From assembly GCA_012518645.1 (NCBI GenBank), contig JAAYRS010000124.1, positions 1 to 45,784 of the forward strand: 45,784 nt of DNA, read 5' to 3'. The first letter of the stretch is position 1; each line of letters opens with the position of its first letter. The translations under genes and the position numbers were made by a program. The DNA is from Bacillota bacterium (GTDB taxonomy: Bacteria > Bacillota > Limnochordia > Darwinibacteriales > Darwinibacteriaceae). Positions 1 through 45,784 of the stretch are shown here, piece after piece. The notes under the pieces were generated by a model. That model did not search any database. It saw only the letters and a list, made by a program, of their open reading frames with translations, and was not told where the DNA came from.

Positions 1-336
1 CAGATAATCCCCGCCAGCCACACGGATTATATTTTTGCTGTTATTGCAGAGGAAATGGGGTTGCTGGGAACCTTTTCTTTGTTAATTATTTATCTCGCTT
101 TGGCTTTTTGGGGTTTTTTGATCTTAAAAAACGAAAAAGACGAAAGGATTCGGGCTACCGGAGCGGGCTTGATTTTCCTCTTCCACTTTCAAGTTCTTCT
201 GGTTCTTGGGGGTATGCTTCGCTTTCTTCCCTTTACAGGAATGACACTGCCCTTTGTCAGCTACGGAAGCAGTTCCTTAGCAGCACAATTCTGGATGCTG
301 GGTATTTTAACCAAACTGGGGGGGAAGAGGAGATGA
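1..336 (+). CDS. SEDS-family cell-wall polymerase (FtsW/RodA/SpoVE), C-terminal fragment; 5' end lies outside the window
   Basis: Frame 1 is open from base 1: QIIPASHTDYIFAVIAEEMGLLG... This matches the conserved TD(F/Y)IFA..(G)EE.G motif of SEDS proteins and is followed by hydrophobic TM segments and PFVSYGSS. The stop at 334-336 overlaps the next ATG (ATGA). Confidence 0.85.
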   Translation, partial: QIIPASHTDYIFAVIAEEMGLLGTFSLLIIYLALAFWGFLILKNEKDERIRATGAGLIFLFHFQVLLVLGGMLRFLPFTGMTLPFVSYGSSSLAAQFWMLGILTKLGGKRR

Positions 337-1661
337 CCCCCGATTTCAAGAAATGCTTCTTGGGAATTGTGATTGGTTATGGTATTATTTTAAGTGGTTT
401 GTTTTATTGGCATCTTTTTGCCGATCTAGAGCAGCATCCCGCTAATCCCCGCTTCTATTCGGTTTTCGAGCAACAGCGCGGCCCTATCCTAGATCGGCTG
501 GGCCGGCCTTTGGCTTTTTCCGAAGCGAAAGGGGAAAAATATGTTAGGCGCTACGCCACTCCGTCCCTTTCTCATCTAGTAGGTTATTATCACCACCGTT
601 ACGGCCTGACTGGGTTGGAAAAAGAATATCACCAAGAGCTGCTGCGAGGGCAGACCTTGACTACTACCATTGATTTAGAACTGCAGGAGCTGGTGGAAAA
701 TAGTCTGGGTTCCCGGGTCGGAGGGGCCCTGGTGCTGAGCCCGGGCAGCGGCGAGATCTTTGCTCTTGTCTCTTCTCCGGCAGTGGACGGCAATAGCTTG
801 GAAGAGAACTGGACGGAATATCTTGCTGATTTACGAAGCCCTTTTTTAAACAGAGTTACTCAAGGCTTATATCCTCCCGGTTCAGTGGTTAAACCGCTTG
901 TTTACGCAGCGGCTTTAGAAACAGGGCTGGCCCAGCCGGGTTCGCAGTGGGTTGATGAAGGCCGGTTTTCCCTTCAAGGCAGGACCCTGCACAATTTCGG
1001 GAAAAGGGCCTTAGGTCTGATTAGTACTGATCAAGCTTTAGCTTATTCTTCCAATGTGGTCTTTGCAGAACTGGCCGTTGCCTTGGATTCTAAATTATTG
1101 GAGTACTATCAGAAGCTTGGTTTAGGGGCCAGCTGCCCATTTGAATTAAAGAATCGAGAAGGCTTCCTTCCTGCTCAAATTGATTCGCCGTTTACCGCCG
1201 CTTTATTAGGCATTGGCCAGGGGGAACTGCTGGTGACCCCTCTCCAAATGGCTTTAGTAGCTGCCGTTATTGCCAATAGGGGCACTCTGATGGAACCTTA
1301 TCTAGTGAGAGAACTGCGGGGGGGTTTGCGGATGCGCCGGATTACAAGGCCGAGGGTCTTGGCTCGGCCTTTATTGGAACAAACGGTCTTGATACTGCGG
1401 GATGCCATGGTGTTGGCAGTAGAAGAAGGGACGGCCCAGGCAATTGGGCCTCAGGATTTTCCCTTTGCCGCCAAGACGGGTACCGCAGAAACCGCGGCTG
1501 GGTTAGATCATTCCTGGTTTCTGGGTTTTGCCCCCAGTCAAGAGCCGCAGGTAGCAGTAGTTGTCCTGGTGGAGCACGGCGGAGCCGGGCGTACTGGTGC
1601 AGCTCCGCTGGGAACCGAGATTTTAATGGGTGCTTTAGAAATATTGGGGAGAGAAAGGTAA
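333..1661 (+). CDS. class-B penicillin-binding protein (PbpA-like transpeptidase)
   Basis: Start chosen at ATG 333 (ATGA overlap with the SEDS stop; N-terminal TM segment FLGIVIGYGIILSGLFYW). The three transpeptidase motifs are present: SVVK (SxxK), SSN (SxN), KTGT (KTG). Confidence 0.85.
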   Translation: MTPDFKKCFLGIVIGYGIILSGLFYWHLFADLEQHPANPRFYSVFEQQRGPILDRLGRPLAFSEAKGEKYVRRYATPSLSHLVGYYHHRYGLTGLEKEYHQELLRGQTLTTTIDLELQELVENSLGSRVGGALVLSPGSGEIFALVSSPAVDGNSLEENWTEYLADLRSPFLNRVTQGLYPPGSVVKPLVYAAALETGLAQPGSQWVDEGRFSLQGRTLHNFGKRALGLISTDQALAYSSNVVFAELAVALDSKLLEYYQKLGLGASCPFELKNREGFLPAQIDSPFTAALLGIGQGELLVTPLQMALVAAVIANRGTLMEPYLVRELRGGLRMRRITRPRVLARPLLEQTVLILRDAMVLAVEEGTAQAIGPQDFPFAAKTGTAETAAGLDHSWFLGFAPSQEPQVAVVVLVEHGGAGRTGAAPLGTEILMGALEILGRER

Positions 1662-1672
1662 TAGGTGAGATT

Positions 1673-3634
1673 ATGATTGGCGAAGTCTTAATCGATCGCT
1701 ATGAAATTTTAAAAAAGGTAGGGGCCGGCGGCATGGCGCTGGTTTACAGCGCTAAGGATCATCTTTTAAACAGGACGGTGGCTGTAAAGATCCTTCGGGA
1801 ACAGTTTGCCGGGGACGAAGAATTCGTGGAGCGTTTTCGGCGGGAAGCCAGATCTGCAGCCAGCCTATCTCACCCTAATATAGTGAACATATACGATGTG
1901 GGCCAAACAGGAAATATTCACTTTATTGTTATGGAATACGTACAAGGGCAGAGCTTGGGGCACTTGATCAAGAGCAACAAAAAGTTTTCTCAAAAATTTA
2001 TTGTCAGCGTAGGCCGACAAATTGCCCTGGGCTTAGGACACGCCCACTATCACGGCATCATCCACCGAGATATCAAACCTCATAATATTTTGATTACGGA
2101 AGAAGAAAGGGTTAAAGTAACCGATTTTGGCATTGCCCAGGCTATGTCCGGGACGGAACTAACCCAAACCGGCATGGTTTTGGGATCAGTCCACTATTTT
2201 TCGCCGGAGCAGGCCCGGGGTATCAATGTGGGTACTGCCAGCGATTTGTATTCTTTAGGCATTGTGCTTTATGAACTAATCACGGGGAAACAGCCCTTCC
2301 GGGGCAATTCTCCAATTTCCATTGCCTTAAAACAGATTCAAGAAACACCTGCCCCGCCTTCAAGTTTTGTTGATGATCTAGATCAAGAGCTAGAGAAATT
2401 GGTTTTGGATCTGTTGTCCAAAGATGCGGCCCAGAGGCCCTCCGGTGCAGAAGAAGTTGCCAGTGTTTTCCGCAGGATTGAACGAAGATTGGATTACGAT
2501 TTAGATCTAGAAAATGTTGCTGATCAAGAAGTTTCCCCTCTGCCGAGGGCTTGGAAAGGGGTTTTTGGATTGGCCCGGCCGAAAAAGAAGAAAAACGAAA
2601 GGAAGAAAAAGAAAGCCGCTGCCCGGGGAAAATCCCGGCGGGGTTTGGTAGTTTTTCTTTTAATAGTGTTGGTCTTAAGCGGAGTTGGCTTTGCCCTGAA
2701 CCGTATTATCCCTAAAATTTTATTTCTAGATGATGTGCCGGTGCCTGATATTGTCGGCCTGCCCGAAGAGGAAGGGTTTAGTGTTTTAAAGAGCCATAAT
2801 TTAATCTTAAACGTAACCCAAAGGGTTTTTGACAACGAAAAACCCTTGGGATATATTATAAGCCAGGAACCTTTAGCGGGGCGGATGGTCAAAGAAAACC
2901 GGCAGATTTCAGTTAGGGTCAGCAGAGGGCCGGAAGAAATAGAAATGCCTAGCGTTCTTGGTGTATCCGCTCGGGAAGCGAGACTGAATCTGACCCAGAC
3001 CGGTTTTGTCCTGGGCAGCGAAACTGAGATATTTGAACCGAGCGTAGCCCCCGGCACCGTTTTGGAGCAATGGCCTGAGCCAGGCGGGATTGCAGTGAAA
3101 GGTACAGAAGTGAATCTTGTGATAAGCAAGGATCAGGAGACAGTCGTCTCTATCCCTCTGCCTGATTTTACCGGCCGGGATTTTTCAGAAGTGCAGACCC
3201 TTTTGGAAGGGCTGGGGCTTAAAGTGGGCAACTCTTGGCCTGAGTACAGCATGGTCTATCGGGAGGGCCAGGTTATAGAGCATAACCCCGCGGCCGGAAC
3301 AGAGGTGCAGCTGGGTTGGACCGTTGACTTTGTCTATTCCCAGGGTGTTCCCCATGTCCCCTCGCCGCCGCAAACAGCACGAGAACCTAAGCAGGAGCCG
3401 CTGATGGAGGAGAATTCTTGGCAGTCGCGGGAAATTGTGGTTGATGTACCCGATGGGCCTCCGCAGGAAGTTGTGATTTTAGTGATCGACGATTTCGGGG
3501 CCCGGGAAGTATATCGCGATACCCATAAAGGAGGGAGCCGTGTGGTCCGTTCAGTGCAGGGCCGGGGGGAAGAAGCCAAAATGCAAGTGTACATTGGGGC
3601 TCGGCAATTCTTGGATCGGTACTTTCGGGACTAA
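1673..3634 (+). CDS. prkC: Ser/Thr protein kinase with extracellular PASTA repeats
   Basis: Hanks kinase motifs are present: GAGGMALVY, VAVKIL, HRDIKPHNIL, DFGIA, SPEQARG. A Lys-rich linker and one TM segment (LVVFLLIVLVLSGVGFAL) follow, then three repeats of the form P.v.G....A...L...G and a C-terminal domain. Confidence 0.9.
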   Translation: MIGEVLIDRYEILKKVGAGGMALVYSAKDHLLNRTVAVKILREQFAGDEEFVERFRREARSAASLSHPNIVNIYDVGQTGNIHFIVMEYVQGQSLGHLIKSNKKFSQKFIVSVGRQIALGLGHAHYHGIIHRDIKPHNILITEEERVKVTDFGIAQAMSGTELTQTGMVLGSVHYFSPEQARGINVGTASDLYSLGIVLYELITGKQPFRGNSPISIALKQIQETPAPPSSFVDDLDQELEKLVLDLLSKDAAQRPSGAEEVASVFRRIERRLDYDLDLENVADQEVSPLPRAWKGVFGLARPKKKKNERKKKKAAARGKSRRGLVVFLLIVLVLSGVGFALNRIIPKILFLDDVPVPDIVGLPEEEGFSVLKSHNLILNVTQRVFDNEKPLGYIISQEPLAGRMVKENRQISVRVSRGPEEIEMPSVLGVSAREARLNLTQTGFVLGSETEIFEPSVAPGTVLEQWPEPGGIAVKGTEVNLVISKDQETVVSIPLPDFTGRDFSEVQTLLEGLGLKVGNSWPEYSMVYREGQVIEHNPAAGTEVQLGWTVDFVYSQGVPHVPSPPQTAREPKQEPLMEENSWQSREIVVDVPDGPPQEVVILVIDDFGAREVYRDTHKGGSRVVRSVQGRGEEAKMQVYIGARQFLDRYFRD

Positions 3635-3637
3635 ACT

Positions 3638-4501
3638 ATGGAAAAAGGTATTATCCTTAAAGGTGTAGGCGGAATCTATAAGGTGCAGACAGAACAGGGA
3701 CTCGTTCCCTGTACTTTGCGGGGCAGGCTGCGCTTGGAAGAAAAACGGATTGTGGTTGGGGATCGGGTTGAGATTTCCCGCCAGGAATCGGGGGGTGTTG
3801 TAGAGAGGATCCTGCCGCGCCGAACCGAACTGCAGCGGCCAGCCATTGCCAACGTGGAACAGGTTGTAGTTGTCTTCGCCGTTAGAAAACCGGAGCCAAA
3901 TCTGCTCCTTTTGGATCGCATCTTAGTTAATGCCCAGTTAGCGAAGATCCGTTCGATATTGGTTCTGAACAAAGAAGATTTAGACCAAAAGCGGGCCCGG
4001 GAATTGCAGGAGATTTATAAGAGTATTTCTTACCCTGTTTTGATCACAAGTGCTAAAAAGAGGAAAGGTTTGGCAGAACTGGGGCAGCTTTTCCCAGGTA
4101 AAATCAGTACCTTGGCAGGCCCCAGCGGTGTGGGCAAATCCTCTCTCTTGAACGCATTGAATCCTGGGCTGGATTTGGAAATCAAAGAAGTAAGTATGCG
4201 GGCAGAAAGGGGCAGGCACACCACTAGAACGGTCCATTTAATGCCGCTGAACGAAGGGCTGGTAGCGGATACCCCCGGATTTTCCCAACTGACCGTTGAT
4301 CTAAGCGAGAAAGCTGAATTACAATTCGCCTTCCCGGAAATGGCGGCTTTAGCCGGACAGTGCCGATTCAGGGGCTGTTTGCATCATCGGGAACCGGGTT
4401 GTGCAATTAAAGAAGCTGTGCGGTCTGGTGAGATTTTCAATCACCGCTATAACCATTACATAGTGTTCTTAGAGGAAGTACAAGCAATTCCTAATTATTA
4501 A
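3638..4501 (+). CDS. rsgA: ribosome small-subunit-dependent GTPase A
   Basis: Circularly permuted GTPase: NKEDL precedes the P-loop GPSGVGKSSLLNAL. Zinc cluster CRFRGCLHHREPGC. Conserved position after prkC. Confidence 0.9.
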   Translation: MEKGIILKGVGGIYKVQTEQGLVPCTLRGRLRLEEKRIVVGDRVEISRQESGGVVERILPRRTELQRPAIANVEQVVVVFAVRKPEPNLLLLDRILVNAQLAKIRSILVLNKEDLDQKRARELQEIYKSISYPVLITSAKKRKGLAELGQLFPGKISTLAGPSGVGKSSLLNALNPGLDLEIKEVSMRAERGRHTTRTVHLMPLNEGLVADTPGFSQLTVDLSEKAELQFAFPEMAALAGQCRFRGCLHHREPGCAIKEAVRSGEIFNHRYNHYIVFLEEVQAIPNY

Positions 4502-4506
4502 ATGAG

Positions 4507-5166
4507 GTGATTTTGATTAAACGTAGGATTAGTACATCGATTTTAGCCGCGGATTTCAGCAAATTAGAACAGGAACTAAGACGGGTTTCCGCTTCGGATC
4601 TACTCCATCTTGATGTTATGGACGGGATCTTTGTGCCTAATATCAGTTTTGGTATACCCGTGATTGAAGCGGTCAGCTCCGTTTCCCAACTGCCTTTGGA
4701 CATTCACTTGATGATTAGGGAGCCCTCCCGGTTTATAGGAGACTTTGCCCGCTTTAAACCGGAGTTTATAACAGTTCATTATGAGTCTGTCACTCATTTG
4801 CAGCGCGTTTTAAGACAAATTAAAGATTTGGGTATTAAAACGGGCCTGGCTTTAAACCCCCACACGCCTTTGGAAGGCCTTCGCTATGTGCTTGATGATT
4901 TGGATCTTGTACTGCTGATGACTGTAAACCCAGGTTACGGAGGGCAGAAGTTTATTCCGGCTATGGTTCAAAAAATTAAAGAATGCAGCCGAATTTTAGA
5001 AGGAAGGCCCATTGAGCTTCAAGTCGACGGAGGAATTAGCATCGATAACGTGGCGGCTTTAGCCCAGGCGGGGGCTAACAATTTTGTGGCCGGTTCCGCT
5101 ATTTTCCAGGCCGCAGAACCCAACCTTTATATCGAAGAAATGCGTTCAGTGAAAAGTGCCTCTTGA
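4507..5166 (+). CDS. rpe: ribulose-phosphate 3-epimerase
   Basis: Motifs ILAADFSKL, LHLDVMDG, DIHLM, VNPGYGGQKF, VDGGI. The start could be GTG 4507 or TTG 4513 and is uncertain by 6 nt. Confidence 0.9.
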   Translation: MILIKRRISTSILAADFSKLEQELRRVSASDLLHLDVMDGIFVPNISFGIPVIEAVSSVSQLPLDIHLMIREPSRFIGDFARFKPEFITVHYESVTHLQRVLRQIKDLGIKTGLALNPHTPLEGLRYVLDDLDLVLLMTVNPGYGGQKFIPAMVQKIKECSRILEGRPIELQVDGGISIDNVAALAQAGANNFVAGSAIFQAAEPNLYIEEMRSVKSAS

Positions 5167-5322
5167 TCCAAAGGATAAAATTCGGGGGAAGGCTAACGCC
5201 TTTCCTCAAATCTATTTATAGGGCGTTTTTATGGCCGGAGCAGTTCAAATCTTCTTTTGGCAGGGAATATAGGAGCTGGATAAAATTTTTTCCGTAAATC
5301 ACGAAATAGTTGCATTTGGGGC

Positions 5323-5351
5323 TTGACAAGTCTGATAATTGGATGTAATAT
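5323..5351 (+). promoter_or_regulatory. sigma-A promoter of sRNA copy 1
   Basis: TTGACA (5323-5328), 17-nt spacer, TAATAT (5346-5351). The flanks are shared with copies 2 and 3 (AAATAGTTnCATTTnGGGCTTGACAAnTCTGATAATT). Confidence 0.7.
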
Positions 5352-5357
5352 AGAATC

Positions 5358-5527
5358 AAGCCGACACACAGTGCAAGCTGTTCCGAAAAAAGACCGGAGC
5401 AGCAGTCCTTAAAAGCGCTCCCTGAGCAGTTATACCGTGAAAGTGGGCATAGAACGGTGAGACGGTGTTGTGTGAAGGCTAAAGATCAAAAAGCATCCTG
5501 AGGGGAAGGGATGCTTTTTGATCTTTT
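5358..5527 (+). ncRNA. unassigned structured small RNA, paralog 1 of 3 (about 170 nt)
   Basis: No ORF. The 5' strand 5360-5374 pairs with the 3' strand 5464-5479 (closing helix). Hairpin GCUGUUCCG/CGGAGCAGC lies at 5377-5403. Conserved UCCCUGAGC at 5419-5427. The terminator follows immediately: AAAGATCAAAAAGCATCC, loop, GGATGCTTTTTGATCTTTT (5481-5527). Ends are inferred from the promoter and terminator, not mapped. Confidence 0.6.
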
Positions 5528-5708
5528 AAATCTTTTTGGCGGGTCTTAGTTAAAAGTTTAACACAAGAGATAGCTAATCCGCCGCGGCTGAAATAGAAAA
5601 CACATTCTAGTACCTTTAAAAACATAGTGTAATTGGGAAATGTACCCCTGTCTTAATACTCGTACGCTCTGTATTTCTTAAAAAGGACAAAATAGTTACA
5701 TTTAGGGC

Positions 5709-5737
5709 TTGACAAATCTGATAATTAGGTGTAATAT
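5709..5737 (+). promoter_or_regulatory. sigma-A promoter of sRNA copy 2
   Basis: TTGACA (5709-5714), 17-nt spacer, TAATAT (5732-5737). Same flanking sequence as copy 1. Confidence 0.7.
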
Positions 5738-5743
5738 AAAATC

Positions 5744-5910
5744 AAGCCAATTCACAATGCAAATAACTCCGGGCGAAAGGGAAGCCGGAGTAACACAAGC
5801 TTTCCCTGAGCGACCGCACGCTGAGAACGGACTAGAAACGGTTGAATGGCATTGTGACGGCTAAAGATCAAAAAGCACCCCGTCTTCTAGGGTGCTTTTT
5901 GACTTTTTTG
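5744..5910 (+). ncRNA. unassigned structured small RNA, paralog 2 of 3 (about 167 nt)
   Basis: Closing helix UCACAAUGC (within 5746-5760) pairs perfectly with GCAUUGUGA (within 5849-5861), using a different sequence from copy 1. Hairpin ACUCCGG/CCGGAGU. UCCCUGAGC at 5803-5811. Terminator TCAAAAAGCACCC, loop, GGGTGCTTTTTGA plus a T-run (5866-5910). Confidence 0.6.
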
Positions 5911-6084
5911 ATCGGAAATCACCGCCAATTCTGTACTTAAATTCTTAGTATAATTATTTTTGAAAGGCTTAGTCGGTACGAATTTGTCAGATCAACGCTT
6001 AGAAGCATAAAGGTTGGGATGATGAGGCAATACTCTATCGGCAAGGCCATCAGAATATTTGTTTTTAATAGTTAGATATAGGGC

Positions 6085-6113
6085 TTGACAAATCTGATAA
6101 TTGGATGTATTAT
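6085..6113 (+). promoter_or_regulatory. sigma-A promoter of sRNA copy 3
   Basis: TTGACA (6085-6090), 17-nt spacer, TATTAT (6108-6113). Same flanking sequence as copies 1 and 2. Confidence 0.7.
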
Positions 6114-6119
6114 AGACTC

Positions 6120-6323
6120 AAGCCGACACACAGTGCAAGGAGCTGGAGAAAGGAGGTTACTTAAAAGACTTTTTGCCTAACGATTACTCACAAAAAAAAA
6201 TAATAGAATCCCTGGGCATGAGGCAAGGCAAAGAATCTAAATCGGACAGGAAGACATAAAGAAACATTGTGTGGAGGCGGAACATTAAAAAGCATCCTAA
6301 GCGAAAAGGATGCTTTTTAATTT
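6120..6323 (+). ncRNA. unassigned small RNA, paralog 3 of 3 (about 200 nt, divergent core)
   Basis: Its 5' end AAGCCGACACACAGTGCAAG is identical to copy 1, and a matching 3' strand ACATTGTGTGGAGGC is present. UCCCUGGGC at 6209-6217. Terminator ATTAAAAAGCATCC, loop, GGATGCTTTTTAAT (6284-6323). The interior is not alignable to copies 1 and 2. Confidence 0.5.
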
Positions 6324-6432
6324 GCGCCGGAAGGCTTATTCTTCTCAGCGCGCGGCAACGCGGCCTTTTGACAAATTTAAAGAAGGGATCTTTTGGTTCT
6401 TGGCGAATTGACAGGATAACAACGAAATAGTT

Positions 6433-6556
6433 CCGCTAGGGGTGCTTGAGGCTGAGATAGGATTGTAATCATCCTAACCCTTAGAACCTGTTGGATAATG
6501 CCAGCGTAGGGAAGCGGTGAAGTTGAAACATGGGCCGCTTGCTCCATGTTTTTTTA
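6433..6556 (+). promoter_or_regulatory. TPP (THI-box) riboswitch with terminator-type expression platform
   Basis: Aptamer 6433-6517 carries the hallmark blocks CUAGGGGUGC, GCUGAGA, ACCCUUAGAACCUG and GGAUAAUGCCAGCGUAGGGAA, closed by P1 CCGCU/AGCGG. Hairpin AAACATGG, loop, CCATGTTT plus T5 lies at 6526-6556. It sits directly upstream of thiT. Confidence 0.9.
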
Positions 6557-6609
6557 TTGCCGAAGTATTCAGTGCGGATCTATCGTTAGTTTTTTAGGAG
6601 GTAGATTTA

Positions 6610-7131
6610 GTGCGCAGTCGAAACCTTGTTATTATGTTGGAAACGTCGCTTTTGGTGGCCGCAGCTTTACTTTTATCCCTTTTAAGGCTTTGGAGGATGC
6701 CCCAGGGCGGGGGTGTTACTTTAGAAATGCTGCCCATTTTCATCCTGGCCTTCCGCCGGGGCGGTAAAGTAGGAGTTACAGGGGGTGCCCTGCTGGGGGT
6801 GCTGAAATTACTCCTTTCTCCCTACATTCTCCACCCTGTACAAGTCTTATTAGATTACCCCGTGCCCTTCGCGGTGCTGGGTGTAGCCGGGTTCGGCATC
6901 TTGCGGGAACGCCGCATCCTGGGGATTTTTGTGGGAACCTTGCTGAGATATGTCACCCACGTAATTGCGGGGGTGGCCTTCTTTGCGGAATATGCCCCGG
7001 AAGGTACTTCTCCTTTGGTCTATTCCGTAACTTATAACCTTCCTTATCTTATAGCTCAAGTTATTTTGGTTTTAATTGTAATTCAACTTCTAAGCCAACG
7101 GAGGGAGATTTTTGAACCTGAAAAAGAATAA
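6610..7131 (+). CDS. thiT: thiamine transporter ThiT (ECF S-component type)
   Basis: GTG start 8 nt after the TAGGAGG SD. A 173-aa polytopic membrane protein with the ThiT-like N-terminus (LVIMLETSLLVAAALLLS...MPQGGGVTLEMLPI). Placed behind a TPP riboswitch. Confidence 0.75.
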   Translation: MRSRNLVIMLETSLLVAAALLLSLLRLWRMPQGGGVTLEMLPIFILAFRRGGKVGVTGGALLGVLKLLLSPYILHPVQVLLDYPVPFAVLGVAGFGILRERRILGIFVGTLLRYVTHVIAGVAFFAEYAPEGTSPLVYSVTYNLPYLIAQVILVLIVIQLLSQRREIFEPEKE

Positions 7132-7756
7132 ACGGGTTCTTCTTTTAGGGACCGGAGAGGACATTCCCCCGAAATGTCCCTGCCCAGGAGACGATTTTTT
7201 GCTTATTTGCGCCGATGGGGGTGCGGATCTAGCGCTAAAATGGAATTTGCGGCCTGATCTAATTATTGGAGATCAGGACTCTTTGAGTACTCAAAGTTTG
7301 CAGTATTGGCAGGGAGAAGGTGTGCCGGTGCAGAAACATCCCACCCAGAAAGATAAAACGGATCTTGAATTAGCTGTGGATTTTGCCCTGGGGCTGGACC
7401 CGCTATCCCTTACATTGGCGGGAGCATGGGGAAACAGGATTGATCACAGTTTAGGAAATTTAGAGATACTTTACAACTTGGCCCGTTTAGGGGTTTCAAA
7501 CGAGCTTGTAACTAGCGGGAACCGCTTAATCGCTTTCCAGAAGGAATACAGGGGAGAAGTTAAGACGGGCAGTACTGTCTCCCTTCTGCCTTTAAGCACT
7601 AAGGCAGAAGGGGTTTACACTGAAGGGCTGTTTTATTCCCTGGCGGATTCAACTTTAGTTAGGGGGACGACTTTAGGAATTAGTAATCGGGCTTTGGAAG
7701 ATAAAATTTATATTCGTTTAAGCCGGGGTGTTCTTTTAGTTGTCCTGGGGCAATAA
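7112..7756 (+). CDS. thiN: thiamine pyrophosphokinase
   Basis: Motifs ICADGGA, IGDQDS, DKTDLELA, RIDHSLGN. TTG start after a GGAGGGAG SD, overlapping the end of thiT by 20 nt. Confidence 0.85.
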   Translation: MNLKKNKRVLLLGTGEDIPPKCPCPGDDFLLICADGGADLALKWNLRPDLIIGDQDSLSTQSLQYWQGEGVPVQKHPTQKDKTDLELAVDFALGLDPLSLTLAGAWGNRIDHSLGNLEILYNLARLGVSNELVTSGNRLIAFQKEYRGEVKTGSTVSLLPLSTKAEGVYTEGLFYSLADSTLVRGTTLGISNRALEDKIYIRLSRGVLLVVLGQ

Positions 7757-7793
7757 AATACCCCTAGGAGGAGTTGACAACCACCTTAGGGGC
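7754..7793 (-). terminator. putative intrinsic terminator downstream of rpmB (minus strand)
   Basis: Arms CCCCTAGG (7761-7768) and CTTAGGGG (7785-7792) pair with one G-U. On the minus strand the hairpin is followed by UAUUUU. The loop is large (16 nt). Confidence 0.45.
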
Positions 7794-7856
7794 AGTAAAG
7801 AACTTAGACTTGCCAGTAAGATCTAGCAAAGGATTTTTGAATCGATAAGGCAGCTT

Positions 7857-8048
7857 TTAAAAAGCCCGTTCCACTTTTCCGCTTTTTAAACATCGCGTGC
7901 AGACATAAGCCCGCTGTGGGCTGCCTTTAATTAAAACCCGTGTTTTTTGCAAATTTGGTTTCCAAGCCCGGCGATTTTTATTTAAGGCACGGCTTCTCCG
8001 GTTACCGGCTAGACTGCCTTTATCGCAAATGACGCATCTTCTGGCCAT
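7857..8048 (-). CDS. rpmB: 50S ribosomal protein L28
   Basis: MARRCVICDKGSLAGNRRSRALNKNRRAWKPNLQK... is the canonical L28 sequence pattern. SD GGGGGGT upstream. Confidence 0.95.
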   Translation of the reverse strand: MARRCVICDKGSLAGNRRSRALNKNRRAWKPNLQKTRVLIKGSPQRAYVCTRCLKSGKVERAF

Positions 8049-8089
8049 AGTTCTTACCCCCCTTAAACAAGTGCTTAATCACGATTTTC

Positions 8090-8118
8090 ATTTTAGCATA
8101 GGGGTGCTCGGAATGCAA
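8090..8118 (-). promoter_or_regulatory. putative sigma-A promoter of rpmB
   Basis: On the minus strand: TTGCAT, 17-nt spacer, TAAAAT, with TG at the extended -10 position (TGCTAAAAT). Confidence 0.5.
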
Positions 8119-8143
8119 GCAGGAATCAGCCCGGATAAAATCC

Positions 8144-8172
8144 TTTACAATTAGACCCTGAATGGGTAGAAT
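8144..8172 (+). promoter_or_regulatory. putative sigma-A promoter of the asp23/yloV operon
   Basis: TTTACA (8144-8149), 17-nt spacer, TAGAAT (8167-8172). Confidence 0.45.
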
Positions 8173-8226
8173 GATAATGATAGAAGAACGGTCCAATCTG
8201 GCAACGTCTGCAAAGGGGGGACAATT

Positions 8227-8598
8227 GTGACCCAAGGTACACAATCTGAATTGGGAAAGATTAAAATCAGAGAAGAAGTTATTGCTACTGTTTGTGGTGT
8301 TTCAGCCATGGAATGTTATGGCTTAGTGGGAATGGCGCCCCGTAATGTTCAAGAAGGGTTAACCGATTTATTGCGTCGGGAAAACTTTGAAAAAGGGGTG
8401 GATGTTCAGTTTAATAATGAAAATAGCATTAGTGTTCAGCTTTACATAGTGGTTGAATACGGTGTTAAGATATCCGAGGTGGCTAAAAACGTTCAGGAGC
8501 GTGTTAAATTCGCTGTCGAAAGTTTACTGGGCCTGGAGGTTGATTGCATTAATGTTAAGGTGCAGGGCGTGCGGGTCACCGGGGCGAAGAGAAAGTGA
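8227..8598 (+). CDS. Asp23/Gls24-family envelope stress protein (YloU-like)
   Basis: GKIKIREEVIATVCGVSAMECYGLVGM is typical of the Asp23 family. It has the conserved partner position before the DAK2 protein. GTG start. Confidence 0.8.
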   Translation: MTQGTQSELGKIKIREEVIATVCGVSAMECYGLVGMAPRNVQEGLTDLLRRENFEKGVDVQFNNENSISVQLYIVVEYGVKISEVAKNVQERVKFAVESLLGLEVDCINVKVQGVRVTGAKRK

Positions 8599-10304
8599 GT
8601 GGAGGAACAGTCTTGGAAGTAATTACTGGTTTGACTTTAAAAAACATGTTGCTGGCGGCTTCTTACCAGCTTGACCAGGAAAAAGATTTTGTCAATGCAC
8701 TAAACGTATTCCCGGTACCTGATGGTGATACCGGGACTAATATGTCCTTGACTATGGAGGCTGCCCTTAAAGAGGTGGAAAAATCCACAGAGGATGATAT
8801 CAGCCAAATCACATCTCTTTTGGCCAACGGATCTCTAATGGGTGCCCGCGGCAATAGTGGGGTTATCCTTTCCCAGTTCTTCCGGGGTTTTGCCGCCGGG
8901 TTGACTAAAAACAAAACTACCGCCAGCGGAAAAGATTTGGCCCGCGCATTTCTGGAATCTACCAAAACGACTTATCGGGCGGTAATGAAACCTGTGGAAG
9001 GCACCATGCTGACGGTAGGGCGTTTAGCCGCGGATGGTGCCGCGCTGGCGGCAGAGGAAGGAGCAGGTGCCGGCCAGGTTCTAAAAGCAGCTTTGGCCGC
9101 GGCCCTGGAGGCTTTGGAAAACACGCCTAATATTCTGCCTGTTTTGAAAGAAGCGGGGGTTGTGGATGCAGGCGGTCAGGGTTTGGTCTGTATTTTTCAG
9201 GGTTTTGTAGCCGGCTTGGAAATGGATAGACGCGAACTTGAATCTTTCTTTGGAAAGCCCGTGGAAAAACAGGTTTTAAAAGAAGCGGCCGCCCCTCCGG
9301 ACGAAACTTTAGAGAACAAATACTGTACAGAATTTATTATTCTCGGTGCAAACATAGACCAAGAAATGATCAAAAGCGAATTGGAATCTAAGGGCGACTC
9401 CATGATCGTTGTAGGTGATCCGAATGTAATTAAGGTGCATCTGCATACTGATGTCCCCGGCGATGTCCTTCAGTTTTGCGCCGGCCTGGGGGAATTAACG
9501 GAAATTGCCATTGATAACATGCTTTTGCAAAGGCAGGAATATAGCAGGGGGCAAAACGGCAGTCACGAGCACAGCCACCGCTTGGATTTTTCGGATCAGC
9601 CTGAACCGGAACGGGAATTGTCGTTAATTGTCAATCCCCAGGCTGTTAAAGGGGTGGGGCTGGTGGCCGTTGTACCCGGGAAGGGTTTGGCGGAGATATT
9701 CTCCAGTCTTGGGGTAGAGTGTATCGTTCCCGGGGGACAAACCATGAATCCCAGTACAGAAGATCTAGTTAAAGCGATCAACACTGTTAATGCTGAATCG
9801 GTGATAATTTTACCAAATAATAAAAACGTGATTTTTTCTGCTCAGCAGGCAAAAGAATTGGTGGACAAAAAAGTCGGCGTGGTGCCAACCCGATCCGTCC
9901 CGCAAGGGATCAGTGCTTTACTGTATTTTGCCCCTGATCAAACTTTGGAAGACAACCTTGCTGCCATGGACGGCGGCCGAAAAGAGGTACAGACGGGGGA
10001 GATTACTTTTGCCACCCGTTCTACCGTTGCCGGTGATTTGCAAATTGAGGAACGGGATATTATTGGTTTGGTGGAAGGAAAAATTGCTGCTGTTGGCTCA
10101 GATCCAGAAGAAGTTGCCGTCAATATTTTGGAAAACATGGTAAATGAAGAGTCTTCGGTAATCAGCATTTACTACGGGGCCGATGAAAAAGAAGAAGCGG
10201 CCCAGAAGTTAAGCGAGCGTGCAAAAGATAAATACCCGCAATGTGAAGTAGAGATGTACAGCGGAGGGCAACCGCTCTACTACTACATTTTGTCCGTGGA
10301 ATAG
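8595..10304 (+). CDS. DAK2 domain fusion protein (YloV-like)
   Basis: DAK2 signature PVPDGDTGTNM. 569 aa with an N-terminal DAK2 domain and a C-terminal DegV-like/uncharacterised domain. GTGA overlap with the upstream gene. Confidence 0.85.
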   Translation: MSGGTVLEVITGLTLKNMLLAASYQLDQEKDFVNALNVFPVPDGDTGTNMSLTMEAALKEVEKSTEDDISQITSLLANGSLMGARGNSGVILSQFFRGFAAGLTKNKTTASGKDLARAFLESTKTTYRAVMKPVEGTMLTVGRLAADGAALAAEEGAGAGQVLKAALAAALEALENTPNILPVLKEAGVVDAGGQGLVCIFQGFVAGLEMDRRELESFFGKPVEKQVLKEAAAPPDETLENKYCTEFIILGANIDQEMIKSELESKGDSMIVVGDPNVIKVHLHTDVPGDVLQFCAGLGELTEIAIDNMLLQRQEYSRGQNGSHEHSHRLDFSDQPEPERELSLIVNPQAVKGVGLVAVVPGKGLAEIFSSLGVECIVPGGQTMNPSTEDLVKAINTVNAESVIILPNNKNVIFSAQQAKELVDKKVGVVPTRSVPQGISALLYFAPDQTLEDNLAAMDGGRKEVQTGEITFATRSTVAGDLQIEERDIIGLVEGKIAAVGSDPEEVAVNILENMVNEESSVISIYYGADEKEEAAQKLSERAKDKYPQCEVEMYSGGQPLYYYILSVE

Positions 10305-10320
10305 ACTAAGGAGGACAATG

Positions 10321-11181
10321 ATGGCTAAGATTCATGTGGTAACCGACAGCGGCAATGATTTAAGCCGGGAGATGCAGGCGGAATTTGGAATTCACGTGGT
10401 TCCTTTAACTGTTCGGTTCAGTGAAGAAAGTTTTCATGATGGTGTTGACATTTCAGTGGAACAATTTTATCATCGCCTTCAAAACGATCCCGAGATACCC
10501 AGCACTTCTCAACCGTCGCCGGCGGATTTTGTCCGTGTTTATGAAGAAATTGCGGAACCTGGGGACACCATCCTTTCTGTTCATCTAAGCAGTAAGATGA
10601 GTGGTACTTACCAATCTGCAGTTTTGGCCGGCACCATGGTAGATTCATCGATTAAGGTTATTGTTATTGATACAGGATGTGCTTCTATCGGCAGTGGTTT
10701 AGTGCCTATTGCACTGGCGGAGGCCCTCCAAAAAGGGGCATCTTTGGATGAATTAACAGCCCTCGCCGAACGGATTAGTGAAAATTTAGAAGTATATTTC
10801 GTAGTTGATACTCTCGAATACCTTCAAAAGAATGGCCGGATCGGAATGGCCTCAGCCCTGGTAGGTACACTTTTGAGCATTAAGCCGGTTTTAACGGTGA
10901 AAGATGGTTTTGTGGCCCCCTTTGAAAAGGTAAGAGGTAAATCCAAAGCACTGAAACGGGTGAGGCAGCTAGCCCTTAATATGAAGGAAAAATTCCCTGA
11001 AAAAAAATTCAGGGCCGCCTTAAGCCATGCGGACAATTTGACCGAGGCAGAGCAGCTGGCGAGTTTTTTAAAAGAGAAACTGCCGCTGGAAGGGGAGGTC
11101 CTCATTGCCCCCATTGGACCAACCATTGGGGTCCACACCGGGCCCGGAACCGTGGCAATGTTTATCTACCCCGTTTTCTAA
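10321..11181 (+). CDS. DegV-family fatty-acid-binding protein
   Basis: Motifs VVTDSGNDL, TSQPSPADF, YFVVDTLEYLQKNGRIG. The second of two adjacent ATGs was chosen for SD spacing (AAGGAGGA); 10318 is the alternative. Confidence 0.85.
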   Translation: MAKIHVVTDSGNDLSREMQAEFGIHVVPLTVRFSEESFHDGVDISVEQFYHRLQNDPEIPSTSQPSPADFVRVYEEIAEPGDTILSVHLSSKMSGTYQSAVLAGTMVDSSIKVIVIDTGCASIGSGLVPIALAEALQKGASLDELTALAERISENLEVYFVVDTLEYLQKNGRIGMASALVGTLLSIKPVLTVKDGFVAPFEKVRGKSKALKRVRQLALNMKEKFPEKKFRAALSHADNLTEAEQLASFLKEKLPLEGEVLIAPIGPTIGVHTGPGTVAMFIYPVF

Positions 11182-11191
11182 AATCACTAAC

Positions 11192-11222
11192 AACCCTTAG
11201 GTAAGCCCTAGGGGTTCTTCAT
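11192..11222 (+). terminator. possible terminator hairpin after degV
   Basis: AACCCTTAGG, loop taagc, CCTAGGGGTT (one G-U pair), followed by a poor U-tract (CTTCAT). Confidence 0.35.
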
Positions 11223-11240
11223 ATCTGAAGAGGTGAGCTT

Positions 11241-13271
11241 GTGTCAGAACAAATCGGATTTTTGGAACAGGCGGTTACTGCCCTCCCGGGAATAGGGCCC
11301 AAGCGGGCGCAGACCTTAAAAAAACTTGGCTTAAATTCGGTTAGTGACGTATTATTCAGTTTTCCCCGCAGTTATAAAGATTTTACGCAGGTGGCCCAAC
11401 CTTTCGAAGCGGTCCCGGGAGAAGAACAGTTGATTGAAGGCACTTTAATAAATTTGCGGGAACGGGCCATTTCAGGGGGGAGGCGTCTAATTCAGGGCCA
11501 ACTCCAGGCCGGGGAGTGGTTTCTCTCCCCTTTAAATCTTACTTGGTTTATCTTTCACCGCGGCAGGGGCCCCAGCTATCTTTACCGGCGCTTAGCTCAA
11601 GCGGGGCCGCTTTGGGTTTACGGAACGGTAAAAGAGGGAATCTTCGGGCCGGAAATGGCTTCGCCGGAATTTTTCTTAAAACGGCCCCCTCTTGGTTTAA
11701 GACCAGTTTACCCATTAGCGGCTTCGATTACGAATGAACAGCGGATTCAGTGGGTTCAGGCAGCTCTGAAACACTTGGAAGAAGTGGCTGAATGCCTGCC
11801 CGACGGCCTTTTGAGGAAATATCCGGGGCGGCGGGAAGCCCTGCGGCAAATTCATTTTCCTCAAAATTGGGCTCAACAAAAATTGGCGAGGGAAAGGCTG
11901 GTTTTTGAAGAGTTTTTCCTTTTCCACCTTGGCTTACAATGGGGACGGGAGGAGAAAGCGGGAATTGCCCACCAAGCTGATGGGCCCTTAATTACCGGTT
12001 ACTTGGAAGGCCTTCCTTTTAGTTTGACCCGGGATCAGCGGAAGGCTCTAAAGGATGTGGCAGCTGATATGGAATCCCGGAGACGGATGCGCCGTTTAAT
12101 TCAAGGCGAGGTGGGTTCGGGAAAGACGGTTGTTGCTGAGTACGCCTGCCTCAAAGCAGTGGAAAATAAAGGGCAGGCGGCCATGATGGTACCTACAGAG
12201 GTTTTAGCGCGCCAGATGGTGCAGCGGTTTAAAAAATCATTAAAACCTTTAGGGGTTTCCGTTGAACTTCTAATCGGAAATATGCCTCCTAAGGAGCAGA
12301 AATTAGTTCAGCGAAAATTAGCGGAAGGCGCAATCGATGTAGTAGTGGGAACCCATGCTTTAATCGTGGAAAAGGTTAATTTTAAACATCTTACCCTGGC
12401 AATTGTTGATGAACAGCACCGCTTTGGCGTTCGCCAACGCTTAGCTTTGCTGGGGAAGGGCGATGCCGATTTGTTAGTAATGAGTGCTACGCCAATACCC
12501 CGTTCTCTTGCCTTGACAGCCTACGGGGATTTAGACACGACAGAAATAAGGGAACTGCCCCGGGGGCGCCAGCGCGTGGACACCCGCCTAATAGACCCCG
12601 ATAAAAGGGAAGATGTTTACCGTTATCTCGTTGGGAGGGTCAAGCGAGGCCAGCAGGCCTTTGTGGTTTTCCCCTTAGTGGAGGAATCGGAACATTTGGA
12701 TCTAAAAGCTGCTGTGCAGGAGATGGAGGATTTGGAACAAGGCTTTTTGTCTTCCCTCCGCGTTGGTTTGGTGCACGGCCAAATGGGGAAAGAAAAGGAA
12801 AAGATTATGGAGGCCTTTTACCGTCAAGAAATAGATGTTTTGATCGCAACTACTGTCATAGAAGTCGGGATGGATGTACCGAATGCCACTGTGATGGTCA
12901 TCGAAAATGCGGAAAGGTTTGGTTTAGCCCAGCTCCATCAATTAAGGGGAAGAGTTGGGCGGGGTCAAGAAGCGGGCATTTGTTTTTTAATTGCCTATAA
13001 CCTTTCCGCCCAAAGCAGGGAGCGCTTGAATGTAATTAGGCATTCCAATGACGGATTCTACATTGCGGAACAGGATTTACGCCTAAGGGGGCCCGGGGAT
13101 CTTTTGGGTGTGCGCCAATCAGGACAGCCCTGGTTTAAATTGGGGGACATTGTCGAAGACTTAGAGCTTTTGAAAAAAAGCGGCCGGGAAGTAAGCTTGC
13201 TTCTGCAAAAAGATCCGCGGTTGGAGAACCATCCGCAGCTATTGAAGGAAATTAAAAGGCAACGGAACTAA
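11241..13271 (+). CDS. recG: ATP-dependent DNA helicase RecG
   Basis: Walker A GEVGSGKT, DEQHRFG box, QLHQLRGRVGRG, and the N-terminal wedge-domain region. GTG start. Confidence 0.9.
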   Translation: MSEQIGFLEQAVTALPGIGPKRAQTLKKLGLNSVSDVLFSFPRSYKDFTQVAQPFEAVPGEEQLIEGTLINLRERAISGGRRLIQGQLQAGEWFLSPLNLTWFIFHRGRGPSYLYRRLAQAGPLWVYGTVKEGIFGPEMASPEFFLKRPPLGLRPVYPLAASITNEQRIQWVQAALKHLEEVAECLPDGLLRKYPGRREALRQIHFPQNWAQQKLARERLVFEEFFLFHLGLQWGREEKAGIAHQADGPLITGYLEGLPFSLTRDQRKALKDVAADMESRRRMRRLIQGEVGSGKTVVAEYACLKAVENKGQAAMMVPTEVLARQMVQRFKKSLKPLGVSVELLIGNMPPKEQKLVQRKLAEGAIDVVVGTHALIVEKVNFKHLTLAIVDEQHRFGVRQRLALLGKGDADLLVMSATPIPRSLALTAYGDLDTTEIRELPRGRQRVDTRLIDPDKREDVYRYLVGRVKRGQQAFVVFPLVEESEHLDLKAAVQEMEDLEQGFLSSLRVGLVHGQMGKEKEKIMEAFYRQEIDVLIATTVIEVGMDVPNATVMVIENAERFGLAQLHQLRGRVGRGQEAGICFLIAYNLSAQSRERLNVIRHSNDGFYIAEQDLRLRGPGDLLGVRQSGQPWFKLGDIVEDLELLKKSGREVSLLLQKDPRLENHPQLLKEIKRQRN

Positions 13272-13401
13272 AAACCGCCGTTGCCCTCGGGAGAGGAGAA
13301 ACCTTTTCTTACCTTTTGGGGAGGTCATTCTCTTCGCTCGTTAGTATGTGGTAATCTTCCCCTTTTTAATACTGGTAAAAGTTTCTAAGGGGGGATGACT
13401 T

Positions 13402-13962
13402 ATGCGGGTGATTGCAGGCAAGGCCAAAGGGGCCAAACTTTCGGGTTTAGCGGGCACAGCCACCAGGCCCAGCAGTGATCGCCTTAAAGAGGCGCTCTTT
13501 AATATTTTATCACCCCATTTATTTCAGGCGGATTTTTTGGATTTATATGCAGGTAATGGGGGAATGGGCATTGAAGCTTTAAGCAGAGGTGCTGGCCGCG
13601 CCGTTTTTTTAGATTCAAACCCTGCTTGCGTCAAAATCATCAAAAAGAATTTGGATAAAACAGGCCTTTTAGGCGGTGAAGTCTACAAGAGTACTGTCCG
13701 GCAAGGGTTAAGGGTTTTAAAAAAACAGAAACGGTATTTTCATTTAATTTTTTTTGATCCCCCTTACGGACGGGGCCTGTTTTCAGAAACCTTGAAGCTT
13801 TTGGATCAATACACTTTACTACGAAAGGGCGGAATAATAGTGGGAGAATCCGGTAAAAAAGAGGAAATCCCCGCGGAAACGTCGAATTTTTGCTTAGTAG
13901 AAAAACGCCGCTACGGAAACAGCCAGCTGAGTTTTTTCCGCTATAGGGAGGACCATCATTGA
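13402..13962 (+). CDS. rsmD: 16S rRNA (guanine966-N2)-methyltransferase
   Basis: Motifs RVIAGKAKG, DLYAGNGGMGIEALSRGA, FFDPPY. Conserved pairing with coaD. Confidence 0.85.
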   Translation: MRVIAGKAKGAKLSGLAGTATRPSSDRLKEALFNILSPHLFQADFLDLYAGNGGMGIEALSRGAGRAVFLDSNPACVKIIKKNLDKTGLLGGEVYKSTVRQGLRVLKKQKRYFHLIFFDPPYGRGLFSETLKLLDQYTLLRKGGIIVGESGKKEEIPAETSNFCLVEKRRYGNSQLSFFRYREDHH

Positions 13963-14447
13963 AAATTGCAATCTGTCCGGGCACCTTTGATCCCGTTACC
14001 TATGGGCACTTAGACATCATCAAACGCTCCAGCAGCCTTTTTGATCATGCTTACATTTGTGTTCTGCAAAACCCCAGCAAAATCCCGTTCTTCACGGTTG
14101 AAGAACGCCTGGAGATGCTCTCTCTGGAAACAAAGCAGATCGCAAATGTCAGCGTGGAGACCTTCTCCGGATTAGCGGTTGAATACGCCAAGCAAAAGGG
14201 GGCTATTGCCATTGTTCGGGGTTTAAGGGCCATAACTGACTTCGACTTCGAGTTTAAACTGGCTTCGATGAACCATAGTTTAGCCAGCAGTATCGAAACG
14301 ATTTTTATGATGACCAGCAGCGAATACTCATTTATTAGTTCTTCTGCCGTAAAAGAAGTGGCCAGCCTCGGCGGGGATATTTCAAAATGGGTCAGCCCCG
14401 CGGTAGCTGAGCTTTTGTATGCAAAATTTAAAGGTGGGGAGAGGTAA
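13959..14447 (+). CDS. coaD: phosphopantetheine adenylyltransferase
   Basis: CPGTFDPVTYGHLDII (HxGH-type motif) and ISSSAVKE. TTG start overlapping the rsmD stop. Confidence 0.9.
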   Translation: MKIAICPGTFDPVTYGHLDIIKRSSSLFDHAYICVLQNPSKIPFFTVEERLEMLSLETKQIANVSVETFSGLAVEYAKQKGAIAIVRGLRAITDFDFEFKLASMNHSLASSIETIFMMTSSEYSFISSSAVKEVASLGGDISKWVSPAVAELLYAKFKGGER

Positions 14448-14450
14448 GTT

Positions 14451-14906
14451 GTGAACCGAGTTAATCTCATGGTCTTAATAGACCAACTGGAAATACTAGT
14501 GGAGAAGGCACCTGAAGTTCCCCTCGTTGGTAAGATCTTAGTAGATGCCGATGAATTATACGATCTAATAGATATAATCCGTACTGCCATTCCCGTGGAA
14601 GTCAAACGGGCTGAAGCTGTCTCCTCTGAAAGGGAAAAAATGATTGCTGAAGGCCAGAAACAGGCGGAAAGAATGGTGGCCAAAGCAGAAGAATATGCTG
14701 CCAAGCTTGTTCGCAATAACGAAGTTTACCGTCAAGCGGAAGAAGAAGGCAAACGCCTTTACGAAGAGACTAAGCGCAGAGCGGAAGAAATTGAAGAGGG
14801 CGCGAGGCAATACGCAGGCCAAATCTTCACCAATCTGCAGCAGGCCTTGGAAAAGACTTTGCACATAATTGAAAAAAGTAAAGAGGAACTGGAAAGAGAA
14901 GATTAG
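14451..14906 (+). CDS. hypothetical coiled-coil protein (Glu/Lys/Ala-rich; resembles ATPase b/H-type stalk subunits)
   Basis: 151-aa ORF with a GGGGAGAGG SD 9 nt upstream of the GTG. The C-terminal two thirds are charged heptad-like sequence (AEGQKQAERMVAKAEEYAAKL...). I recognise no catalytic motif. Confidence 0.5.
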   Translation: MNRVNLMVLIDQLEILVEKAPEVPLVGKILVDADELYDLIDIIRTAIPVEVKRAEAVSSEREKMIAEGQKQAERMVAKAEEYAAKLVRNNEVYRQAEEEGKRLYEETKRRAEEIEEGARQYAGQIFTNLQQALEKTLHIIEKSKEELERED

Positions 14907-16117
14907 GACCTTCTTTTTCGGAAAGAGACGTAAATGATCCGGCGAATCAACCAAAGGAAACTAAAAATAATAACAAAGATAAAAGTCATACTTACCATTA
15001 AGCGGGTGGAAGCCAGAAGGCGCATGGGAAAAGTGGCCCCACTAAACGCCGGTTGAGCAAAGACCGGTAAAATCCGGCCTAAACTAGTTGGGATGAAATC
15101 CGCCGGGCCTAAGAGCAGCCCGGTGATTAGGGCGGCAAAGATGCCGTGCAGAATCCGGGCCAAAAGGTAGGGGGTTAAACGGATTTTGGTACCGGCTAAA
15201 AGAGCTGCCACCTGACTATGGACAGAGAGGCCGCTCCAGCCCATGACCAGACTAGTAATTACGGCCCGGGTTTGTAGGGGGGCAGAGCTGACACTAGCTG
15301 TTTGGGCGCCTAAAGTTGTTTCGAAAAAACCTGCAACTACCGCCGGGGCAATATTGCTATCCAGGCTAAAAAAAGAAAGCAGGCCGGCTGTAAGGTAGTT
15401 AAAGGGGGCTAAAAGCCCACTGACGTTAAGTACCCTGGTTAACACCGAGAAGACCATAATACAGCCCCCGATAAAAAGCATGGCTTGAAAAGTGCTTTGG
15501 ACCGAATCCCCGAAGAGTTGTCCTAAGGAGCGCCCATCCTTCCTTCTCGCCTCATCTAAAGAGCGAAAGGCTTTGCGGAGGTAACTGCCTCTGCTTTTTA
15601 TTATTAAGCTTTCCTCTCCCCGATGAAAGCGGAGGAAAAACCCAACTAAAATTGCTCCTGCATAATGAGCCAAAACCAGGGTTAAACCTAGTTCCGGAAG
15701 TTTGAACATACCGATTGCCACGGCTCCAACAATAAAAAGGGGATCAGCTGTATTGGCAAAACTTAGAAGCCGCTCAGCCTCCACCCCGGTTAAAAGATTT
15801 TGCCTTTTAAGTTCTCCCGTTATTTTGGCACCTAAAGGGTATCCGGCGGCCAGGCCCATAGCCACCGCAAAACCGCCTACCCCGGGTATTCGAAAGAGGG
15901 GGCGCATAATAGGCTCTAAGAGGGAACCGATAAAGTGCACCACCCCCAAGCCCATTAGCAGATCAGCCATGATGAAAAAAGGCAAAAGGGCTGGAAGCAC
16001 AATTTCGAACCAAAGTTTGAGGCCATCTAGGGAAGCGCGGAAGGATACTTCCGGAAAGGCTACAATAAAGATGGTAGCAGTTAAAACCAAAAGGGCGAGG
16101 GCACGGCTGCGGCTCAT
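14903..16117 (-). CDS. ylbJ: sporulation integral membrane protein YlbJ
   Basis: 404-aa polytopic membrane protein. The N-terminus ...FPEVSFRASLDGLKLWFEIVLPALLPFFIMADLL matches the YlbJ (nucleoside-recognition domain) pattern. It is on the opposite strand to coaD and yceD, as in Bacillus. Confidence 0.75.
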   Translation of the reverse strand: MSRSRALALLVLTATIFIVAFPEVSFRASLDGLKLWFEIVLPALLPFFIMADLLMGLGVVHFIGSLLEPIMRPLFRIPGVGGFAVAMGLAAGYPLGAKITGELKRQNLLTGVEAERLLSFANTADPLFIVGAVAIGMFKLPELGLTLVLAHYAGAILVGFFLRFHRGEESLIIKSRGSYLRKAFRSLDEARRKDGRSLGQLFGDSVQSTFQAMLFIGGCIMVFSVLTRVLNVSGLLAPFNYLTAGLLSFFSLDSNIAPAVVAGFFETTLGAQTASVSSAPLQTRAVITSLVMGWSGLSVHSQVAALLAGTKIRLTPYLLARILHGIFAALITGLLLGPADFIPTSLGRILPVFAQPAFSGATFPMRLLASTRLMVSMTFIFVIIFSFLWLIRRIIYVSFRKRRS

Positions 16118-16193
16118 TTGATCAACCCTTTCTTGCTTTATGTTTATCTATACTGAGCGGGGAATGAGAATATAACTAAGGCGGTGAAAGCCG

Positions 16194-16979
16194 ATGACCA
16201 CTAAAAAAATCGGGATTGCCCTTGGCGCCGGGGCAGCCAGGGGTTTGGCAAACCTAGGGGTGCTTCAAGTCTTGGAGGAACATAGCATCCCTATTCAAAT
16301 TATAAGCGGCACCAGTGCAGGCGCCTTAATCGGTGCCCTGTACTCCTGCGGGACTGATTTGAAATTGATCGGTGAAATGGCCTCAGAATTAAACTGGAAT
16401 GACTTGGTCAGTTTAAGTATTACGCGGCGGGGCTTGGTGTCTTCTGAAAAACTTTATCAAATGCTGCGGCTCTTAACCAAAGAGAGGGATTTCGAGGATT
16501 TAAGGCGCCCTACAGCCGTAGTAGCCACTGATATCATCAGCGGCAAAGAAGTTGTGATTAACTCGGGTTTAGTCGCTGACGGAGTGAGGGCCAGCCTCTC
16601 CATTCCCGGTGTTTTCATCCCAGTGGAGCTAAACGGCCGCACATTAGTTGACGGGGCCTTGGTTAACCGGGTGCCTGTCAGTGTCTGCCGTAATTTAGGG
16701 GCGGATTTTGTTATCGCGGTTCATGTGGGCATCGGCCCCTTAAGGAAAACTATCCGCAATCTCAGCGACGTGATTACCAATGCCACTCAAATTCTGGAGG
16801 GCCAACTATCCCTGCTCAAGCCTATTCAGGCCGATGTTGTCTTAGAGCCTGATTTAGGGAATGTAACTTCTACCCAGCTTAATCGGGCCCGGGAGATTAT
16901 TGAAAAAGGCCGCCGGGCCGCTTTGGCCAGTTTAGATTTAATTGAAGAGGAGCTCCAAAAGCTTGGCGTTAGTTATTGA
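16194..16979 (+). CDS. patatin-like phospholipase (YlbK-like)
   Basis: Oxyanion motif GAGAARG, nucleophile elbow GTSAG (GxSxG), and the catalytic Asp in VDGALVN. Confidence 0.85.
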   Translation: MTTKKIGIALGAGAARGLANLGVLQVLEEHSIPIQIISGTSAGALIGALYSCGTDLKLIGEMASELNWNDLVSLSITRRGLVSSEKLYQMLRLLTKERDFEDLRRPTAVVATDIISGKEVVINSGLVADGVRASLSIPGVFIPVELNGRTLVDGALVNRVPVSVCRNLGADFVIAVHVGIGPLRKTIRNLSDVITNATQILEGQLSLLKPIQADVVLEPDLGNVTSTQLNRAREIIEKGRRAALASLDLIEEELQKLGVSY

Positions 16980-17004
16980 CACTGCTTGGGTATCTTTGTA
17001 TAAT
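16976..17004 (+). promoter_or_regulatory. sigma-A promoter of yceD-rpmF
   Basis: Perfect consensus: TTGACA (16976-16981), 17-nt spacer, TATAAT (16999-17004), immediately preceded by a TG dinucleotide (16997-16998). Confidence 0.7.
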
Positions 17005-17020
17005 TGATGAGGTGATCAAG

Positions 17021-17599
17021 ATGCGTATCAATATTTCGTCTTTATTGGGTCAAAAAGGGGCTTCTTTTCTGGTTGAAGAAGAACTATCCAGTAGTTTTGT
17101 GGAATCGGCACCGGAAGTAGATCATGTTTTGTCACCAATTCAAGCTCAAATCAAAATTAGCAATACGGGCGAAGGGTTTTTAGTCACGGCGGAATTCAGT
17201 TTTGAGGTAGCATTGTACTGCAGCCGTTGCTTGAGGCCGTTTACGACAATCTTGGAGGCTTCAGCAGCAGAAGAATATAGATATCAGCCGCGGCAGCAAT
17301 CCGAATCCCATGGGGAATTTTTCCCCGATGAAGAGCCTTTGGTGGAAGGAAACGAATTAGATTTAACCAGCCTAATTCAAGAGACTGTTTTAATGAGCAT
17401 TCCCATGAAAAACGTTTGCGAAGAGTCTTGCCCGGGTTTGTGCCCCGTTTGCGGCGGGGTCTTAGCAGAAGAATCCTGTGATTGCCTTGACCCGAAGCTG
17501 GATATCCGCATGTCACCCTTAAAAGAATTGTTACAGTCTCGGGAGAGGAGGAAAGAGAATGGCAGTACCAAAGAGAAAACACTCAAAAGCGAGGACTAG
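17021..17599 (+). CDS. DUF177 / YceD-family protein (large-subunit ribosome assembly associated)
   Basis: ATG at 17021 follows a GAGGTGA SD. Cys clusters CSRCL and CPGLCPVCG. It has the invariant position upstream of rpmF, and its 3' end overlaps rpmF by 41 nt. Confidence 0.8.
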   Translation: MRINISSLLGQKGASFLVEEELSSSFVESAPEVDHVLSPIQAQIKISNTGEGFLVTAEFSFEVALYCSRCLRPFTTILEASAAEEYRYQPRQQSESHGEFFPDEEPLVEGNELDLTSLIQETVLMSIPMKNVCEESCPGLCPVCGGVLAEESCDCLDPKLDIRMSPLKELLQSRERRKENGSTKEKTLKSED

Positions 17600-17744
17600 G
17601 TCCCGTAAGGCTAATTGGAAGCGGATCAAAATCATGGGCAGTGTTGCCTGTCCCAATTGCCATGAGCCCAAGCTGCCTCATCGAGTATGCCTCAATTGCG
17701 GCACCTACAAAGGCAGGCAAGTGCTGACCGTTAAAGAAAAATAA
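17559..17744 (+). CDS. rpmF: 50S ribosomal protein L32
   Basis: MAVPKRKHSKARTRSRKANW... with the zinc-ribbon form CPNC...CLNC. Confidence 0.95.
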   Translation: MAVPKRKHSKARTRSRKANWKRIKIMGSVACPNCHEPKLPHRVCLNCGTYKGRQVLTVKEK

Positions 17745-17768
17745 TCGAAGATAACTAAAGAAATTATT

Positions 17769-17798
17769 AAAAAGTGCCTCTGCGGGCACTTTTTAATT
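17769..17798 (+). terminator. intrinsic terminator after rpmF
   Basis: AAAAAGTGCC, loop, GGCACTTTTT followed by AATTTT. Confidence 0.7.
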
Positions 17799-17840
17799 TT
17801 CCTTTACTTTTCTGCCTATATCAAGTATACTCGTAATAAC

Positions 17841-17857
17841 TTAGAACCAGGTGATAA
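17841..17857 (+). promoter_or_regulatory. candidate FapR operator
   Basis: TTAGAACCAGGTGATAA is an imperfect palindrome. It resembles the B. subtilis FapR operator as I recall it (TTAGTACC-n-GGTACTAA type). It lies just downstream of a candidate promoter, TTTACT (17804-17809), 16-nt spacer, TATACT (17826-17831), and upstream of fapR. Confidence 0.4.
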
Positions 17858-17881
17858 TACTTGACCTTAAGGAGGGATTCA

Positions 17882-18451
17882 ATGAAACTAAGCCGTAAGG
17901 AAAGGCGCCAAGCGCTCCAAGAGCACCTCTCACAAGACCCTTTTCTTACCGATTCCCAATTAGCCCAAAAATTGGATGTTAGTGTAGCAACCATCCGCTT
18001 GGACCGCATGGCTTTGGATATTCCCGAATTAAGAAAACGCGCTAAAGATATTGCTTCCAGTGCCCATTTTCAGCTGCGGGCTTTACAAGGAGAAGGGATT
18101 ATTGGCGAACTGGTGGAACTTGATCTGGGCCGGCAGGCGGCCTCCGTTTTATTGGCTACGGATCAAATGGCCTTACAATCCACTGAAATTTTAAGGGGCT
18201 ACTTTCTATTTGCGCAGGGCAACTCCCTGGCGGTAGCTGTAATTGATTCTAAATTACCGTTGATCAAAAGTTCTCACGTCCGTTTTTATAAGTCCGTAAA
18301 ATCGGGCCAGCAAGTGCTGGCGACTGCCAAGATTCTTTCTGTTCAGGCTAATCGCTACACAATTAAGGTGGAAAGCTTTGTTCAAGACGAAATAGTGTTC
18401 AGTGGAGAATATATTATCGTGGATGCCGCCAACGAAGGAGGTTGGGTCTAA
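17882..18451 (+). CDS. fapR: fatty acid/phospholipid synthesis repressor FapR
   Basis: ATG after a GGAGGG SD. N-terminal HTH SRKERRQALQEHLSQDPFLTDSQLAQKLDVSVATIRLDRMAL plus a C-terminal hot-dog (thioesterase-like) domain. Located upstream of plsX. Confidence 0.85.
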   Translation: MKLSRKERRQALQEHLSQDPFLTDSQLAQKLDVSVATIRLDRMALDIPELRKRAKDIASSAHFQLRALQGEGIIGELVELDLGRQAASVLLATDQMALQSTEILRGYFLFAQGNSLAVAVIDSKLPLIKSSHVRFYKSVKSGQQVLATAKILSVQANRYTIKVESFVQDEIVFSGEYIIVDAANEGGWV

Positions 18452-18452
18452 A

Positions 18453-19439
18453 TTGACTAAAATAGCAGTAGATGCTTTTGGAGGGGATTATGCCCCGGAA
18501 CAGATTGTAGACGGTGCTTTACAAGCAGCTGCGTCTGAGGGAATTGACATAATCCTGACTGGAGATGAAAGAAAACTAAAACCTTTGCTTAACGGTAGGG
18601 CAGGCAGGGAAAAAATTGAAATTGTGCACGCCCCTGAGGTTATCCTTATGGATGAATCCCCTGTGGAGGCTGTGCGTCGAAAAAAGAATTCCTCTCTGGC
18701 GGCCGCGGCCACTTTAGTCAAAAACGGGAGGGCGGGTGCTTTGGTCAGCGCCGGAAGCACCGGAGCCACTATGGCCGCAGCCCTGTTTATAATTAAAAGG
18801 ATCAAAGGGATTGAACGGCCGGCAATTACCAGTTTAATGCCGACCTTAAAGGGTACCAAGCTAATTGTGGATGTAGGTGCTAATGTAGACTGCCGGCCTA
18901 AACAGCTTCTTCAGTTTGCTCAAATGGGTTCCGTTTATGCTGAGCAAGTTTTAAAACTTCACAGGCCCCGGGTGGGGCTGTTGAACATCGGGCATGAACC
19001 GGGCAAAGGCAACCAATTGGCTCAAGAAGTTTTTAAACTCTTAAAAGAGGCACCTTTAAATTTTGTAGGCAATATTGAGGGGCGAGATATCTCCCGGGGC
19101 GATATCGACGTGGTTGTTTGTGATGGCTTTGTAGGTAATGTGGTCATCAAATTTGCGGAAGGACTGGCTGAAGCCCTTTTTGCAATGATGAAACAAGAAT
19201 TTACCAGTAATTTGCCCGGCAAACTCGGGGCCCTGCTCCTAAAACCGGGTCTTAGACGCATAAAAAGGCAGGTTGATTATACAGAATATGGGGGGGCTCC
19301 TTTGTTAGGCGTACAGGGGGTTGTGATTATCGCCCACGGCGGGTCTAATGCTAAGGCAGTCAAAAATGCCATCCGGGCGGCGCAAGCCGGAGTAGCCCAC
19401 GGGATTGTGAAGATTATTGGGGAGCAAAGCGGCGGATAA
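18453..19439 (+). CDS. plsX: phosphate acyltransferase PlsX
   Basis: Motifs IAVDAFGGDYAP, VSAGSTGA, GFVGNVV. TTG 18453 (SD GAAGGAGG) is preferred over upstream in-frame starts that would overlap fapR. Confidence 0.85.
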   Translation: MTKIAVDAFGGDYAPEQIVDGALQAAASEGIDIILTGDERKLKPLLNGRAGREKIEIVHAPEVILMDESPVEAVRRKKNSSLAAAATLVKNGRAGALVSAGSTGATMAAALFIIKRIKGIERPAITSLMPTLKGTKLIVDVGANVDCRPKQLLQFAQMGSVYAEQVLKLHRPRVGLLNIGHEPGKGNQLAQEVFKLLKEAPLNFVGNIEGRDISRGDIDVVVCDGFVGNVVIKFAEGLAEALFAMMKQEFTSNLPGKLGALLLKPGLRRIKRQVDYTEYGGAPLLGVQGVVIIAHGGSNAKAVKNAIRAAQAGVAHGIVKIIGEQSGG

Positions 19440-19587
19440 ATTTTTCAACTTTTCCTTGCCAGGGGCCCCAGTCTATAGTAGCATGGATTTGCTTGCTGGT
19501 GTAGGATAAACATACTACTGGCTGCGGCCGCCGAGCGGCGGACCTAGCAATATAAAGGGATTATGTCGAAGAGGAGGTGATCTTGCA

Positions 19588-19833
19588 ATGAATGACTTAG
19601 ATCTTGGTATTCTGGATAGGGTAAAAACCATCATTGTTGATCAATTAGGGATTAACCGCAGGGAGGTGACCCCGGAGTCTTTGTTTGTGGAAGATCTGGG
19701 CGCAGACTCTTTGGACGTGGTTGAATTAATAATGGCCTTCGAAGAGGAGTTTGATTTAAGTATTACGGATGAAGAAGCTGAAAAAATAGCCACCGTAAAA
19801 GACGCTGTGGAATACATTCTTAACCAGAATTAA
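19588..19833 (+). CDS. acpP: acyl carrier protein
   Basis: 81 aa with the phosphopantetheine site [31 protein letters not shown]. Confidence 0.9.
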
Positions 19834-19835
19834 AT

Positions 19836-19860
19836 AGGGCCCTGGGGGCCCTTTAAATTT
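19836..19860 (+). terminator. probable terminator after acpP
   Basis: GC-rich hairpin AGGGCC, loop, GGCCCT followed by TTAAATTT. Confidence 0.5.
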
Positions 19861-19890
19861 ACCGCCTGTTTGCCCGGGAAGGAGGTTGTT

Positions 19891-20580
19891 ATGGAAAAAC
19901 GAGAAGATTATCGTAATTTAGAAAGTGCTTTAGGCCATAGCTTTCGGGATCAACACCTTTTAATTCAGGCTTTAACTCATCGTTCCGCTTCTGAAACTGC
20001 TTTGGCCAGCAACGAACGAATGGAATTTTTGGGGGACTCTGTCTTGCAGCTGACTGTTAGTACTTACCTATATCGCAAATTTCCCCACTTTCCGGAAGGA
20101 GAATTGGCCAAAATCAGGGCCCTGCTAGTCCGGGAACAGGCTTTGGCAGAAGTTGCCCGGAAATTAAGATTAAATAAATTTCTCAAGGTCGGCCGGGGGG
20201 AACAGCGCTTACAGGCCCAAGAACTCGATTCCCTGCTTAGCGACGCTCTGGAGGCCGTTTACGGTGCAGTTTACCTCGATGGGGGTTTTTCGGCTGTAGA
20301 GGACGTGATTTTAAGCCACCTCCCCCAGTGGGATCAGCGGGAAATATTCCTGGTAGATGCAAAGACTACACTTCAGGAGCATTTTCAGCTGGTGGCCAAG
20401 AAGCCTCCCAGTTACGAAGTGGTGGCAGAAACGGGGCCGGATCATGCCAAAACATTTGTAATTCAAGTTCGTTTTGAAGAAGAAATCCTAGGAGAAGGCC
20501 GGGGGCATACAAAAAAAGAAGCAGCGCAAGAAGCTGCTCGTCAGGCTTTAGCTAAACTGGAAATTCAGGAAGGCCAATAA
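19891..20580 (+). CDS. rnc: ribonuclease III
   Basis: Signature ERMEFLGDSVLQL. C-terminal dsRBD (GPDHAKTF...GRGHTKKEAAQEAA). ATG after a GGAAGGAGG SD. Confidence 0.9.
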   Translation: MEKREDYRNLESALGHSFRDQHLLIQALTHRSASETALASNERMEFLGDSVLQLTVSTYLYRKFPHFPEGELAKIRALLVREQALAEVARKLRLNKFLKVGRGEQRLQAQELDSLLSDALEAVYGAVYLDGGFSAVEDVILSHLPQWDQREIFLVDAKTTLQEHFQLVAKKPPSYEVVAETGPDHAKTFVIQVRFEEEILGEGRGHTKKEAAQEAARQALAKLEIQEGQ

Positions 20581-21134
20581 CGAATCTGCTTCACAATTAC
20601 ACCGGTAATGGTGTAAGGAGGTTCATAATTCCGTAGGCTGCAGAAATCAAAGATCCTGCTGTTGATAACCCGGGCTAAAGCAAACCGGTTAGAGCAGTTT
20701 AAAAGAAGCCAGCTTCCCTCTTCGAAACTGCTGCCTTCCTCCACTACGAGGAGATCATTTTCAAGAAACCAGGGGGCAAATGCCGCCGTTTCAACCCTTA
20801 TTGCCAACAAACCCTTGGGGCGCCGCTGTTCAGCGAACAAAGGCCACTCTCCCAGGGGCTTTTTTTGTTTCGGGTTCCAGGAATAAAGGGGAATTTTGAT
20901 CCCGTATTTTATGTTTTCGTTTACCTCTAAAGCGAAACTGCTTTTGTAAAGTGGTTCTTCTTTTAGGACCAAACGTTTAAACTCTTTAATTCCCCCAATG
21001 TTGCTTTTTTCCAACCAATAATAAACAGATTTACTATCGGCAAATTTAAGCTCTGCAGCTATTTCGCGAACAGTAATACTGGGGTTTTCTCTAATTAGTG
21101 CTGCCATTTCTGTTAGGTAATCCGAATATTGCAC
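20565..21134 (-). CDS. HTH protein with a degenerate LexA/S24-peptidase-like C-terminal domain
   Basis: The N-terminus ITVREIAAELKFADSKSVYYWLEK is HTH-like. The C-terminus LLAIRVETAAFAPWFLENDLLVVEE...GSWLLL...FALARV aligns by eye to the S24 pattern V.GDSM.P.I..GD.vvV...G.ivv...KR. On that alignment Ser is replaced by Ala and Lys by Ala. GTG start. Its 3' end overlaps rnc convergently by 16 nt. Confidence 0.5.
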   Translation of the reverse strand: MQYSDYLTEMAALIRENPSITVREIAAELKFADSKSVYYWLEKSNIGGIKEFKRLVLKEEPLYKSSFALEVNENIKYGIKIPLYSWNPKQKKPLGEWPLFAEQRRPKGLLAIRVETAAFAPWFLENDLLVVEEGSSFEEGSWLLLNCSNRFALARVINSRIFDFCSLRNYEPPYTITGVIVKQIRYWPS

Positions 21135-21248
21135 CCCAATCCCACTTTCCTCTTAGTTCTAAACAAAGATTCAGGTTGGGCAATTCAAAAACCTTTACAT
21201 AAAGCCTGGTGTAAATCGTTATTCAGGGTCAAAGGAGGATAAATAACC

Positions 21249-21359
21249 ATGAATTATGGCTATATGGGGCGCTTGGTCCGCTGGAATAGTAATCCCCGCT
21301 GTGCATATATATGGACTAGGCTGTTATGGACAGAGGGAAGGGGGAAAATAGATGGTTGA
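21249..21359 (+). CDS. possible 36-codon upstream ORF coupled to the sigma-factor gene
   Basis: AAAGGAGG (21231-21238) lies 10 nt before ATG 21249. The peptide is MNYGYMGRLVRWNSNPRCAYIWTRLLWTEGRGKIDG. Its stop TGA (21357-21359) overlaps the sigma ATG at 21352. It is too short for the supplied ORF track and has no homology support. Confidence 0.25.
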   Translation: MNYGYMGRLVRWNSNPRCAYIWTRLLWTEGRGKIDG

Positions 21360-22041
21360 CAGCAATCAATTGCGGGACCTGGATTTAATCCGCAAAATTC
21401 GTTCCGGCCGGAAAGAAGCACGGGAACAGCTGGTGATTAAGTACATTCCCATGGTTAAGTACATTATCCGCAACTATTATTCCAGTTTCCTGGATTTTGA
21501 GGACCTCCTCCAGGAGGGATTAATCGGCTTGCTCAACGCGGTGGAGGAGTACAAGCCGGACCAATATGATGTAAAATTTAGTTCTTTTGCTTATATTTGT
21601 ATCATTCGCCGGATCTACAACATAATTAAACAGACCACCGGCAACAAACATCGTTTGCTAAACGAAGCCACCTCTCTGCAGGCACCCTTGGGAATGGACG
21701 AAAACCGGACCGTAAGCGATCTGGTTGCTGACCGGGAAAGCCAATTTGACCCGGTCGCGGTAATGGAGGAAAAGTACGTTCAAAGTGTTTTAAGTGATAT
21801 TCTCCGCAACCACCTCTCCCTTTTGGAATATGCGGTAATTGATCGCCTCCTGCGGGGTTATACCGCTTATGAAATCAGGGAAGAGATGGGTGTGGGGGCA
21901 AAGGTTGTGGATAATGCTAGAACAAGGGTTAAAACCAAATTAAAGCGCCTGGTGGAGGAGCATGGTTCCCTCTTAGATCCTCAGATACCCACCACGGTCA
22001 GGAAACGCAAAGATCTGTACTTTGATGTTTCTGGGAGATAA
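21352..22041 (+). CDS. sigma-70-family sigma factor, SigH-like paralog
   Basis: Region 2: DFEDLLQEGLIGLLNAVEEYKPDQ...FSSFAYICIIRRIYNIIKQTTGNKHRLLNEATSL, which resembles the SigH pattern ...RQKH.PLNSYVSL. Region 4 HTH: YTAYEIREEMGVGAKVVDNARTRVKTKL. SD GGAAGGGGG. Confidence 0.75.
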   Translation: MVDSNQLRDLDLIRKIRSGRKEAREQLVIKYIPMVKYIIRNYYSSFLDFEDLLQEGLIGLLNAVEEYKPDQYDVKFSSFAYICIIRRIYNIIKQTTGNKHRLLNEATSLQAPLGMDENRTVSDLVADRESQFDPVAVMEEKYVQSVLSDILRNHLSLLEYAVIDRLLRGYTAYEIREEMGVGAKVVDNARTRVKTKLKRLVEEHGSLLDPQIPTTVRKRKDLYFDVSGR

Positions 22042-22111
22042 GGGCGCGGTTCTATTTTTCTTCCGGGTATGGTACAATTAGGGCTGAAAGTACGCTGCTT
22101 GGAGGAATACT

Positions 22112-25100
22112 ATGCGCCTGAAACGCTTAGAATTGCAGGGATTTAAATCTTTCGCCCGCCCCGTGTGCCTTCAATTTGAACCCGGTATTACCGCTATTGT
22201 CGGCCCTAACGGAAGCGGTAAAAGCAATATTTACGATGCTATCCGCTGGGTATTGGGGGAACAAAGCGCCAAAAGCTTACGGGGCCAAAAGATGGAAGAC
22301 GTTATCTTTGCCGGTTCTGATGGAAAGAAGCCTTTAGGGATGGCCCAGGTAGAACTAACTTTGGACAACTCAGCTGGTTTTTTGCCCCTGGACTATTCAG
22401 AAGTAACTGTAACCCGGCGGGTCTTTCGGTCCGGTGACAGCGAATTTCTAATTAATAAACAAAATTGCCGCCTTAAAGATATCCATAATCTTTTTACCGA
22501 CACAGGTTTGGGAAGGGAAGGCTATGCCTTAATTGGACAAGGCCAAATTGAGGCGGTTTTAAGTGTGCGCTCCGAAGATAGGCGCATTCTTCTAGAAGAA
22601 ACTGCCGGGATTGTTAAATATCGGCAGCGCAAAGAAGAGGCACTCAAGAAGCTGGAAGACACGAGTGTTGACTTACTGCGGGTAACTGACATCCTTCAGG
22701 AATTACAGAAGCAATTAAAACCTTTGGGGCGCCAAGCCGAAATAGCCCGACGGTATCTGGATTTAGCTCAGCAGCTAACAGAAACGGAACTGGACTGCTA
22801 TCATCTCGCCTGGAGGCACTTGGAAGAAAAGCAGAAGCAGGGTATCGCCGCCTTTCGCCAAGCAAAACAGGAATTTGAAAAAGCGGACTCACTGCGTTTG
22901 GCCTGGGAGGAAAAGAAAAAAGGGCTGGAGGCCCTGATCTCTCAAGGTGAGGCTGAGCTGGAAGAGAGGCAGGAATTGCAGTTTCAGTTAGCTGAAGAAT
23001 ATAACTCAGGCCTGAATATAATCCAATTGAACCAAGAACGCCTGAAAAATAACGATGTTCGCCGCCGAGAGCTGGAGCGGGTGCTGGCGGAAAAAGATAA
23101 GGAACTTAAGGCGGCCCGTGCGGAAAGTGCCCGGTTGGAAGCTCAGTTAGACCAAGTCGCTCAGCTCCTTTCCTGGGGGGAAAAGGATATTCGCGCTAGG
23201 GAGAAGAACTTGGAAGAATTGCGCCGGCAGTACAAAGAAGGTCAGGAGCAAATTGATAATCTAAAAAACGAGTTTTTTGAGTTTATGCGTGAACTTTCTG
23301 AAAGCCGAAATTACCGGCGTGATTTTAACCAGCGCAGAGAAATGCTTGAGAGGCAGATCTTCGCCTTAGAGAAGGAAAACAAAGAGATCAGCGGGAAAAT
23401 TAAAGAACTGCTCCCCCTGCAAACAGCGGCGGAGGAAGGTGCTCAAGCCGAAAAGGCCGGCCTGGCCCAAGGACGGGAAAGACAAGCTGAACTCAAGCAA
23501 AAAATGGAGACAACTTGGGAATTACTGGAGCAAAACAGGAAGGAAACAAGAAGGCTCGAAGCCAATCAGGCTCAACTTGAAGCCCGCTTAAGGACTTTAG
23601 AGGAGTTAGAGATCGGTTACGAAGGTTATGGGCAGGGTGTCCGCAGAATTATGCAGAAGGAAGAGTTGCGCCCCTTGATCTTAGGAACCGTGGCCGAAGT
23701 AATTAAGGTTCCCCGGGGTTTAGAAACAGCTTTTGAAGTCGCTTTAGGCCCCGCCCTGCAAAATATTATTACCGCTAGCGAAAAAGAGGCAAAAGCATTG
23801 ATTAAATGGCTGCAATCGGCCCAAGCGGGACGGGTTACTTTTTTACCCTTGGCAAGTATGAAAGGAAGGGGATTTCCGGCCGCGGCCCGTAAACTTTTGG
23901 ACCGCCCCGGAGTTTTGGGAACCGGGGCTCAACTGCTGCAATTCGAAGAGAAATACGATGCTGTTTTAAAGTCCCTTTTGGGAAGGGTTGTAATTACAGA
24001 GGATATCGAGGTGGCCTTGGATTTACGAAAGCGCCTTTTTCAATTCACAAAAATTGTAACCCGGGACGGCTCTTTGCTCTTCCCGGGAGGTGCTATGACA
24101 GGAGGCAGCTTAAATAAAGCTTACGGCCTTTTAAACCGTAAAGCGGAAATTTCTAAATTAAAAAAAGATCTTACCGTTTTAGAAGATCAAATCAGGACGA
24201 AGCGGAGAACAAGAACCGGTCTTGAAAGTAAATTTGCCGAAGATCAAAGGCTTCTGGCCCAACTGGAAGAAAGCTTGGTTTCTAATCGGCTTAAACTGGA
24301 AAGCCTCAATCAAAAGGGGATTCAAATCCAAAGAGAACTTGCCCATTGGAAAGCTGTTTTAGAGGAAAATGAAAAGAAAAAAAGAGAATCCCAAGCCGTT
24401 TTCAATTCCCTGGAAGCTGAGGAGGAAGAGGCCGCCACCACGGTTTTGGAGTTGGAATCAAGGGAGGACACTTTTCGTCAAACCATCTCCGAAGCAGAAG
24501 CAAGTTCGCTCGCTTTAAACGGAAAGCTGAAACAGCGGGAGCAAGAGCTTACTGCGGCACAAATCAAGCAGGCCGAATTAAAAGGACAATGGGAGAATAT
24601 TCGCACCAAGATCCAAAATCAAGCCCGCAGGGAGGCGGATGGTAAACGTGATTACGAAAAGGCCTGCTCAGAGCAGAAAACACTGGCGGCTGAGCAAGTT
24701 AATTTTCATCAGGTTATCTCCCGGACAGAACAGGCGAATTTATCTCGGAAGCAAAAAAGGGCTGATTTGGAGGAGCAAATCAAACAATTGCGCCAAAAGC
24801 ACCAAGAGGCAAAAAGGGATTTAGTAGATGTTAACGAACACTTAATACAAAACCAGAAAGAACAATCCCAAAAGGAACGTCTTTTATATAAATGGGAAAC
24901 GGAATTAGAACACTTAAAGTTAGAACGTCAGAGAATCCTGGAGTCTTTAAATGAGCGCGGAGTGCTTCTGGCCGCCGTTGTTAACCGTTCAGTTACCCGG
25001 CAAAAAGAGGCTTTAAAAACTGCCAGGGACAAACTGCGCCGCAGAATCCGTGCTTTGGGCTCCGTTAATCCGGGAGCAGCCGATGAATACGAGCGGGTTA

Positions 25101-25648
25101 AAAGCAGGTGTTCTTTCTTGGAGGCCCAGCTTACCGATTTGAATAAGGCCAGGCAGAGTTTACAGGATGTGATCAACAAAATGGACAAGCTTTGCCGGGT
25201 TCAACTCCGGGAAACTTTCCACAAGGTGCAGGTTGAATTCCAAAAACTCTTCCAGAAACTTTTTTCAGGGGGCAAAGCTAATTTGATTTTAACCGATTCC
25301 GAATCGATTTTAACCTCCGGGATTGACATTTTAGCACAGCCGCCGGGAAAAAAACTACAAAATTTGTTGCTGTTCTCCGGGGGGGAAAGAGCGTTAACGG
25401 CCATAGCACTCCTCTTTGCCATTCGCAGGGTTAAACCAACACCTTTTTGTGTCCTAGATGAAATAGATGCCACTCTTGATGATCATAATTTAGTGCGGTT
25501 TACCCGCTTAATGGAGGAGTTTACCGAAAACACGCAATTCGTAGTAATTACGCACCGGCCGGGAACAATGGAGGTAGCCCATAGTTTATATGGTGTGACT
25601 ATGGGTCCCGATGCGGTTTCTCAAATTGTTTCCGTGGCCTTAAAATAA
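22112..25648 (+). CDS. smc: chromosome segregation protein SMC
   Basis: 1178 aa. Walker A GPNGSGKSNI, long coiled coils flanking a hinge, signature FSGGERALTAIAL, Walker B LDEIDATLD. Confidence 0.95.
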   Translation: MRLKRLELQGFKSFARPVCLQFEPGITAIVGPNGSGKSNIYDAIRWVLGEQSAKSLRGQKMEDVIFAGSDGKKPLGMAQVELTLDNSAGFLPLDYSEVTVTRRVFRSGDSEFLINKQNCRLKDIHNLFTDTGLGREGYALIGQGQIEAVLSVRSEDRRILLEETAGIVKYRQRKEEALKKLEDTSVDLLRVTDILQELQKQLKPLGRQAEIARRYLDLAQQLTETELDCYHLAWRHLEEKQKQGIAAFRQAKQEFEKADSLRLAWEEKKKGLEALISQGEAELEERQELQFQLAEEYNSGLNIIQLNQERLKNNDVRRRELERVLAEKDKELKAARAESARLEAQLDQVAQLLSWGEKDIRAREKNLEELRRQYKEGQEQIDNLKNEFFEFMRELSESRNYRRDFNQRREMLERQIFALEKENKEISGKIKELLPLQTAAEEGAQAEKAGLAQGRERQAELKQKMETTWELLEQNRKETRRLEANQAQLEARLRTLEELEIGYEGYGQGVRRIMQKEELRPLILGTVAEVIKVPRGLETAFEVALGPALQNIITASEKEAKALIKWLQSAQAGRVTFLPLASMKGRGFPAAARKLLDRPGVLGTGAQLLQFEEKYDAVLKSLLGRVVITEDIEVALDLRKRLFQFTKIVTRDGSLLFPGGAMTGGSLNKAYGLLNRKAEISKLKKDLTVLEDQIRTKRRTRTGLESKFAEDQRLLAQLEESLVSNRLKLESLNQKGIQIQRELAHWKAVLEENEKKKRESQAVFNSLEAEEEEAATTVLELESREDTFRQTISEAEASSLALNGKLKQREQELTAAQIKQAELKGQWENIRTKIQNQARREADGKRDYEKACSEQKTLAAEQVNFHQVISRTEQANLSRKQKRADLEEQIKQLRQKHQEAKRDLVDVNEHLIQNQKEQSQKERLLYKWETELEHLKLERQRILESLNERGVLLAAVVNRSVTRQKEALKTARDKLRRRIRALGSVNPGAADEYERVKSRCSFLEAQLTDLNKARQSLQDVINKMDKLCRVQLRETFHKVQVEFQKLFQKLFSGGKANLILTDSESILTSGIDILAQPPGKKLQNLLLFSGGERALTAIALLFAIRRVKPTPFCVLDEIDATLDDHNLVRFTRLMEEFTENTQFVVITHRPGTMEVAHSLYGVTMGPDAVSQIVSVALK

Positions 25649-25662
25649 AGGAGGTTTTGGTT

Positions 25663-26649
25663 TTGGTTTGGAAGAGGATGTTTGGGGCGAAATCTTCCCC
25701 AGAGGATCTGGAGCGGGAAAAGAAAGGGCTTTTGCAAAAACTTCGGCTCGGTTTGGAAAAGACAAAACAAGGTTTTATTCAAAAGGTAGATGATCTTACC
25801 TCAGGACGCAGGGTGGACGAAAATCTTTTCCAAGAACTGGAGGAAGTTTTAATCCAGGGAGATTGCGGTGTGAACACTGCGCTTTATTTGGTGGAACAAT
25901 TGCGGGCCCGCTCCCGGGAAGAAAAAGTTACCGATGCTTCCCAGCTTAAAAAGATGTTGGCGGAAGAAATGGTTAGGCTTTTGGAAAGAAAACCCACTGA
26001 TCTTAAGATGCCTACAGAGAAGCCCTACGTAATTATGATGGTAGGCGTTAACGGGGTTGGGAAAACAACAACAATAGCCAAGTTAGCTCACCGCTTCAAG
26101 CAGGAAAAGGCAAAAGTTATTTTAGCCGCCGGCGATACTTTTCGAGCCGGTGCCGTAGAGCAGTTGGAGGTGTGGGCCAATCGCATTGGGGTGGAATTAG
26201 TTGCCCATCAAGCTGGCTCTGACCCGGCCGCGGTCGCTTTTGATGCGGTTAATGCTGCTAAAGCCAGAGATTCTGATGTCCTCATCTTAGATACCGCCGG
26301 GCGGCTGCAAACCAAAGTCAACCTTATGACCGAATTAGGTAAAGTACAAAGAGTTGTGGCTAGGGAACTGGGCCGCGACCTTGATGAGATTTTGCTGGTC
26401 GTGGATGCCGGCACCGGCCAAAATGCACTATCGCAGGGGAAGCTGTTTCAAGAGGCGGTCTCCCTTACCGGGGTCGCTTTGACTAAATTGGACGGCACTG
26501 CTAAAGGCGGCATTGTTTTAGCGTTAGCTAATGAATTGGATTTAGCGGTCAAATTGGTGGGAGTGGGTGAACAATACGATGATCTTCAAGATTTTGATCC
26601 TGAAGCCTTTGTCCAGGCTCTTTTTGCCCCTCTTAACAGAAGTGGGTGA
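25663..26649 (+). CDS. ftsY: signal recognition particle receptor FtsY
   Basis: NG domain motifs GVNGVGKTTTIAKLA, DTAGRL, TKLDGTAKGG. Start is ambiguous among TTG 25657, TTG 25663 and ATG 25678; 25663 gives the best spacing from AGGAGG. Confidence 0.9.
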   Translation: MVWKRMFGAKSSPEDLEREKKGLLQKLRLGLEKTKQGFIQKVDDLTSGRRVDENLFQELEEVLIQGDCGVNTALYLVEQLRARSREEKVTDASQLKKMLAEEMVRLLERKPTDLKMPTEKPYVIMMVGVNGVGKTTTIAKLAHRFKQEKAKVILAAGDTFRAGAVEQLEVWANRIGVELVAHQAGSDPAAVAFDAVNAAKARDSDVLILDTAGRLQTKVNLMTELGKVQRVVARELGRDLDEILLVVDAGTGQNALSQGKLFQEAVSLTGVALTKLDGTAKGGIVLALANELDLAVKLVGVGEQYDDLQDFDPEAFVQALFAPLNRSG

Positions 26650-26726
26650 GGATTAGCCTGCCCTTAACAGAAGCATGACGACTTGGAGAAGGAGAGTTTC
26701 CTAATAAAAAAAGGAGAGTGACTTTG

Positions 26727-27899
26727 ATGAGCGGTTTCGTTAGGCGTCTGAGAAAACAATTATTTTTGGTGTTGTCGGCCGTTTTGATCTTAACCTGGTC
26801 TGCCTGGGCCCAGCCCCCTGTTAAAAATGTAATCATGATGATTGGGGATGGGATGGGTATAAACCACGTCACCGCGGCCAGAATTAGCTTAGAAGATGGG
26901 GCTTATTCCCAACTGAATATGGATACCCTTCCTTATACCGGGTTTTCGATCACTTTTTCTAATAACAACCTGGTCACGGATTCCGCTGCAGCTGCTACAG
27001 CCTTGGCCACGGGTTTTAGAACTGATAACAAGCGTTTGGGAACTTTACCAAACGGAGCCCCGGCAAAAAGCATCATGTTAAGGGCGAAAGAACAGGGACT
27101 GAGCACGGGGGTTGTAGCTACCGTTACTCTTACTGATGCCACACCCGCCGGTTATTTAGTCCAAGCCGATTCCAGGGCTTTTGAAAAGGATATTGCCCGA
27201 GCTATTTTGGCAGCTGAAGCGGATGTTTTGTTAGGGGGCGGCTTGGACATTTTCGGGGCAAATCCCTTTACTAAAGAACCGCGTCCCAACTCTCTGCTCA
27301 GTGAAGCTATGCAAATGGGTTATACGTATGTTTCCAGCCGGGAGGAACTTCTGGCTGTGGAGATCACCCCCGATCTTAAATTAATCGGACTGTTTATGGG
27401 GGAAAACATGAGTTTTGAGCTAACCCGGTTCTCCACTGAACCTACTCTAACGGAAATGACAAAGCGTGCTTTGGAATTGGTAGGCCAAAACCCAAAGGGC
27501 TTTTTCCTGATGGTGGAAGGCTCGCGGATTGACCATGCCGGCCATACCAACAGCATTCCGGAACTGATTGGCGATGTCCTTGCCTTTGATCAGGCAGTGG
27601 GGGCGGCCTTGGAGTATGCTCAAAACCATCCCGATACTCTTCTTATTGTTACCGCGGATCATGAAACGGGAGGGTTGGGGATTACCAGCGGTTTACCGGA
27701 TGGGGATCGGGTTAACTACGGATGGCTTTCCACCAACCATACCGCTGCTATGGTACCTGTTTACGCTTATGGGCCCGGTGCCCATCGTTTCACTGGCACT
27801 TTTCATTTGACTGAGATCCCCATACGGACAGCAGAATTAATGGGCATCTCTAACTTTCCTCAAATAATTGAGCAGAAGGCTGCCGAGGCAGCCCAGTAA
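26727..27899 (+). CDS. secreted alkaline phosphatase (PhoA family)
   Basis: Signal peptide LFLVLSAVLILTWSAWA. Active-site Ser context TDSAAAATALATG. Metal ligands VEGSRIDHAGH and VTADHETGG. Confidence 0.85.
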   Translation: MSGFVRRLRKQLFLVLSAVLILTWSAWAQPPVKNVIMMIGDGMGINHVTAARISLEDGAYSQLNMDTLPYTGFSITFSNNNLVTDSAAAATALATGFRTDNKRLGTLPNGAPAKSIMLRAKEQGLSTGVVATVTLTDATPAGYLVQADSRAFEKDIARAILAAEADVLLGGGLDIFGANPFTKEPRPNSLLSEAMQMGYTYVSSREELLAVEITPDLKLIGLFMGENMSFELTRFSTEPTLTEMTKRALELVGQNPKGFFLMVEGSRIDHAGHTNSIPELIGDVLAFDQAVGAALEYAQNHPDTLLIVTADHETGGLGITSGLPDGDRVNYGWLSTNHTAAMVPVYAYGPGAHRFTGTFHLTEIPIRTAELMGISNFPQIIEQKAAEAAQ

Positions 27900-27922
27900 A
27901 GAAGGGAGCGAAAGGGAAAACC

Positions 27923-29242
27923 ATGAGCCGAAATCAGTTTACTTGGTTAAGTTTAATTCTTGTTTTGCTGCTTTCCTTAAGTGCTGCCGCCCAGGGCGAG
28001 CTGGTTATTCTGCATACAAATGATTTGCATGGGCAATCTTTGGCCCAAATAGCGTCCTTGGTGGAAAAAGAAAGAACGCTTCACCCAGATCTTTTGTTGG
28101 TTGATGCCGGTGATTTATTTTCCGGAACCGCCGTTTCCTTCCTCTTTCAAGGCGAAGCTGAGCAAAAAGCGGTTTTGGCTTTGGGTTACGACGCCTTGGC
28201 CTTGGGTAACCATGATTTTGATTTTGGACGGGAAGTGCTGGAGGAATCCTTGGCCAAGGGTGTTCCCTGGCTTTCTGGGAATATTTTTTGCGCAGAGGGC
28301 TATTTTGCACCGCCTTTTTTGTTAAAAGAAATCAGCGGGGTTCGGATCCTGCTGGTTGGATTAACAACTGCGGCAACACCGGACATGACTTTGGCCCGCA
28401 ATGTGGAAGGACTTTATTTTTCGGATCCGCGGCAAGCTTTGGAAAGGATTTTGGCGGAAGAAGAGGGGAATTTCGATTTATGCATTGTCTTGTCCCACCT
28501 AGGTTATGGTGAGGACCTGGTTTTGGCTGCAGAAGTGCCTGGCCTTACCGCTATTATAGGGGGGCATACACATACTAAATTAGATCCGGCTCAGGTTGTC
28601 GGTGAGACGATTGTGGCTCAAACCGGATCTTCCGGCCAGTATTTAGGCAAAATAGTGATTAGTCTCGAAAAAGATTTTCCGGCTTCGGGGAAACTGCTTA
28701 GAGTTGAGGCTTCAACTCCCCGCCATCCAAAAATAGTGAAAATTGACGAGCATTTCGCCCGGCTGGCGGAAGAGGAAATGGGCCAAGTGGTGGGCTATGC
28801 CCGCCGCGACTATGTGCAGCGGGGTCTGGGGCATCTCTTAACAGCCGCTCTTGTCGACTTTAGCGGGGCGGACGCCGCCTTGTACAACAGCGGGGGAGTG
28901 CGGGCCGGCCTAAAGGCGGGGCCGGTGACCAAAGCGGATATCTTGGCAGTAGAACCGTTTGATAACCAAGCAGTGGTGGCAACTATTCCCGGCGAGACTT
29001 TTGCTGAATTGCTGAAATTGCGTTCCCAACGCAGGAATGACTTTTTTAGCGGCCCCAAAGTAGTTGACCTGGATCGTGAATACACTGTCGCCACTAGCAA
29101 TTTTCTTATCGAAAACAGCAGCTATGCCCCTTTGCTCAGCAGTGGCCAGATAAATTACCTCGGGCTGCCTGTCCGACAGGTTCTAGAATACTATCTGCGG
29201 GATACTGTCTTAGAGCGGGAACGGGCTGTTAGTTCTTTTTAG
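27923..29242 (+). CDS. secreted bifunctional metallophosphatase / 5'-nucleotidase
   Basis: Signal peptide. Calcineurin-like motifs ILHTNDLHG, DAGD, GNHDFDFG, GGHTHT. C-terminal 5'-nucleotidase substrate-binding domain. Confidence 0.8.
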   Translation: MSRNQFTWLSLILVLLLSLSAAAQGELVILHTNDLHGQSLAQIASLVEKERTLHPDLLLVDAGDLFSGTAVSFLFQGEAEQKAVLALGYDALALGNHDFDFGREVLEESLAKGVPWLSGNIFCAEGYFAPPFLLKEISGVRILLVGLTTAATPDMTLARNVEGLYFSDPRQALERILAEEEGNFDLCIVLSHLGYGEDLVLAAEVPGLTAIIGGHTHTKLDPAQVVGETIVAQTGSSGQYLGKIVISLEKDFPASGKLLRVEASTPRHPKIVKIDEHFARLAEEEMGQVVGYARRDYVQRGLGHLLTAALVDFSGADAALYNSGGVRAGLKAGPVTKADILAVEPFDNQAVVATIPGETFAELLKLRSQRRNDFFSGPKVVDLDREYTVATSNFLIENSSYAPLLSSGQINYLGLPVRQVLEYYLRDTVLERERAVSSF

Positions 29243-29410
29243 TGCTGTTTTTCGTGGGAAAGAGGGGCCGGATGGGGAGAATTAAAGATTTTTTTTAAAA
29301 ACTCCCTAAGAGAAAGGATTTGAAACCAAGATGTAGAAGGTTTTAAAGGACACTAAAGCAAATTCCTAAGGAAAGGCAGGCAATGGCCTTATTAAGGGGG
29401 ACAATTTACG

Positions 29411-30385
29411 GTGCTTAAGATTCCTTTGGAAATGAAAAGCAAGAGGTACTGGTACGAGACTCTAGAAGCATACTGTTACTTACTTCCGGCTTTTGTAATT
29501 TTGGGCATGTTTAATTTCTATCCCGTGCTAAAATCAATTTACATGAGCCTTTTTGATTGGAGCCTGCTGCGGCAACAGCAATATTTTATTGGAGTGGAAA
29601 ACTATCAACGAATCCTCAGCGATAAAGTTTTTCACCAGGCGATTCGAAACACTGTGAGCTACGTCGTTGGCTATGTTCCTTTTTCCATTGGGCTTGCCCT
29701 AATTGTGGCGGTCTTGCTTAATTCCAAAATAAGGTTCCGGGGCACTCTGCGGCTGGCCTACTTTCTGCCGTGGGTAACCTCCTCCGTGGCCATCTCCATG
29801 GTTTGGCGCTGGATTTTCAACCAACACTATGGGCTTTTAAACATGATTTTGGCTAACTTATCCAAACATGTCAATTCCTTCGTTAATTTGATCTCTTTGG
29901 GAAACATCACTACTGTTTGGCACTTTAATAATCCAAATTGGCTTATGGATCCAAAGTGGACTATAATTAACTTGACAATTATTGGGGTTTGGAAAAGCAT
30001 GGGCTATAACGTTGTTATCTTTTTAGCCGGTTTGCAAAACGTTCCCCACGAATTATATGAGGCAGCAGAGGTGGACGGAGCTAGCCGCTGGCAAAGCTTT
30101 TGGAAGATTACCCTACCCCTTATTTCTCCTACTACCTTTTTTATCTCAATTATCTCCATCATCGGGGCTTTCAAGCTTTTTACTCAAATCTACGTACTTT
30201 ATACGGGCCGGCCCGGTCCCTTAAACAGCGGCATGACCATTGTTTATTATGTTTATCGTAAAGCTTTTGAACAGTATCATATGGGTTATGCTTCCGCCGC
30301 TGCTTACGTCCTCTTCGGAATAATCTTTATCTTTACTTTGATTCAGATGGCTGTTGCCAGACGCAGAGTACACTACGCATCCTAA
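29411..30385 (+). CDS. ABC transporter permease (carbohydrate / glycerol-3-phosphate UgpA-like, MalF type)
   Basis: Polytopic membrane protein with EAA loop YEAAEVDGASRWQSFWKITLPL. GTG start (ATG 29432 is the alternative). Confidence 0.8.
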   Translation: MLKIPLEMKSKRYWYETLEAYCYLLPAFVILGMFNFYPVLKSIYMSLFDWSLLRQQQYFIGVENYQRILSDKVFHQAIRNTVSYVVGYVPFSIGLALIVAVLLNSKIRFRGTLRLAYFLPWVTSSVAISMVWRWIFNQHYGLLNMILANLSKHVNSFVNLISLGNITTVWHFNNPNWLMDPKWTIINLTIIGVWKSMGYNVVIFLAGLQNVPHELYEAAEVDGASRWQSFWKITLPLISPTTFFISIISIIGAFKLFTQIYVLYTGRPGPLNSGMTIVYYVYRKAFEQYHMGYASAAAYVLFGIIFIFTLIQMAVARRRVHYAS

Positions 30386-30396
30386 GGAGGACGAAA

Positions 30397-31251
30397 ATGC
30401 TCTCCAAACATCTACATTGGCGATATCGCTTTCGTAAGCATTTGCAAAGGGGTCTTTTGTATTTTATTCTTTTTGCCGGGGCAGCCATAATGATTTTACC
30501 GTTCTTTTGGATGATCACCAGTTCGCTAAAAGCCGCGGATGAAATAACCCTACGCACAATTCAATGGTTTCCGAAGATACCGCAATGGGAGAACTATAAA
30601 ATTGCTTGGGAAGCGGCTCCGTTTGGAACCTATTTCCAAAACAGTTTTACCATTGCTTTGGCCGTCACTTTTATTGAAGTCGTGTTTAGTTCCCTAGCGG
30701 CATACGCCTTCGCAAATTTTAATTTTTTCGGTAAAAACTTCCTGTTTATACTTTTTTTGGGGACGATGATGATCCCCGGTGAAGTTATGCTCATCCCCAA
30801 TTATATTACTATGGTTAACTTCGGCTGGGTGGATACCTACCAAGCTTTAATTATCCCCTGGACGGTAAGTGTTTTCAGTATCTTTTTGTTGCGCCAGTTT
30901 TTTATGAGTATACCCCGCGACTTGTTTGAAGCGGCTCTTTTAGACGGTTGCAGCAAATTCCGCTACTTACTTACGGTTTTACTGCCCTTATCAAAACCAG
31001 CGTTGGTTACTGTGATGTTATTTAAATTTATTGGGAGTTGGAATTCCTTCTTGTGGGTGTTGATTTTGACGAACACCCCGAAAATGAGGACAATCCCGGT
31101 GGGCCTGACCTATTTTATCAGCGATGTGGGGGCTTACTACAACTATCTAATGGCAGCTTCCACTTTTGCTATGGCGCCAATTTTGGTTTTGTTTCTAGTC
31201 CTTCAAAAACAATTTATTCAAGGCATTGCCCATACCGGGCTTAAAGGTTAG
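30397..31251 (+). CDS. ABC transporter permease (UgpE/MalG type)
   Basis: EAA loop FEAALLDGCSKFRYLLTVLLPL. AAGGAGGA SD. Confidence 0.8.
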   Translation: MLSKHLHWRYRFRKHLQRGLLYFILFAGAAIMILPFFWMITSSLKAADEITLRTIQWFPKIPQWENYKIAWEAAPFGTYFQNSFTIALAVTFIEVVFSSLAAYAFANFNFFGKNFLFILFLGTMMIPGEVMLIPNYITMVNFGWVDTYQALIIPWTVSVFSIFLLRQFFMSIPRDLFEAALLDGCSKFRYLLTVLLPLSKPALVTVMLFKFIGSWNSFLWVLILTNTPKMRTIPVGLTYFISDVGAYYNYLMAASTFAMAPILVLFLVLQKQFIQGIAHTGLKG

Positions 31252-31314
31252 GAGGTGAAAATGGACACTGAGCTGAACGCTGTGTAATTAAATAATATAA
31301 AGGAGAGTGTCAGC

Positions 31315-32553
31315 GTGAATTTAAAGAGATTAATTGTGTTAACTCTAGTGCTTTGCGTTGTTGCCGGCGGTACCTCATTCGCTAAGACGAAAATCACTTT
31401 CTGGCATGCCATGAGCGGTGATTTAGGGGAAGCTATTGATTATCTGACTGAACAATTCAATGCTGAAAACCCCGAGATCGAAGTGGAGTCCATCTATCAG
31501 GGCCGCTACAGCGATCTTAACACTAAAATTGTAGCTTCTGTTTCAGCTCAAGTTACCCCAACTCTGGCCCAAGTTTATGAAAACTGGACAGATGCCTATA
31601 TCCGGAATGGCCTTTTGGTCCCCATGGAAGATTATATGGATTTAACTGAAGAAGAATTCAACGATTATACAGAAGTTTACCGCAGTATGAACACCTGGGA
31701 AGATAAGCTGTATACCATTCCGCTTAACAAGAGTAATTGGATTTTGCACTATAACACGGAATTGGTTCCGGAGCCTCCCCGAACGGTAGAAGAGTTCTTG
31801 CAGATTTCCCGGGAAGTAACAGAAAAGACGGGCGGCGAAACCAAAGGCTTTGGTATGCGGCCCACCCTGGAGCTTTTCCACGCCTTCTTATATCTCAACG
31901 GCGCTGATTTTTTGGATGACGATTTAAATGTCACCTTTAACGGCCCGGAAGGTGTTGCTGCTTTGAAACTGATGCTGGAGATGATCGAAGACGATTCAGC
32001 ACTTCTCATTGACGGCTATGAAAATGAGGCCTTCGGGGATCGCATGATCGCTATGTATATTGGTTCTTCGGCAGGTATGCCTCACGTTGTAGGTTCTGTT
32101 GGCGACAAATTCGAATTTAGGACGGCATCGCTGCCAACAGGCGTAAGGCCCGGGGCCCCCTTTATGGGCACTAACGTAGCCTTGTTTAAAGCCGCTAGCG
32201 AAGAAGAAAGAAAAGCTGCCGGCAAATTTATGCGCTTTATGACGAACACTGAAAATACAGTTTATTTTGCAATTAAAACCGGGTACCTTCCTGTCACCTA
32301 TTCGGGGCTGGAGTCAGCTGAATATCAGCAATTTATTGCTGATAATCCGCATTTAGCTGCAATTGCAGATGAAGAGGCCTTGGCCCACGGCTACTGGCAG
32401 CCAAGAATCGGTGCTTGGGAACAGGCCAGAGGCGCCATTTACGAAGCAGTAGAAAAAGTCTTTTTGGGCGTCAGCACTGTGCAAGAAGCATTAGACGAAG
32501 CGGCTTTTGAAGTGGAAGAAGCCATAGAGGAAATGTTAACTCAGCGTTATTAG
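31315..32553 (+). CDS. ABC transporter extracellular solute-binding protein (family 1, UgpB/sugar type)
   Basis: Signal peptide, then KITFWHAMSG...L...FN..NP.I.V, typical of family-1 SBPs. GTG start after AAGGAGAG. Confidence 0.8.
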   Translation: MNLKRLIVLTLVLCVVAGGTSFAKTKITFWHAMSGDLGEAIDYLTEQFNAENPEIEVESIYQGRYSDLNTKIVASVSAQVTPTLAQVYENWTDAYIRNGLLVPMEDYMDLTEEEFNDYTEVYRSMNTWEDKLYTIPLNKSNWILHYNTELVPEPPRTVEEFLQISREVTEKTGGETKGFGMRPTLELFHAFLYLNGADFLDDDLNVTFNGPEGVAALKLMLEMIEDDSALLIDGYENEAFGDRMIAMYIGSSAGMPHVVGSVGDKFEFRTASLPTGVRPGAPFMGTNVALFKAASEEERKAAGKFMRFMTNTENTVYFAIKTGYLPVTYSGLESAEYQQFIADNPHLAAIADEEALAHGYWQPRIGAWEQARGAIYEAVEKVFLGVSTVQEALDEAAFEVEEAIEEMLTQRY

Positions 32554-32575
32554 GGTATTTTACCCAAAAGAAAAA

Positions 32576-32606
32576 CGGCGGGCCCCATCCTGGGCCCGCT
32601 CTTTGT
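32576..32606 (+). terminator. intrinsic terminator after the ABC operon
   Basis: GCGGGCCC, loop catcct, GGGCCCGC followed by TCTTTGT. Confidence 0.6.
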
Positions 32607-32625
32607 ATGCTCGGCATGTTGTCTA

Positions 32626-33265
32626 CCGCGCCCATGTGTTGCAAGAAACCCTATGGCCTAACCAGCGGGAAAGAAACCTACAGGCAAGGGCGTACCGGCA
32701 ACAGTAGGCCTGAAGGAAGCCGCCGGGGTATCTTAGAACATAGCGAAAGCGAACCGGAGACGGGAAAGCCCAAAAACTGGATAACTCCAGAAGCTGAGAC
32801 GGATGGATTCAAGATAAGGCAAATGGACTTAGCCGGGGAAGTCCCCGATGTCTCGCGGGAAGAAGCGTAAGCAAAGCCCAAGCGGAAACACAAAACTAAG
32901 CGAAGCATTGGAGATTGCAAATGATTCCGTAGTAGTGATGAACCCTAAGCCTGCGAACCTTGGTAACAGGCGGTGCGAAGGGGTGAAGAAGAATCGAAGT
33001 GGACAAAGACTAACAGAATGATCATTAGAGGAACATAACAGACGTTGAAATGCGCACAAGGTACGCTATGGCGGCGGTGACGGGCTTAACTGCAGTAGCC
33101 GGCTGCTCAGCAAAGCAGCGGGCAAGCTGAAGGTAAGATTGCCTTGGAGCCAGAGACGCCCTTAAGGGTCAGCGAAGAAATTGCACTGATGCAAAGACGG
33201 AAAAGTTGAAGTTCAACGAAATTGGAGGTTCAGGCATGCGTAAATGGTACAGCTTAATAGACAAA
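32626..33265 (+). mobile_element. 5' fragment of a bacterial group II intron (domains I-III and the start of the domain IV ORF), truncated
   Basis: About 610 nt of ORF-less, purine-rich sequence begins ccGCGCCC (compare the GUGCGCCC 5' ends of bacterial introns). It ends in an SD (GGAGG) and ATG 33236 encoding MRKWYSLIDK, the characteristic N-terminus of group II intron reverse transcriptases. The RT frame is lost after codon 10, and no domain V/VI is found downstream. Confidence 0.5.
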
Positions 33266-34005
33266 GGAGAGACCGTGAAGGATTTTGCCATGGAACTCGA
33301 AAAAAGCCGGCCGTTATTCATGACGAACTAAAAACCGGCAGGTACAAACCTGAACCCGTCAAGAGGGCGCAAATTGAAGCAGTTTCTCAGGCGGCGGCTC
33401 TTAAAGAACCTGATTTAAAGATAAGAAAAGGTCCTGCGTTAGCGGAACACATAGAATTCAAGATTGTCGGGAAAACTCACCGGATGCTGTTATCATGGAG
33501 ATAGCTAGAGGCAAATACGAATTTAATACATCCATTTGCACCCGTACACTCTACAATTACAGAAATGCCGGCGCTATTGCTAATCTAACAAACAAGAATT
33601 TGCCCCGGGAAGGTAGAGTCCCGAGAAGGAGTTAAAGAGGGTTAGGAAGGCCAAGCACAAAAGGATTAGCGAAAGGCCAAAAACGGCGGATGAGCGCCTT
33701 GAGTACGGTCACTGGGAGATGGATTGCATCGAATCCGGTACGCAGCTGTCTGTTGGTGATGGTGGAATGAATGGCCCGGGAAACGATTATCCATCGCAGA
33801 CAAAAATGGAAGTTAAAAAAAGGCTGGATCGCCCCGAACGATCAATGAGGCGGAAACGCTTTACTAAGAAATTCAGAAGTATAACTGTTGGCAGCGAGTT
33901 TTTGGGGTGGAAAAGCTTGTCTAGAGTTGAATAGTTATCCCCGGAGAATATTCAACGGATAATCAGGGCGCGGCCTATTGGAAGAACCAGAATTAGCTGC
34001 TTAAG
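33266..34005 (+). pseudogene. IS30-family transposase remnant (multiple frameshifts and stops, catalytic core deleted)
   Basis: Pieces lie in different frames: GETVKDFAMELEK / PAVIHDELKTGRY (HTH); SPDAVIMEIARGKYEFNTSICTRTLYNYRNAGAI.NLTNKNLPR; RISERPKTADERLEYGHWEMDCIESG (IS30 signature I.eRP....R...GHWE.D); ITVGSEF (compare ITxDNGSEF); YPRRIFNG (compare N..PRk.Lg near the C-terminus). Confidence 0.7.
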
Positions 34006-34080
34006 TTACCGGATTTACCTTCATTGTGCAAGAGAGAACCGTTTTGCATTTCCCACCCACTGTAAAATTTCAAAAAAACC

Positions 34081-34109
34081 TTGACAAAAGTTTAGAGTCT
34101 GGCTATACT
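34081..34109 (+). promoter_or_regulatory. sigma-A promoter of ylxM-ffh
   Basis: TTGACA (34081-34086), 17-nt spacer, TATACT (34104-34109), with an A-tract just upstream. Confidence 0.6.
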
Positions 34110-34147
34110 TAGACCTGTCAAGTGCTAATGGTTAACAGGAGTTAAAA

Positions 34148-34498
34148 ATGGACAAAACCATACGTATGAGCTTACTTTTTGACTTTTATGGGCCCTTATT
34201 GACAGATCGCCAGCGGGATATTTTTCAAATGTATTTTCACGAGGACTTATCGCTGGCAGAAATAGGGAAGGCCCTGGATGTTTCAAGACAAGCCGTGTAC
34301 GATATCTTAAAAAGATCAGGCCTAATTATGGAAGAGTATGAGGGAAAACTAAGCTTGCTGCTTAAACACCAAAAACAGCAGGAATTTTACCGGATAGTCC
34401 TAGCATCAATCCAAGACCTTCGCTCTCGGGGTGAAGGTTTCTTAGAGTGTTTAAATGAACTGGAAAGCAAGATTTTGGAAGCCGAATCCGGCAGTTAG
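34148..34498 (+). CDS. ylxM: YlxM/UPF0122 putative DNA-binding protein (sigma region-4-like HTH)
   Basis: LLTDRQRDIFQMYFHEDLSLAEIGKALDVSRQAVYD. Invariant position upstream of ffh. Confidence 0.85.
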   Translation: MDKTIRMSLLFDFYGPLLTDRQRDIFQMYFHEDLSLAEIGKALDVSRQAVYDILKRSGLIMEEYEGKLSLLLKHQKQQEFYRIVLASIQDLRSRGEGFLECLNELESKILEAESGS

Positions 34499-34508
34499 GA
34501 GAGATTTT

Positions 34509-35846
34509 ATGCCTTTTCAAAATTTATCCTCTCGTTTGCAGGGTGTTTTGCATAGATTGCGCGGCAAAGGCCGCCTAAACGAAAAAGATGTTGATGAATC
34601 ACTCCGTGAAATTCGACTCGCCTTGTTGGAGGCGGACGTTAATTTTAAAGTCGTCCGTGACTTTATTGCTCAGATTAGGGAAAGGGCAGTAGGCCACGAA
34701 GTGTTGGGCAGTCTTACCCCTGGGCAGCAGGTTATCCGTATTGTAAACGAAGAACTGACCGAATTGATGGGGGGGACCCAAGCCAAGCTAAGCTTAGCTT
34801 CGCAGCCGCCCACTGTGGTTATGATTGTGGGATTACAAGGTTCAGGTAAAACCACTACCGCGGCTAAACTGGCCAACCTCTTTAGAGGCCGAGGCCATCG
34901 GCCCTTATTGGTTGCTGCTGATGTGTACCGGCCCGCGGCGATCAAACAATTAAAAGTCTTGGGCGAACAAATAGAAGTTCCTGTCTTTAGCATGGGAGAG
35001 GCTAATCCTGTCGATATTGCTAAAGGAGCTTTAAGCCATGCCCGAAATAACAATAATGATTTGATTTTAATTGATACTGCCGGCCGTTTGCACATTGATC
35101 AGGGTTTGATGTCGGAATTAGTGCAAATCAAAGAAACGGCCCAAGTCCATGAAATCCTTTTGGTCGTAGATGCCATGACCGGCCAAGATGCGGTAAACGT
35201 AGCTCAAACCTTTAATCAGGAATTGGATTTAGGCGGCCTGGTTTTAACAAAGCTGGATGGCGACGCCCGGGGGGGTGCTGCTCTTTCCGTTAAGGCGGTT
35301 ACGGGCAAACCTATTAAATTCGTGGGTGTCAGCGAAAAAATTGACGGAATAGAATCTTTTCACCCCGATCGGATGGCATCCCGGATCTTAGGCATGGGTG
35401 ATATGCTCACTTTAATTGAAAAAGCGGTGGCTGCAGTTGATGAGGAAAAGGCAGAAAAGATGGCGGCAAAGCTGCAGGAAGCCGAATTTACATTAGAAGA
35501 CTTTCAGGACCAGCTGGAACAGATGAAACAAATGGGGCCCTTGGATCAAATTATGAATCTTCTTCCGGGGATTGGCAATATCAAACATTTGAAAGGCTTG
35601 GAAGTAGATGATTCCCATCTTAAGAAGATCGAGGCTATCATTGCCTCCATGACCCCGGAAGAACGCCGCCGGCCCCAAATAATCAAAGGTTCTCGCCGAA
35701 GACGAATCGCTTTAGGCTCAGGAACCAGGGTCCAGGATGTGAACCGCCTGTTGAAACAGTATAATCAAACCAGGCAGATGCTTAAACAATTTATGGGCCC
35801 CCAAAAAAGACAGAAAAAAAAGGGCATGTTTCCCTTTTTTCAATAA
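34509..35846 (+). CDS. ffh: signal recognition particle protein Ffh
   Basis: ATG 34509 after a TAGGAGAG SD gives the canonical MPFQNLSSRLQ N-terminus. Motifs GLQGSGKTTTAAKLA, DTAGRL, TKLDGDARGG, and a Met-rich M domain. Confidence 0.95.
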   Translation: MPFQNLSSRLQGVLHRLRGKGRLNEKDVDESLREIRLALLEADVNFKVVRDFIAQIRERAVGHEVLGSLTPGQQVIRIVNEELTELMGGTQAKLSLASQPPTVVMIVGLQGSGKTTTAAKLANLFRGRGHRPLLVAADVYRPAAIKQLKVLGEQIEVPVFSMGEANPVDIAKGALSHARNNNNDLILIDTAGRLHIDQGLMSELVQIKETAQVHEILLVVDAMTGQDAVNVAQTFNQELDLGGLVLTKLDGDARGGAALSVKAVTGKPIKFVGVSEKIDGIESFHPDRMASRILGMGDMLTLIEKAVAAVDEEKAEKMAAKLQEAEFTLEDFQDQLEQMKQMGPLDQIMNLLPGIGNIKHLKGLEVDDSHLKKIEAIIASMTPEERRRPQIIKGSRRRRIALGSGTRVQDVNRLLKQYNQTRQMLKQFMGPQKRQKKKGMFPFFQ

Positions 35847-35863
35847 GTAGGAGGTGAAAGTAC

Positions 35864-36136
35864 TTGGCAGTAAGGATTCGTTTAAAGAGAATGGGTGCCA
35901 AAAAAAGGCCGTTTTTCCGTTTAGTAGTTGCAGATTCTCGAGCGGCCCGCGATGGCAGCTTTATTGACACTTTAGGCTATTACAACCCAATTTCGGAACC
36001 TGTGGAGTTAAATATCGACGAAGCGAAAGCTTTGGATTGGCTTCGAAAAGGAGCCCAACCATCTGATACAGCGAAATCGCTTTTGAAACGCTGCGGCGTT
36101 ATGGAGAAGTTTGCTGCATCCCGCAAAGAAGGGTAG
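35864..36136 (+). CDS. rpsP: 30S ribosomal protein S16
   Basis: (M)[28 protein letters not shown] start after AGGAGGTGA. Confidence 0.95.
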
Positions 36137-36147
36137 GGAGGGTTGAC

Positions 36148-36384
36148 GTGAAAAGCTTAGTAGAATTTCTAGGGCAATCTTTAGCCGAGTTCCCGGATCA
36201 GGTTTCCGTAGAGGAAGTGGACAAAGGTTATGAAACTGTCTATCAACTTTATGTGGCCCCGGAAGATATGGGCCGCCTTATTGGTAAGCAGGGCAGTATT
36301 GCTAGGGCAATCAGGACGATTGTGAAAGCAGCAGCGATCAAATCCGGAGCCCAGGTCCATGTTAAGATCAATGAAAACCAATAA
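36148..36384 (+). CDS. KH-domain RNA-binding protein (YlqC-like)
   Basis: 78 aa with the GxxG loop RLIGKQGSIARAIRT. Conserved position between rpsP and rimM. Confidence 0.85.
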   Translation: MKSLVEFLGQSLAEFPDQVSVEEVDKGYETVYQLYVAPEDMGRLIGKQGSIARAIRTIVKAAAIKSGAQVHVKINENQ

Positions 36385-36901
36385 ATGGATTGTAATTGGA
36401 GAAATTGTGGGTACCCAAGGGAACCGGGGGGAGATTAAAGTCCAGGTGCATACAGAATTCCCGGAGCGGTTTTCTGAAATGGATTCCGTTCGCTTGTTTC
36501 ACCAGGAGCAGTTTTTTCAGGTTTTTAAGGTTGAAAACAGCCGGAACCAAAAGGGTTTTTCTATTTTGAAACTGGCAGGTGTGGATCGCATTGACGAGGC
36601 GGAAAAGCTTAGGGGAATGCTGATTAAGGTTGGTCTGGATGAAGTTATGCCCTTACCGCCGGGACGGCACTATATTTTTGAGCTGATTGGTTTGGAATGT
36701 ATCACAACTTCCGGCCAAAACCTGGGTGTGATCAGCGATGTTCTCCAAACCGGCGCCAACGATGTTTACGTTGTGGATCCCCATCCTGGCGTAACAGCGC
36801 TAAAAGAGATCCTAATTCCAGTTATTGATGAAGTGGTTTTGGAGATTAGCCCTGCCCAGGGGCGGGTTGTTGTAAAACTGCTGGACGGTTTATTAGATTA
36901 G
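36371..36901 (+). CDS. rimM: 16S rRNA processing protein RimM
   Basis: MKTNKWIVIGEIVGTQGNRGEIKV parallels the usual RimM N-terminus (..vGkI...hG.kGEvkv), and a PRC barrel forms the C-terminus. ATG 36359 is an alternative start. Confidence 0.85.
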   Translation: MKTNKWIVIGEIVGTQGNRGEIKVQVHTEFPERFSEMDSVRLFHQEQFFQVFKVENSRNQKGFSILKLAGVDRIDEAEKLRGMLIKVGLDEVMPLPPGRHYIFELIGLECITTSGQNLGVISDVLQTGANDVYVVDPHPGVTALKEILIPVIDEVVLEISPAQGRVVVKLLDGLLD

Positions 36902-36918
36902 CAATGGTGGTGAGCGAG

Positions 36919-37662
36919 ATGCGTTTCGATATCCTCACCTTGTTCCCTGAAATGTTTTCGGGGCCTTTAAACACCAGTATTCTCGGGAAGGCTAGGGCTA
37001 ACGGTCTACTTTCCGTAAATCTTTGGGATATCCGTGACAGCGCTCTTGATAAGCATCGTATTGTCGATGACACTCCTTATGGCGGAGGCGCGGGTATGGT
37101 CCTTAAGCCGGATGTTCTGGTGCGGGCCATTGAAAGCGTGCCTCATTCAGCGCAAGCACCGGTGATCTATTTGACACCTCAAGGTAAGGTTTTTAATCAA
37201 AAGCTAGCTGAAGAGTTAGCCCGAGAGCCTCATTTAATCTTGGTCAGCGGCCACTATGAAGAGATTGATGAACGGGTGCGCCAAGGTTGGGTGGATTTGG
37301 AGCTCTCTATCGGGGACTACGTTCTCACAGGCGGCGAACTGCCGGCCTTGGTGGTCGTAGATGCTGTATCTAGGCATATACCCGGGGTGTTGGGAGATGA
37401 CCGATCTGCCCAGGAAGATTCCTTTCAGGACGATCTTTTGGATCACCCTCATTACACCCGGCCTTATAGCTTTCGGGGAAAAGAGGTCCCTCAGGTTCTG
37501 CTTAGCGGCCATCACGAGCTGATTCGGCGCTGGAGGTTAAAAGAGGCTTTACGCCGCACTATGCTGAGGCGCCCTGACTTATTGGAACGGAGAAATTTTT
37601 CAAAGGAAGAAAAGGATATTTTAGATGAAATTAAAAAGGAGCATTACAAGGAGAGGAGGTAA
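36919..37662 (+). CDS. trmD: tRNA (guanine37-N1)-methyltransferase
   Basis: Motifs MRFDILTLFPEMF, YGGGAGMVL, SGHYEEIDERV. An upstream in-frame ATG at 36904 is possible. Confidence 0.9.
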   Translation: MRFDILTLFPEMFSGPLNTSILGKARANGLLSVNLWDIRDSALDKHRIVDDTPYGGGAGMVLKPDVLVRAIESVPHSAQAPVIYLTPQGKVFNQKLAEELAREPHLILVSGHYEEIDERVRQGWVDLELSIGDYVLTGGELPALVVVDAVSRHIPGVLGDDRSAQEDSFQDDLLDHPHYTRPYSFRGKEVPQVLLSGHHELIRRWRLKEALRRTMLRRPDLLERRNFSKEEKDILDEIKKEHYKERR

Positions 37663-37668
37663 AAGTCA

Positions 37669-38013
37669 ATGGATCTGATTAAAGCGATTGAAAGAGAACA
37701 GCTGCGTTCAGATATACCTAAGTTTGATGCCGGGGACACAGTGAGAGTCCATGCCAAGGTCGTGGAGGGCTCCAACGAAAGGATCCAGATTTTTGAAGGA
37801 GTCGTCTTACGAAGAATTGGTGATGGGGCGCGGGAAAGTTTTACTGTGCGCAAAGTGACCCAAGGTGTTGGCGTAGAGAGAACTTTTGCAGTAAATTCAC
37901 CGCGGGTCGAGAAAGTCGAAGTAGTTCGCCGCGGCAAGGTCCGCAGGGCCCGTCTTTACTATCTGCGAGAGCGTTTTGGCAGGGCTGCCCGGATCAAAGA
38001 AAGAAGACGCTAA
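37669..38013 (+). CDS. rplS: 50S ribosomal protein L19
   Basis: [28 protein letters not shown]...RKV..GVGVER. Confidence 0.95.
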
Positions 38014-38016
38014 TCT

Positions 38017-38046
38017 CAGAGGGGTGGAACGCATTCCTCTTTTTGT
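38017..38046 (+). terminator. probable terminator after rplS
   Basis: Imperfect hairpin AGAGGGGTGGAA, loc cgca, TTCCTCT followed by TTTTG. Confidence 0.45.
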
Positions 38047-38076
38047 GACACTGGAAAACTAAGGGGGAAGTGGGAA

Positions 38077-38643
38077 ATGTCGAAAACGCAAATTAGGGAA
38101 TACGTAGAATCCCTGGCCATTGCCATCGTATTGGCTTTGTTTATCATCACTTTTATTGCCCAATCTTTCTTAGTGGAAGGCAGCTCTATGGAACCCTCTT
38201 TACACCACGGACAGCGTCTTTTGGTGGAAAAGGTTTCTTATCGTTTCGGTGAACCTCAACGCGGTGAAATTATTGTTTTCAAATATCCCGGGGATCGCCG
38301 GCGCAAATTTATAAAACGGGTGATCGGTGTCCCCGGTGATGAAGTCTTGATTAAAAACGGATTCCTTTATATCAACGGTGTTCGCCTTGAGGAAGATTTT
38401 ATTAACGGCCCTACTTATGGTTCCTATAGTGCGCCCAGCCACGGACCCCTTTCTGTCCCTCTTGATCACTATTTTGTTCTTGGAGATAATCGGCGCAATA
38501 GCGACGATAGCCGCTATCCCGATGTTGGGTTTATCCCCAAAAAAGAGATTGTTGGGCGTGCTCTTTTTGTTTATTGGCCTTTAACCCAGATAGGATTGGC
38601 GAAAGTCCCTCCAGTTTATGAAAGGGCTGAGCAGACTCAATGA
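38077..38643 (+). CDS. lepB: signal peptidase I
   Basis: N-terminal TM segment. Catalytic Ser box GSSMEPSL, Lys box KRVIGVPGD, and GDNRRNSDDSR. Confidence 0.9.
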   Translation: MSKTQIREYVESLAIAIVLALFIITFIAQSFLVEGSSMEPSLHHGQRLLVEKVSYRFGEPQRGEIIVFKYPGDRRRKFIKRVIGVPGDEVLIKNGFLYINGVRLEEDFINGPTYGSYSAPSHGPLSVPLDHYFVLGDNRRNSDDSRYPDVGFIPKKEIVGRALFVYWPLTQIGLAKVPPVYERAEQTQ

Positions 38644-39452
38644 CCATCCAATGGTACCCTGGCCATATGACCCGGGCCAAACGGATTATTCGGGAAGACT
38701 TGAAAATTGTAGACGGGGTAATTGAAGTAATTGATGCTCGTGTACCCTTGAGCAGCCGCAACCCAAATTTTCGGGATTTAACTTCCAAACCCCGTATTTT
38801 GGCCCTGGCCAAAATCGATTTAGCTGACGCCGGCTTAACCGCGGAGTGGCTTAATTATTGGAGGGACCGAGGAGAGCGGGCTTTGGGCCTCGATCTTCTG
38901 GCAGACAGGGGCTTAAGGGATATTGTTAGTACGGTGCAGGAGCTGTTTCCCACCTTGAATAGAAACCCGCGCCTTTTGGTGATGGGGATCCCTAATGTGG
39001 GCAAATCTACCTTAATTAATCGCTTAACAAAAAGAAGAGGGGCGAGGGTAGGGGCTCGCCCCGGGGTTACCAGGGGGAAACAGTGGCTGGCGGCCTCCGG
39101 CATGCAGCTTCTGGACAGTCCGGGAATTTTGTGGCCGAAATTTGAAGATCAAGAGGTTGCCCGCAAACTAGCTTTAGTTGCCTCTATTCGCGACGAGGTT
39201 TTCGATCAGGTTGAAATCGCCTGGTGGCTTTTAAACTACCTGGCTGAAAACTACCTCGGCAACCTTAAAGAGCGCTACGGAAAATTAGATAAGGCCTATC
39301 CCTTAGAAGATATCGGGCAGAAGCGAGGCTGCCTGCTTCCGGGGGGAGTGGTGGATTTAAATCAAGCTGCGGCAGTTGTCCTAAAGGATTTTCGTACCGG
39401 CAAACTAGGCCCAATCACTTTAGACGGAAAGCCGCCAAAAGCGGAAGTGTGA
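38640..39452 (+). CDS. rbgA: ribosome biogenesis GTPase A (YlqF)
   Basis: IQWYPGHMTRA. Permuted GTPase: LAKIDL precedes GIPNVGKSTLINRL. ATGA overlap with lepB. Confidence 0.9.
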   Translation: MTIQWYPGHMTRAKRIIREDLKIVDGVIEVIDARVPLSSRNPNFRDLTSKPRILALAKIDLADAGLTAEWLNYWRDRGERALGLDLLADRGLRDIVSTVQELFPTLNRNPRLLVMGIPNVGKSTLINRLTKRRGARVGARPGVTRGKQWLAASGMQLLDSPGILWPKFEDQEVARKLALVASIRDEVFDQVEIAWWLLNYLAENYLGNLKERYGKLDKAYPLEDIGQKRGCLLPGGVVDLNQAAAVVLKDFRTGKLGPITLDGKPPKAEV

Positions 39453-39455
39453 TCG

Positions 39456-40043
39456 GTGCGTAGATTAGAATTAAACCTGCAAAGCCGCGGTTATGACAGA
39501 ATTATAGGGATAGACGAGGCCGGGCGGGGGCCCTTAGCGGGCCCGGTGGTGGCCGCGGCCGTTCAAATTGTCCCCAAAAATTTCTCGGCGTTAATTACAG
39601 ATTCGAAACAGCTCTCCCCTAAAAAACGGAAACTAGCTTACGAAGAAATATTAAGCACTTGTTTTGTTGGAGTGGGAATGGCCTTAACCTGGGAGATAGA
39701 TCAATTCAATATTTTAGAGGCAACTTTTATTGCAATGCGCAGAGCGATCCAAATCCTCCCTTTTCAGCCGGGCTTCTGTCTGGTAGACGGGCCCCTTCCC
39801 ATTCCGGAATTAGGTTGCCCCCAGAAAGCAGTTATTGGCGGTGACGGGATTTCCTTAGCCATCGCGGCTGCCAGCATTGTTGCCAAAGTGGAACGCGACG
39901 AGCTTATGAAATACTACGATCAGATTTATCCCGGGTACGGTTTTCACCAAAATAAAGGGTACGGCACAAAGGCTCATCGCCAAGCAATCTTAGAGAAGGG
40001 CAGCTGCCCTCAACATCGTTTTAGTTTCCGAGGTGTAGTTTGA
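39456..40043 (+). CDS. rnhB: ribonuclease HII
   Basis: Motifs GIDEAGRGPLAGPVV, DSKQLS, GDG.S..IAAASI.AK. GTG start. Confidence 0.9.
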   Translation: MRRLELNLQSRGYDRIIGIDEAGRGPLAGPVVAAAVQIVPKNFSALITDSKQLSPKKRKLAYEEILSTCFVGVGMALTWEIDQFNILEATFIAMRRAIQILPFQPGFCLVDGPLPIPELGCPQKAVIGGDGISLAIAAASIVAKVERDELMKYYDQIYPGYGFHQNKGYGTKAHRQAILEKGSCPQHRFSFRGVV

Positions 40044-40159
40044 TAAATATGGGTAAAATAGGAGGGGGCCCTTTTTGCTTGTGTCCGCTTTGATCCGATT
40101 AACATCGGCCCCGGAAAACCGAAATTTAGACTTAAATGGGTGAAGGGAGCCTTCGAATA

Positions 40160-41314
40160 ATGAAATCAACTAAAATCACATTTATTGTATTTCTTCTTCT
40201 TTTTATTTCAGGAATCGGCTGTGCCCAATCCGTCCCTTCCTTGGAGCTGGAATCTGCCGCGGCGATACTTATGGATTACGATTCAGGGCAGATCCTCTTT
40301 TCTAAAAATGAAAAAGATACCCGTGTTCCGGCAAGCCTAGCCAAGGTGATGACTTTGTATGTCGCCTTTGATCAGATTGCAGCGGGGAAAGCTGATTTTA
40401 ATGATACAACCCAAGTTACTGAGGATGCTTGGAGAGTTGGGGGTTCCCAAATGTTTTTGGAACCTAGGGAAACGGTCACGGTGGAGCAATTATTGTTAGG
40501 CATCACTGTGGTTTCGGGAAACGATGCCTGTGTTGCCTTGGCCCAAGCCTTGGCCGGGACCGAAGCATTATATGTACAATGGATGAATGAAAAGGCTCAC
40601 GCTTTAGGCCTTAATCTTCATTTCACCGATGTGCACGGCCTCGGGGATAGCAATCGCGTTACTGCCGAAGATTTGGCTTATTTGGTCCGTTCTTACTTAA
40701 AGGACCATCCCCAGGCCCTCCGCTTCCATCAGCAGCCATCTTTTGCCTATCAGCCCCGTTCGGCGCAAGTCCCTATTGAACAACCGAATAGAAACGGCCT
40801 TTTAAGAAGTTTCGAAGGGGCCGATGGCCTCAAAACAGGCCACCTGGAAGCTGCAGGATATAATTTAATCGGGACGGCTGTGCGGAATAACAGAAGGCTA
40901 ATTAGCGTGGTTTTAGGTGCTCGAAGTGAAAGCCAGCGGGAAAAGGAAACGATTTCTCTTCTCAACTACGGCTTTAAAAACTTTGACTTGATTGATATTT
41001 CTCGCTTTCTTGAAGATAAAACCGCCGTAGTGTATAAGGGTAAAGAGCAGGAGGTCGGTCTTTTCCTGGAGGAGCCTTTCCTAACTATTCCCAAGGGCAT
41101 CCAAGAAGGGGTAAGTATTTCCTTCCAAACCAACTATGTCGAGGCGCCAATCCAAAAGGGTGATGAAGTAGGGGTTCTAAGTGTATTACTAAACGACCGG
41201 CCCTTAAAGGAAAGCCCCCTCTTAGCTGTAAAAAGCATTGAACGGGGCGGGTTCATTAGAATTATCTGGGATAGTGTTGTCTTGTTTCTCCGTGACTTGA
41301 TCAAAAGGCGTTAG
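40160..41314 (+). CDS. D-alanyl-D-alanine carboxypeptidase (peptidase S11, PBP5/DacB-like)
   Basis: Signal peptide starting at ATG 40160. Motifs PASLAKVMT (SxxK), SGND (SxN), KTGH (KTG). C-terminal PBP5-type domain and a hydrophobic tail. Confidence 0.85.
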   Translation: MKSTKITFIVFLLLFISGIGCAQSVPSLELESAAAILMDYDSGQILFSKNEKDTRVPASLAKVMTLYVAFDQIAAGKADFNDTTQVTEDAWRVGGSQMFLEPRETVTVEQLLLGITVVSGNDACVALAQALAGTEALYVQWMNEKAHALGLNLHFTDVHGLGDSNRVTAEDLAYLVRSYLKDHPQALRFHQQPSFAYQPRSAQVPIEQPNRNGLLRSFEGADGLKTGHLEAAGYNLIGTAVRNNRRLISVVLGARSESQREKETISLLNYGFKNFDLIDISRFLEDKTAVVYKGKEQEVGLFLEEPFLTIPKGIQEGVSISFQTNYVEAPIQKGDEVGVLSVLLNDRPLKESPLLAVKSIERGGFIRIIWDSVVLFLRDLIKRR

Positions 41315-41465
41315 AAATTGCTGCCAAGGACTTGCTCTCTCTAGAGCCAGTCTTTTTTTATGCGAAAAATATTATTTTTACAAGGAATTTTACGCATTTC
41401 GCAGAAAGAAGTAAGTGAATAGATGTTTTTCTATAAAAATAATGGTTAGGAAAGGAGTGCAATCA

Positions 41466-41954
41466 GTGAAAGCATCTTTGTTAGATCATTTAGACAAACA
41501 GATTCTTGCTTATCTTCAAGAGGACGGCAGAATTACTTTTGTTGATCTCGCTGCCCGCTTGGATGTCTCCGAAGGGACAATTAGGAAAAGAGTAAAGCGT
41601 TTAGAAGAAGAAGGGGTAGTTAAAACCATGGGGATCAGCGACCCTTTAAAAATGGGCCTAGATACCGTGGCTTTCATCTGGTTTAAAATTAATCGGCATT
41701 ATATGGATTCGGTTATAAAAGAGCTAAGTGAACTGGAAGCCGTGCGCTACCTGGTGGTAACAACAGGCAGCCACGATCTTGTGGCTATGGTCGTTCTGCC
41801 GGATCGGGATAAGCTGGTATCACTGCTCAATAAGAAAATGGCCCAAATTGAAGGTATTGTAGGGACTGAAACCTCTATTGTCCTTCGGATTCATAAACAA
41901 GTGGACGATTGGGCCCCTTTTCAATCTGTAAAACTGGAGGGGAATGGAGAATGA
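41466..41954 (+). CDS. Lrp/AsnC-family transcriptional regulator
   Basis: GTG 41466, 7 nt after AGGAAAGGAG. HTH LDHLDKQILAYLQEDGRITFVDLAARLDVSEGTIRKRVKRLEEEGVV plus a RAM-like effector domain. Confidence 0.8.
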   Translation: MKASLLDHLDKQILAYLQEDGRITFVDLAARLDVSEGTIRKRVKRLEEEGVVKTMGISDPLKMGLDTVAFIWFKINRHYMDSVIKELSELEAVRYLVVTTGSHDLVAMVVLPDRDKLVSLLNKKMAQIEGIVGTETSIVLRIHKQVDDWAPFQSVKLEGNGE

Positions 41955-42415
41955 GTACTTTTGCTTTAGATGAACTGGATCGCGAAATTATCCGGCTGCT
42001 TCAGGCTGATGGGCGCATGCCTTTTCTAAAAATTGCTAACCGGCTCGGTTTAGCGGAAGGTACCGTCCGCCGCAGGGTTGCCAAGCTGTTAGAAGAAAAA
42101 GTGGTTCGAATCGTGGGGATAACCGATCCCTTTAAAGTAGGGCTCAACACAGTCGCAGTAGTAGGACTGAAAGTAGAACGCTCCCAAATCGACGAAATCG
42201 CCTCGGCCTTAAGCGAACTCACAGAAGTACGTTACGCCGCCTTATCAACTGGTAATTATGATTTGGTTATTGAAGTCGTGGTTGCCAATAATGATCAGCT
42301 ACTAACATTTTTGGTGGAAACCTTAAGCGACATTCCCGGAATCAATAACACCGGAACATCCATCGTTTTGAAAGTAGCGAAAGAGGACCTGGCTTGGGAC
42401 ATTCCCGATCAGTAA
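41951..42415 (+). CDS. Lrp/AsnC-family transcriptional regulator (paralog of the preceding gene)
   Basis: ATG 41951 (ATGA overlap with the upstream stop). LDELDREIIRLLQADGRMPFLKIANRLGLAEGTVRRRVAKLLEEKVV plus a RAM-like domain. Confidence 0.8.
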   Translation: MSTFALDELDREIIRLLQADGRMPFLKIANRLGLAEGTVRRRVAKLLEEKVVRIVGITDPFKVGLNTVAVVGLKVERSQIDEIASALSELTEVRYAALSTGNYDLVIEVVVANNDQLLTFLVETLSDIPGINNTGTSIVLKVAKEDLAWDIPDQ

Positions 42416-42522
42416 AACCTATTGGGGATAAGGGCCGGTTTCCGGACATCTGTTGTTACCTGGGGAGATCTCTCCCCCCTTTCGTTCTGCCTGCGTGATC
42501 TGGGCCGAATTATAACTTAGGC

Positions 42523-42552
42523 TTGACTTGTATGTCAGACTATTGGTATAAT
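42523..42552 (+). promoter_or_regulatory. sigma-A promoter upstream of the zinc-ribbon ORF and dprA
   Basis: TTGACT (42523-42528), 18-nt spacer, TATAAT (42547-42552), with an extended -10 TG (TGGTATAAT). Confidence 0.6.
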
Positions 42553-42640
42553 TAACACAATTGGGAATACCCCCCTGGAACATAGAATTTATTCTTACTC
42601 GGCATGCTAGTAGAGATAAAGCTCTTTAGGGGGTAAAAAA

Positions 42641-42874
42641 TTGCAGTTTGAAGTAGGTACCACGCGCATTTTTCACTGTCCCGCTTGCGAGGTGGATACA
42701 CCGCATTTGGTAAAAGCTCGTAAAGGTGAAATGTACGGCATTGTCTGTACCAATTGTTTAGGCGGGGCGGTTGTTAGTGAGCTTGATCTTCGCGTTTACC
42801 AATTAAAATGGGAAGAAGAATTGCAAGCCATTTTAGATAGCCTGATTGATCAGCCTTTTGGCGATGAGGAATAA
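42641..42874 (+). CDS. small zinc-ribbon protein of unknown function
   Basis: 77 aa. TTG start 6 nt after a GGGGGT SD. Two CxxC pairs (CPAC...CTNC) and an acidic C-terminus. Lies 14 nt upstream of dprA. Confidence 0.5.
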   Translation: MQFEVGTTRIFHCPACEVDTPHLVKARKGEMYGIVCTNCLGGAVVSELDLRVYQLKWEEELQAILDSLIDQPFGDEE

Positions 42875-42888
42875 ACAAGGAGGGCGAA

Positions 42889-43767
42889 ATGAAAGGAAAT
42901 TCACGCCAATATTTGATTGCTTTTAACATGATCTCCGGGATAGGGGGCCGCCGGCTGTTGGCTTTACAAAAGTCTTTTGGATCTTTAGGTGCAGCTTGGC
43001 GTGCTTCTCGCCAAGCTCTTTTAAAGGTACCGGGTATTGGCACCAAATTGGCGGCAAATATCTGCGGTCAGCGAAGTTCAATTTGCCCGTACCAAGAAGA
43101 ACGCTGGGCGCAATCTTTGGGAGCAGAGATCGTAACCTTGGCGGATCCTAATTACCCTCGAGTTTTAGAGCGCCTCGCGGTTCCGCCCCCGGTTCTATAC
43201 GTTCGGGGCAGCCTGCCGCAAAAGAAGGGAATTGCTGTTGTCGGCAGCAGGCGCCCGTCCCTCAGCGGTGTTGAGGAAGTGCGTAAGTTTACCCGGGCTT
43301 TGGCCCGCCAAGGGATAGCTATTATTTCCGGAATGGCCAGGGGTATCGATTTTCACGCGCACCAAAGCGCTTTAAATGCTGCCGGGTATACCGCGGCTGT
43401 ATTAGGATCGAACTTGGGATCGCTTTACCCGGCGGAACACAGCGCGCTGGCCGAAAAAATTGCCGAGAGCGGGGCGGTCCTTACCGAGTTTTCCAGCCGC
43501 TGCCCAACTGTGCCGGGAAACTTTCCCCGGAGAAACAGAATAATTGCCGGTCTTTCCCAGGCAGTTTTGGTGGTCCAAGCCTCCCGTAAATCCGGTGCAA
43601 TTAATACTGCCAACTGGGCTTTGGAATTGGGGTTAGATGTCTGGGCGATTCCCGGTGACATAAGTGATCCCCTCCGCCAAGGTACTAATAACTTAATTAA
43701 AGAAGGGGCTTTTCCGGCGACTGAGGTTGATGATTTGTTAGATTATAGCTGTGCTTGGGGCCATTAG
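42889..43767 (+). CDS. dprA: DNA-processing protein DprA (Smf)
   Basis: Rossmann-like core motifs VVGSRRPS, ISGMARGID, FPRRNRIIAGL. Conserved position upstream of topA. Confidence 0.9.
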   Translation: MKGNSRQYLIAFNMISGIGGRRLLALQKSFGSLGAAWRASRQALLKVPGIGTKLAANICGQRSSICPYQEERWAQSLGAEIVTLADPNYPRVLERLAVPPPVLYVRGSLPQKKGIAVVGSRRPSLSGVEEVRKFTRALARQGIAIISGMARGIDFHAHQSALNAAGYTAAVLGSNLGSLYPAEHSALAEKIAESGAVLTEFSSRCPTVPGNFPRRNRIIAGLSQAVLVVQASRKSGAINTANWALELGLDVWAIPGDISDPLRQGTNNLIKEGAFPATEVDDLLDYSCAWGH

Positions 43768-43862
43768 CGGGTCAGCGTTCTTTTCCCTGTTGTTCCCGTG
43801 TTCAGCTGAGACAAGAGTCCCTTGTAGCAAAACACAGCTGCGGTTGCAGACGCGGCCTTCCC

Positions 43863-43891
43863 TTGCATATTCGAGCTAAAACTACTATAAT
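43863..43891 (+). promoter_or_regulatory. putative sigma-A promoter of topA
   Basis: TTGCAT (43863-43868), 17-nt spacer, TATAAT (43886-43891). Confidence 0.5.
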
Positions 43892-43997
43892 GATCATGAT
43901 TCTGAAGTAGATTTAAGGTTAAAGTGGGTTTAAGGCCCAGTACCTATTGATGAAAAGAAAACTAAGTTTTCTTTTTAAATTGCTCGGAGGTGTCCGA

Positions 43998-45784
43998 TTG
44001 GCTAAATCGTTAATAATCGTTGAATCGCCGGCAAAAGCTCGCACTATTGGCGGTTTTTTGAACAAAAGAAAATACAGTGTGAAAGCGTCGTTAGGCCATG
44101 TCCGGGATTTACCCCGCAGTCAATTTGGGGTGGACGTGGAAAACAATTTTAAACCAAAGTACATTACAATTCGGGGCAAAGGGCCTGTGTTGAAAGAATT
44201 GAGAGCCGCTGCAAAGAAAGCGGAACGGGTCTTGTTGGCTACGGATCCGGATCGGGAAGGCGAAGCCATCGCTTGGCATTTAGCGCAGGCCCTGAAGCTT
44301 CCTGATTATAAATGTAGAATTGACTTTCGTGAAATTACAAAAGATGCCGTCCGGAAGTCCCTGGAAGAACCGCGGGAAATTGCTCTTTCCCTGGTCGATG
44401 CTCAACAGGCCCGGCGGATTTTAGATCGCGTTGTTGGCTACGAGCTGTCTCCCCTGCTGTGGGCAAAAGTAAAACCGGGATTAAGTGCTGGAAGAGTACA
44501 ATCAGTAGCAGTAAAATTAATTGTGGAACGGGAACGGGAAATCCAAGCCTTTGTTAAAGAGGAATACTGGAGCATTACTTCTCTTTTAAACAGCGGGGAT
44601 AAAGAACAATTTGAAGCAAAGCTGCAGAGTAAAAAAGGTAAAAAGATAGAACTGCCTAACGAAGAGGCGGCCCTTCAAGTTGAAAAGGACCTGCAGGGCC
44701 TGCCGTGGATAGTCCAGAATGTAGAAGTTAAACAAAGGCGCCGCAATCCTGCCGCCCCCTTTACCACCAGCACTCTACAGCAGGAGGCGGCCCGCAAACT
44801 GAATTTTTCGGCAAAAAAGACAATGGTTTTGGCCCAACAGCTTTATGAAGGGCTTAAATTGGGCAAAGCCGGTACCTTGGGGTTAATTACTTACATGCGC
44901 ACGGACGCCACTAGGGTTGCGGCGGAAGCCGTCACTGAGGTCCGCGGCATGATCCGCAAGGATTTTGGCACTGAGTACGCCCCGGCCAAACCAAGAAAAT
45001 ATGCTGCCAAAAAAGGGGCGCAGGAGGCCCACGAGGCCATCCGGCCAACTTCTTCTTTACGTAAGCCCGCCCAAATCAAAACTTATTTGTCTTCCGACCA
45101 GTACAAATTGTATAAGTTGATTTGGGAGCGCTTTGTGGCCAGCCAGATGAGTTCTGCCATATTTGACGCTGTTCGGATTGATCTGGCGGTGGGGGACTAC
45201 ATTTTTCGGGCCACCGGCTCTCAATTGAAATTTCCCGGCTTTCTCAAGGTGTACTTCGAGGGTAAAGACGAGCCTGATCAGGCGGAAGAAGATAAGCTGC
45301 TGCCTATTTTAAAAGTCGATCAGGAAGTTGAATTAGAAAAATTGAATTTAAACCAGCACTTCACCCAGCCGCCGGCGCGCTTTACCGAGGCGATGCTGGT
45401 GAAGGTACTGGAGGAAAAGGGGATTGGCAGGCCTAGTACTTATGCCCCCATTATTGACACGATTGTTGCCCGGGGCTATGTGGAGAGCGAGTCTAGGCGG
45501 TTTAGACCTACTGAGTTGGGTTTTATCGTAAACGATTTGCTCCAGGAAAACTTTTCCCAGCTGTTGGATGTTGGTTTCACCGCCAGCTTGGAAGAACAGC
45601 TGGATTTGATTGAAGAAGGGGATTTGGTGTGGCAAGAGGTTATTCGCAAATTTCACGAGCCTTTTTCCCGGGATTTAAAACGGGCCCACGAAGTTTTGGA
45701 AAAAGTCGAAGTTAAGGATGAGGAAAGCGATGTTGTCTGCGAAAAATGCGGCCGCACAATGGTCTACAAGATGGGGCGTTTTGG
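43998..45784 (+). CDS. topA: DNA topoisomerase I (3' end lies outside the window)
   Basis: The frame stays open to the window edge, so it is absent from the ORF track. TTG start after GGAGGTG. Motifs (M)AKSLIIVESPAKARTIGG, TOPRIM DPDREGEAIAWH, active-site ITYMRTDA, and the first zinc finger CEKCGRTMVYKMGRFG at the end. Confidence 0.9.
   Translation, partial: MAKSLIIVESPAKARTIGGFLNKRKYSVKASLGHVRDLPRSQFGVDVENNFKPKYITIRGKGPVLKELRAAAKKAERVLLATDPDREGEAIAWHLAQALKLPDYKCRIDFREITKDAVRKSLEEPREIALSLVDAQQARRILDRVVGYELSPLLWAKVKPGLSAGRVQSVAVKLIVEREREIQAFVKEEYWSITSLLNSGDKEQFEAKLQSKKGKKIELPNEEAALQVEKDLQGLPWIVQNVEVKQRRRNPAAPFTTSTLQQEAARKLNFSAKKTMVLAQQLYEGLKLGKAGTLGLITYMRTDATRVAAEAVTEVRGMIRKDFGTEYAPAKPRKYAAKKGAQEAHEAIRPTSSLRKPAQIKTYLSSDQYKLYKLIWERFVASQMSSAIFDAVRIDLAVGDYIFRATGSQLKFPGFLKVYFEGKDEPDQAEEDKLLPILKVDQEVELEKLNLNQHFTQPPARFTEAMLVKVLEEKGIGRPSTYAPIIDTIVARGYVESESRRFRPTELGFIVNDLLQENFSQLLDVGFTASLEEQLDLIEEGDLVWQEVIRKFHEPFSRDLKRAHEVLEKVEVKDEESDVVCEKCGRTMVYKMGRF

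Follow-up and report, generated by a model that had tools for sequence, protein, structure and literature searches.

Tandem non-coding RNA genes between rpe and a TPP riboswitch in an uncultured Bacillota bacterium: a previously uncatalogued RNA family of putative sibling small RNAs

Tandem or sibling small RNAs (sRNAs), and sRNAs with C-rich seeds, include PrrF1/PrrF2, Qrr1-5, OmrA/B, RoxS/RsaE and the staphylococcal UCCC-motif Rsa RNAs. Sibling sRNAs are encoded by duplicated genes that keep near-identical promoters and seeds on divergent scaffolds, and C-rich seeds target Shine-Dalgarno (SD) sequences. The LhrC1-5 RNAs of Listeria monocytogenes are multicopy RNAs of ~110 nt, several of them encoded in a row, that have their own promoters and terminators and are co-induced; their C/U-rich UCCC motifs (in a loop, in a single-stranded stretch and in the terminator) pair with the AG-rich SD of their targets, and the copies act additively (PMC6794450). 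Another role for an SD sequence is described for the STAB-SD of Bacillus thuringiensis cry3A, a non-translating SD close to the 5' end. It binds the 3' end of 16S rRNA, and the 30S subunit bound in this way blocks 5'-to-3' decay by RNase J1 (PMC4113751). Here we describe a three-unit array, located between rpe and a TPP riboswitch in an uncultured biogas-reactor bacterium, that recalls LhrC1-5 in its layout and the STAB-SD in one of its elements. The RNA family is previously uncatalogued; the kind of RNA to which we assign it, sibling sRNAs, is already known.

Within the 45.8-kb stretch of DNA analysed here (the window), positions 5303-6322 hold three units on the forward strand, each with a sigma-70 promoter close to consensus, an RNA whose 5' and 3' ends pair in a closing helix, and a strong terminator behind it. 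A first-pass annotation had proposed three tandem promoter-RNA-terminator units with no ORF, and promoter, folding and ORF analysis confirm that arrangement. The -35 boxes lie at 5323, 5709 and 6085, at spacings of 386 and 376 nt. Upstream, rpe has a terminator of its own at 5184-5207; downstream, the TPP riboswitch (6428-6529) lies 100 nt past unit 3. The same array, at 99.9% identity, was recovered in 5 independent metagenome assemblies and is thus no assembly artefact; SNPs between these assemblies are confined to an inter-unit spacer. Identity between units is 84-88% in the promoter blocks (56 nt) and only 45-60% in the RNA bodies, and alignments of the spacers between units are no better than those of shuffled sequence. 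The earlier contrast between non-alignable spacers and conserved promoter, RNA ends and terminator therefore holds, and to the conserved parts an internal C/U-rich block must be added.

The unit 1 promoter block (5303-5357) comprises an upstream A/T block, a -35 TTGACA (5323-5328) and a TG-extended -10 TAATAT (5346-5351), with the conserved spacer AGTCTGATAATT between the two boxes. In unit 2 (block 5689-5743) the boxes are at 5709-5714 and 5732-5737 (-10 TAATAT), and in unit 3 (block 6065-6119) at 6085-6090 and 6108-6113 (-10 TATTAT). All three promoters have a -35 TTGACA, a 17-nt spacer and 10-11 of 12 matches to consensus which, with the block identity given above, bears out the annotated common near-consensus promoter. 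The window has 3 copies of an 18-nt promoter motif where 0.12 would be expected, all of them within the three units. The spacer sequence TCnGAnAATT is nearly invariant in the window units and in related species (positions T, C, G, A and AATT are at least 90% conserved among 25 promoters aligned without gaps), and the motif TTGACAnnTCWGAYAATT is present in all three window units and in the loci of 15 other species at the same site, with variants in the remaining loci; the block upstream of this motif has the form AATTRT...AAAARTA. So invariant a spacer, lying across the -35/-10 interval, is most simply read as the operator of one shared regulator, which would switch the copies together; as a probable operator it offers a route to that regulator and to the remainder of its regulon. 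The consensus sites of Fur, PerR, Zur, CtsR, PhoP, WalR, ArgR and Spo0A do not fit the spacer. Its right half is CodY-box-like, matching 12 of 15 positions in three related loci (L016, L017, L104) and 10 of 15 in the window; at this level of agreement, matches by chance are not rare. Transcription of every copy would start at a strong sigma-A-type promoter of its own; the 5' ends and termination given below are, like the promoters, predictions.

Transcripts are predicted to begin with AAGCC in all three units, ~7 nt past the -10 box, and to be ~165-205 nt long. By folding, every unit has the annotated combination of this start, a 3' strand that pairs back to the 5' end and an immediate terminator. 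The unit 1 core (5358-5480, predicted start ~5358) is closed by helices 5359-5362/5477-5480 and 5365-5374/5465-5474 (AGCC/GGCU and CACACAGUGC/GUGUUGUGUG) and encloses hairpins at 5377-5385/5395-5403 and 5433-5438/5454-5459; its intrinsic terminator (5481-5530) is a 19-bp stem (5481-5499/5508-5526) ahead of a U tract, with GCAUCCUG in the 5' arm. The unit 2 core (5744-5862), closed by 5745-5748/5859-5862 and 5752-5760/5849-5857 (AGCC/GGCU and UCACAAUGC/GCAUUGUGA), contains a hairpin at 5766-5772/5785-5791, with potential pairing between its loop GCGAAAGGGAAG and the C/U-rich block, and runs into a terminator (5863-5911) with stems 5863-5866/5903-5906 and 5868-5880/5890-5902 and then a U tract. 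The unit 3 core (6120-6279), closed by 6122-6124/6276-6278 and 6127-6135/6265-6273 (CACACAGUG/CAUUGUGUG), carries GAUUACUCAC at 6182-6191, with an A-rich linker after it, and CAUAAAGAAAC upstream of the 3' strand of the closing helix; its terminator (6284-6322) is a 15-bp stem (6284-6298/6307-6321) with a U tract. The terminator hairpins, of 15-19 bp and directly behind each closing helix, are very strong and partly bidirectional. Folding z-scores are -7.3, -5.3 and -5.4 for units 1, 2 and 3. The claim that the helices are kept with different sequences stands only in part: the closing helix pairs in every copy, but the changes among the three window copies are one-sided (wobble to Watson-Crick) and double compensatory changes are absent, so that the evidence for covariation in this helix comes from other species and not from the window.

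An RNA gene with the same promoter motif occupies the same site, between rpe and the TPP riboswitch-thiT, in 17/17 related species examined (Bacillota, probably Limnochordia, with Rpe 57-70% identical). In a 14-species covariance-model alignment the closing helix, which most members share, covaries, with changes on both sides in all 12 of its 12 pairs and 92% of cells paired; none of 500 shuffles reached the observed level, and slid controls were 31-44% paired. Presence in all 17 species, the covarying closing helix and the retention of promoter, RNA ends, C/U-rich block and terminator between randomised spacers together support the earlier proposal of paralogous structured RNAs under selection for an RNA product. 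The RNA interior varies greatly in length, from ~120 to 500 nt across species with helices gained and lost, and a search for relatives outside the clade, at 8 Bacillota loci, returned only a spurious covariance-model match (E=0.41). A purely cis role, in which the units insulate or modulate the thiT promoter (by transcriptional interference or local supercoiling) or form rpe 3'/thiT 5' boundary elements whose RNA product is irrelevant, would be in keeping with a synteny that ties the units strictly to rpe and TPP-thiT in all species found, and with very strong, partly bidirectional terminators. We hold this to be very improbable indeed, since the covarying closing helix and an invariant internal 9-mer show selection on RNA, rpe already has a terminator of its own, and the species that share this synteny form a narrow clade, with the whole gene order pknB-rsgA-rpe-thiT-thiN-rpmB conserved.

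No known family accounts for these RNAs. At the gathering threshold, Rfam 15 (4227 models, including TPP, 6S, SRP, RNase P, tmRNA, LhrC, RsaE/RoxS, T-box and riboswitches) matched nothing in 5303-6322 and, in the whole window, only the TPP riboswitch; in a relaxed scan of 5150-6420 the only matches were driven by the terminators and scored 10-23 bits, where the thresholds are 40-382, which upholds for all three units the annotated lack of resemblance to known families. In 7 related loci Rfam likewise found TPP only and left the RNA gene unmatched, and ARAGORN reported 0 tRNA or tmRNA genes in the whole window. The units do resemble terminating riboswitches, such as the neighbouring TPP element, in having a multi-helix junction closed by a P1 helix with an intrinsic terminator directly behind it, and this part of the annotated riboswitch-like layout stands. 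Together with the conserved junction nucleotides and a position always just upstream of the TPP riboswitch-thiT, it could be taken to indicate an orphan ligand-sensing RNA that acts in trans or, as a tandem with the TPP riboswitch, on thiT-thiN. The resemblance is nevertheless superficial. No antiterminator can form: the best duplex of the RNA upstream with the 5' arm of the terminator was no better than with shuffled arms in 14/15 RNAs, and it is far weaker than the terminator hairpin (-5 to -15 against -11 to -27 kcal/mol). Between the RNA terminator and the TPP aptamer a sigma-H-like promoter is conserved in all species, so that thiT is separately promoted; units 1 and 2 are followed downstream by another promoter, with no gene in the same transcription unit, and with a separate promoter per window unit the downstream units bypass the upstream ones. 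The lack of an antiterminator and the conserved promoter of thiT indicate that the units are not riboswitches, and the poorly conserved interior of highly variable length and the missing Rfam riboswitch match also speak against ligand sensing, which we consider very unlikely.

The family model built from 14 species comprises the closing helix, GAAAGGAGG, GAUCACC with the A-rich linker, UCCCUGGGC and CCAUARAGAAA. Its best match in the window is unit 3 (6122-6278; 19.1 bits, E=0.024), with all blocks aligned; units 1 and 2 go undetected. These two share with unit 3 only the promoter, the first 22 nt, the C/U block, the closing helix and the terminator, and in both of them SD block, GAUCACC block and A-rich linker are missing. 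Because the family model misses both, their homology is argued from similarity within the window. On this evidence unit 3 is best read as a divergent orthologue of the clade-wide RNA, and units 1 and 2 as shortened local paralogues. Local tandem duplication of one ancestral RNA gene, placed between rpe and the TPP riboswitch-thiT-thiN operon, would have produced the three genes, after which units 1 and 2 would have shed the SD part and retained promoter, clamp, seed and terminator.

Being shorter and missed by the family model, units 1 and 2 could instead be decaying, functionless duplicates left by a recent tandem duplication of unit 3; or the region could encode small proteins, given that ORFs of 31-51 codons can be drawn in it. 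Taken together, we judge these two readings highly improbable. The spacers have been randomised while the promoters stay 84-88% identical with intact -35 and -10 boxes, the closing helices still pair through one-sided changes, the terminators are still strong, and another species has an independent three-unit array. The longest ORF begins within a -35 box, and no conserved ORF, frame or start codon was found across species, as a gene for a small protein or a type I toxin would require. One small-protein candidate was considered: a related locus, L006, has an SD and a 31-aa ORF with a GTG start, and UCC-CUG-GGC lies in the same frame in three species. It was rejected on account of an in-frame stop in L010, the varying length of the A-run linker, which shifts the frame, and four species (L011, L012, L095 and L099) that have no ORF of 10 aa or more.

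The C/U-rich block is the sole internal element kept in the shortened units 1 and 2. It reads UCCCUGAGC at 5419-5427 in unit 1 and, identically, at 5803-5811 in unit 2, as the first-pass annotation had it, and UCCCUGGGC at 6209-6217 in unit 3; CC.UGGGC is invariant across 15 aligned family members, and most species' members have the form YUCCCUGGGC. The block is unpaired or in a weak hairpin loop. A second element similar to it, GCAUCCUG, is found in the arm and loop of the terminator. The parts that survive in the shortened paralogues, namely clamp, C/U block and terminator, are a pointer to the functional core. The explanation we favour, with about even confidence, is that the units encode sibling regulatory sRNAs, as separate genes under common control, and that these RNAs use the C/U-rich block to pair with ribosome-binding sites rich in purines. 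Each RNA would be clamped by its 5'/3' closing helix and end at the strong intrinsic terminator, and the functional site would be the conserved, mostly unpaired block, which has the form YUCCCUGGGC in unit 3 as in other species and the form UCCCUGAGC in the two shortened units. We infer that this proposed seed base-pairs in trans with SD-like purine-rich mRNA sites of the form 5'-GCYCAGGGA-3', by which translation of the targets would be blocked or their stability altered. A search of the window yielded no target: complements of the seed number 15, against 13.4 expected, and are not enriched there. As for individual partners, pairing with the adjacent TPP leader (UCCCUG/UAGGGA) is recurrent and was rejected because its energies fall within 1-2 sd of those of shuffled seeds, and a complementarity to the thiT codons CCCCAGGG, which encode Pro-Gln-Gly, lacks conservation. 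Nor is there a universal hairpin displaying CUGGGC: only ~12 of 23 cores have one, none of them a window copy. In some species the stems of this hairpin do covary (AUCC/GGAU, AAAUCC/GGAUUU, CCUCC/GGAGG).

The likeness to LhrC1-5 lies in three tandem copies, a shared promoter, a conserved block that contains UCCC and a second UCC element in the terminator; as in sibling sRNAs generally, the gene is present more than once, and every copy has a promoter and a Rho-independent terminator to itself, as predicted from sequence. The two systems differ in several respects. There is no homology of sequence or structure to LhrC and no Rfam match, the RNAs are longer (~165-205 nt) and have a long 5'/3' closing helix, a perfect SD without an ORF is found in the ancestral form along with further conserved junction segments, and the host is an uncultured Limnochordia-like Bacillota bacterium rather than Listeria. 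With PrrF, Qrr, OmrA/B, RoxS-RsaE and the Rsa RNAs there is again no known homology, and the invariant 9-10-mer YUCCCUGGGC is longer than their short CCCC or UCCC loops.

The SD block of unit 3, GAAAGGAGG at 6148-6156, is exactly complementary to the 3' end of 16S rRNA (CCUCCUUUC), lies ~29-30 nt from the predicted 5' end and is followed by no start codon. Such a perfect, ORF-less SD is present in most species' members and, within the window, in unit 3 only. In position and sequence, unit 3 and most orthologues thus resemble the cry3A STAB-SD, with the differences that the block sits here in a non-coding RNA instead of an mRNA leader, that units 1 and 2 lack it, and that a stabiliser role is putative. 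In the sibling-sRNA scheme, GAAAGGAGG may dock the 30S subunit and so protect the RNA from 5'-to-3' decay, as a STAB-SD does, or it may alternatively mask the seed; it provides a test case for STAB-SD-type stabilisation outside Bacillus. Beyond the seed, cross-species sequence conservation extends to the junction segments ACAUAAGAAAGGAGG, GAUCACC and CCAUAGAGAAA, of which GAUCACC, conserved near the SD block, is identical to part of the 16S 3' tail. Such conservation of junction segments is less typical of simple base-pairing sRNAs than of RNAs that have a tertiary structure or bind a protein partner.

These features would also fit a structured RNA that binds the ribosome or a protein and not mRNAs, either by docking the 30S subunit through GAAAGGAGG or as a sponge or decoy platform formed by purine-rich junction strands and conserved loops, of which tandem copies would raise the titration capacity. 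The exact 16S complement conserved without a start codon, the 16S-tail-like segment beside it, and a very strong, tightly conserved promoter suggestive of high abundance are all consistent with this idea. We still regard it as unlikely. Units 1 and 2 have no SD block, GAUCACC or A-rich linker, yet their promoter, clamp and terminator are intact, which makes those elements dispensable for at least some function, and no candidate protein partner is encoded nearby. The SD block may pair with GAUCACC (GGAGG/UCACC, which includes an A.A mismatch). Most positions of the two strands do not vary, only one or two informative changes support the pairing, and the covariation, judged by eye, is weak. An intramolecular SD/anti-SD pairing of GGAGG with a CCUCC in the core was rejected, because the SD block is invariant while its partner varies (AUCC, CUCC, UUCC), leaving no covariation. 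More doubtful still is a new class of abundant, tightly regulated RNA that docks the 30S subunit by an ORF-less SD beside GAUCACC and presents CUGGGC to a partner; if true, it might serve, for example, in global modulation of translation initiation or in sensing a cellular signal.

Returning to the sibling sRNAs, the reduced units 1 and 2 would suggest dosage amplification, target diversification (through the G-to-A change in the seed), or both. The family is supported by covariation and comes from uncultured anaerobic-digester Bacillota, a poorly studied group, not least in its RNA regulation. Most related species have a single copy at this site; one other species has its own three-unit array, and in a third lineage a long RNA is internally duplicated. 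At least three independent amplifications of the gene are thus seen, two lineages having tandem genes and the third an internal duplication, which makes the family a clean natural case of sRNA gene amplification.

The array (5303-6322) is flanked on one side by rpe (4507-5166), which has a terminator of its own at 5184-5207, and on the other by the TPP riboswitch (6428-6529, 72.7 bits) upstream of thiT (6610-7131) and thiN. In each unit a spacer of 17 nt separates a TTGACA -35 box (at 5323, 5709 and 6085) from a TG-extended -10 box, which reads TAATAT in units 1 and 2 and TATTAT in unit 3; the boxes match 10-11 of 12 consensus positions, and the predicted RNA start, AAGCC, follows about 7 nt 3' of the -10 box. 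The 5' and 3' ends of each RNA pair as a closing helix directly adjoined by a terminator (15-19-bp stem and U tract), and folding z-scores against shuffled sequence are -7.3, -5.3 and -5.4 for units 1, 2 and 3, confirming the three near-consensus promoters, AAGCC-start RNAs, closing helices and terminators described in the first-pass annotation. All three occurrences of the 18-nt promoter motif TTGACANNTCWGAYAATT in the 45.8-kb window (0.12 expected) fall in the unit promoters. Contigs from five other samples carry the array at 99.9% identity, differing only by two SNPs, at 6021 and 6050, which both fall between unit 2 and unit 3 in the spacer; recurrence in five independent samples rules out an assembly artefact. 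The terminators (5481-5526, 5863-5906 and 6284-6321) are nearly perfect palindromes between an A-run and a U-run, so that termination is predicted from either direction. The surrounding gene order (1673-10304), pknB-rsgA-rpe-(RNAs)-TPP-thiT-thiN-rpmB(-)-asp23-DAK2/fakA, corresponds to the Bacillus prkC-cpgA-rpe-thiN-(spoVM)-rpmB region, relative to which thiT and the RNA genes are insertions after rpe.

Between units, RNA bodies are 45-60% identical and promoter blocks 84-88%, whereas the inter-unit spacers align no better than shuffled sequence, as had been noticed originally; randomised spacers beside promoters kept this similar make it improbable that units 1 and 2 are decaying duplicates. 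That the region encodes small proteins is also disfavoured: the longest ORF in the array has 51 codons and starts within a -35 box, across species neither start codons nor reading frames nor ORFs are conserved, and four species lack any ORF of at least 10 codons at the RNA site. The earlier failure to match the array to a list of known RNA patterns was borne out by Rfam 15, which gave no match at gathering thresholds and only weak, terminator-driven matches in a relaxed scan; ARAGORN found no tRNA or tmRNA, and the seven related loci scanned against Rfam had no match.

The window Rpe has no close relative (top matches 69-70% identical); several of its best matches are named 'Limnochordia bacterium', and the contigs with matches derive from biogas and fermentation metagenomes. 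Exact-protein look-ups, a scan of species-representative genomes and a DNA-pattern scan of metagenomes yielded loci of 17 other species (Rpe 57-70% identical), all 17 with an RNA gene between rpe and the TPP riboswitch-thiT. In a 14-species covariance-model alignment, the closing helix has both-side changes in 12 of 12 pairs and 92% of cells paired; 0 of 500 shuffles reach these values, and sliding the partner strand leaves 31-44% paired. Presence in all 17 relatives examined, this covariation and the lack of a conserved ORF support the annotation's proposal of ORF-less, paralogous structured RNAs under selection. Inside the helix, hairpins vary in number and length, and most members share a purine block, ACAUAAGAAAGGAGG, including GAAAGGAGG, which is exactly complementary to the 16S 3' end, with no start codon after this Shine-Dalgarno block; GAUCACC and then an A-rich linker; a YUCCCUGGGC block, with CC.UGGGC invariant in 15 aligned species; a CUUCGC/GCGAAG hairpin with a few compensatory variants; and CCAUARAGAAA, after which the closing-helix 3' strand comes next. 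The terminator 5' arm is often GCAUCCUG; kept in many species, it resembles the internal AUCCCUGG block. We infer that the window holds three sibling genes of a clade-restricted, structured and previously uncatalogued small RNA, a new family within a known kind and not a new kind of system. It stands out most for its operator-like invariant promoter spacer, its perfect Shine-Dalgarno block lacking an ORF and its having been amplified repeatedly and independently; it merits an Rfam entry, and biogas metatranscriptomes are worth examining for it.

Searched with filters off, the 14-species model found unit 3 (6122-6278) as its top match in the window (19.1 bits, E=0.024), aligned at the Shine-Dalgarno block, UCAC with the A-run, CCUGGGCA and CAUAAAGAAA; units 1 and 2 were not found in this search. 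Because unit 3 is the top match and, like the RNA of single-copy species, adjoins the thiT promoter, it is probably the divergent orthologue of the clade-wide RNA. Units 1 and 2 share with it the promoter, the first 22 nt (91% identity between units 1 and 3, 73% between 2 and 3), the closing helix, the terminator and the C/U-rich block, UCCCUGAGC, with one G-to-A change; they lack the Shine-Dalgarno block, GAUCACC and the A-rich linker. Of the helices noted as kept with different sequences, the first hairpin has both-side changes in three pairs among the copies; in the closing helix, changes among the three copies are one-sided only, from wobble to Watson-Crick.

Amplification occurred more than once in this family. 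Another species (GCA_040364275.1, contig JBEFFB010022894.1, 3678-4292) has its own three-unit promoter-RNA-terminator array between rpe and the TPP riboswitch, with family features divided among units, the UUCCCUGGGU block in the middle one and the AAGAAAGGAGA block in the last. A deeper-branching lineage has at the same site a single RNA of 450-560 nt (loci L016, 4727-5150; L017, 4721-5180; L104, 3721-4281) with two to three C/U-block copies (element ACCRUCUCCCUYGGG) and a long closing helix that takes in the GAAAGGGG block, internal duplication in place of tandem genes; the L016 and L017 RNAs have no obvious terminator. At locus L102, a direct repeat of 2 x ~33 nt (containing AAUUACGUAAUACCUCCAACUU) lies between closing helix and terminator (~3880-3945).

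The layout had been called riboswitch-like, and the helix junction with adjoining terminator is indeed present; riboswitch logic is not. In 14 of 15 RNAs, the best pairing of upstream segments with the terminator 5' arm does not exceed that with shuffled arms. The terminator hairpin is also much stronger than such pairing, so formation of an antiterminator is excluded. Between RNA terminator and TPP aptamer, at a fixed distance from the latter, lies a promoter-like motif, RNAGGnnTT-N11-RNNGAAD, strictly matched in 15 of 21 loci with near-matches at the same place in the rest; in the window it spans 6381-6408 (AGAAGGGATC ... GGCGAAT), ~20 nt upstream of the aptamer. The thiT operon thus has its own start, and since the motif resembles the sigma-H consensus, an alternative sigma factor may drive thiT-thiN. 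Units 2 and 3 each open with a new predicted promoter as well, and we rejected a riboswitch or leader reading on these three grounds; ligand sensing and a purely cis-acting role are each disfavoured.

The most telling observation is which parts the trimmed duplicates, units 1 and 2, retain: promoter, end clamp, C/U-rich block and terminator. No other element is as well conserved across species as this block, which is unpaired or forms the loop of a weak hairpin present in only about half of members. These traits together are the signature of an sRNA seed; the most likely reading is that the block is the seed by which a trans-acting sRNA would base-pair. It is plausible instead that the RNA binds a protein or the ribosome, given several junction segments conserved in sequence, but units 1 and 2 do without them. 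Under the base-pairing reading, the seed complement, GCYCAGGGA, is Shine-Dalgarno-like, and the closest functional analogue of the sibling units would be LhrC1-5 of Listeria, multicopy sRNAs that act additively and use UCCC motifs to bind the AG-rich Shine-Dalgarno of targets (PMC6794450), the block here likewise containing UCCC. A search for targets within the window found none: seed complements are not enriched there, and the seed pairs with the neighbouring TPP leader no better than expected by chance. The ORF-less Shine-Dalgarno of the ancestral form might act as a STAB-SD, where bound 30S blocks RNase J1 (PMC4113751), or might mask the seed.

Across the family, 25 promoters align without gaps; beyond the -35 and -10 boxes, conservation of at least 90% extends to the spacer positions T-C-n-G-A-n-A-A-T-T, which is unusual for a sigma-70 spacer and suggests an operator. 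The right half of the spacer resembles a CodY box, agreeing at 12 of 15 positions in one lineage and, in the window, at 10, making CodY a candidate regulator as a lead only. An upstream block is conserved at 5303-5322, 5689-5708 and 6065-6084 (AATAGTTnCATTT) and in the -70 to -40 region of relatives (AATTRT..CAAAAARTA); it may serve as an UP element or as the second half-site of an operator. In several species this block holds AATTATC, the inverted complement of the spacer GATAATT ~40 bp downstream.
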